Source of the DNA: Campylobacterales bacterium
Lineage (GTDB): Bacteria; Campylobacterota; Campylobacteria; Campylobacterales; UBA6016
DNA length: 48,740 nucleotides
NCBI GenBank assembly: GCA_031960985.1
Contig: JAVRLX010000005.1
Coordinates: 1 to 48,740, forward strand
Direction: 5' to 3'
This document shows positions 1 through 48,740 of this stretch, piece by piece. The position numbers and the translations under genes are program-made. How positions within the stretch are numbered: position 1 is the first letter of the stretch; every line of letters begins with the position of its first letter. Under the pieces are notes generated by a model that saw nothing but the letters and a program-made list of their open reading frames with translations, was not told the origin of the DNA and searched no databases.

Positions 1-146
1 ACTGCTTGGCTTTTTTAGCTTTGGAACCGAAGCCGATATGCGTTAGCATCGGCAAGGCTGTCCCTGCCATAAATACGGGCTTTCAAGGAAACATCGGCTA
101 CGCCGAGCGCTTCGCTTGTTTTGCTCGTATTTGTGCGTAACATCAG
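1..146 (+). mobile_element. MITE-like palindromic repeat, copy 1 (left end cut off by window start)
   Basis: Shares gtccctgcc..aaatacgggcttt and tgctcgtatttgtgc.taacatcag with 7373-7504, and tttcaaggaaacatcgg...gagcgcttcgcttgttttg with the reverse complement of 24092-24207. Confidence 0.8.
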
Positions 147-163
147 TTAAAAAGAGGAGGAAA

Positions 164-391
164 TTATTCTCCCTCTTTTTTTTCTTCCTTTTCTCTCGGC
201 GCTACTTTGCAAGCCGTATTAATACCAAGCAGTGAATAAAGGGCGCAAAATCTAAACACGCCAGTACCCATTACAATAAGCCCTATAATCGTCACTATAA
301 GACTGCTAATACCCACAGTTCCAACCAATACCAAAACAATCCCTATTGCAATTCTCGCATATCTATCGATACCACCGACATTTTGTTTCAT
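164..391 (-). CDS. YgaP/DUF2892 family small membrane protein
   Basis: MKQNVGGIDRYARI N-terminus, two TM helices, C-x-L-Y-x-L-L-G-I-N-T motif. Confidence 0.85.
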   Translation of the reverse strand: MKQNVGGIDRYARIAIGIVLVLVGTVGISSLIVTIIGLIVMGTGVFRFCALYSLLGINTACKVAPREKEEKKEGE

Positions 392-420
392 AAGAGCTCC
401 TTATTTTGAAAATCTATCAA

Positions 421-1059
421 TTATAACAAAAAAGAAAGTAAAAGATATGCAGGAAGCATAAAAAACTTTGAAAGAGGGGTTGCTAGCGCTATAATGAGTA
501 TAATCATCCCATACCTGCCGATTTTTTCGTTAAACTCATCAATTGCGGATGAGCCAAACTTCCTACCCAAAAACCCTAGAGCATTTGAACCATCAAGCGG
601 TGGAATCGGCCAAAGATTAAAAACTGCCAAAATAGTATTATATACTACTAGATAATAGAGAATCATTGCAAACAGGCTATAACCTTGCATAAAACCAAGA
701 AGTATCGATGCGCCAACAGCCATCAAAAGGTTGTATATTATTCCAGCCAAAGATACCGCTATCGCGCCGTTATAGCCGCCATTTCGGACAACCGTCCACA
801 TATTAATAGGCACCGGCTTTGCCCAGCCAAAAAGAAAAGGGGCGCCCGAGATAAAAAGCAGTAACGGAACAACTATAGTTCCTACCGGGTCTATATGCAC
901 GATTGGGTTTATACTAAGTCTTCCCTCATTTTTTGCAGTATTATCTCCATATCGGTACGCCACATAGCCATGCATTATCTCATGCCCTATGATGGCTATC
1001 ATCAAAGCCGCCACTATGGAGATGGCCTTAAATATATCGAACCCGCCAAAGTCAAACAT
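421..1059 (-). CDS. Site-2 protease family (M50) membrane metalloprotease
   Basis: HEIMH zinc motif and NLWPIPPLDG motif; hydrophobic. Confidence 0.93.
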   Translation of the reverse strand: MFDFGGFDIFKAISIVAALMIAIIGHEIMHGYVAYRYGDNTAKNEGRLSINPIVHIDPVGTIVVPLLLFISGAPFLFGWAKPVPINMWTVVRNGGYNGAIAVSLAGIIYNLLMAVGASILLGFMQGYSLFAMILYYLVVYNTILAVFNLWPIPPLDGSNALGFLGRKFGSSAIDEFNEKIGRYGMIILIIALATPLSKFFMLPAYLLLSFLL

Positions 1060-1920
1060 CTATTTTAGCTCACCCTCTAAAGTCTCTATCGTTTTGCCTA
1101 TCCTATTCCACCTAACTAGATAGTTATCATCCCAGCTAAAGTAGATAAACCAAGGTTTACCGACAACCTGCGAATAATTAACCGGCCCCCAATATCTACT
1201 GTCTGCGGAATTATCTCTATTGTCGCCCATCATAAAAAACTGATCATTTTTAAGGGTTACAGGGCCAAAAAAGTATTTTCTAAGCCTAACATCTTCGGCC
1301 TCTAACATCGTAAACGGCGTTTCATAGACAGGCTCTGTGCCCACCCTTGCAGAGTAATACGCAGATGGATCATAAAGTAGCTTGTCAAATTCTGAATCGC
1401 CGGAGTGTGCAGATATTTTTGGGTTATCGTAATGAATACCTTTGTGCTCATTTTGGTATGGGTTTTTTACCCACAGCTTACCGCCTATTGAGACTATCTC
1501 ATACCCTTTGAAGTTTGTCTTTGCATACTCATCGCCCTCTTTTGGATGCAAATACAGATCTTGATTGTGAAAAAATAGCTCATCGCCGCTTACCGCAACA
1601 CATCGTTTTACAAAATGCACTTTCTCATTTAGCGGATAACGAAATATAACTATATCCCCCCTTTTTGGACGCTCACCCTCGATTAGGTGTCCGTCGTGAT
1701 TTGGGATAAGCGGAATTTCTAGAAACGGAATGTGCGGAGTGGGAACGCCGTAAGCGAATTTTTTGACAAATAGGTGGTCGCCTATCAAAAGTGTTCTTAT
1801 CATTGAGCCAGACGGTATCACAAACGCCTGCGCCACAAAAAATATTACGAGAAGAACGATAATAATCGTACCTGTCCAACTATTGGAGAATTTGTAAAGT
1901 TTTAGTAGATTTTCTTTCAT
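1060..1920 (-). CDS. lepB: Signal peptidase I
   Basis: IPSGSM catalytic Ser, FVKRCVA Lys, GDNRDNSADSRYWG; start moved to ATG at 1920 (MKENLL), overlapping the folD stop. Confidence 0.95.
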   Translation of the reverse strand: MKENLLKLYKFSNSWTGTIIIVLLVIFFVAQAFVIPSGSMIRTLLIGDHLFVKKFAYGVPTPHIPFLEIPLIPNHDGHLIEGERPKRGDIVIFRYPLNEKVHFVKRCVAVSGDELFFHNQDLYLHPKEGDEYAKTNFKGYEIVSIGGKLWVKNPYQNEHKGIHYDNPKISAHSGDSEFDKLLYDPSAYYSARVGTEPVYETPFTMLEAEDVRLRKYFFGPVTLKNDQFFMMGDNRDNSADSRYWGPVNYSQVVGKPWFIYFSWDDNYLVRWNRIGKTIETLEGELK

Positions 1921-2756
1921 ATGCTTTTTGCGGCCTTTAGCGTATTTGATAGTAACATTGCAATGGTCATTGGACCTACCCCACCCGGTACTGGAGTAAT
2001 AAACGAGCATTTAGAGGCCAACTCATTAAAAGCAGTATCTCCAACAAGCTTATCGCCAACTCTATTGATACCTATGTCTACAACAACAGCGCCATCTTTG
2101 ACCATATCTGCGGTTATAAGATTTGGCTTACCTACGCCGACAAATACCATATCCGCTCTTTTTGTATGCTCTTTTAAATCTTTTGTAAATATGTGACATA
2201 TATCAACAGTTGCCCCAGCGTTTAAAAGGAGGCTCGCCATTGGTTTACCGACTATGTTACTAGCCCCTACTACCACGCAATCTTTCCCTTTTACATCTAT
2301 ATTATACTCGGACAAAAGTTCCATAACTCCAAGGGGAGTGCACGGCACAAAACCATCAAGTCCTGCCACCAATCTACCTAAATTAAAAGGGTGAAATCCA
2401 TCTACATCTTTTTGCGGGGCTATCGCTTCTAATATTTTCGTAGAGTCTACATGTTTTGGAAGCGGTAGTTGCACCAAAAGCCCATGTATCTTTGGATTAT
2501 CATTAATCATGCGTATCGTTGAGAGTATATCTGCTTCGGTTACAGTGCTTGGCATCTCATGCGTTACACTATATATACCTACCTCTTTGCATGCTTTTGC
2601 CTTCATAGACACATATGCATGGCTAGCGGGATCATCGCCGACAAGTATTACCGCAAGACCAGGGGTAACCCCTGTTTCTTCTATAAATTTTGCGGTCTCT
2701 TTTTTTAGATTTTCTTTTATTTTTGATGATAGTTTTTTACCGTCCAAAAGCTCCAC
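1917..2756 (-). CDS. folD: Bifunctional methylenetetrahydrofolate dehydrogenase/cyclohydrolase
   Basis: KDVDGFHP, PCTPLGV, GASNIVGKP, TPVPGGVGPMT motifs. Confidence 0.97.
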   Translation of the reverse strand: MELLDGKKLSSKIKENLKKETAKFIEETGVTPGLAVILVGDDPASHAYVSMKAKACKEVGIYSVTHEMPSTVTEADILSTIRMINDNPKIHGLLVQLPLPKHVDSTKILEAIAPQKDVDGFHPFNLGRLVAGLDGFVPCTPLGVMELLSEYNIDVKGKDCVVVGASNIVGKPMASLLLNAGATVDICHIFTKDLKEHTKRADMVFVGVGKPNLITADMVKDGAVVVDIGINRVGDKLVGDTAFNELASKCSFITPVPGGVGPMTIAMLLSNTLKAAKSI

Positions 2757-2819
2757 GAAACTCCTTTAAATCAAGCAATATTGCGATATTATAAGACAAT
2801 TTTGCTTTGAAGGCAGAGA

Positions 2820-3164
2820 TTGAAAAAGTCGCTTTTTGCCATTGTTTTGGCATATAGTTTTGCAAATGCAGAGTCATTTATAAACAACTATGAATATGGG
2901 GAGATGCTATATAAAAACCCTAGAGGCGTAGGATGCGATAGGTGCCATGGCAAATATGGGGAGGGTATGGAGCTAGGAAGTTATCAAAAAAATAACAAAA
3001 CAATTAAAATAGTAGCTCCAAAAATTTCGAAAAGCTCGTTTGAGGAGATAAAAAACTCTCTTAAGCAGAGTAGAAAAAGAAGTGTAATGCCAGAATATTT
3101 TTTGACAGATAGCGAGGTGGAGGCTTTGCTTTATTATCTAAAAAAGGTGAATGAAGAAAATTGA
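2820..3164 (+). CDS. Periplasmic monoheme c-type cytochrome
   Basis: Signal peptide, CDRCH heme motif, distal Met in VMPEY; divergent from folD. Confidence 0.88.
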   Translation: MKKSLFAIVLAYSFANAESFINNYEYGEMLYKNPRGVGCDRCHGKYGEGMELGSYQKNNKTIKIVAPKISKSSFEEIKNSLKQSRKRSVMPEYFLTDSEVEALLYYLKKVNEEN

Positions 3165-3192
3165 ATTTAGACGGTTTTGACACCGTCTAAAT
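3165..3192. terminator. Bidirectional intrinsic terminator-like hairpin between convergent genes
   Basis: Perfect 11-bp stem atttagacggt / accgtctaaat. Confidence 0.7.
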
Positions 3193-3197
3193 ATTGA

Positions 3198-3506
3198 TTA
3201 CTTTTTTTTAGCCTTTGTCGCAGGAGCTTTTTTGCCGGCAACCGCTTCTTTAAGTTTAGCGCCTACTTTGAAAGTAACAGCTTTTGTCTCAGGTATCTGG
3301 ATAGTTTGACCAGTGCCAGGATTTCTACCTGTTCTTGCAGGTCTAGTAACCGATTTGAAAGTACCAAAACCTATAAAAGGGACATCTTGTCCTTTCGCTA
3401 GGCTCTCGCTGATTACTGCAAGTATTGCGTTTAGATTCGCTTCAGAATCTTTTTTTGAAGTACCTGCTTTTGCAGCAACCATAGAGATAAATTCTGCCTT
3501 ATTCAT
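3198..3506 (-). CDS. hup: HU family DNA-binding protein
   Basis: MNKAEFI start, GFGTF, RPARTGRNPGTG; short Lys/Ala/Pro tail; start moved to ATG at 3506. Confidence 0.95.
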   Translation of the reverse strand: MNKAEFISMVAAKAGTSKKDSEANLNAILAVISESLAKGQDVPFIGFGTFKSVTRPARTGRNPGTGQTIQIPETKAVTFKVGAKLKEAVAGKKAPATKAKKK

Positions 3507-3654
3507 AGGGCGTCTCCTCTGTAAATTAATGTAATGCACTTATATTCTAGCATAAAAACCAATGAAATCAAGTGGTTAGAGCAAAAAATTTATACAAAAT
3601 AGTAATAAATTAGCTCTTTTTAAGTAAATATTAAGCAAAAATTTACGGTTACCG

Positions 3655-3840
3655 CTATTTTTTACCGCTTGCTTTCCCTTTTTTATTCAAAAAAGCCTTT
3701 ATTGCGCTAGCCCCTTTATACATAGGCTCCAGTTTTTTGAGAGTGTCCAAATCATCTATAGACTCTTCCCTTTCAACTTTTTTTTCTTTTTGAGGTTTTA
3801 TAATCTCCCCTTTTGCATACTCTTCATCATTGTCTATCAT
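3655..3840 (-). CDS. Small charged hypothetical protein
   Basis: 61-aa ORF with AAGGAGG upstream, co-oriented downstream of hypA. Confidence 0.55.
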   Translation of the reverse strand: MIDNDEEYAKGEIIKPQKEKKVEREESIDDLDTLKKLEPMYKGASAIKAFLNKKGKASGKK

Positions 3841-3881
3841 AGCAAGGCGCCCTCCTTAGGTGGTCTTAAATATGGGCTTTA

Positions 3882-4223
3882 TTATTCAATTTCCAAACTT
3901 AAAAGTAAAAGTTCATCCCCGCTTGTTAACTTTGTATCGGTTGAGCCGCATTTTGGGCACAAAAAATTGGTCATAGTCGGAACAAAATCGGCAGAGCAAT
4001 CAAAACACTTAGCTTTTAGTGGAATCCTTTGAATCTCCATTACCGCGCTCTGGGCTATTGTCTCTAATTTAAATGTATCAAACGCAGTTTTTAGTAGTTG
4101 CGGCTCAACAGAGCTTAACTCCCCTATCCCAACTACGACTTTGTGTACTTTTGTAGCATTATTTGCAGCTGCATTTTGCTCGCATAAATCAAGCAAATTT
4201 TGAACTATAGAATACTCATGCAT
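3882..4223 (-). CDS. hypA: Hydrogenase nickel metallochaperone HypA
   Basis: MHEYS start, two CxxC motifs. Confidence 0.96.
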   Translation of the reverse strand: MHEYSIVQNLLDLCEQNAAANNATKVHKVVVGIGELSSVEPQLLKTAFDTFKLETIAQSAVMEIQRIPLKAKCFDCSADFVPTMTNFLCPKCGSTDTKLTSGDELLLLSLEIE

Positions 4224-5218
4224 TAGCAGATTCTCGGAAGTAGTTCGCCGCTAGGATACTCCAAAATCCTTCGTGTCCCATAGCCATTTTTTAGCGCCAC
4301 TCTATTTTTGCCATCATTTACGACCTCTCCAACTAAGGCGGCATTTTTTGTAAACTCTTCGCTTTTTAGGATATTTAATATCTCATCTTCACCACTTCGC
4401 ACAGCTATTACAAAAGTCCCCTCATTTGCAAGGCTAAAAGGCTCAAACCCCAAAAGCTCGCATACCCCTGCCACCTCAGGTAAAACTGTAAACGACTCCT
4501 CTACAATCTCCATTGAGACATTAGAGCTTACACACCACTCATTTAATACCGCCGCCACGCCCCCACGAGTCGCATCCCTCATAGCTACAATTTTGGCATT
4601 TGAGTTGATTAGTTTTTGAACGGTAGGCCACATAGATGCGCAGTCGCTCTTGAGGGCGCTTACTAACTCTATTCCTTCCCTTGCTGAAAATATAGTAGCG
4701 CCATGTTCGCCTATGCTTCTTGAAACTATTATTTTATCGCCGGCTTTTAGATTTTTTGAACTAAGCCCATCAAGGATTACTTCGCCAACGGCAGAGGTGT
4801 TAATAAATATTTTATCCACACTCCCTCTAGGGGCTATTTTTGTGTCACCCGTTACCACCATCGCGCCGTTAACAATTAACTCTTTTGCGATAGAGTCGGC
4901 TATTCGCTCCAAATCTTGAAACTCAAACCCCTCTTCAATAATTAGCGAAAGAGATAAATATTTTGGTTTTGCCCCCATCATTGCAAGATCGTTACAACTG
5001 CCGCATACCGCTATCTTGCCGATGTCGCCCCCTGCAAAAAATATCGGACTGACTATGAAACTATCGGTCGTAAAAGCTGTTTTTCCCTCTATCTTAAATA
5101 CGGCGGCATCTTCGCTATCAAGCAAAATATCATTTTTAAGCCTTGAGAAAAAAACTTCGTTTATTAATTTATTGGATTCTACGCCGCCGCTTCCATGCGC
5201 CAAAGTTATTTTTTTCAT
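4223..5218 (-). CDS. hypE: Hydrogenase maturation protein HypE
   Basis: LAHGSGG start, DATRGG, C-terminal LPRIC. Confidence 0.97.
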   Translation of the reverse strand: MKKITLAHGSGGVESNKLINEVFFSRLKNDILLDSEDAAVFKIEGKTAFTTDSFIVSPIFFAGGDIGKIAVCGSCNDLAMMGAKPKYLSLSLIIEEGFEFQDLERIADSIAKELIVNGAMVVTGDTKIAPRGSVDKIFINTSAVGEVILDGLSSKNLKAGDKIIVSRSIGEHGATIFSAREGIELVSALKSDCASMWPTVQKLINSNAKIVAMRDATRGGVAAVLNEWCVSSNVSMEIVEESFTVLPEVAGVCELLGFEPFSLANEGTFVIAVRSGEDEILNILKSEEFTKNAALVGEVVNDGKNRVALKNGYGTRRILEYPSGELLPRIC

Positions 5219-6342
5219 ATGGATTTTCCGTATTTAAAATAAGCCGCACAAGCCCCTTCAGAACTTACCATGCAAGATCCTAGTGGCGAGGATGGGGTGC
5301 AAGCTTTTCCAAAAACTTTGCAATCATAAGGTTTTGCCTTCCCTTTTAGCACCTCTCCACATATGCAAGCTTTGTGGTCTTCCGAAGAGTCTTTAGGTAA
5401 TACATCCTTAAACACCTTGTATGCGTCAAAATGGGCAAATTCCTTTTTGATACGAAGGGAGCTTTTTGGAATAGCCCCAATGCCCCGCCAAATAAAAAAA
5501 TCATCAACCTCCATATATCTCTCTATTAGCTCTTTTGCTTTTGGATTTGGCTTTGTGCTAACACTTCTTGTGTATTCTACCTCCACTTCGGCTTTGCCTT
5601 CTATTTTTTGTGCAACAATCATATCAATTGCGTGCATAATATCAACTGGCTCAAATCCGCCGACAACTATCGGTACTCTATATTTTTTGGCTATTGGCTC
5701 ATAAATTTTGGAACCCGTAATAACGCTCACATGCGCTGGAGCTAAAAACGCATTCACTTTTGTCTCAGTATCATCCATTATTGCACACATCGGCTCTGGC
5801 ACTGTTACATGGTTGATTGCATAATATATATTTGTTAGCCCTTGTTTAATAGCCCTATCCATCAAAGCGGCAGTCATTGGTGTGGTAGTCTCAAAACCTA
5901 TTGCAAAATATATAACTTTTTTTTGTGGGTTTTCAGTGGCGATTTTGAGAATTTCTGCCGGAGAGTAAACAAAGCGAACATCAGCCCCCTCGCCTCTAAC
6001 CTCTGAAAGCGACTGCTTAGAACCCGGCACTCGTATCATATCCCCTAAAGTCACAAGTATCGTATTATCCATCTTGGATAGCGCTATCGCGGCATCTATC
6101 CTATTTTTTGGCATTATACACACCGGACAGCCCGGACCGTGAACAAACTCGATATTTTCAGGCATCATTTGATTAATGCCATATTTCATAATGGTATGCG
6201 TATGCCCGCCGCACACCTCCATAATATAGAGCTTCTCTTTTAGTTTTTTGGCCTCTTTTGTTATCTTTTGCTTTAGCGCAAAAATCGTCTCTTTATCCCT
6301 AAAACCATCAAAAAGAACTGAAAAATCAATAGAATTACTCAC
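5215..6342 (-). CDS. hypD: Hydrogenase maturation protein HypD
   Basis: MEVCGGHTH, GPGCPVC, GFETT, CMVSSEGAC. Confidence 0.97.
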   Translation of the reverse strand: MSNSIDFSVLFDGFRDKETIFALKQKITKEAKKLKEKLYIMEVCGGHTHTIMKYGINQMMPENIEFVHGPGCPVCIMPKNRIDAAIALSKMDNTILVTLGDMIRVPGSKQSLSEVRGEGADVRFVYSPAEILKIATENPQKKVIYFAIGFETTTPMTAALMDRAIKQGLTNIYYAINHVTVPEPMCAIMDDTETKVNAFLAPAHVSVITGSKIYEPIAKKYRVPIVVGGFEPVDIMHAIDMIVAQKIEGKAEVEVEYTRSVSTKPNPKAKELIERYMEVDDFFIWRGIGAIPKSSLRIKKEFAHFDAYKVFKDVLPKDSSEDHKACICGEVLKGKAKPYDCKVFGKACTPSSPLGSCMVSSEGACAAYFKYGKSI

Positions 6343-6592
6343 CTATAGCCTCTTGTCTCTCTTCTTCATCCATCTGGGCAATTATTTCCTTGAAGGTTTC
6401 GATACTAAGTAGGGCGCTCTCTTCATCAATTTTGTTAATTGCATAACCTATGTGAATTAGTACATAATCACCGACTTTTACCTCTTCCGGCATCAAATCA
6501 AGGCTAACAACCCTTTTGACGCCAAGTGTATCGACAGTCGCCATATTGTCTGCTTCAAGTGAGATTACTTTTGAAGGAATGGAAAGACACAT
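6335..6592 (-). CDS. hypC: Hydrogenase chaperone HypC
   Basis: MCLSIP start, VGDYVLIHIG. Confidence 0.96.
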   Translation of the reverse strand: MCLSIPSKVISLEADNMATVDTLGVKRVVSLDLMPEEVKVGDYVLIHIGYAINKIDEESALLSIETFKEIIAQMDEEERQEAIGE

Positions 6593-6594
6593 AA

Positions 6595-7350
6595 TTAACC
6601 CCTAAGCTCTTTTTTCATTTTTAGATAATTTATCCATTTTTGTATGCTTGCATTATCTTTTGTAGAAACCTCCAAAATGTCAGCTTTTGGATTTAAGCGT
6701 CTCGCATCCCTTTTTGCGCCTTCAAGGTCAAAATCAAAATAAGGCAGTAAATCGCACTTTGTAAAGACGATAAGGTCTGCCGCACGAAACATTACCGGAT
6801 ACTTTTGGATTTTATCAGCGCCTTCGGGAATAGACAATAAAACCACATTTATATGCGCCCCAAGGTCGTAACTTGCAGGACAAACTAAATTTCCTACATT
6901 TTCGATAAATACTATATCAACATCATTAATAGGCAATTCATGCAAGGCGTGGTGCACCATGTGAGCGTCAAGATGACACGCCGTGCCGGTCGTGATTTGA
7001 TAGGCAAGGGCCCCTTTGGCTTGTATCCTCTCTGCATCTTTGTTAGTCTCAAGGTCACCCTCTATAACCGCAATTTTTAGACCCCCGTTTTCTATCGTTT
7101 TTTCTAGCAGGCTAGTTTTGCCACTTCCGGGAGAGCTCATAAGGTTTACCGCTAGTACTTCGGCTTCATTAAAATGCTCTCTGTTTCCGGCGGCCTCTTT
7201 ATCGTTTTCATCTAATATTTTTGTAATAACCGCTACCACTTTTTTGTCACTAAGTTGTGGGTTTTGGTGTAAATGCTCATGGTGATGATGGTCATGGACA
7301 TGATCGTGATGATGGGTATCTTTTATAGTGCATCCGCAATCTTTACACAT
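6595..7350 (-). CDS. hypB: Hydrogenase nickel incorporation GTPase HypB
   Basis: MCKDCGC start, His-rich stretch, SSPGSGKT, CHLDA, ENVGNLVCP; start moved to ATG at 7350. Confidence 0.96.
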   Translation of the reverse strand: MCKDCGCTIKDTHHHDHVHDHHHHEHLHQNPQLSDKKVVAVITKILDENDKEAAGNREHFNEAEVLAVNLMSSPGSGKTSLLEKTIENGGLKIAVIEGDLETNKDAERIQAKGALAYQITTGTACHLDAHMVHHALHELPINDVDIVFIENVGNLVCPASYDLGAHINVVLLSIPEGADKIQKYPVMFRAADLIVFTKCDLLPYFDFDLEGAKRDARRLNPKADILEVSTKDNASIQKWINYLKMKKELRG

Positions 7351-7372
7351 TGTCAAATCCTTATTAGTTTAA

Positions 7373-7504
7373 CTGACCTTACGCACTAAAAGTGCGTAAG
7401 AACATCTTTCTCTCCTGCGAAGCAGGTAGCTTTAGGGGGTTGCAAGGGACATTTATGTCCCTGCCGCAAATACGGGCTTTGCTCGTATTTGTGCATAACA
7501 TCAG
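7373..7504 (+). mobile_element. MITE-like element, complete copy, 132 bp, with 9-bp target-site duplication
   Basis: Imperfect terminal IRs ctgaccttacgcac / gtgcataacatcag; direct repeat ttagtttaa at 7364-7372 and 7505-7513; four internal hairpins. Confidence 0.85.
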
Positions 7505-7515
7505 TTAGTTTAATT

Positions 7516-8283
7516 TTAATTCCAATTATGGGCATGCAAGTGCTCGTGTAATATGTCATTATGCATATGTTTATGTGAGTGCAAAAGCCCAGCATCTAAC
7601 ATTAGTTTTTTATCGTTTAAAAACTCATCCGTTTTACCATCAAACACTATTTTGCCCTCCCTCATAACTATTGCTCTCTTGCCAAGCTCGGATGCAAGCG
7701 ATAAATTATGTGTAGCCGTAAGGCAAGTAAAATTTGATGCCTCTAACATCTCAACAAGTCTTGCTGTCCAAAAAGGGTCAAGCGACGAGGTTGGCTCATC
7801 CAAAAGGAGCACATCTGGAGATAATGCAAAAAGACAAGCAAGCGCCCCCCTTTGTTTCTCGCCCCCGCTTAAATTAAAAGCAAGCTCATCTAATTTATCT
7901 TCAAGGCCAAACATATTTGCCGCATGCATTACTCTACTACTCATATCTAAAATCCCAAATCTAGCCGGAGAAAACGCTATATCTTCATATAGGTTTTTGC
8001 AAAAAAACATCACTTCGTAATTTTGAAATAATAGTCCACATTTTTGCCTAAAATCTTTTTCAAACTGCTTAGTAAAAGTTTTTTTTTCTATTTTTTTACC
8101 ATTAAAATAAAAATCTCCAGATTTTGCAAAGTAAAGCCCATTTAAAATCTTTAAAAGGGTAGTTTTGCCGCTTCCATTGAGACCCAAAAGGACAACCTTC
8201 TCCTCTCTTTTAATCTCAAAAGATAGGTTATCTATTACCTTTTTGCCATCTCTTTCAAAAGTTAAATTCTCTACCTTAAGCAC
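7516..8283 (-). CDS. ECF nickel/cobalt transporter ATPase (NikO/CbiO)
   Basis: GLNGSGKT, LSGGEKQR, LLLDEPT; His-rich C-terminal tail. Confidence 0.9.
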   Translation of the reverse strand: MLKVENLTFERDGKKVIDNLSFEIKREEKVVLLGLNGSGKTTLLKILNGLYFAKSGDFYFNGKKIEKKTFTKQFEKDFRQKCGLLFQNYEVMFFCKNLYEDIAFSPARFGILDMSSRVMHAANMFGLEDKLDELAFNLSGGEKQRGALACLFALSPDVLLLDEPTSSLDPFWTARLVEMLEASNFTCLTATHNLSLASELGKRAIVMREGKIVFDGKTDEFLNDKKLMLDAGLLHSHKHMHNDILHEHLHAHNWN

Positions 8284-8833
8284 TTTGCCCCCTTGATCTT
8301 AGGGCCTCAGCACTTGCATGAAATCCCTCTATGCTTTTTAGTAATAGTGCGGTAACTAGTACTGATAAAAGCCAAATAGCCTCTTTTGTGCCCTCTATCC
8401 TAAGCCCTCTGCTTTTAGCGGCCTCGTTAAACTCGATCATCTCTTTTTTAAGGCTCTCTATTTTTGAAAATAGCATTACAAAAAAGATGGAGAGTTCGTT
8501 TTTAAATGAAAAAATATTCACAATTCCGATTCTATCAACAAGCGAAAGGGTCAAAAAAACGGTCGTAAATGATCTGCAAAATAGCGTTGCAATATGAAGC
8601 AAATCCAGCTCTGCATTCAAAAATACAAAACTACCAATAGCGCCCAAAAGGGTTAGCCCGCTAAAAAATACTACTGCAAAAAAAGATCTTAAAAATATAA
8701 CCTTCCTGCGCCCTTTTTGAAGTATTAAAAAAGATAAGAGGGTAACAAGCGCAAAAAACAAAAAATTAACAGATATACTCAAATATACCAAAGTAGCGGC
8801 ATATGCTGCCGCTAACACTTTATTTTTGTACAC
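8276..8833 (-). CDS. ECF transporter T component (NikQ/CbiQ)
   Basis: Multi-TM; two Arg-Gly motifs (AAKSRG, ALRSRG). Confidence 0.85.
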   Translation of the reverse strand: MYKNKVLAAAYAATLVYLSISVNFLFFALVTLLSFLILQKGRRKVIFLRSFFAVVFFSGLTLLGAIGSFVFLNAELDLLHIATLFCRSFTTVFLTLSLVDRIGIVNIFSFKNELSIFFVMLFSKIESLKKEMIEFNEAAKSRGLRIEGTKEAIWLLSVLVTALLLKSIEGFHASAEALRSRGQSA

Positions 8834-9116
8834 GAGCCATCTTTTTTAAGGCATAAAAAAAGGTTATTACAATAATAGAGCCAAGGGCGGCGCTAAATAT
8901 ATATCCACCAATCTCTCCAAGAGGGGCAAATGTGTAATCTGCAAAAGGGGCTTCAAACCATGAGCCATTCTTAATCCCTTCCGGCACAAAACCAAACATC
9001 TTTTGCATCTCCTCTGCGCTCCACTCGCCCCATGCCGGATTTTCGGTAATAAGCCCAAGAGGGGTTAAAACTATTAGTATTACAAGGGCAATAATGAGTT
9101 TTTTGTAATTATTCAT
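8820..9116 (-). CDS. NikN-like auxiliary component (PDGLE-type)
   Basis: Two TM helices around AWGEW...APFADY; sits between the M and Q components. Confidence 0.8.
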   Translation of the reverse strand: MNNYKKLIIALVILIVLTPLGLITENPAWGEWSAEEMQKMFGFVPEGIKNGSWFEAPFADYTFAPLGEIGGYIFSAALGSIIVITFFYALKKMARVQK

Positions 9117-9778
9117 CTTTGAACCTCCGGCAAAGCTATATTTACTTTTTTAAGCAAAGCTAATGCGCCTACCGTCACGACGCCTTCCAAAACTCCAAAA
9201 AAGAGAACATGAGAGCCAACTACTGCCGGAATTGTCATATTTAAACCCAAAGGGAAAAACATAGGTTTGTTGCTCTCATCTACAAAAAAGATAGGCTCAA
9301 TCCCAAGGAGCACAGCAACAACAATTGAAGCCGCAACAATTGAAATATATCCAGCTACAAACCATGTTATGCGCTCATTTGCAAATTTAGAGACAAATTT
9401 TGCGCTCAGATGCGCCGCAAATGCGCCAACAAAGCCCATTGCAATAGCATTTGCTCCAAAAGTGAGAATTCCTCCATCGCCAAACAGCAGTGCTTGCAAT
9501 AAAAGAACTATGCTTATTGAAAATGTTGCCACCCAAGGGCCAAAGAGTAGGGCCAAAATTGCGCATCCAACGGCATGACCGCTAGTGCCCCCTGGAATTG
9601 GGACATTAAACATCATAATTACAAAGCTAAAAGCCGAAATAGAGGCCAAAAATGGGATAACATTTTCATCTCGCACAAGCTCAAGTGTCTTTTTAAAGCC
9701 ATAATAAAGGATGCCAGCCTCAGCCGCAAGTAGTGGGGTATAAACAACGGGGGAGAGGAAACCATCAGGAATGTGCAT
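9113..9778 (-). CDS. ECF nickel/cobalt S component (NikM/CbiM)
   Basis: MHIPDGFL metal-binding N-terminus, GTSGH, LFGDGG. Confidence 0.93.
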   Translation of the reverse strand: MHIPDGFLSPVVYTPLLAAEAGILYYGFKKTLELVRDENVIPFLASISAFSFVIMMFNVPIPGGTSGHAVGCAILALLFGPWVATFSISIVLLLQALLFGDGGILTFGANAIAMGFVGAFAAHLSAKFVSKFANERITWFVAGYISIVAASIVVAVLLGIEPIFFVDESNKPMFFPLGLNMTIPAVVGSHVLFFGVLEGVVTVGALALLKKVNIALPEVQR

Positions 9779-9792
9779 ACTTTTCTCCTTTT

Positions 9793-9821
9793 AGTAATAC
9801 TGTGTTAGGATTTTATTTACT
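9793..9821. promoter_or_regulatory. Possible weak NikR-type operator upstream of nikM
   Basis: agtaata-N15-atttact; second half-site imperfect. Confidence 0.35.
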
Positions 9822-9826
9822 TTAAT

Positions 9827-12070
9827 CTAAAACTCTTCTTTGGTTATGTGACCATTTAGATACAAAGAGGCAAAAGCGGCCTGTCCAACGCAAATAGATG
9901 AGTCATTTGGGGCTAATTTTTCGTGAAAAAAGAGATTTTTACTGCCCATCTCTCGTTTTAGTGCGCCAACCAACGCCGCATTTTGAAATACTCCTCCAGA
10001 GCAAAAAATTGGCAAATCGTATTTTTTGGATATATCCTTTACATACTCTGCTAAGGTATTTATAAACTTTGTGGCAACTAAGCTTGGATTATTGACTCTT
10101 AAAATCTCTCGCAACAGCGCTGGCATATCTAAAAGGCTTTCAAAACGACTTTTACAAAAAGGATCAAATAGCCCCTCAATCATAAGCCCACTCTCCCCTT
10201 CATAGGTTTTATCTTGTACCACACCAATAAGCGCGGCAACCCCATCAAAGAGTCTTCCCATTGATGTGCTTTTAACACAATTTATTTTTTTAAAAAATGC
10301 TTCGAACAATATTTTAATCTCGGCATCGCAAAAACCAAGCCTTTTGGCTATAGCCTTTGATTCCTCTTCGCTTAAAAACGAAAGAGACAGTGAAATAGCG
10401 GCTTTTTTTGGTTCTTTGGCAGCGCTCTCTCCACCAAGTAGCCAAAACTCTGGCAGATGCAAAACCCTGTTTATTTCATACTGATTTTTTACAAATACCT
10501 CTCCACCCCATATATTGCCATCATCCCCAAGTCCAGTTCCATCCCAGACTATGCCGAGCCCATCTGAATGTAGCTTATCTCTTTCAAACAAAGAGGCTAA
10601 AAAATGGGCTTTGTGGTGTTGAAGTTTTAGTGTTGGCGCTTCAAGAGAGGCGGCGTAGATGCTTGAGGCGTAGCGACTATTTTTATCGCATACCGCAAGC
10701 GAAAATTTAAGATTCCACAAAGAGCGGATATGCTCAACGCTTTTTTCGTAATACTCAATGGCATCTAATGAGTTTAAATCCCCTATATGAGAGGAGATGG
10801 CTATATTGTCCTCAAAACAAACTGAAAAACAATTTTTTTGATGTGCCCCTGCGCAAAAAACAGCTTTAGAAAAATAAGGAGCTTTAAAAAAAGATGGGGT
10901 ATAGCCGCGTGAATTTCTAATTTTTATCAGCGTATTGTCAGAGGCTCTAACCACTGAATCATCGCACCCCTGAACAATTATTCTGTCATAATAAAATGCA
11001 TAGTCAAAAGCGCCATTTAATTTGGTAAAAAGCCCTTTTTCATCAGTTATTATTGGCTCATCTGATATATTTGCGCTGGTTGCTACAAGTGGAAAATTTA
11101 TTAAACTAAATAAAATGGCGTATATTCCGTTATATGGTAAAAACGCACCAATAAAGGGGCTATTGTGTGAGATATGATAGCTTAGTGAGTAAGAAGTTGA
11201 TTTTTTTAATATGGTTATTGGTCTTTCATTTGAAGTTACAAGGCGCTCTTCAAACTCAGATAATTCACACTCTTTTTTAAGGGTCTGGATGGAGCCAAAC
11301 ATTACGGCAAGAGGTTTTTTAGCTCTCCTTTTTTTCTCTCTTAGGCGCATTACCGCTTCATCACTATCGGCGCGGCAGATTAGATGAAATCCCCCAACCC
11401 CCTTTATCGCTACAATTTTACCTTCATTTAAAGAGGTGGCTACATTTTTTAGTATTTTGCCTGTTTTTGAAATCTCCAAAATGCGACCTTGTTCACCTGT
11501 CAAGTAAAATGAAGGGCCGCACTTTGGACAAGAGATAGGTTCTGCGTGAAAGCGTCTATTTAAAATATTTTTATATTCATTCTCACACTCATCGCACATC
11601 TCAAAAAACCGCATTGTTGTATGAGCCCTATCATACGGCAAAGACTCAATAACTGTAAATCTTGGACCACAGTTTTGACAGTTGATAAGCGGATAAAAAA
11701 ATCTTCTATCTTTGGCGTCAAAAAGCTCTTTTTCGCAATCTTTGCAAATCGTAAGATCTGGTGGGAAAAGGGCATTTTTTGGACCGTTTGCACTACTTTC
11801 GGCAACAAAAAAATCATTAAAGTCTCTATATTTAGTTTCTCTAACCTCAATTTTTTCTATTTTTGCAAGTGTAGGGGGGTTGGCTTTTAGCTCATCTAAA
11901 AAGTTGTTAATTGATAAACTCTCTCCACAAACAACAATTAAAGCGCCAGACGAGGAATTTTTTACATTTCCTTTGAGGTTATATTTTGAAGCTATCCGGG
12001 CGACAAAAGGGCGAAATCCAACCCCTTGCACAACTCCACTAACGCTAATTTCAACACATCTATTTTGCAA
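9827..12070 (-). CDS. hypF: Carbamoyltransferase HypF
   Basis: GVVQGVGFRPF acylphosphatase domain, zinc fingers, KGVGGFHL, QHHKAH, DGTGLG. Confidence 0.97.
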   Translation of the reverse strand: MQNRCVEISVSGVVQGVGFRPFVARIASKYNLKGNVKNSSSGALIVVCGESLSINNFLDELKANPPTLAKIEKIEVRETKYRDFNDFFVAESSANGPKNALFPPDLTICKDCEKELFDAKDRRFFYPLINCQNCGPRFTVIESLPYDRAHTTMRFFEMCDECENEYKNILNRRFHAEPISCPKCGPSFYLTGEQGRILEISKTGKILKNVATSLNEGKIVAIKGVGGFHLICRADSDEAVMRLREKKRRAKKPLAVMFGSIQTLKKECELSEFEERLVTSNERPITILKKSTSYSLSYHISHNSPFIGAFLPYNGIYAILFSLINFPLVATSANISDEPIITDEKGLFTKLNGAFDYAFYYDRIIVQGCDDSVVRASDNTLIKIRNSRGYTPSFFKAPYFSKAVFCAGAHQKNCFSVCFEDNIAISSHIGDLNSLDAIEYYEKSVEHIRSLWNLKFSLAVCDKNSRYASSIYAASLEAPTLKLQHHKAHFLASLFERDKLHSDGLGIVWDGTGLGDDGNIWGGEVFVKNQYEINRVLHLPEFWLLGGESAAKEPKKAAISLSLSFLSEEESKAIAKRLGFCDAEIKILFEAFFKKINCVKSTSMGRLFDGVAALIGVVQDKTYEGESGLMIEGLFDPFCKSRFESLLDMPALLREILRVNNPSLVATKFINTLAEYVKDISKKYDLPIFCSGGVFQNAALVGALKREMGSKNLFFHEKLAPNDSSICVGQAAFASLYLNGHITKEEF

Positions 12071-13568
12071 TCTCGTAAAAGCCTTTTAGATTAGAGGGAA
12101 TAGTGTTTAGCGCCATATCGATATCTATATTTTTAATTTTTGATTTTAGTTTTGATACAAATACTTTGGATAGCAAAAATTCTCCGCCAACATGGAGCTT
12201 TTTCGCTTCAAAGCTTTTTTTGATTTCATCTTGGGAAATTATCAAAAAATCAACGGCTGATTCAAAAAATGAATACGCCAAAACCTCATCCTCTACTTCA
12301 GCTATTTTATAACTGAGGATAGATGAAAAACATTTTTTCAAATTTAAAAATACTGCGCCGTTTTCATTTTTAGAAAGAGTAAAATCTAGCTTGACGCCAC
12401 CAGCTATATTGGCTTTATTGGCTATTAACACTACGCTTTCAAAACCGCCGTCAATACCCAAAACGGCCGCCATTGCAGCAAAAAAACTTTGAATAGTAGG
12501 CATCTTATTAGAATCCAAAGAGTTAATAGCTTCAAATCTATCTGGCAATTTTGATTTAAAGTTATCAACTAATTTTTTACCAAATTCAAACTCTGCTCTA
12601 AGCTCATCCCAAATATTACCGCAAAAAAAATCAGCAGATAAGATCTTTTTTGAACCGACCCCCTCTTTGATAGCGTATCCGCCAAAATCATCAGATATAT
12701 TTAAGTCAAAAAATAATGAATCTACATTAACTTGGATCTTTTCGGCAGTAAAATCCTCATTTACAAAAAATCTATCACTACCGTTAAAATAAACCACCTT
12801 TCTATATGGCGCATCGCTCAGCGCCCCGTGGTATTCCAAAGAGATATCCGCCTTACTGCTTTGATGTATGTAAAGAGCATCCACTCCAGCGTCTGTGGCG
12901 GCTTTGGATAAAAGGAGCATAACCGCATCATTTGCAAAGCAGATTATTTGTAGCCCATTTTCTGTAAGTTTTAATACAAAAGGGCGCTCCATTGTGCTAA
13001 GACTTAGTGCCTCATCCATAGATATATCAAAACCTCTAAGATTTCTTTCGGTTAGATTTGTAATTAAAAACGCAGGGCTCTCAGCTGTTGACAACAAATA
13101 GCTATTTCTTTCATTTTTTATCCTTACCGTTCGCCCGTTTTTTAGCTCTTTAACAACAAAGTCCAAGCTCTCTTTAACTGCCCTTTGTCCCAAAATATCT
13201 TTGCTATCTATATTTAACGCAGTCTTACCTATATCAAAATACTTTTCGCTTTTGTCATCTATAAGATCCCTTGCTTTATTTGGATACATAGCCAGATACG
13301 AGGCCTCTTTTAGTGGTTGACGATTTGGGGGCATCATAGCCGCCTCTTCCACACTTTGAGAAGATAAATATAACGACAAAGGGAGCCTCTCGCCAAGAAG
13401 TGAAAATGCAGATTTTATATCCTCTTCACTGCCGTCTATGTATATTATTATCTCATCATCTGTTTTAATGACATTTGCATCGATATCTTTTAATATTTGG
13501 CTTATTAAATACGCATAATCATCGCTACTATTGTTAAATCCAAGTCTATATTTGATTACCAACTGCAT
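12060..13568 (-). CDS. hydE: HydE-like epsilonproteobacterial hydrogenase accessory protein
   Basis: ~500 aa between hydD and hypF; degenerate HypF-like C-terminus (YSFFES). Confidence 0.75.
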   Translation of the reverse strand: MQLVIKYRLGFNNSSDDYAYLISQILKDIDANVIKTDDEIIIYIDGSEEDIKSAFSLLGERLPLSLYLSSQSVEEAAMMPPNRQPLKEASYLAMYPNKARDLIDDKSEKYFDIGKTALNIDSKDILGQRAVKESLDFVVKELKNGRTVRIKNERNSYLLSTAESPAFLITNLTERNLRGFDISMDEALSLSTMERPFVLKLTENGLQIICFANDAVMLLLSKAATDAGVDALYIHQSSKADISLEYHGALSDAPYRKVVYFNGSDRFFVNEDFTAEKIQVNVDSLFFDLNISDDFGGYAIKEGVGSKKILSADFFCGNIWDELRAEFEFGKKLVDNFKSKLPDRFEAINSLDSNKMPTIQSFFAAMAAVLGIDGGFESVVLIANKANIAGGVKLDFTLSKNENGAVFLNLKKCFSSILSYKIAEVEDEVLAYSFFESAVDFLIISQDEIKKSFEAKKLHVGGEFLLSKVFVSKLKSKIKNIDIDMALNTIPSNLKGFYEIAK

Positions 13569-14094
13569 TTTCCTTAAAAAAATTATTTATTATTGACTTT
13601 AATGCTACATCATTTTTCTTTTCAAACTTAACGCCAAGAGAGCTAATTTCATCAAGCGCTGTTTTTAAATAATGGCCCATAGCAGAGATTATATCATCTG
13701 TTAGCGCATTTTCTACGCTCTCTGTATCTTTTGGAACAATGCCGATAATTACAACATTTGCCATCTTCTCAAGCATTGAACAAATTTCGAGCATCTCCAC
13801 TATCTCCACTTCGTGGGCAGTCTTTCGATAAGAGCCAAGCCCCAAAAGTTCTTTGGCTGGAAGTCTATATACGCTACCTGGAGCATCGTTTATGGAGACT
13901 GTATCTAAGATAATTACATTATCGTACTCTTGAAAAAGAGCCATAAGTTTAAAGCCAAGCACACCGCCATCAATGATTTCGAGAGAGTCGTCAAAAGAGT
14001 AGTTATTTTCAAGATATTTAGCGGCATAGACGCCGACCCCTTCATCTTTAAAAAGGACGTTGCCTACGCCGATTAGAAGATTGCGAGCGCTCAA
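13546..14094 (-). CDS. hydD: Hydrogenase maturation endopeptidase
   Basis: GVGNVLFKDEGVG, DGG, TAHE. Confidence 0.94.
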   Translation of the reverse strand: MSARNLLIGVGNVLFKDEGVGVYAAKYLENNYSFDDSLEIIDGGVLGFKLMALFQEYDNVIILDTVSINDAPGSVYRLPAKELLGLGSYRKTAHEVEIVEMLEICSMLEKMANVVIIGIVPKDTESVENALTDDIISAMGHYLKTALDEISSLGVKFEKKNDVALKSIINNFFKENAVGNQI

Positions 14095-14795
14095 GCCTTA
14101 TCGGCTTTTACAAATTTCTCACCGCCAAAGACGATGGCTATATCTCCCTCTCTCCAGAATATAGTTCTCCATACCTGGTAGTAAATGTGGAAAATAGTCC
14201 ACGCTATAATCCACCACATCATAATATGATGCACTATTCTAACACCCATATTGCCACCAAAAACCCATAGCGTCCAATCTGTTGCAATATGAAGTAGTAA
14301 TGGCCACCATCCCCCAACAGAGCTAAGCCCAGATTCTAATCCATGAACATAGAGCTGAAGACCAGTTAGAAGCATCAAAATCAGCAAAATATGAAACACC
14401 GTAAAGTAAACGATATTAAAGCTATCTGAGTGTTTTGAATCAAAATTTTTGCGTCTATTAAATGTCATTAAATTGACAAAGACCTCCCAAAACTCGGTTA
14501 GGTTTTCTTTGTTTGGGATAAGCTTTAAATATGGCTTTTCAAACCTACTAAAAAAATACAAATAGGCAATTACAATAGAGGTAACATCCAAAATAATTGC
14601 CCCTATAAAGTGAATTAGCCTATTGTATGCCATCACATATTTATCTACCGCCGGATCGGCTATAAAGCTTTGGTAATAAGGGTGCCCTATATAAAGACCC
14701 GTTATTACGCAAGCTAGTATAGATATAGCGTTTGCCCAGTGTATAATACGACCGGCCACGGTCATTCGCTTAACCCTCACTGCCATCTTAGACAT
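14091..14795 (-). CDS. hydC: [NiFe]-hydrogenase cytochrome b subunit
   Basis: Four TM helices with heme His ligands (IHW, IH, HH, HIY); start moved to ATG at 14795. Confidence 0.93.
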   Translation of the reverse strand: MSKMAVRVKRMTVAGRIIHWANAISILACVITGLYIGHPYYQSFIADPAVDKYVMAYNRLIHFIGAIILDVTSIVIAYLYFFSRFEKPYLKLIPNKENLTEFWEVFVNLMTFNRRKNFDSKHSDSFNIVYFTVFHILLILMLLTGLQLYVHGLESGLSSVGGWWPLLLHIATDWTLWVFGGNMGVRIVHHIMMWWIIAWTIFHIYYQVWRTIFWREGDIAIVFGGEKFVKADKA

Positions 14796-16533
14796 TGCAC
14801 ACCCCCGCACTTGGAGATATTTTGAATGCGCCAAGCTCTTTGCCTTTCGTATCTACTATGTGTACGGCGCAAGCGATACACGGATCAAAGCTGTGAATAG
14901 TTCGTAAAATTTCAAGCGGTTCATTTGGATTTGCTACTTTTGTTCCAACCAAAGAAGCCTCATATGCACCCATTCTCCCTTTTGCATCCCTCGGACTTGC
15001 ATTCCATGTTGATGGAACGACACATTGGTAGTTTTCGATTTTGCCATCTTTTATTTTTACCCAGTGACCAAGCGCCCCTCTTGGAGCCTCTGCCATACCG
15101 TAGCCTTCTGCATCTTTTGCTACTTTGTCAAAGTCGAATTCTGTCCATGTGTCTAACTGCCCACTTGTTGTGTTTTTTAAAAGCTCGTCTGTCCACTCCA
15201 TCATCGCATCAGCCATAAGCTCTGTTTCAATAGCCCTTGCGGCTGTTCTACCTACTGTAGAAAATAGCGCTGTTAGCGGAACTTGAGATCCAACGTGAGC
15301 ATTAAGTTTTCCAAAGAAGCCATCAACATATGATTTAATTCTCTTATCACCCCTAGCATATCCAACTACCATTCTAGCTAACGGCCCAACTTCAACTCTA
15401 TTGTCGTTGTAAATCGGAGCTTTAATCCATGAATATTTATTTTTTGTATCAAGATATGCTATTCCATTCTCTTTTTTACCAAAGCCTGTATATTCAGGGA
15501 TTGTCTCACCTTTGAAAGGATGACGCGGAGTTGTCCCTTTGTACCATGAGTGTGTTACATCCTCTACAATTTTTGCTTGGTCTAAATCAAGAACCTTGCT
15601 TAGATCTTTGTTTAGCACTACACCGCTTGGGAATAGTAGAGAGGCTTTGTAAAACTCGTTATCATCGAGTCTAAAATCCCCATAACTCATAAAGTTTCCA
15701 AGTCCGCCGCCAACTCCAGCGAGAGCCTCATCTGCATAAGCTTTACCCGCAAGAATCACATCAGGTATGTATGCATTTTTAGCAAAATCTTGACCCTTTT
15801 TGAGCCACTCTTTAAATTGTGCTATACGGGCAGGATTTTGAATATCTTGAACGCAAGTTACGCCGCCAACGACAAAGCTTTGAGGGTGAGGCATTTTGCC
15901 CCCAAATATTGCCATCATTTTTGCAAGGTCTTTTTGAAGATCTAGCGCATCAAGATAGTGGGACAAAATAATTAGATTCTCTTCCGGATTTAGTTTGTAA
16001 GCTTTGCTCCCCCAATATCCGTTACCAAAAATGCCTAGTCTTCCTTGTTTTACAAACTTCGTAACTCTCTCTTGAACAGCTTTATATGTAGCTTCGCTTA
16101 CATTCCAAGGTTTTGCAGATACTTTATTTGCTATCTCTACTGCTTTTTTAGGGTCAGCTTTTAGCGCAGATACCACATCTACCCAGTCAAGTCCGTGCAG
16201 ATGGTAGAAGTGAACTATATGATCATGCACATAAAGGGCGCCCTGAACAAGATTTCTTACAAGTCTTGAATTTTTAGGGATTTTTACTTTAAATGCATGC
16301 TCTACAGCTTCAATACTTCTTTGGTAGTGTGTCCCTGTGCAAACCCCACAGATTCTCATGGCAAGAAGACCAGCGTCTCTTGGGTCTCTCCCCTTTAGTA
16401 TTGTCTCAATACCTCTAAACATTGTGGAGGCGCTATAAGCATCAACTATTGTGTTATTATCATCAATTACAACCTCAACCCTTAAGTGTCCTTCAATCCT
16501 TGTTATTGGATCTATTACTATGTGTTTGCTCAT
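14788..16533 (-). CDS. hydB: [NiFe]-hydrogenase large subunit, group 1b type
   Basis: DPITRIEGH, L1 RICGVC, L2 DPCIACAVH followed by a cleavable C-terminal extension. Confidence 0.97.
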   Translation of the reverse strand: MSKHIVIDPITRIEGHLRVEVVIDDNNTIVDAYSASTMFRGIETILKGRDPRDAGLLAMRICGVCTGTHYQRSIEAVEHAFKVKIPKNSRLVRNLVQGALYVHDHIVHFYHLHGLDWVDVVSALKADPKKAVEIANKVSAKPWNVSEATYKAVQERVTKFVKQGRLGIFGNGYWGSKAYKLNPEENLIILSHYLDALDLQKDLAKMMAIFGGKMPHPQSFVVGGVTCVQDIQNPARIAQFKEWLKKGQDFAKNAYIPDVILAGKAYADEALAGVGGGLGNFMSYGDFRLDDNEFYKASLLFPSGVVLNKDLSKVLDLDQAKIVEDVTHSWYKGTTPRHPFKGETIPEYTGFGKKENGIAYLDTKNKYSWIKAPIYNDNRVEVGPLARMVVGYARGDKRIKSYVDGFFGKLNAHVGSQVPLTALFSTVGRTAARAIETELMADAMMEWTDELLKNTTSGQLDTWTEFDFDKVAKDAEGYGMAEAPRGALGHWVKIKDGKIENYQCVVPSTWNASPRDAKGRMGAYEASLVGTKVANPNEPLEILRTIHSFDPCIACAVHIVDTKGKELGAFKISPSAGVCNV

Positions 16534-17771
16534 TAGTTATCTCCCTCCCCACTTTTTTTACCAGCAAATGCGCTAATAGCCGCATGAACACCTATGCCTA
16601 TTGCGGCGGCAGTTACAAGACCCATGCCAAACTCATCAATAGCTTTTTCTACGCCGCCGCCCGGCGCTTTGATATTGGCATTTGCCATCGGTCTTTCATA
16701 GGCATACTTATCCCAAAAATCAGGCTCAGAACATCCAATGCACCCTCTACCTACACCGATAGGCCAGTTGGTGCCTTCGTTGTATCTAATGATAGAGCAG
16801 TTATTAAATGTCATAGGCCCTTTGCACCCCATTTTGTACAAGCAGAAGTTATTTTTTGCACCTTCATCGCCCCATTTTTCTACAAATTCACCAGCGTCAA
16901 AGTGTGCTCTTCTCTCGCAATTATCATGAATTCTATACCCAAATGCAAATTTAGGTCTAAGCAGATGGTCAAGCTCAGGTATTGTTCCAGTCATAATGTA
17001 ATGAAGTACTACACCCACCATATTTGCAGGATTTGCAGGGCATGCAGGTATGTTGATTACAGGCTTGCCTTTTACTATATCCATAACGCCAACAGCGCCC
17101 GTAGGATTTGGCGCAGCTGCAGGGACACCCCCAAATGTTGCGCAAGAGCCAACAGCTACAACAGCCGCCGCATCGGCAGCTAGTCTTTTTAGGTGTTCTT
17201 CAAAAGTCTCGCCACTTGCCCCTATAGTTCCATAGATGCCTTTATCCTTCGTAGGAATTGAACCTTCCACAAAAAGAATATATTTGCCTTTAAAGGTGTG
17301 CATACCATCTTCAAGTTGTTTATCTGCTTGATGACCAGCGGCCGCCATAAGGGTCTCATGGTATTCAAGGCTAATGATATCAAACAATAAATCATCTACC
17401 GTAGGAGCAGAACTTCTAAGAAGCGCCTCTGAGTTTCCGGCACAATCTTGAAGCTCTATCCAAATTACAGGGGCTCTATTCATAAGCTCTGCCGCCTGGG
17501 CAACCAAAGGCTCAAAGAAAGAAGGGAGCATCAATGTAGCCGTCGTGGCCGATACCCATTTAAGAAAGTCCCTTCTTGTTATGTTATTTGCCTCAAGTGT
17601 TTCGTAAATATCAAACTCTGATTTTGAAGTATTCTCTTTTTTGAGAGCTTCAAGTCTTATTTTACATTTTTCATATAAGGCTTTATAATAACTATCGCCC
17701 TTGTTTGTATTCACATACGAAGGCGTAGTTGTAAATGCCGTTATGACCGGCTCGTGACAGCTATTTTGCAT
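16533..17771 (-). CDS. hydA: [NiFe]-hydrogenase small subunit with Tat signal
   Basis: TRRDFLK Tat motif, DCAGNSE, Fe-S cysteines, C-terminal TM anchor; strong RBS. Confidence 0.96.
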   Translation of the reverse strand: MQNSCHEPVITAFTTTPSYVNTNKGDSYYKALYEKCKIRLEALKKENTSKSEFDIYETLEANNITRRDFLKWVSATTATLMLPSFFEPLVAQAAELMNRAPVIWIELQDCAGNSEALLRSSAPTVDDLLFDIISLEYHETLMAAAGHQADKQLEDGMHTFKGKYILFVEGSIPTKDKGIYGTIGASGETFEEHLKRLAADAAAVVAVGSCATFGGVPAAAPNPTGAVGVMDIVKGKPVINIPACPANPANMVGVVLHYIMTGTIPELDHLLRPKFAFGYRIHDNCERRAHFDAGEFVEKWGDEGAKNNFCLYKMGCKGPMTFNNCSIIRYNEGTNWPIGVGRGCIGCSEPDFWDKYAYERPMANANIKAPGGGVEKAIDEFGMGLVTAAAIGIGVHAAISAFAGKKSGEGDN

Positions 17772-17860
17772 ATCCTCTCCCCCTTATTTTATAGGCTTAC
17801 TTAAACTCCGAATTCTAGTTCAGCAAATCTTAATTGATTATTAATTTTTAACGATTTGTT

Positions 17861-17891
17861 AAGTATTATTTACATTATTTTAGTAATACTT
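17861..17891. promoter_or_regulatory. NikR-type operator upstream of hydA
   Basis: Perfect 8-bp IR aagtatta-N15-taatactt, matching the Helicobacter NikR pattern TRWYA-N15-TRWYA. Confidence 0.7.
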
Positions 17892-17906
17892 GCCCGTTTT
17901 TTATTA

Positions 17907-17924
17907 TTGGAACTTTTTTTGCTT
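17907..17924 (+). promoter_or_regulatory. Sigma54 -24/-12 promoter
   Basis: ttGGaactttttttGCtt with exact GG-N10-GC spacing, ~40 bp upstream of ATG 17962. Confidence 0.8.
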
Positions 17925-17961
17925 AAACACATCAAAACACTATAAACAAAGGCGGCACACA

Positions 17962-18567
17962 ATGAATGTCGATTTTTTAATAAAAACGAATCCGTTTAAC
18001 GTTCCTGGCATCCAAACACAAAAAACAGCTGAGAGCGAAATAAAGAAAAATGAGGGAGTTGCACAGGCCACACCTGCCCAAACAAAAGCCCCATCCAGTG
18101 CAAATTTTGTTCAAAAAATAAAAGACACAAACGACGCTGTGGGTTTTATCCAAACTGCTCAAGCATTTTTAAACAAACTTGATAAAGATGGTATACACAG
18201 CTTTGAAGACGCAAGAGAGCTTGCAAAAAGCTTCTCTTTTACCGGAAAATCGGTAGATTCAAAACAGAGCTTTGATACGACCGCTGGAGTCATACATATC
18301 GATATAACCTCTGAAGAGATTGGGTTTGGAAGCGATTTTGAGAGTTGGAAAGCAAATGCATCTGAGATGTTAAAAGCCAAAAAAGAGCAAATATCAAATC
18401 CCCTTGCGGCGTTCGGGGCGGCCAAAAAAGAGCAAATGGACAATGCGGCGCAAAAAATAAACACACAAAACCAAAATCCAAAACTAGGCTCATTATTTGA
18501 TGGAATCAACGAAAGCCTAAATAAGTTTGAACAAAAAGCTAACGAAATAGGTAATGCTATTTTCTAA
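17962..18567 (+). CDS. Flagellin-N-like protein, probable HP1076-type FliS co-chaperone
   Basis: IKDTNDAVGFIQTAQAFLNKL resembles the flagellin/HP1076 helix; sigma54 promoter upstream; start moved to ATG 17962 after AAGG. Confidence 0.6.
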   Translation: MNVDFLIKTNPFNVPGIQTQKTAESEIKKNEGVAQATPAQTKAPSSANFVQKIKDTNDAVGFIQTAQAFLNKLDKDGIHSFEDARELAKSFSFTGKSVDSKQSFDTTAGVIHIDITSEEIGFGSDFESWKANASEMLKAKKEQISNPLAAFGAAKKEQMDNAAQKINTQNQNPKLGSLFDGINESLNKFEQKANEIGNAIF

Positions 18568-19178
18568 TGCCAGGCAGCATATGCATCATACTTAGCGGGG
18601 GTAAAAGCTCTCGGATGAAAGAGGACGCCGGAGTTGACAAGGCGTTCCTTGATTTTTACGGTAAACCTCTTTACGCAAGACAATTTGAGAAGCTCTCTCG
18701 CATATTCAAAAAAGTCTACTTGTCGGCAAAAAAACCAACCAATTACCCAGAAATACCTTCCGAAAATATCATAGAAGATTTAAAAAAAGTGGCGAATATC
18801 GATACAAGCGCACTTTTCGCCCCTACTCTTGGGATGTTAAGCGCGTTTGAAAGCACAAAAGCCGAAAAGCTATTTTTTATCGGAGTGGACACCCCTTTTA
18901 TTTCAGAAAATTCAATTGGCAAAATAGTATCGCATCCCGCAACGCACAAAGCCGCAATATATAACGGAAAAATCCATCCAACTGTTGGAATGTATGATAA
19001 GAGCATTTGTAGCGAACTAACCGAAATGATAAAAAACGACAAGCACAAATTAACCATGCTTTTAGAGAAAATCGGTACAATTTTCGTAGATTTAGATGAC
19101 GAAGCAGAACTTGCTAACCTCAACAGATACGAAGATTATGAGAAGGTAATAAAAGATGGAGTTAACCCATTTAGATGA
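18567..19178 (+). CDS. mobA: Molybdenum cofactor guanylyltransferase
   Basis: [23 protein letters not shown]. Confidence 0.92.
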
Positions 19179-19629
19179 AAATAATCTACCAAAAATGGTA
19201 GATGTGTCGGACAAAAACGAAACGCTCAGGGTTGCCGTAGCTAGCGGCACAATAAAAATGAGCGCTGAGGCGTACAAAGCGGTCAAAGAGGGCACGGCAA
19301 AAAAGGGACCTGTACTTCAAACGGCAGTCATAGCCGCCGTAATGGGAGCTAAAAAGACAAGTGAGCTTATCCCAATGTGCCACCCACTAGCCCTATCCTC
19401 GGTCAAATGCGACATAGAAGAGATAGACGCTCTACCTGGATTTAAAATGTATGTTACTGTCAAAATGGAAGGAAAAACAGGGGTTGAGATGGAAGCGTTA
19501 ACAGCGGTATCAACCGGACTGCTCACAATATACGACATGGTAAAAGCGATAGATAAAGGGATGGAAATAAGTGATATAAGGCTGGAAAGCAAAGTCGGAG
19601 GTAAAAGTGGCGAATATATTAGAGGGTAA
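19156..19629 (+). CDS. moaC: Cyclic pyranopterin monophosphate synthase
   Basis: [33 protein letters not shown]. Confidence 0.97.
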
Positions 19630-19873
19630 AAAGCTAGAGCTTGAGTATCCAGTGTCTTGGCAGTATAAGCTAATAGGGATGGATGAGGCCGAGATGCACG
19701 CAAAAACAGTCCACATACTAAAAGAAAAACCGTTTTCACTTACACCATCCAACAAATCTTCATCTGGAAAATTTGTTAGCCTTACATTAGAGGTGATAGT
19801 TTATAGTGAAGATGAGAGGCTCTATATATACGAGGAGCTGCGAAAAGTCGAATGTATCAAGTATATTTTGTAA
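19607..19873 (+). CDS. YbeD/HP0495 (DUF493) family protein
   Basis: [18 protein letters not shown]. Confidence 0.85.
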
Positions 19874-19918
19874 AGTGGACGCTGATATAATAGAGATAAT
19901 TTTGTAACAAGGTAGATA

Positions 19919-20626
19919 ATGAAAAAGTTGATTTTGGCACTACTTGCAATAGCCTCGCTTGTATTTGCTAGAGAAAGGGCGGAGCTTACTGTAGTAAGTA
20001 TAGACTCTGACGGCATGGGCGCTCTATTAAAAGGGGACGCCGTACAAAAAGGGGCGACAGGAATAATAGTAACAAACCTAGTTGGCAATAAAGATGCGAT
20101 AGTAGCCTCCGCTTTGGCGCTTAATAGCGGCAACGAGGTAAGGGTAAAATTTCAAGTTATGAGCGATTTGGCTCAAGACGCTCTACCTAGGGCGTTAATT
20201 CTTCCAAAAGTAGGCGACAAAGCGCTATTTTATCTGTTTGACGACAGAGCAACGATAATTGCCAAAAATCAAGCCGATTACCAAAAAGTAGCCTCTATGG
20301 GCGGCAAAACTTGGGTGCATCCGGACTTGTTTGCAGCGCTTTTGGCAAGAGAGAGAAAAGGGGAGCCTGAGGCAAAACACTTTGCCTCTTTTTGCAAAAT
20401 ATATTCTGTTGGCAGTATTTATTTTGCAATAAAAGACAAGCTATACATCACCGATTGCCAAAGCATGGAAGTATTGGAAGAGAGAGCATTTGAATCTGAA
20501 AATTCAAAAGAGTTTGAGTCTCCTTTCTTTAAAAGAACCGGCGAGATTGATACCGGATACCTAGGTATGTTAAAAGAGAGCGTAAAAGACTACGACTCCT
20601 ACTATCTTAATCTTCTCGGACGCTAA
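19919..20626 (+). CDS. Exported plasminogen-binding-protein N-terminal (PgbA-like) domain protein
   Basis: Signal peptide; LAQDALP...PKVGD, IAKN, WVHPDLFAA, FC motifs; upstream of glcD. Confidence 0.7.
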   Translation: MKKLILALLAIASLVFARERAELTVVSIDSDGMGALLKGDAVQKGATGIIVTNLVGNKDAIVASALALNSGNEVRVKFQVMSDLAQDALPRALILPKVGDKALFYLFDDRATIIAKNQADYQKVASMGGKTWVHPDLFAALLARERKGEPEAKHFASFCKIYSVGSIYFAIKDKLYITDCQSMEVLEERAFESENSKEFESPFFKRTGEIDTGYLGMLKESVKDYDSYYLNLLGR

Positions 20627-20627
20627 G

Positions 20628-22010
20628 ATGCTAGACAAAAAACACATATCAGCACTAAAATCGATAGTTGGCGAAGATAACTGCTTTGATGATAAAGCGC
20701 ACCTAATAGCCTACTGCTACGACGCTACAAAAAATCGGTATGAACCATCTGCCGTCGTCTTTCCAAGGGATGAAGAGGATGTAAGCCGCATCCTCAAATA
20801 CTGCAACGATAACAAAATAGCCGTTGTCCCAAGGGGGGCTGGAAGCGGATTTACCGGTGGCGCTTTGCCAGTTACGGGCGGAATAACGCTTGCCTTTGAA
20901 AAGCATATGAATAAAATTTTAGAAATTGATATGCAAAACCTTGTAGCCGTAGTGCAACCTGGGGTTATTAACAAAGAGCTTCAAGAGGCGGTAGAGCGCG
21001 TGGGGCTATTTTATCCGCCAGATCCAGCCAGTCAAGAGTACAGCACCATAGGGGGAAATGTCGCTGAAAACGCAGGTGGCATGAGAGCAGCAAAATACGG
21101 TATTACAAAAGACTATGTGATGGCAATGCGTGCAGTATTGCCAAACGGCGACATCATAAAAGCAGGAAAAAGAACGATAAAAGACGTAGCTGGTTACAAT
21201 CTTTGCGGCATACTCGTAGGAAGCGAAGGGACGCTGGCCGTAACGACGGAAATTACACTCAAACTCATCCCAAAACCAAAATTTACAAAGACTGCGATGG
21301 GGATATTTGATACTGTAGAAAATGCTATGAATGCGGTGTATAAAACTTTTGCGGCAGGGATTACACCGGTAGCGATGGAGTTTTTAGATAATCTCACAAT
21401 AAGGGCTGTCGAAGAGGTGCACAAAAAAGGGCTACCCATAGATGCTGGCGCCATACTTATAACCGATGTGGATGGGAATTTTGAGGCAAACTTGGATAGT
21501 GAGCTAGATGCTTTAGAGGGGGTTTTTAGAGCCAATGGTTGCACGGATTTTGTAAGGGCAAAAGATAGCACAGAGGCTGCAAATTTGTGGTTTGCTAGAA
21601 GAAACGCATCTCAAAGTCTAAAAATTTATGGCAACAAAAAACTAAACGAGGATATTACTGTCCCACGCTCTGCTTTACCTGAGCTACTCACTCAGTATAA
21701 AAAAGTAAGCGAAAAATACGGCTTTAATATTCCGTGTTTTGGTCACACAGGGGATGGCAATGTCCATACGAATGTTATGACCGACAAAGACGATCCACAC
21801 AAATTAGAGATGGCTGAAAAAGCGATAGAGGAGATATTCCAAATCGCTATCGACCTTGGCGGCACGCTCAGCGGCGAGCACGGTATTGGCTTATCCAAAG
21901 CCCCTTTTATGAAGATGGCGTTTACGGATGCCGAGCTTGAACTTTTCCGCTCTATAAAAAAAGCGTTTGATCCAAATAATATTCTAAATCCGGGGAAGAT
22001 GGGGCTATAA
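20628..22010 (+). CDS. glcD: FAD-linked oxidase, glycolate oxidase subunit GlcD
   Basis: PRGAGSG, YPPDPAS, GSEGTL, GDGNVH, SGEHGIG, NPGK. Confidence 0.92.
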   Translation: MLDKKHISALKSIVGEDNCFDDKAHLIAYCYDATKNRYEPSAVVFPRDEEDVSRILKYCNDNKIAVVPRGAGSGFTGGALPVTGGITLAFEKHMNKILEIDMQNLVAVVQPGVINKELQEAVERVGLFYPPDPASQEYSTIGGNVAENAGGMRAAKYGITKDYVMAMRAVLPNGDIIKAGKRTIKDVAGYNLCGILVGSEGTLAVTTEITLKLIPKPKFTKTAMGIFDTVENAMNAVYKTFAAGITPVAMEFLDNLTIRAVEEVHKKGLPIDAGAILITDVDGNFEANLDSELDALEGVFRANGCTDFVRAKDSTEAANLWFARRNASQSLKIYGNKKLNEDITVPRSALPELLTQYKKVSEKYGFNIPCFGHTGDGNVHTNVMTDKDDPHKLEMAEKAIEEIFQIAIDLGGTLSGEHGIGLSKAPFMKMAFTDAELELFRSIKKAFDPNNILNPGKMGL

Positions 22011-22030
22011 AATAAAATAGGGGGCAAACA

Positions 22031-22339
22031 ATGGAGCTTAACACAATAAAACAAGAGGTCCAAAATCTTGCCCCACTAATGCCTACTAAGATAATACTTT
22101 TTGGCTCTCAAGCTTACGGTACGCCAAATGATAATAGTGATATAGATCTCCTTATTGTCAAAAAAACGGTAATTTCAAAAATCAAAGAGTCAAATGAAGC
22201 AAGGCGTGCGCTAAAAAGGTTGCAAATGCCGATAGATGTAATAGTTGTCAGCGAAGAGGAGTTTGATTTTTATAAAGACCACCCCAATACTATTTATGCT
22301 GAAGCAGATAAAAGAGGAATAGTGCTTTATGCCAAATGA
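22031..22339 (+). CDS. Minimal nucleotidyltransferase (MNT) antitoxin
   Basis: FGS-x10-DID motif. Confidence 0.88.
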   Translation: MELNTIKQEVQNLAPLMPTKIILFGSQAYGTPNDNSDIDLLIVKKTVISKIKESNEARRALKRLQMPIDVIVVSEEEFDFYKDHPNTIYAEADKRGIVLYAK

Positions 22340-22727
22340 CTTTTTACTTGTGTATGAAATATATCTTGTAAAAGCAAAACAAGATTTAACGCTTGCCATC
22401 AAAAATATTGACGATAATGAAATAGCGCCTGAAATAATATTTTTTCATCTTCAGCAGGCAGTTGAAAAGATGCTAAAAGCTATTTTGGATTTTAAAGGTG
22501 TAGTATTCAAAAAGACTCATGATTTATTTAAACTCTGTGAGCTTGCTACAAAACACAATATCCCGCTACCTGATTTTGTCGATAAGCTTTGTGAACTCAC
22601 ACCATATGCTATAGAGGCTAGATACTCACTTTTACATGATGATTTGCAAGATGCGCAAGAGTTTTTAGACAAAGCAAAAATGTTTTTGGAATTTGTTGAA
22701 AATTTGATAGCAACTAAACCCCAATAA
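22329..22727 (+). CDS. HEPN domain protein (MNT partner)
   Basis: FHLQQAVEKMLKA, KTHDL, EARY; overlaps the MNT gene. Confidence 0.88.
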   Translation: MPNDFLLVYEIYLVKAKQDLTLAIKNIDDNEIAPEIIFFHLQQAVEKMLKAILDFKGVVFKKTHDLFKLCELATKHNIPLPDFVDKLCELTPYAIEARYSLLHDDLQDAQEFLDKAKMFLEFVENLIATKPQ

Positions 22728-23997
22728 CCCTATAAAACTCTAAAGCCTCTTTATTTGCCTTGATATCCCTCTCATTTAGATTGCGAGCGAGTCTCAACCC
22801 CTCTACTCTGCGGCAACGAGATAGCGCAACATATGTTTGTCCATCTGAAAATGCGCCGTTTCCTAGGTCTATTATCGCAGATTCTAGCGTCATCCCTTGC
22901 GATTTGTGTATCGTGACCGCCCAACCTAGGCTTACTGGAAACTGCTCGAAGCTGCCTACCACCTCTTTATCAATTTTTTTCGTTTTTTCATCGTAGGTGT
23001 AAGCATATCTCTCCCAGCTCATCCGCCCAACTTCTAGCGCTTCGCCACTTATGTCGCTTCGTACCATTATTGTGTCGCTTCCCATTGAGATTACTACGCC
23101 GGTGTCTCCGTTTATCCATCCTTTTGGCCTGTTGTTTCTTAGGAAGACGACTTTTGCGCCCACTTTTAGCTCCAACCTCTCAGGCGCTGATAGCCGCCAT
23201 CTATCGGCTGGCGTGTCGCCTGTGACATTGGCTATAAAACTCTTTGTTTCGCCGGGTAGCTCTGCCAATCTCCTTGCGTTAATAGAATGAGCGGCGGCAT
23301 TGGTAGCCACAAGCCACATTGGATTATTTAAATCGGCATGGGATTTGAGGCAGTTAGAGTTGAAGTATTTTAGCGCCGCCGTCATATTGACCCCCTCTCT
23401 CACCCATCCCAGAGCCTCAATAAACCTCGCATCTGCTTGACGGCGAACCCTTGTCAAATGCACCGGGATAATATCTATCTCGTCAAACACATCGGCGGAG
23501 TAAAAAAACTGCGTCTCATACCTCTCTTTAAAATATTGCCTCTCTTCGTGTGTAGATATAACTGGCGGCAACTGCAAAAGGTCTCCAACAAACACAACCG
23601 ATACCCCGCCAAATGGCTCATCTTTTTTGCGGGCGCGGCGAAGCATCACATCCATTGCATCTACTATATTTGGCGTCACCATCGACGCTTCATCTATAAT
23701 TAGAGTGTGCATCTGCTGTGCTACCGCTTTTGATTTTGAATTTAGGTGGAGCTTTTCGCCGGGGTCTATGTGGCGGGCAGGTAAACCGAAAAAAGAGTGT
23801 ATTGTATCCCCTCCTGCATTGATAGCGGCGGCGGCGGTCGGAGCCAGTATTACGGAGTCTTTTATGGCTGAGGTAAGATAGCGAATCATCGTGGATTTTC
23901 CAGTGCCCGCCTTGCCTGTTACAAAAACCACCGAACCGCCTATAACGGCTAGCTCCAAAGCTTTTTTATACTCAGGTATTATCTCTATCTCGTCCAA
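22714..23997 (-). CDS. Pif1/RecD-like SF1B DNA helicase
   Basis: GKAGTGKS, APT, IIDEASM, GDLLQLPPV, RRQ, WAVTIHKSQGMT, GQTYVALSR. Confidence 0.93.
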   Translation of the reverse strand: MDEIEIIPEYKKALELAVIGGSVVFVTGKAGTGKSTMIRYLTSAIKDSVILAPTAAAAINAGGDTIHSFFGLPARHIDPGEKLHLNSKSKAVAQQMHTLIIDEASMVTPNIVDAMDVMLRRARKKDEPFGGVSVVFVGDLLQLPPVISTHEERQYFKERYETQFFYSADVFDEIDIIPVHLTRVRRQADARFIEALGWVREGVNMTAALKYFNSNCLKSHADLNNPMWLVATNAAAHSINARRLAELPGETKSFIANVTGDTPADRWRLSAPERLELKVGAKVVFLRNNRPKGWINGDTGVVISMGSDTIMVRSDISGEALEVGRMSWERYAYTYDEKTKKIDKEVVGSFEQFPVSLGWAVTIHKSQGMTLESAIIDLGNGAFSDGQTYVALSRCRRVEGLRLARNLNERDIKANKEALEFYRVIGV

Positions 23998-24091
23998 CGC
24001 CAGCCGCCCCTGTTTTTAAACCAATTATACGCAATATTTGCTACAACGCAAGGCCATAGCTTTACATTTTTATATTTGAAAATATTGTCGA

Positions 24092-24207
24092 TTGATATTG
24101 CGCACAAATGTGAACAAAACAAGCGAAGCGCTCGGTGCAACCGATGTTTCCTTGAAAGCCTGTATTCGCGACTTAGGACTTTATGCGTTTTCGGTGCGTA
24201 AAGTTAG
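24092..24207 (-). mobile_element. MITE-like repeat, diverged copy 3
   Basis: Reverse complement runs ctaactttacgcac...gtgcgcaatatcaa; inner module nearly identical to copy 1; no intact TSD. Confidence 0.8.
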
Positions 24208-24440
24208 TAAATCGGTTCATTATGACAGTAGTCGCAGAGAAACTATCAGCTTTTAAGAGTGTTGATATTATAAAATGAAGGTAATAGGGTTGATCAGATA
24301 AACAATTACAATTCAACACCCTGCCTCCTATGTAATAATTTGTTATACTTAATTATTTTAATAATTAATTAAGTAAAAAATATTAGAATAAAAAAACTAA
24401 ATTTTACATTTAGTTATTTTTTATCTTAAGGAGTTTAATT

Positions 24441-25121
24441 ATGGTCAAAAGAATAGTTTTAGCGGGATTTCTTGCAGTAAGCTGCGCAAATGCTGGAATG
24501 TTTGATAGTGTTGCCGGTGCCGTAATGGGAGGAGGAAGTTCTAGCGCCGCTAGTGTTTCAGAATCTGATATAAAAGGTGTTATTTCATCTTTTCAAGATG
24601 CAGAAAAAGCTCTTTCTAGCTCAATTGAGCTAATCAATAAAGCGCTTGGGGATAAGCAAGCGATAGCCAAGCTGGAAGAAGAAAAGAAAACAATCTTGGC
24701 AATGCCTGATGGCGCCGAAAAAGACGCAAAAATGAAAGAGCTTGAAAAATCAGCTGAGGCCGAAGCAGCTAAAATTCTTAAAAGTAAAGAAGCGGCCAAT
24801 AAAGCAGCAAAACTATCTAGCGAACAAAAACAAAAAATAGCTGTCGCAGGCTACAATATTTTACTAGCTGCATTAAAAGACAAAGATGCTCTTGCCAAAG
24901 CAAAAAACCTTGTCTCTTCAGTATCGGCAAATCCTACAATGGCTGTTAAGTTTGCTGGCGACCTTCCAAAATTAAAAGATATAGTAGCAACGGCGCCATC
25001 TCAAATAGAAAGTCTCGCAACGATAAGTTCTGGCTTTATGAGCCTTGCAAAAACGGCAAAAATCTCCGTAACACAGCCAGCATCGAGCAATGAACCATTT
25101 AAACCTGTGGACAATATCTAA
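24441..25121 (+). CDS. Exported Ala/Lys-rich, probably all-alpha hypothetical protein
   Basis: AAGGAG RBS, Sec signal (ANA cleavage site), amphipathic helices. Confidence 0.85.
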   Translation: MVKRIVLAGFLAVSCANAGMFDSVAGAVMGGGSSSAASVSESDIKGVISSFQDAEKALSSSIELINKALGDKQAIAKLEEEKKTILAMPDGAEKDAKMKELEKSAEAEAAKILKSKEAANKAAKLSSEQKQKIAVAGYNILLAALKDKDALAKAKNLVSSVSANPTMAVKFAGDLPKLKDIVATAPSQIESLATISSGFMSLAKTAKISVTQPASSNEPFKPVDNI

Positions 25122-25132
25122 TTCTCATAAAT

Positions 25133-25150
25133 GCCGCCGCAAGGCGGTTT
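25133..25150 (+). terminator. GC-rich hairpin with GCAA tetraloop (terminator or stabiliser)
   Basis: gccgcc-gcaa-ggcggt followed by a short T run, right after the 24441-25121 stop. Confidence 0.6.
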
Positions 25151-25174
25151 AAAAGTTTTAATGAAAGGCGAATA

Positions 25175-26872
25175 ATGATAAGTAAAAAAATTTTAAGTGT
25201 TGCGCTATGTGCGGCTTTACTTGCACCTACATCAATGTTTGCGGCAAATTTCAATCAACAAGTTATTGGAAAAGGGGATGCTATCATAGAGGGCGATACT
25301 GTAACAGTACAAAACAAGGCTCTTGAAAAAGCTAAAAAGAATGCGGTACTTACCGCTATAAATGGATTACTTGGTGTGCAGATAAGTGAAAATGACGAGC
25401 AATTTGCCGCAAAAATTAACGAGATAATAAATCAATTTACAAAATTTGCTGAGATTCAGAAAAAAACACTGTCAAGAGAAGATGGAAATCTCAAGATGGA
25501 GCTTGTCGTAAATATTGATGAAGTAGTTTTTCGCTCTGTACTAAAAGATTATGGAATTGGGCTAAATCAAAAAGCAAGAGAGATTGGCTCCATAGTGGTA
25601 TTTTTTGATGAAAGTGAAAAACCATATGACAGTCCAAAAGATATGTATAATGAATACATAGAGTACAAACGAGATAATTCGCAATATTCAAAAAGCGCCA
25701 GCGCCTCAAGCTCTGCTAGCTCATCGGCTTTAAGCATCCAGGATAAAGAAAGTGCATCATATTCTGATAAAAGAGCTGTTGCGGCTAGATCATCATCAGA
25801 GGCATCATATAGCGGTAGACAAGGCTTTAGTGGACATGAAAGCGGCGCTGTAAGCGTTGGTGGAGACTATGCGGCCGGCTCAAGAAGCGTAAGTGGTTCA
25901 AGTTCAGTCAATGCTCATGCAAAAGACTCAGCAAGTTATGCGGCTAGCTCTGATACAAAAGCGGCCTATTCTAAAGATTTAGATCTTAAAAGTGCAAAAT
26001 CATCCTCAAAGAGTTCATTCAAAAGCTCAAGTTCAACACAAATGGACAAAGAAAGCTTTATTTATAAGAAAGAGTATAAAGAGATAAAAGAGGCGCCTAT
26101 AAATTCAAACTATGCCAAATCAGAACTTCAAAACAACCTAAAGCAATACGGTTTGGAATTTGTGGAGGCTCCAGGAATATTGGCTGAATTTAATAAATTT
26201 AATAAGGGCAATAAAAAACCGTACAAATCATATACAGAGGTTTTAAACAGCGCTGATTCTACAAAGTTTAGAGATTTTGTCAGGAATAAAACAAAAGCCG
26301 ATTATATGGGGGTAGCGTACTCTCAAATTAATTATTCTTTGAAGCAAGATGAGACAACCGGAAAATATATCTGTACAACAACGCAAAGCAATGTAAATAT
26401 CTTTTCACTGAAAGATTCTAAATCACTCGATAGTGGCTCACTGGAGGCAATAAAACAAGCTGCAACCTCTATAGAAGATTGCAAAAGTAATGCTAGATTA
26501 GATATGGCAAAAATTTTAGGACAAACAATAGGCTTGGCCTTACAAAAAACCGTTCGAGACGCAACGAGGAGTTTTGCATCTGGCTTTACTACATACAAGG
26601 TAGTGCTTCAAGGGAGCTTTGACAGGCAAACGAGAACTGGATTTCAAAAAATGCTTGATACTCTAAAAAACCAAGTTAAAGGCTATAAACTTGTAAGTCA
26701 AGACGAAAAGGGAATTGTTTACGAAATAACTTACAGTGGAAATAAAGAGATTGGCGATTTCTTGTTGGATTCTGCCACATCGCCTGAACATGCAAATCTA
26801 AAACCAGTTTTTGATAAATATGATATGAAAAAAGAAGGACAAAATTTGGTTGTTCTTTACCCTGTAAAATAA
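25175..26872 (+). CDS. Exported FlgT-N-like / CsgG-fold-like protein with long Ser-rich insert
   Basis: Signal peptide; GKGDAII...KALEKAKKNAV resembles FlgT-N/LPP20; alpha/beta core interrupted by residues ~158-301. Confidence 0.65.
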   Translation: MISKKILSVALCAALLAPTSMFAANFNQQVIGKGDAIIEGDTVTVQNKALEKAKKNAVLTAINGLLGVQISENDEQFAAKINEIINQFTKFAEIQKKTLSREDGNLKMELVVNIDEVVFRSVLKDYGIGLNQKAREIGSIVVFFDESEKPYDSPKDMYNEYIEYKRDNSQYSKSASASSSASSSALSIQDKESASYSDKRAVAARSSSEASYSGRQGFSGHESGAVSVGGDYAAGSRSVSGSSSVNAHAKDSASYAASSDTKAAYSKDLDLKSAKSSSKSSFKSSSSTQMDKESFIYKKEYKEIKEAPINSNYAKSELQNNLKQYGLEFVEAPGILAEFNKFNKGNKKPYKSYTEVLNSADSTKFRDFVRNKTKADYMGVAYSQINYSLKQDETTGKYICTTTQSNVNIFSLKDSKSLDSGSLEAIKQAATSIEDCKSNARLDMAKILGQTIGLALQKTVRDATRSFASGFTTYKVVLQGSFDRQTRTGFQKMLDTLKNQVKGYKLVSQDEKGIVYEITYSGNKEIGDFLLDSATSPEHANLKPVFDKYDMKKEGQNLVVLYPVK

Positions 26873-26882
26873 GGTCGTATTT

Positions 26883-28859
26883 ATGAAAAAATTATTATTT
26901 TTTGCATTAATAACTTTTGGTTGTATAGCGTATGCAGCAGATAATGACTTTGAAATTTGGCTTTCAGATGCTGTAGTGACTGGAGAGTCAGTAGAGTTAA
27001 ATAAGGAATTTATGCAGGCAGCTGGAGACAAAAAAGAAAAATTAAGGGAGAGCTTTAAAAGATCTTTTAAAGCCTCTTTTTCTAATGCGGTAGACAAAAT
27101 AGACCCCAAAAAAAGGCGTTCTACTGCCGCTGCCTTTTTGTCTATTGTTAGAGCATCAAAATATGATGTAAATATGGAAGGCTCTAATGTAGTTCTCTAT
27201 ACACTTCCAGTTACAGCTACCATCAACTTTGTCAATATCTCAACTGGTGAACTTTTATATTCGCAAACTTACACGCATATAGGCTCAATTGAGGTGGCAA
27301 AAAATGAAGCAAATATAGAGTCTAAAATTATAAAAAACTATTATGTAACAACTAAAGAGCTTATAGATGAGTTGGCAAAAACAGCAAGTAAAAAGTTTGT
27401 ACCAAAAAAATTACAAACAAAAATTATAGGTATAGAGCATGGAGTTATTGTACTTGATCAAGGAAGTTCTAATGGTGTTGTCGAAGGCGATAGTTTAGAT
27501 GGTGATAACGGAGAAATAATAAATGTCATCTACGCTTCCCAAGATTATGCTATTGCCAAAGAAGAGCTTGGAAAAGCTAAAATCGGTAGCACATATACAA
27601 AAACATATAGCCAATCATTAGAAGATATTAAAAAGCCAAAAATTACATTACTAGATATACAATACAACGATAAAATCTTACCAGTGCCAGAAGAAATGAT
27701 GTATCAATTTTTTGCAGACAAACTATCACAAAAAGGCTCTTTTACACTTCTCTCGATAAACAAAAATTTTTACACTGCAATTAACGCATTGCAAAACTCT
27801 GCGAACTTGGGGATAAGATTTGGAAAAAGAAATACACCTGATTATTTTATGCGTCTTTATATAAACGGGCCATATTTTTATGATATACCAACCAATGTTG
27901 ATTATGCAAAACAACGGATATATCAAGCTACGGTTTGCGGCGAAATCGTTGATAGCTCGGCGCGCGTTTTAGGCTCTGAGTGTCAAAATGAAAAAATAGA
28001 AGATGAAATTAAATTTGGCAAAGCGTACTCAAAAGAAGCTAGATTTCAAGTTTTATCCAAAAATGCGATAGGTACGCTCGCTGAAAAACTATCTGCAAAA
28101 ATATCTTTTGAACCGATTTCATATAAAGTAATTTCTGTCAAAGATGACAAAATAGAGATAGAAGATGACAAACATCTTCTAAGCGAAGGAGCCAATATAA
28201 CCGTATTTAAAAATCTCGGCAATATTGGCGGCGAAAAAGATGTTTTTGCCCCAATCATGGAAGCCGTAGTTGAATCAAAAAATGGAGATAAAGTACTTGC
28301 CAAAGAGATTATCAAAACTTTTAATGAGGCGCCAAGTGTTAAAAAAGGTGATATGATATTTGAAAGTGTTATAAAAACGACAAGCGATACATCCAAACTC
28401 TTTAGTATATGTGCTACTGAGTCAAATTCTGGAGGTGAAAAAATAGAAGGATTTGAGGAAGTTTCTAAATTTCTAATATCGCAATATTTAAAATACCCTT
28501 TTTATGACGCTATCGGATTACAATCAGTCATAGACACAAAAATTAGCGATACGGAATTTGAAAAAGTACCAAAAATAACTGCGCCAAAGACTACCTACTG
28601 TTTGAATCCAGTCTATAGATATACAAAAATTTCAGAAAATATCTCAACAGAACACAAAGGCTACAAGGAAATTACATATAATGCAATTGCAGGTGTTAAA
28701 GAGTTTGCTGGTTCGGAGCTAAAAAGCAAGTTTGCCCTTGGTGGCAAAATCACAGAATACGCTCCATCCGCTTTTGCGCCAGAATATATGCACTTAAAAC
28801 TTCTAGAGTCTAGTATAGGTAATTTTGAAAAATCAATGCAGAAACTAGAAATCAAATAG
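26883..28859 (+). CDS. Exported multidomain protein with repeated CsgG/TolB-N-like and FlgT-C-like domains
   Basis: Signal peptide; VTATINFVNISTGELLYS; IIGIEHGVIVLDQGSSNGVVEGD and a second unit VISVKDDKIEI...VKKGDMI. Confidence 0.65.
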   Translation: MKKLLFFALITFGCIAYAADNDFEIWLSDAVVTGESVELNKEFMQAAGDKKEKLRESFKRSFKASFSNAVDKIDPKKRRSTAAAFLSIVRASKYDVNMEGSNVVLYTLPVTATINFVNISTGELLYSQTYTHIGSIEVAKNEANIESKIIKNYYVTTKELIDELAKTASKKFVPKKLQTKIIGIEHGVIVLDQGSSNGVVEGDSLDGDNGEIINVIYASQDYAIAKEELGKAKIGSTYTKTYSQSLEDIKKPKITLLDIQYNDKILPVPEEMMYQFFADKLSQKGSFTLLSINKNFYTAINALQNSANLGIRFGKRNTPDYFMRLYINGPYFYDIPTNVDYAKQRIYQATVCGEIVDSSARVLGSECQNEKIEDEIKFGKAYSKEARFQVLSKNAIGTLAEKLSAKISFEPISYKVISVKDDKIEIEDDKHLLSEGANITVFKNLGNIGGEKDVFAPIMEAVVESKNGDKVLAKEIIKTFNEAPSVKKGDMIFESVIKTTSDTSKLFSICATESNSGGEKIEGFEEVSKFLISQYLKYPFYDAIGLQSVIDTKISDTEFEKVPKITAPKTTYCLNPVYRYTKISENISTEHKGYKEITYNAIAGVKEFAGSELKSKFALGGKITEYAPSAFAPEYMHLKLLESSIGNFEKSMQKLEIK

Positions 28860-28868
28860 AGGGTTAAA

Positions 28869-29108
28869 ATGGAAAATTCTTCAAAAAATATAACGGTAAT
28901 TTTAACTACTATCGTATTTTTATGCTTGCTAAACCTCGGTGCAACTGGATACCTGATAAAAATTTTTACTGATGAAAGAAATGTACCAAAAGTAGAGAAA
29001 ATCGAATGTAATGAAAAAGATAAGGATGAGCTTAGCAAAAAACTCGACAGATTTTTTGAAAAACAAGACGAAGAGATGAAAAAATTGTTTGAGGAGAAAA
29101 CACATTGA
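28869..29108 (+). CDS. Small single-pass membrane protein with charged C-terminal helix
   Basis: One TM segment; GAGG RBS; co-oriented with the cluster. Confidence 0.7.
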   Translation: MENSSKNITVILTTIVFLCLLNLGATGYLIKIFTDERNVPKVEKIECNEKDKDELSKKLDRFFEKQDEEMKKLFEEKTH

Positions 29109-39800: not shown

Positions 39801-40375
39801 ATGAGCTTTTAATTTTTAGTGAAAATGAAGGGTGGAGCAAAGATAGTGATGCAAACCATGAAGATGTCCGCTCGATAAGATGCAGGGCAATGAAAGTCCT
39901 ATCTTTTCCGAGGGCGCACAAAACGCCCCGCCGCTCAATTGCAGATTATTTTAGAGAGGATAGGCACGATGTGTTAGCGATGAGCGTTGTAAGTGTGGGT
40001 GAAAAAATCGCAAAATATGAAAAAGAGCTGTTTGACGCTGGCAAATATCACGAGTATTACCTTGTGCATGGCCTATCCGTAGAGCTTGCAGAGGCGATGG
40101 CCGAGATGGTGCACAAAAGAGTGCGCATTGAACTTGACATACTACGAAATGAGAACGCCGATATAAATGAGGTTAAAATGACAGGCTACCACGGATGTAG
40201 ATACTCGTTTGGTTATCCAGCTTGTCCAGACCTTGAGATGAATAAAACACTTTTTGAGCTTTTAAAGCCAGAAGAATACGGCGTGACGCTCTCAGAGACT
40301 TACCAAATAATCCCAGAGGCATCCACATCCGCAATTATCGTTCACCATAGCGATGCGCAATACTTTACAATATAA
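36896..40375 (+). CDS. metH: Cobalamin-dependent methionine synthase
   Basis: DGAMGT, GFNC, GGCCGTT, GDVHDVGKN, RYSFGYPACPD. Confidence 0.97.
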   Translation: MKDIKKLLDERVVVIDGAMGTELQKLKIPQEVWGKYEGCNEYLNIAAKDKIRGIHRAYYKAGADISKTNTFGCLPWVLDEYGLSDMCYELTFEGVKRVKEAAAELGKEDETFVACSLGPGTKLPSLGHIEFDEMKEGYELAVSAAYDAGADIILFETCQDPLQIKAALIGAEDAFTKKGMKLPIMVSATIEMNGTMLIGTDAKTLATILAPFDILSLGFNCGTGPKEVAKHVKALSEVWSGRISVHANAGLPQNRGGFTFYPMGPNEFATLQKGFCEIDGVAILGGCCGTTPQHILELTKEVKSLKPKPPIGSHPNSLASLFEAVPLIQNPPPLYIGERSNATGSKAFRELLLAEDYDGAMSVAYEQVRSGAHLIDVSVAFAGRDERKDMKEIISRYASKLTLPLMPDSTQIGALEVALKLIGGRPIVNSVNLEDGIEKFDAVCTLAKRFGAALVCLTIDEEGMAKTKERKVAIAKRIYERAVNRFGFKPSDLVFDMLTFTVGSGDPEYFTAAIETIEAIREFHASHPEVGFTLGVSNISFGLSKHSREVLNSVFLHHAVKAGLTTAIVNVKNTLAYHSISDEEIKLCEDLLFNKRENGADPLGAFINYFATQSGEGARTKDDLEGLDTPTKIHKLLIAGDKERLLAILPSAKDEIPAEKIVNELLIGAMKEVGELFGDGRMQLPFVLQSAETMKAAVDWLAPYLPKSDKTSQTTLILGTVKGDVHDVGKNLVDIILTNNGFKVVNIGIKADIELFIEKLREFEDKNGSLKGVALGMSGLLVKSTQVMKENLEELKKRGYTVPVLLGGAALNLEFVHEYCRPVYDGPVVYSRDAFDAIKTLSEIEKGEAITIEEPSKERIEAKVAAKETPVGEIVKPRVEAVPTPPFWGRYVWNFSEDEKRLAFEWINHRMLFKERWGYKSKGVEKTEYEKQLKEVVRPAYERLKKEFLSGLFAPVAIYGYYPVRAEGDELLIFSENEGWSKDSDANHEDVRSIRCRAMKVLSFPRAHKTPRRSIADYFREDRHDVLAMSVVSVGEKIAKYEKELFDAGKYHEYYLVHGLSVELAEAMAEMVHKRVRIELDILRNENADINEVKMTGYHGCRYSFGYPACPDLEMNKTLFELLKPEEYGVTLSETYQIIPEASTSAIIVHHSDAQYFTI

Positions 40376-40386
40376 GGGGGCAAAAG

Positions 40387-40821
40387 ATGGAGTACTACCT
40401 ATGGATAAAGGCTTTTCACATAATGTCGGTTTTGTCATGGATGGCAATGCTTTTTTATTTGCCAAGGCTATTTGTTTATCACGCAGAGCACAAGGATAAT
40501 AGCGGATTTGTAGAGGTTGTAAAAATTCAAGAGCACAAGCTCTTTTACTACATTGGACACCCTGCAATGATAGCTTCGGCGCTATCTGGACTAGCGATGA
40601 TATACCTAAATCCTGCTATGTTTCAAAGTGGGGGCTGGCTCCATGCCAAACTAACTCTGGCGGTATTGATGATAGTCTACCACTACGATTGCAAAAGGCA
40701 TCTAAAACTTTTAAAAGAGGATAAGAGCGACAAAAGTGGCAAATTTTTCCGTGCCTACAACGAAATCCCAACTTTATTAATGATAGGAATCGTAATTTTT
40801 GTTATAGTTAAGCCTTTTTAA
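40387..40821 (+). CDS. hemJ: Protoporphyrinogen oxidase HemJ
   Basis: WIKAFH, YLPRLFVYH, WLHAKL, NEIPT, KPF. Confidence 0.94.
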   Translation: MEYYLWIKAFHIMSVLSWMAMLFYLPRLFVYHAEHKDNSGFVEVVKIQEHKLFYYIGHPAMIASALSGLAMIYLNPAMFQSGGWLHAKLTLAVLMIVYHYDCKRHLKLLKEDKSDKSGKFFRAYNEIPTLLMIGIVIFVIVKPF

Positions 40822-40910
40822 ACAAAAAAGCGCTTTATATAGCTTTATCTTGAATAGTTGTTTGATCGTAGCTGAGCTTGAAATCATCAAAAATGTGAAT
40901 ACGACCGTTG

Positions 40911-41309
40911 TTAAAAAAACTCGCCGCTATGATAAAACCATCTGCCGTTTTCTTTTACAAAACGGCTCTTTTCGTGCAAGACTCCATCCGATAGTTTCGC
41001 CTTAAACTCCACAAACGCTTCGTTCTCGCCCTCGATAAAGTCAACCACTTCAAGCCCCAAAAACTCGGTAGAGTCACAAAATCTATCTATCTCTTTCGCC
41101 CAAGCGGCTCTATCCTCTTTAAAATCCTGATTTTGCGGGTGTGTCGTTCGTATGATGTAGCTAGAATCACCAGCCGCATAGGCAGAGTATCTAGTCGCCA
41201 TTAGCTTTAGCGCATCCGAAGCATCTATGCCATCGTGATACACCTTGCAACATTTTTTGTATTTTAGCCTACTTCCACAAGGACATTTTGAGTTTGGGGT
41301 TATTTTCAT
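40911..41309 (-). CDS. ychJ: YchJ/SEC-C family protein
   Basis: CPCGS...CC, RYSAY, HEKSRF, WFY. Confidence 0.88.
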   Translation of the reverse strand: MKITPNSKCPCGSRLKYKKCCKVYHDGIDASDALKLMATRYSAYAAGDSSYIIRTTHPQNQDFKEDRAAWAKEIDRFCDSTEFLGLEVVDFIEGENEAFVEFKAKLSDGVLHEKSRFVKENGRWFYHSGEFF

Positions 41310-41318
41310 TTTATAGCC

Positions 41319-41729
41319 CTATATCCAGTTTTCAAGTTTTAGGTTTTCCACCCTCTTAAACTCTTTTGTATTATTTGTAACCAGCGTCACGCCTAGCGAT
41401 ATGGCGTGAGCGGCGATGAGCAGGTTATTTGCGCCAATTAATTTGCCTGATTTTTTTAGTTTTGCCCTCACTATGCCGTACTCCATAGCCGCTCTATCGT
41501 CAAACGGCGCTATCTCAAGAGGCGAGAGGAACTTGATAAGGGCTAGCTTATTTTGCTCTTTTTTTGGCGAACTGCTTTTTTCTAGTCCATAAAATAGCTC
41601 CGCCACGCTCACGGCAGATATAAATACCCTCACATTTTTATCCAATGCCAAAAACCTATCCAACACTGTTTTTGGCTTGTTGTTAATGATATAGATGCAG
41701 ATATTGGTGTCAAGCATATAGTTCATCAA
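41319..41729 (-). CDS. vapC: VapC PIN-domain toxin, third catalytic Asp replaced by Asn
   Basis: [32 protein letters not shown]. Confidence 0.92.
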
Positions 41730-41965
41730 AATAGCTCTTCCCTGTTTTGTGCGGGCAAATCCTCTCTTGTGATGACAAAATCGTCGCCAAACTCATCAAG
41801 CGCCTCAAACATCGTCGCCCATCTATTGGCTTTGTGCGGACATAGCAACACAAAATCACCCAACCGTCTTATCTCTACCTCACTCACCCCCTCAAACCGA
41901 AACTCTTTTGGGAGTCGCACAGCTTGGCTTTGACCGTTTTGAAAAAGCTTTGCGGTTGCGGTCAT
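41726..41965 (-). CDS. vapB: VapB (AbrB/SpoVT-type) antitoxin
   Basis: [20 protein letters not shown]; ATGA overlap with vapC. Confidence 0.94.
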
Positions 41966-41985
41966 GGCTGGCTCCTTGTGTTTTC

Positions 41986-42028
41986 ATATATATTTATTAG
42001 TATATACTTTTTTGAGGCTGGGTGTCAA
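41986..42028 (-). promoter_or_regulatory. vapBC promoter with overlapping palindromic operator
   Basis: TTGACA (42023-42028), 18 bp spacer, TATACT (41999-42004); palindrome agtatatact at 41999-42008 and an atatatat half-site. Confidence 0.65.
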
Positions 42029-42070
42029 TGGGTGGGGTAAAAGCGATAAAAAAGTATTCCCTAGGGTTAT

Positions 42071-42229
42071 TTAGTTGGCTCCAGCGCTTTCTCTGTAAAT
42101 TCCAAAGAAGTCTTTGATTTTCGGCTCGTCGTCAAGGGCGTTTGAAACTCCGCCGTGACGAGAGACTATCTTGTCTATATGCTCGAATTTTCTGAGCATA
42201 GACTCCAAAATCAGCCTCTTTTTAGACAT
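42071..42229 (-). pseudogene. Internally deleted HepT/DUF86-like toxin remnant
   Basis: 52-aa ORF MSKKRLILESMLRKFEHIDKIVSRHGGVSNALDDE..., overlapping the MNT stop; far shorter than DUF86 proteins. Confidence 0.65.
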
Positions 42230-42535
42230 AGAGCATCTCTTTTTCTATCTCGATAATGGAGTTTTGCGGTAAACCTTTTTTATAAACTATATCCACATCT
42301 CTTTCAAGCTTTTTTGAGAGCATTTTTTTAATTTCATCAAGCTTTACATAAGAGCCAAAGCCGCCGTACCTCTTGAAAAACCCCTCATCGGTATCATACA
42401 AAATATCTACATCGCTCGCATAGGTCGCCTCGCCCCTAGCCACGGAACCAAAAAGCCCCAGTATCAAAAGCCCTCTTTTGCCATTTCGACTTTTAAGTTT
42501 TTAAGTAGCTCCAAAATAATATTATTCTCCATCAT
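42222..42535 (-). pseudogene. Frameshifted MNT antitoxin
   Basis: MMENNIILELLKNLKVEMAKEGF stops at TGA; one extra T in the run at 42466-42469 restores the frame into LILGLFGS-x10-DVD. Confidence 0.8.
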
Positions 42536-42536
42536 C

Positions 42537-42803
42537 TCAACCAATCTTGGCGATATTTGGAAACCTATCAGGATTTTGTATGATTTCACTTGTCAAATCA
42601 ATATCTAAACTCTCCCAATAAAAATGCTCTTTTGAGACCTCTTTGACATCCATTATCTGCTCAAGACTCACTTTTTTGAACCATGGAAACTTTTCAAAAG
42701 GCAAAAACAGTTCTTTGTCACGAGCTAGAAGCCAAAAGCCATTTTTGGAAATATTTGTTACTTCAATTTCCGAAGAATTGTTTCCAAGTTCTTTTGAATT
42801 CAT
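42537..42803 (-). CDS. DUF2442 family putative antitoxin
   Basis: LFLPFEKFPWF, YWESLDIDL; overlaps the DUF4160 gene. Confidence 0.82.
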   Translation of the reverse strand: MNSKELGNNSSEIEVTNISKNGFWLLARDKELFLPFEKFPWFKKVSLEQIMDVKEVSKEHFYWESLDIDLTSEIIQNPDRFPNIAKIG

Positions 42804-42999
42804 CTTCGTGCTCCTTTACAATTTCTTCAATTTCACTAATCTTCTGTGCCGACAAATTGCAATTTATGGCTAATTCCACTATCGGTTCAAGCCAAAACTT
42901 TGCTTCGCCCTCTGGACAAATAATATGCACATGCATCCTTGTTTCCTCTCTTGAAAAAAAGAAAAAACGCATATTGCCTATTTTTAATATCGTCGGCAT
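42763..42999 (-). CDS. DUF4160 family putative toxin
   Basis: MPTIL..G.RFFFFSRE...HVH, EAKFWL, terminal W...F. Confidence 0.85.
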   Translation of the reverse strand: MPTILKIGNMRFFFFSREETRMHVHIICPEGEAKFWLEPIVELAINCNLSAQKISEIEEIVKEHEDEFKRTWKQFFGN

Positions 43000-43008
43000 T
43001 TTTATTTC

Positions 43009-44688
43009 CTACAACTCCGTCTTCAGCGCCGCTCCACTGCTGGCATTCGTTACAAGTAGCCTATATCTTTTTAGCCATTTTGAGTTAATCTCTTTTTTGT
43101 GCTCTTTAAAGTTTTTTCGTCTTGCTTCAATAACCTCTTCGCTTAGATTGGCGTGAAGTATATGGTTATCGACATCTAAGCTAATTTCATCGCCATCCTC
43201 AAGTAGTCCGATGAGACCGCCCTCTGCCGCTTCGGGGCTGATGTGTCCGATACATGCGCCTCTTGTAGCGCCGCTAAATCTTCCGTCGGTGATGAGCGCA
43301 ACAGACTCGCCTAGACCCATACCGGCAATAAGACTCGTCGGGGTTAGCATCTCTTGCATTCCAGGCCCACCTCTTGGACCCTCATATCTGATGACTACTA
43401 CATGTCCAGGCGCTACTTTGCCACCCATGATGCCAGCTATCGCTTCGTCTTGAGAGTTAAAGCATATCGCTTTGCCCGTAAACTTTCTCATGTTTGGCTG
43501 TATCCCTGCGGTTTTAACGACACACCCCTGCTCTGCCAGGTTGCCAAATAGTATCGCTAAGCCACCGACAGGTGAGTAAGCGTTTTCATTCGTGTGAATG
43601 ATGCTAGTATCTTTAATCTCTGCTGTCGCTATCCTCTCGCCGATAGTCTCGCCCGTGACTGTAAGCGCATCGGTGTGAAGTATATCGCCTCGCCTCGAGA
43701 CCTCTTTCATAACCGCATTTACGCCGCCTGCCCTGCCAATATCTTCCATGTGTACCGTACTTAATGATGGGCTGATTTTGGCTATGTGCGCTACTTTGCT
43801 CGCTATGTCATTGATGTGTGCTATGGGAAAGTCCACACCTGCTTCTTTGGCGATTGCTAGCATGTGAAGCACTGTATTTGAGCTTCCACCCATCGCCATA
43901 TCTACGACAAATGCGTTATGTACCGCTTTTTCGTTTAGGATATTTCTGATTTTATATCTCTCATCAAGGGCTATTTCGACAACCCTTTTTGCCGCCATTT
44001 TTATCATCTCTATTCGCTCAGGCGTCATCGCTAACACTGTTCCATTGCCAGGAAGCGCTATACCCATAGCCTCACACAGTGTATTCATAGAGTTTGCCGT
44101 AAACATCCCAGAGCATGAGCCCCCACTTGGACATGCCTTACACTCTATCTCATAGAGCTCCTCATCACTTATTAAACCCTTATTTTTTTTGCCCACCGCT
44201 TCAAAAGCCGTCGCAAGGTCTATCGGTGTGCCGTCTTTGAGGTGTCCCGCTTTCATAGGGCCGCCACTCACAAATACCGTCGGTACATTGACTCTTAGGG
44301 CGCCCATTATCATCCCCGGAACTATCTTGTCGCAATTTGGGATGCATATCAGCGCATCTAGCTTGTGCGCATTCATCACAGTTTCAATACTATCAGCTAT
44401 AAGTTCACGGCTAGGAAGACTATAGAGCATCCCATCATGCCCCATCGCAATACCATCATCCACACCAATGGTGTTAAACTCAAAAGGCACACCTCCAGCT
44501 TCTCTTATCGCCTCTTTGACAATTTTGCCATACTCTTGGAGGAAAAAATGTCCTGGAATGATGTCTATGTAACTATTTGCAACACCGATAAATGGTTTAT
44601 CAAAATCCTCATCTTTTAGCCCAGTTGCCCTAAGCAAACTTCTATGTGGAGTTTTCTCCCACCCTTTTTTAATTATATCGCTTCTCAT
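43009..44688 (-). CDS. ilvD: Dihydroxy-acid dehydratase
   Basis: [39 protein letters not shown]. Confidence 0.97.
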
Positions 44689-44770
44689 TTAATCATCCTA
44701 ACGAAAAAATTTGACAAATTATACAAAAGATTGTTGAGATTAAAGGGTGGAGATTTTATAAAAGCAAAAT

Positions 44771-45328
44771 TTACGGCTCGCTAAACTTATCCGCCTTATA
44801 AACATAAACTTCAAGTTTTCCGCTTTTCCAAAAGTCGGATTCGAGTCCTGCTTTCTGGCAAAGACGAGATATGAACTCCTCTTTTGATGGTATCTCTTCC
44901 CATACAGATGGTAAAAAAGTTGCTTGGTAATCTTCGTATTTTATGATTAGACCATCTTCAAACGGCGTTAGCTTGGATAGCAGATCATTTGCATCTTGAT
45001 AGACCAATTCTACCGGAGTGTGAAGCAAGGATAGTTCTATTTTTATAAAAGGGAGCTCTGTAATATTAAGCGGTGGAAATCTAGGGTCGTGGAATGCGCT
45101 AAGTATGGCATTCTCGACGATATCTTCATATAGCGTTCTATGCGCCAAAAGCGAGCCTATACAACCGCGCAAAGCGCCCTCTTTTGTCTTTAGCGTTACA
45201 AACACAGCGCCTTTTTCACCAAAAACTGCAGGTAACTGTTCAAGCCTACCTAGCGGCGTCCTGAGAAGTTCGCTCTCTATCGCATTTCTGGCAAGCCTCA
45301 AAGCTGCTAGCTTTTCGCTCTCTGTCAT
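44771..45328 (-). CDS. amrA: AMMECR1-domain protein (AmmeMemoRadiSam protein A)
   Basis: FVTL, LRGCIG, DPRF, ATFLPSVW, LCQKAG. Confidence 0.92.
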   Translation of the reverse strand: MTESEKLAALRLARNAIESELLRTPLGRLEQLPAVFGEKGAVFVTLKTKEGALRGCIGSLLAHRTLYEDIVENAILSAFHDPRFPPLNITELPFIKIELSLLHTPVELVYQDANDLLSKLTPFEDGLIIKYEDYQATFLPSVWEEIPSKEEFISRLCQKAGLESDFWKSGKLEVYVYKADKFSEP

Positions 45329-46125
45329 TGCCCTTCCTTATAAAACATAAAACTTCCATAGCCCACCACACTCTCCTTATCACCAGTGGTATCGCCGCTT
45401 GTTTTGTAGTCTAGCGTTTTTGATTTTAAGTTATGTTTAAGTGCATACTTAACGGCTGCTGTAATTGCGGCTTTTCCGCATGCTTGACATGTGCTCAAAG
45501 CTTCCAAGTTCAGCTCTTCAACACCTTTGATACAATACGAATCAATAGCAATCGCCTCTTTTTGCGGATAATAATGGCTCAAATCGCTACTTATTATAAC
45601 TATTCTACTATCATCAAGCAAAAACTCTTCCAAAATTGCAAGAAGGTCGTCATCCGATATGTTTCCATACACAATTGGAACAATGCTAAATTTTTTTAAC
45701 GAAAGCTGTAAAAATGGAAGTTGCACCTCTAATGAGTGCTCAAGCTTATGTGGAATAGCGCTTGTCAAAACTGACGGGAACTTATCTGCAAGTCTTTTGG
45801 ATTCCTCCAAGTCCACTTTTATGACCCCTGAGGGTATTTCAAAAAACTCATCAGGGCTTAAAGCGGCAAAATCCAAATACACTCTGTGTGAAGGACCCAT
45901 CATTAGTACTTTGTATTCAATGTCACTTTTTAGATTTTGAAGCTGACGAAAGGCATACCCAGCAGTGTAGCCGCTATACACAAAACCTGCGTGCGGGGAT
46001 ATAATAATCAGAGGCTTTTTTCCAAAATTAGGTGAACTCTCTATCGCATATTTCGCAAACTCCAAAAGTTTATCTTCCTCTTTTGGATAAAACATACCGG
46101 CAACCGCTGAGTGTCTGACGCTCAT
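45325..46125 (-). CDS. amrB: Memo-like protein (AmmeMemoRadiSam protein B)
   Basis: VAGMFYP, PHAG, GPSH, EHSLEVQLPFLQ, SSDLSHY, VVGY; start moved to ATG 46125. Confidence 0.92.
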   Translation of the reverse strand: MSVRHSAVAGMFYPKEEDKLLEFAKYAIESSPNFGKKPLIIISPHAGFVYSGYTAGYAFRQLQNLKSDIEYKVLMMGPSHRVYLDFAALSPDEFFEIPSGVIKVDLEESKRLADKFPSVLTSAIPHKLEHSLEVQLPFLQLSLKKFSIVPIVYGNISDDDLLAILEEFLLDDSRIVIISSDLSHYYPQKEAIAIDSYCIKGVEELNLEALSTCQACGKAAITAAVKYALKHNLKSKTLDYKTSGDTTGDKESVVGYGSFMFYKEGQ

Positions 46126-46287
46126 GCTATCTCCCAATCGTCATTTATGGCGTTTTTATATCAAAAATTAAATAAAAATAATATAAGTGGAATAAAAGAC
46201 TAACATTTTATTAACAAATTTCCGTTAGAATTTTTCAAACTTTGCAAAACGCAGGGCTTAAATCTTAAAAAAACGGGAGGGTCTTAA

Positions 46288-47022
46288 ATGGGACTTTACG
46301 ATAGAGACTACGCCAGAAATTCTCAAACAAACAGCGGTCTTGAGAGGATTGATTATCAAAGGATTGAGGAAGAACCACACATCATAACAGACATTAATGC
46401 GTTTGTAAAAACGACATATTCTTACTTTGCGGCTTCGTTGCTGGCAGGAACTGCTGGCGCGTATGCAGGTATGCAGGCTACGGCGACAATAAAAAGTTTT
46501 TATTGGCCTTTAGTAATTTTAGAGATTGCCCTTATTTTTGGTCTTAATTTTGTCAGAAATAAACCTGGCATTAATACAATAGTTCTATTTGCATTCACAT
46601 TTATTAGCGGTTTGACGCTTACACCACTTCTTAGCTCTATTTTGCATATGCCTGGTGGGGCCGGCATCGTAACAAATGCATTTTTAATGACATCTGTTGC
46701 ATTTGGCGCGCTAACCTTGTTTGCAATGAATACTAAAAAAGATTTTACAATGATGGGCAAAATGCTATTTATTGCCCTTATCGTAATGATAGTCGGTGGT
46801 ATAGTCAATATATTCCTAGGAAGCCCCGTACTTCAGCTTATACTTGCCGGAGCAGGCGCTTTGCTGTTTAGCTTTTTTATACTATACGATACGCAAAATA
46901 TCATCCAAGGCGCTTATGATTCGCCTGTTAGCGCAGCGGCAAGCCTTTATCTTGATTTTCTAAATCTTTTCGTATCACTTCTACAAATACTTGGCATTTT
47001 TGGCGGCAGCAGTGAAGAGTGA
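46288..47022 (+). CDS. Bax inhibitor-1/YccA family membrane protein
   Basis: Seven TM helices, ILYDTQNI, LYLDFLNLF. Confidence 0.92.
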   Translation: MGLYDRDYARNSQTNSGLERIDYQRIEEEPHIITDINAFVKTTYSYFAASLLAGTAGAYAGMQATATIKSFYWPLVILEIALIFGLNFVRNKPGINTIVLFAFTFISGLTLTPLLSSILHMPGGAGIVTNAFLMTSVAFGALTLFAMNTKKDFTMMGKMLFIALIVMIVGGIVNIFLGSPVLQLILAGAGALLFSFFILYDTQNIIQGAYDSPVSAAASLYLDFLNLFVSLLQILGIFGGSSEE

Positions 47023-47428
47023 TGGCGATTTGACAAGCCTCTTACGGCTTGTCGACGCTAATTTAAATAGATTAAAAGAGGGGATAAGGGTTGTTGAGGA
47101 TATATGTAGATTTGTATATGAATTTAAAGACGAAGCATCTAGACTAAAAACCCTAAGACATACCGCTAGAACCTCAAAACTGTTGCAAGCTTTATCTTGC
47201 AGAGATACAAACACCGATATACTCAAATCCACTACGACAACTGAAAAAAATAGAGAAAACATATCTAGCTTACTAATAGCAAATTTTAAAAGAGCAGAGG
47301 AGTCGGCTAGAGTACTTGAAGAGGCGCTAAAGCTTTCAGATACACACGAAGCCGAAATTTTCAAAAAGATAAGATACGAGCTTTACGATATAGAAAAATC
47401 TCTTTTTGCGAAACTTCCCACAGCATAA
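47012..47428 (+). CDS. Stand-alone ThiD2-domain protein
   Basis: DANLNRLKEGIRVVED, ANFKRAEESARVLEE, RYELYDIEK; start uncertain (GTG 47012 chosen). Confidence 0.8.
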   Translation: MKSDGDLTSLLRLVDANLNRLKEGIRVVEDICRFVYEFKDEASRLKTLRHTARTSKLLQALSCRDTNTDILKSTTTTEKNRENISSLLIANFKRAEESARVLEEALKLSDTHEAEIFKKIRYELYDIEKSLFAKLPTA

Positions 47429-48102
47429 ATTACTTCAAACTCAAGCGTTCGCGGCCCCTTTTCGTACAGCGCTTTTGCCTCTTTATAGCTTATTTTGTTG
47501 CCTCCGCCAGATACGCCTGTTGTTTTTATATATCTAACCGCATCTTTTGGGCTATCAAACTCTTTTTCAAATTTTTCGATGATAAAACTTTTTAAATCAA
47601 AACTCATAAATACTTCCTCAATATCCTCAACAGTAGGCAAAAAACTATCTACGCCCAAAAACTCTCGTACGGATGCAAAGGTGCCTCTTGTAAATATACT
47701 TATTGCAAACTCATCTGACAATGTAGATAGTTTTAATAAAAGCGCTTTTATATCTTTTGACCATTGCAAAGCAGAAGAAGAGAGCAATAGCTCAAACTTC
47801 CCGAAACGCCCTTTGATTAAATCGGCAAACTCGTCATCATCAAAATCGGCATTTACGACGCTGCAGCCGTCAAACCTTTTGTGTAACTCACACATTTTTT
47901 GGCTTGCATCAACACCTACAAACAACTCGCTTTCTTGTCCGCACTTTTCAAAAAGAGAACCGTCGCCACAACCTATATCAATTATTTTTTTGTACTTTCC
48001 GACATCTATGCAAGAGAGTAGTTTTTTTGCTATTTTATCTTGAATCTCCCTATTTTGTGAGTAACTATAAGCGTATCTATCAAACTGATTTGTCAGCATC
48101 AT
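47383..48102 (-). CDS. bioC: Malonyl-ACP O-methyltransferase BioC-like
   Basis: FDRYAYSY, DIGCGDG, SSSALQW, IKTTGV. Confidence 0.8.
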   Translation of the reverse strand: MMLTNQFDRYAYSYSQNREIQDKIAKKLLSCIDVGKYKKIIDIGCGDGSLFEKCGQESELFVGVDASQKMCELHKRFDGCSVVNADFDDDEFADLIKGRFGKFELLLSSSALQWSKDIKALLLKLSTLSDEFAISIFTRGTFASVREFLGVDSFLPTVEDIEEVFMSFDLKSFIIEKFEKEFDSPKDAVRYIKTTGVSGGGNKISYKEAKALYEKGPRTLEFEVIYAVGSFAKRDFSIS

Positions 48103-48168
48103 TAAAACTTTTTTGGCTATTATTTTGACCTAAATTATAACTTTTTAGAGCATCAAGGAAATTAAAAT

Positions 48169-48459
48169 ATGATAAGTTTTGCCATTGTGATACAGTTTGT
48201 TTTCGCCATACTTTTAACTATAGCCGTACTTTTACAAAAAAGCTCATCCATCGGTCTTGGGGCATATAGCGGAAGTAACGAGTCCGTTTTTGGGGCAAAA
48301 GGACCTGCAGGTTTTCTTACAAAGGTTACGTTCACAATAGGTATTTTATTTATAGCAAATACGGTGTTTTTGACATACTCTTTCAACAAAGAAAAGAATA
48401 AATCGGTAATTGATACAGTCAAGGCGCTTACCCCTACCCAAAACACACCGGTAAAATGA
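48169..48459 (+). CDS. secG: Preprotein translocase subunit SecG
   Basis: VLLQKSSSIGLGAYSGSNESVFGAKGP. Confidence 0.95.
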   Translation: MISFAIVIQFVFAILLTIAVLLQKSSSIGLGAYSGSNESVFGAKGPAGFLTKVTFTIGILFIANTVFLTYSFNKEKNKSVIDTVKALTPTQNTPVK

Positions 48460-48721
48460 AATATTTTTTACTTCTTTTTGTCTATTGCGCATCACTACTT
48501 GCCGATGCGCATATTCTTTGCTACCACAGGTTTGACGACCCAAAACCAAAATACAAACACACAAATATCTCTTCAAAAGAGTTTTTATCGCAAATAAATT
48601 CACTTAAAGCTGACGGCAAAAAATTTGTCTCATTGTCATCTATAGTAACTGCGCTTAAAACTGCAAAACCAATAGATGCAAATTTAGTTTCGATAACCGT
48701 AGATGATGCGTATAGAAGCTT
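48456..48721 (+). CDS. Polysaccharide deacetylase family protein, 3'-truncated (not in ORF track)
   Basis: MKYFLLLF...AHILCYHRFDD...ITVDDAYRS; ATGA overlap with secG. Confidence 0.85.
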
Positions 48722-48740
48722 AGATCGGAAGAGCACACGG
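48722..48740 (+). other. Illumina TruSeq adapter remnant (artefact)
   Basis: agatcggaagagcacacg matches the adapter start AGATCGGAAGAGCACACG. Confidence 0.95.

Follow-up and report, generated by a model that had tools for sequence, protein, structure and literature searches.

Residues about 158-301 of P0001, a protein of 565 residues from a Campylobacterales bacterium, very likely form one very long antiparallel beta-hairpin with about 66 residues per strand. There is strong support for the view that this hairpin interrupts an alpha/beta domain of the PqiC/PelC/CsgG/FlgT type, following the first strand of that domain. The best reading of its arrangement is a soluble periplasmic beta-collar or tube that would project from a ring; we give this statement as a whole, namely hairpin, ring and soluble periplasmic tube, a probability of roughly 0.45.

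The gene, its product and the insert

The gene lies in a stretch of 48,740 nucleotides (contig JAVRLX010000005.1), which is called the window in the following. The open reading frame runs from 25175 to 26872 on the forward strand, with Y158 starting at 25646 and Y301 ending at 26077, exactly as given in an initial annotation of this DNA. The features of the gene and of its neighbours are listed below.

24441..25121, +, upstream gene, 226 aa, first of the module; signal peptide ending ...LAVSC; no Pfam, NCBIfam, PADLOC or PDB sequence match
25175..26872, +, gene of the hairpin protein (P0001, 565 aa), from the list of open reading frames and the translation
25175..25243, +, P0001 signal peptide, residues 1-23, from sequence; probable signal-peptidase-I site after ...SMFA
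25256..25549, +, domain 1, residues 28-125, alpha/beta, FlgT-N/Lpp20-like; AF2 pLDDT 74-92, FlgT aligned from residue 22/28, match to Lpp20 5ok8
25586..25624, +, first beta-strand of domain 2, residues 138-150, continuing into the hairpin N arm; strands 138-150 and then 160-167 by DSSP, insert spanned by PqiC/PelC/CsgG-like chains
25646..25855, +, proposed hairpin N arm, residues 158-227, from composition and register; predicted base strand 160-167
25856..25861, +, proposed turn V228-G229, centre of i+j=457, followed by G230; from sequence and the central Gly-rich motif of the family
25862..26077, +, proposed hairpin C arm, residues 230-301, from composition and register; predicted base strand 292-299
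26102..26569, +, rest of domain 2, residues 310-465, alpha/beta core like PqiC/DUF330, PelC, CsgG, TolB-N and LptE; structural alignment, pLDDT 80-93
26582..26869, +, domain 3, residues 470-565, small alpha/beta; pLDDT 88-95
26883..28859, +, downstream gene, 658 aa, third of the module, secreted multi-domain protein like FlgT/HpaA/CsgG/LptE; AF2 mean pLDDT 81.2, Foldseek
29105..29494, +, small lipoprotein gene, 129 aa, lipobox ...LSGC, possible fourth of the module; from translation

Sec export of P0001 is strongly supported. The protein has no match to a loose lipobox pattern, which is found in only three of 44 homologues (P0009, P0031 and P0064); inspection by eye of these 44 N-termini indicated a small-x-small motif at the end in most of them. 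One search recovered 13 members of the P0001 family and a wider one 56 representatives, and every named match is a "hypothetical protein". P0001 matched no Pfam family at E values up to 0.01, and neither it nor the 226-aa, 658-aa and 129-aa proteins could be assigned to a family in Pfam, NCBIfam or PADLOC. A PDB search with the family profile (A1) gave nothing significant, with a best E value of 0.2 for a Cyt toxin over domain 1. The insert alone had no PDB sequence match at E values up to 10 and no usable match in the ESM Atlas, and in literature searches neither the family nor a hairpin of this kind was found described; one of these searches brought up only publications about FlgT.

Prolines occur in P0001 at positions 18, 150, 154, 308, 333, 349, 537, 544 and 563. 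Residues 155-307 are hence free of proline and are flanked by P154 and P308. The 144 residues of segment 158-301 include 44 Ser, 20 Ala, 14 Lys, 11 Tyr, 9 Asp and 8 Gly, i.e. 31% Ser and 14% Ala. This count bears out the description of Y158-Y301 as Pro-free, Pro-bounded and rich in Ser and Ala. Such a Ser content is also typical of disordered linkers. The motif V228-G229-G230 is located in the centre of the insert.

The initial annotation had proposed that the two arms pair across this centre at a constant index sum of 457. All six of the pairs it named are present (F218/V239, Y212/V245, V202/Y255, I188/L269, L186/L271 and I162/F295), and a seventh, Y161/I296, can be added. Seven hydrophobic-hydrophobic pairs is the maximum over all registers of P0001 and occurs at 457; this number is reached at any register by 122 of 5000 composition-preserving shuffles. 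The register signal of the single sequence is modest by itself. An AF2 monomer model, computed with a 44-row alignment, has the base strands of the hairpin at 160-167 and 292-299 and no secondary structure for residues 171-288, where pLDDT is 31-41. Taken formally this result speaks against the hairpin, but the disorder predicted for this Ser-rich region is outweighed by the evidence from the family.

Register and length of the hairpin in the family

The comparison is based on 44 full-length homologues with the conserved anchors D167 and D291 (P0001 numbering). The homologues are related and the counts therefore overstate their independence; the result still holds in a non-redundant subset. 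The insert between the two anchors varies in length from 49 to 141 residues, a 2.9-fold range, and the window richest in Gly is central whatever the length of the insert (slope 0.51, r 0.92, 44 homologues). The mean fractional position of the Gly-rich motif in the family is 0.52 (sd 0.07). Symmetric indels had been raised as a mark of the hairpin, and in these homologues the turn indeed stays central from the shortest insert to the longest.

The differences in insert length from the P0001 reference are multiples of four in 32 sequences; the remainder modulo 4 is 1 in ten sequences, 2 in two and 3 in none, which leaves 12 of the 44 lengths outside the main class. Sixteen of the 26 distinct lengths belong to one residue class modulo 4 (binomial p 8.6e-5). 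The view that the relatives of this hairpin lengthen or shorten in steps of four residues appears well supported by these sequences. In the A1 alignment a gap of two residues in the N arm (after S180) is mirrored by a gap of two residues in the C arm (after S278), within two residues of the mirror position and in a Ser run; the larger gap occurs at the tip. Slippage of the DNA was considered as a source of the four-residue steps and was dropped. The Ser-rich part of the insert has no tandem repeat at the DNA level according to TRF, whose only entry is a weak array at the 3' end of the insert (26069-26088, 2.3 copies of 9 nt), and a repeat search turned up nothing more than three direct repeat families (12-14 nt, two copies each) and a 12-nt palindrome.

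Next to the length, the register itself can be read from the hydrophobic residues. At the register that is derived from the anchors, which is the same as i+j=457, the 44 sequences contain 134 hydrophobic cross-pairs as compared with 11-52 at 40 other registers. When the analysis is restricted to 32 sequences with less than 50% mutual identity, 96 pairs are found on register and at most 31 elsewhere. With the conserved base excluded, 101 pairs remain, about 16 sd above the 26.7 +/- 4.6 (maximum 40) obtained in 500 parity-preserving shuffles. The pairs on register are spread along the whole length of the arms. The family-level register signal is far beyond chance. For individual sequences the proposed register is the unique best in 21 of 44 and tied for best in 16; in the remaining seven it is not among the best. 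An earlier register score, based on residue classes, gave scattered optima for single sequences, and only its sum over the family peaked at the proposed register; the count of hydrophobic pairs is far sharper than this score.

Throughout the family both arms have a two-faced composition with a period of two residues, which is in phase with the anchors, and Pro accounts for only about 0.1%. Face A is basic and polar and contains Ser, Lys, Arg, Asn, Gln and Thr. Face B consists of Ser, Ala and Gly, with spaced pairs of Tyr, Val, Leu or Phe and with Asp and Glu. In bins of six residues from the turn to the base the hydrophobic fraction is 0-28% on face B and 2-23% on face A; within 12 residues of the turn it amounts to 0.11-0.21 and 0.05-0.15 respectively. 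In the autocorrelation within arms the even lags exceed the odd ones. The hydrophobic pairs of face B are at least eight residues apart, and lags 1-7 are depleted to 0.35-0.85 of expectation.

A helical hairpin or coiled coil was rejected because the autocorrelation has period 2, shows no helical period and is depleted at lags 3 and 7. A beta-solenoid was also rejected because no parallel lag is preferred within the arms; the short-strand solenoid, which had been named as an outcome that would speak against the hairpin, left no period in the autocorrelation. Together, the symmetric indels, the lengths in fours and the single sharp antiparallel diagonal at i+j=457 uphold the original proposal of one giant, register-symmetric hairpin.

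The host domain, related systems and the gene module

A comparison of the P0001 model with known structures by VIA-align gave 2iqi (Z 10.6), 6uxc (Z 10.1), 7mx5 (Z 8.7), 5t10 (Z 8.4) and 6lqh (Z 8.4). The model range of about 130..465 aligns with XCC0632/DUF330 (Z 10.6), with chains of the PelC dodecamer (Z 8.4) and with CsgG (Z 8.0-8.4). The host domain matches 2iqi_A best, with an rmsd of 4.2 and 141/173 residues aligned at the above Z score; further matches of the DUF330 type are 6osx (Z 8.2) and 8q2d_B (Z 7.9). The CsgG chains, with Z 7.0-8.4 and 146-157 residues aligned over model positions 130..468, are only moderately above background, and the Foldseek match of the model to CsgG has an E value of 1.2e-3 and weaker. 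FlgT aligns from residues 22-28 to about 460 of P0001 (3w1e, Z 10.0, 229 residues aligned, rmsd 13.1; 8z5n_0, Z 9.7, 175 aligned, rmsd 4.1), and Foldseek finds it with an E value of 7.6e-6. The Pfam family FlgT_N (PF16548) matches weakly in three of the 44 members (best E 0.0034), P0001 not being one of them, and it occurs on 22% of the members of look-alike Atlas clusters. In one such cluster CsgG is found on 33% of members, which is a lead only; CsgG (PF03783) is absent among the 25 families listed of the 34 that the 44 members matched at E values up to 1. The only matches of domain 3 reflect a common arrangement, with Z about 7 to a ribosomal protein. This domain is absent from the same-genus homologues L002-L005, which match the query only up to 462-464.

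The fold class of the host domain has repeatedly been seen in closed rings of 8, 9, 12 or 26 subunits. According to the available text of one study (PMC13631591), PqiC, PA3214 and XCC0632 form octameric rings and an alpha/beta core is common to the PelC-, CsgG- and LptE-like groups. Rings of the PqiC type are described as surrounding a needle that spans the periplasm, and FlgT as a 26-mer ring. By analogy, a host fold of this ring-forming class would make a barrel plausible. A complex prediction with four copies of residues 152-310 gave a score of 0.00; it was run without controls and speaks neither for nor against binding.

CsgG (PDB 4uv3, 4uv2, 6lqh) resembles P0001 in its alpha/beta core and in having a hairpin that extends the core sheet and becomes a barrel only in the ring, as is proposed for P0001. 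Each CsgG subunit is a lipoprotein that contributes two short membrane hairpins, which are not ordered in the non-lipidated pre-pore form. P0001, in contrast, lacks a lipobox and has a single hairpin of about three times the length, neither face of which is membrane-like; it also has no Pfam match to CsgG, and no curli genes were seen nearby in a Pfam scan of the window ORFs. The membrane hairpins of CsgG presumably sit elsewhere in the fold than the insertion point in P0001, which is after strand 1. PqiC, PA3214 and XCC0632 (DUF330) share the core fold and come closest in structure to the host domain, but these are lipoproteins that lack a hairpin insert and work with MCE proteins, whereas no MCE family was found in the nine other window ORFs scanned. 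FlgT from the H ring of the Vibrio flagellum (3w1e, 8z5n) is, like P0001, a multi-domain secreted protein of the same fold class, and both have the three-domain fold. The domain arrangement of FlgT is different and its flagellar gene context has no counterpart here; the words "hairpin" and "barrel" do not occur in connection with FlgT in the paper text searched. In ring-building-motif proteins such as FliF and SpoIIIAG, and in secretin barrels, a hairpin in a small alpha/beta ring domain forms a soluble vertical barrel above the ring. These collars have far shorter hairpins and a host fold different from that of P0001, and none of them is among the structural matches listed.

P0001 is encoded within a conserved module that, judged from the sequences, comprises a putative helical lipoprotein, the hairpin protein, a FlgT-like protein of 658 aa and a small lipoprotein. 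The ...LAVSC motif makes the 226-aa protein a possible lipoprotein, and the rest of it, being rich in Ala, Lys and Glu, looks helical. Its homologue adjoins the homologue of the 565-aa protein in L002-L005 (30-39% identity) and is found beside the hairpin gene in the distant metagenome loci L020 and L021 (36%). The 658-aa protein is more similar to FlgT than P0001 is (Foldseek E 1.6e-11 vs 7.6e-6 for P0001, the former with 8z5n; 2.7e-10 with 3w1e). Strands of 16-17 residues are present in its AF2 model. A PDB search with its profile found nothing significant, and no relation emerged when the profiles of the 565-aa and 658-aa families were compared with each other (probability 0.3%). The 658-aa gene lies beside the hairpin gene in L002-L006 and L019-L021. 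A homologue of the 129-aa lipoprotein is found 3' of it in L006 (45% identity), and a different lipoprotein ORF of 134 aa takes this position in L019. The gene trio is kept in all four same-genus genomes with the hairpin gene, and also around homologues of only about 25% identity on metagenome contigs.

A role as flagellar component was rejected, since the neighbours are not flagellar (no flagellar family was found by Pfam in the nine other window ORFs scanned) and the distribution in the genus does not track FlgH, which is present in 9/9 genomes, the hairpin gene being present in 5/9. The four proteins were also considered as targets of N-glycosylation by the adjacent pgl genes; none of them contains a D/E-x-N-x-S/T sequon.

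A proposed soluble tube and its alternatives

In the proposed explanation the alpha/beta domains would assemble into a ring, as the same fold does elsewhere, and the hairpins of adjacent subunits, which are probably unfolded before assembly, would join laterally to give an extended beta-barrel, a collar or tube that is soluble in water. With 3.3 A per residue, such a hairpin would measure about 22 nm if it is not tilted, and the tilt customary in barrels would reduce this to about 15-18 nm. The tube would stand in the periplasm in a complex with the 226-aa, 658-aa and 129-aa neighbour products. Evolution would tune its length by two residues per arm and so preserve both the face of the side chains and the hydrogen-bond register. 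The anchoring of such a ring speaks against this reading, as P0001 has no lipobox and so few of its homologues match even a loose pattern. A more far-reaching version, which we consider doubtful, has the hairpins of a ring of 8 to 12 subunits, or of a larger one, close into a soluble nanotube of about 15-20 nm. This would be the longest beta-barrel known, roughly double the anthrax PA stem. As the shaft or conduit of a hitherto unrecognised envelope machine, made of the products of four neighbouring genes, it would extend across much of the periplasm, and each lineage would fit its length to the envelope width in increments of two residues per strand.

The pattern of the arms does not demand a closed barrel because face B is hydrophobic to only 0-28% per bin. 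A ribbon or a two-layer rod fits the pattern of this face equally. Every piece of evidence for the hairpin applies in the same way to a real hairpin that forms no barrel, a reading which we regard as possible, if rather unlikely. The hairpin could then be a free twisted ribbon, or two to three hairpins could pack via the Ser/Ala/Gly/Tyr/Val face into a rod and act as a stiff arm or spacer whose length can be tuned; it could also add as strands onto the long sheets of the 658-aa partner. The small residues of face B and the wide spacing of its hydrophobic pairs suit periodic contacts, either along a rod or with a partner; face A is basic and polar, the strands in the partner model have the length noted above, and the wide variation of the insert is as expected of a spacer. 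However, the host fold class makes closed rings, which would place the hairpins side by side, and an isolated ribbon of about 66 residue pairs with few hydrophobics would probably be only marginally stable.

Two further readings appear much less probable. The initial annotation compared the insert with the stems of beta-pore-forming proteins, and a stem that inserts into or crosses a membrane as needle or pore upon oligomerisation is quite improbable here. The likeness to anthrax PA and aerolysin lies in a long Ser-rich hairpin of period 2, which in the monomer model is disordered like a pre-stem, and the toxins also form their barrel only after oligomerisation. Long extramembrane stems do exist: according to PMC4516782, the stem of anthrax PA measures about 100 A, and its barrel is made up of 14 strands. 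Nevertheless, the arms of P0001 are roughly twice as long and have no hydrophobic or amphipathic membrane belt; the better face does not exceed a hydrophobic fraction of 0.28 in any six-residue bin. In P0001 the longest run of alternate positions with VILFMWY, A or G is six, and the mean Kyte-Doolittle value of its best five alternate residues reaches only 1.8. Neither face has a stretch with the hydrophobicity needed to span a membrane, and the suggestion that the hairpin could reach another membrane is not supported. The comparison itself found no backing either: there is no match to any toxin family in Pfam, NCBIfam or the PDB, no sequence or fold relation was detected, the fold matches listed are domains of the periplasmic lipoprotein type with no toxin among them, and the surrounding genes belong to an envelope module that includes lipoproteins. 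A Ser/Ala-rich linker that joins domains and is intrinsically disordered, with a coincidental symmetry, is highly improbable. It would agree with the low pLDDT and missing secondary structure of residues 171-288, the low-complexity composition and the wide length variation among homologues. It leaves unexplained the turn that is central at all lengths, the four-residue steps, the single mirror-image hydrophobic diagonal far above the parity-preserving shuffles, the period-2 faces in phase with the anchors and the near-absence of Pro; furthermore, the segment interrupts one domain instead of joining two.

The quantisation of length in steps of four residues is a clean natural case in which the geometry of the beta-ladder constrains indels, and it gives a simple sequence test for assembly-dependent hairpins which structure predictors treat as "disordered". 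No function is annotated for the conserved gene module, an evident candidate for study by cryo-EM. Envelope proteins with ring-forming alpha/beta domains, such as CsgG, PelC, PqiC, LptE and FlgT, have a central role in secretion, lipid transport and motility. A new building principle would be added by a branch of them whose soluble hairpin has strands of up to about 70 residues. A tube, if the hairpins do close into one, would offer a way across the periplasm that is built from beta-sheet, as opposed to the helical needles of MCE proteins and the helical hairpins found in efflux adaptors.

The insert and its register across the family

P0001, the 565-aa protein under study, and its insert are encoded as follows:

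25175..26872, + strand: ORF, gene for P0001, 565 aa
25646..26077, + strand: hairpin insert Y158 to Y301, 144 residues, from the translation

The coordinates that the initial annotation gave for Y158-Y301 agree exactly with the translation, and its description of the segment was borne out. The prolines of P0001 are at 18, 150, 154, 308, 333, 349, 537, 544 and 563, which leaves 155-307, and with it the entire segment, without Pro. Y158-Y301 is rich in Ser and Ala (44 and 20 of 144 residues), also contains 14 Lys, 11 Tyr and 8 Gly, and has V228-G229-G230 in its middle. All six hydrophobic pairs claimed at i+j=457 were confirmed, and Y161/I296 is a seventh. This is the highest count of any register; 122 of 5000 shuffles of P0001 reached 7 pairs at some register, so P0001 by itself is suggestive of a hairpin. 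TRF detected no tandem repeat under the Ser-rich part of the insert (its one weak row, 26069-26088, is at the 3' end), and a repeat search gave nothing beyond short two-copy families.

Next to this we set an alignment of 44 full-length homologues (phmmer hits that were fragmentary or below about 450 aa were excluded), in which the conserved acidic positions D167 and D291 of P0001 anchor the insert. Its anchor-to-anchor length ranges from 49 to 141 aa, and the Gly-richest 7-residue window is located at a fractional position of 0.52 +/- 0.07. Regression of turn position on insert length gave a slope of 0.51 (r 0.92); hence the turn stays central over the whole range, as the symmetric indels predicted by the initial annotation imply. 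The insert length minus that of P0001, taken modulo 4, is 0 in 32 homologues, 1 in 10, 2 in 2 and 3 in none. Sixteen of the 26 distinct lengths fall into one of these classes (binomial p 8.6e-5); the result is unchanged with two other anchor pairs, and the split in 32 sequences with less than 50% mutual identity is 23 and 9. An antiparallel ladder repeats every two residues per strand, so that a step of this size preserves side-chain orientation and hydrogen bonding alike. We infer that the steps of four reflect this repeat; the class with one additional residue is consistent with a turn extended by that residue. Relative to the homologues P0003-P0005, P0001 has a two-residue gap behind S180 and another behind S278; these gaps fall in a Ser run and are mirror-symmetric with an offset of no more than two residues. 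A block at the tip is missing as well.

The residue pattern of the family points in the same direction. Ser, Lys, Arg, Asn, Gln and Thr are enriched at even positions of the N-terminal arm and odd positions of the C-terminal arm, Gly, Tyr, Val, Leu, Phe, Asp and Glu at the remaining arm positions, and Pro accounts for about 0.1% of the arms. Hydrophobic-hydrophobic cross pairs, summed over the family, number 134 at the register equivalent to i+j=457 versus 11-52 at 40 other registers, which supports the original proposal of one register-symmetric beta-hairpin; in a non-redundant set the values are 96 versus at most 31. These pairs are distributed from base to turn. When the conserved base-adjacent pair is excluded, 101 pairs are observed compared with 26.7 +/- 4.6 (maximum 40) in 500 parity-keeping shuffles. 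Taken one by one, 21 sequences score highest at this register alone, 16 share their maximum between it and another register, and 7 score higher elsewhere. Autocorrelation within the arms has a period of 2, with a deficit at lags 3 and 7 and without a period that would indicate a parallel repeat; because of this, both a helix and a solenoid were rejected for the insert.

Within one arm, hydrophobic residues are rarer than expected at lags 1-7, by a factor of 0.35-0.85, and reappear at even lags from 8 upwards; in the P0003 group, hydrophobic pairs occur at 5, 23, 37 and 51 from the anchor. This spacing may reflect the twist period of a two-stranded ribbon or the rings of a barrel.

The AF2 monomer of P0001, computed from the 44-row alignment (mean pLDDT 71.8), did not model the hairpin. 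It predicts insert strands at the base alone (160-167 and 292-299) and leaves 171-288 without secondary structure (pLDDT 31-41), which counts against a hairpin. Altogether, the insert is strongly supported as one long antiparallel beta-hairpin, with a probability of about 0.85.

Host fold and homologues

The domains that flank the insert were modelled by AF2 with confidence. Foldseek matched the P0001 model to FlgT (8z5n, E 7.6e-6; 3w1e, E 1.8e-5) and further to GNA1162, CT253, HpaA, XCC0632, Lpp20, CsgG, LpoB and PelC. The VIA-align Z scores were 10.6 for XCC0632/DUF330, 10.1 for CT253, 10.0 and 9.7 for FlgT, 8.9 for HpaA, 8.7 for TolB-N, 8.4 for PelC, up to 8.4 for CsgG and 7.9 for PqiC. Single-domain chains in these alignments cover about 130..465 of the model, so the hairpin is inserted within domain 2 and is not an interdomain linker; in the model it follows the first strand of that domain (138-150). 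The outer domains are:

residues 28-125: domain 1, FlgT-N/Lpp20-like
residues 470-565: domain 3, small alpha/beta, without a telling match

P0001 has a Sec signal peptide without a lipobox, and a loosely defined lipobox pattern hits just 3 of the 44 homologues. C12 (25208-25210), inside the signal peptide, is at least 90% conserved among the 12 closest homologues without a preceding lipobox.

Pfam, NCBIfam and PADLOC contain no family for P0001. A word-indexed search found 13 relatives and exhaustive phmmer 56 cluster representatives at E <=0.001 (35 at E <=1e-10); all named relatives, including those from one Erythrobacter MAG and one Sulfuricurvum MAG, are annotated 'hypothetical protein'. 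Within its own genus, 5 of 9 genomes carry the gene (G000 counted among the five), against 0 of 32 other sampled genomes of the order; among 401 evenly sampled genomes of the phylum only G000 has a full-length match. In four same-genus loci (L002-L005, in G001, G008, G005 and G002) the open frames of 459-501 aa match the query only to about residue 464, so these homologues are without domain 3. The short-form metagenome relatives P0012 and P0017 retain the long insert (129 aa between anchors). In another genus of the order (g32; L008-L018), 15 of 38 genomes have weak matches to domain 1 only (E 2e-5 to 6e-5), between profile positions 20-120 and open frames of 170-196 aa; judged by their size, these probably encode Lpp20-like small proteins.

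The gene module and its surroundings

The P0001 gene is accompanied by:

24441..25121, + strand: ORF, 226-aa protein with a possible lipobox, directly upstream
26883..28859, + strand: ORF, 658-aa secreted protein, directly downstream
29105..29494, + strand: 129-aa lipoprotein with LSGC lipobox, after the 658-aa gene

The trio of 226-, 565- and 658-aa genes is kept in the 4 same-genus genomes that have the gene. In the Sulfuricurvum locus the 658-aa and 129-aa genes come after the P0001 homologue, and on three metagenome contigs a P0001 homologue of ~25% identity adjoins homologues of the 226-aa (36%) and 658-aa (31-34%) proteins. The AF2 model of the 658-aa protein (mean pLDDT 81.2) has a FlgT/HpaA/CsgG/LptE-like fold (8z5n, E 1.6e-11); profile comparison found no relation to the 565-aa family. 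This model comprises three modules, each of 16-17-residue strands followed by a 23-27-residue helix (e.g., E321-336, E342-357, E361-377, H384-406), with smaller beta domains between them. FlgH occurs in 9 of 9 genus genomes versus 5 of 9 for the P0001 gene; P0001 was therefore rejected as a general flagellar component.

Other genes nearby are:

19919-20626, + strand: PgbA_N (plasminogen-binding protein N-terminal) family protein, E 2.9e-51
20628-22010, + strand: FAD-linked oxidase, after the PgbA_N gene
22329-22727, + strand: HEPN-domain protein, E 7.7e-22
22714-23997, - strand: PIF1/RecD-like SF1B helicase, PIF1 E 9.5e-28
29538-30638, + strand: GT4 glycosyltransferase, just downstream of the module
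30681-32780, + strand: PglB-type oligosaccharyltransferase, STT3/PglB Pfam domains and NCBIfam ProtGlycPglB

The HEPN and helicase genes, directly upstream of the module, converge with a 14-base overlap. A GT4 homologue is located beside the module in three same-genus loci (L002-L004), on the opposite side. The ProtGlycPglB match (E 8.5e-167, 556.7 bits) is below the 1300-bit cut-off, and the D/E-x-N-x-S/T sequon is absent from all four module proteins.

A proposed projecting barrel and its alternatives

Several structural relatives form rings. The consulted part of PMC13631591 describes octameric rings of PqiC, PA3214 and XCC0632 and an alpha/beta core common to LptE-, PelC- and CsgG-like lipoproteins and the PqiC type. 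PelC dodecamers are named in PDB titles of the structural matches. The Vibrio H ring has 26 subunits of the three-domain FlgT, according to the portion consulted of bioRxiv 10.64898/2025.12.04.692373, whose FlgT text does not contain the words 'hairpin' or 'barrel'. By analogy with this fold class, P0001 may form a ring as well. We infer that the P0001 domains would assemble as a ring and that their hairpins would pair side by side into a soluble barrel. This barrel would extend into the periplasm by about 15-22 nm, given some 66 residue pairs at 3.3 A each and a shorter reach if the strands tilt. For the arm lengths of the family, about 24-70 residues, the corresponding reach would be about 8-23 nm, and the spaced hydrophobic pairs of one face would give rings at defined heights.

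The chief alternative, an open ribbon or rod or a hairpin docked on the 658-aa partner, is possible but judged rather unlikely. A membrane-inserting stem, as in the beta-pore-forming proteins to which the insert had initially been likened, fits poorly and is highly improbable: per 6-residue bin from turn to base, the hydrophobic fraction is 0-0.28 on side-chain face B and 0.02-0.23 on face A. Alternate positions of P0001 occupied by VILFMWY/A/G form runs of at most 6, and the five best alternate residues reach a Kyte-Doolittle mean of 1.8. The anthrax PA stem, a barrel of 14 strands, measures about 100 A, according to the part consulted of PMC4516782; the P0001 arms are roughly twice that length but have no counterpart to its membrane part. 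Pfam, NCBIfam, a PDB profile search and the fold matches listed revealed no toxin family or fold for P0001, and the likeness was not upheld. A disordered linker would agree with the stretch that AF2 left unstructured, but the insert interrupts domain 2 rather than joining domains, and this poorly fitting explanation is more improbable still.

A literature search, mostly outside subscription journals and thus able to miss one, found papers on FlgT itself but no published description of the family or of such a hairpin. Insertion of a hairpin into a ring-forming domain is already known as a principle from CsgG, and also from FliF, SpoIIIAG and secretins. As far as can be told, what is new in the soluble barrel proposed here is the length of the hairpin, its soluble character, its position in the host fold and the quantisation of its length in steps of four residues.
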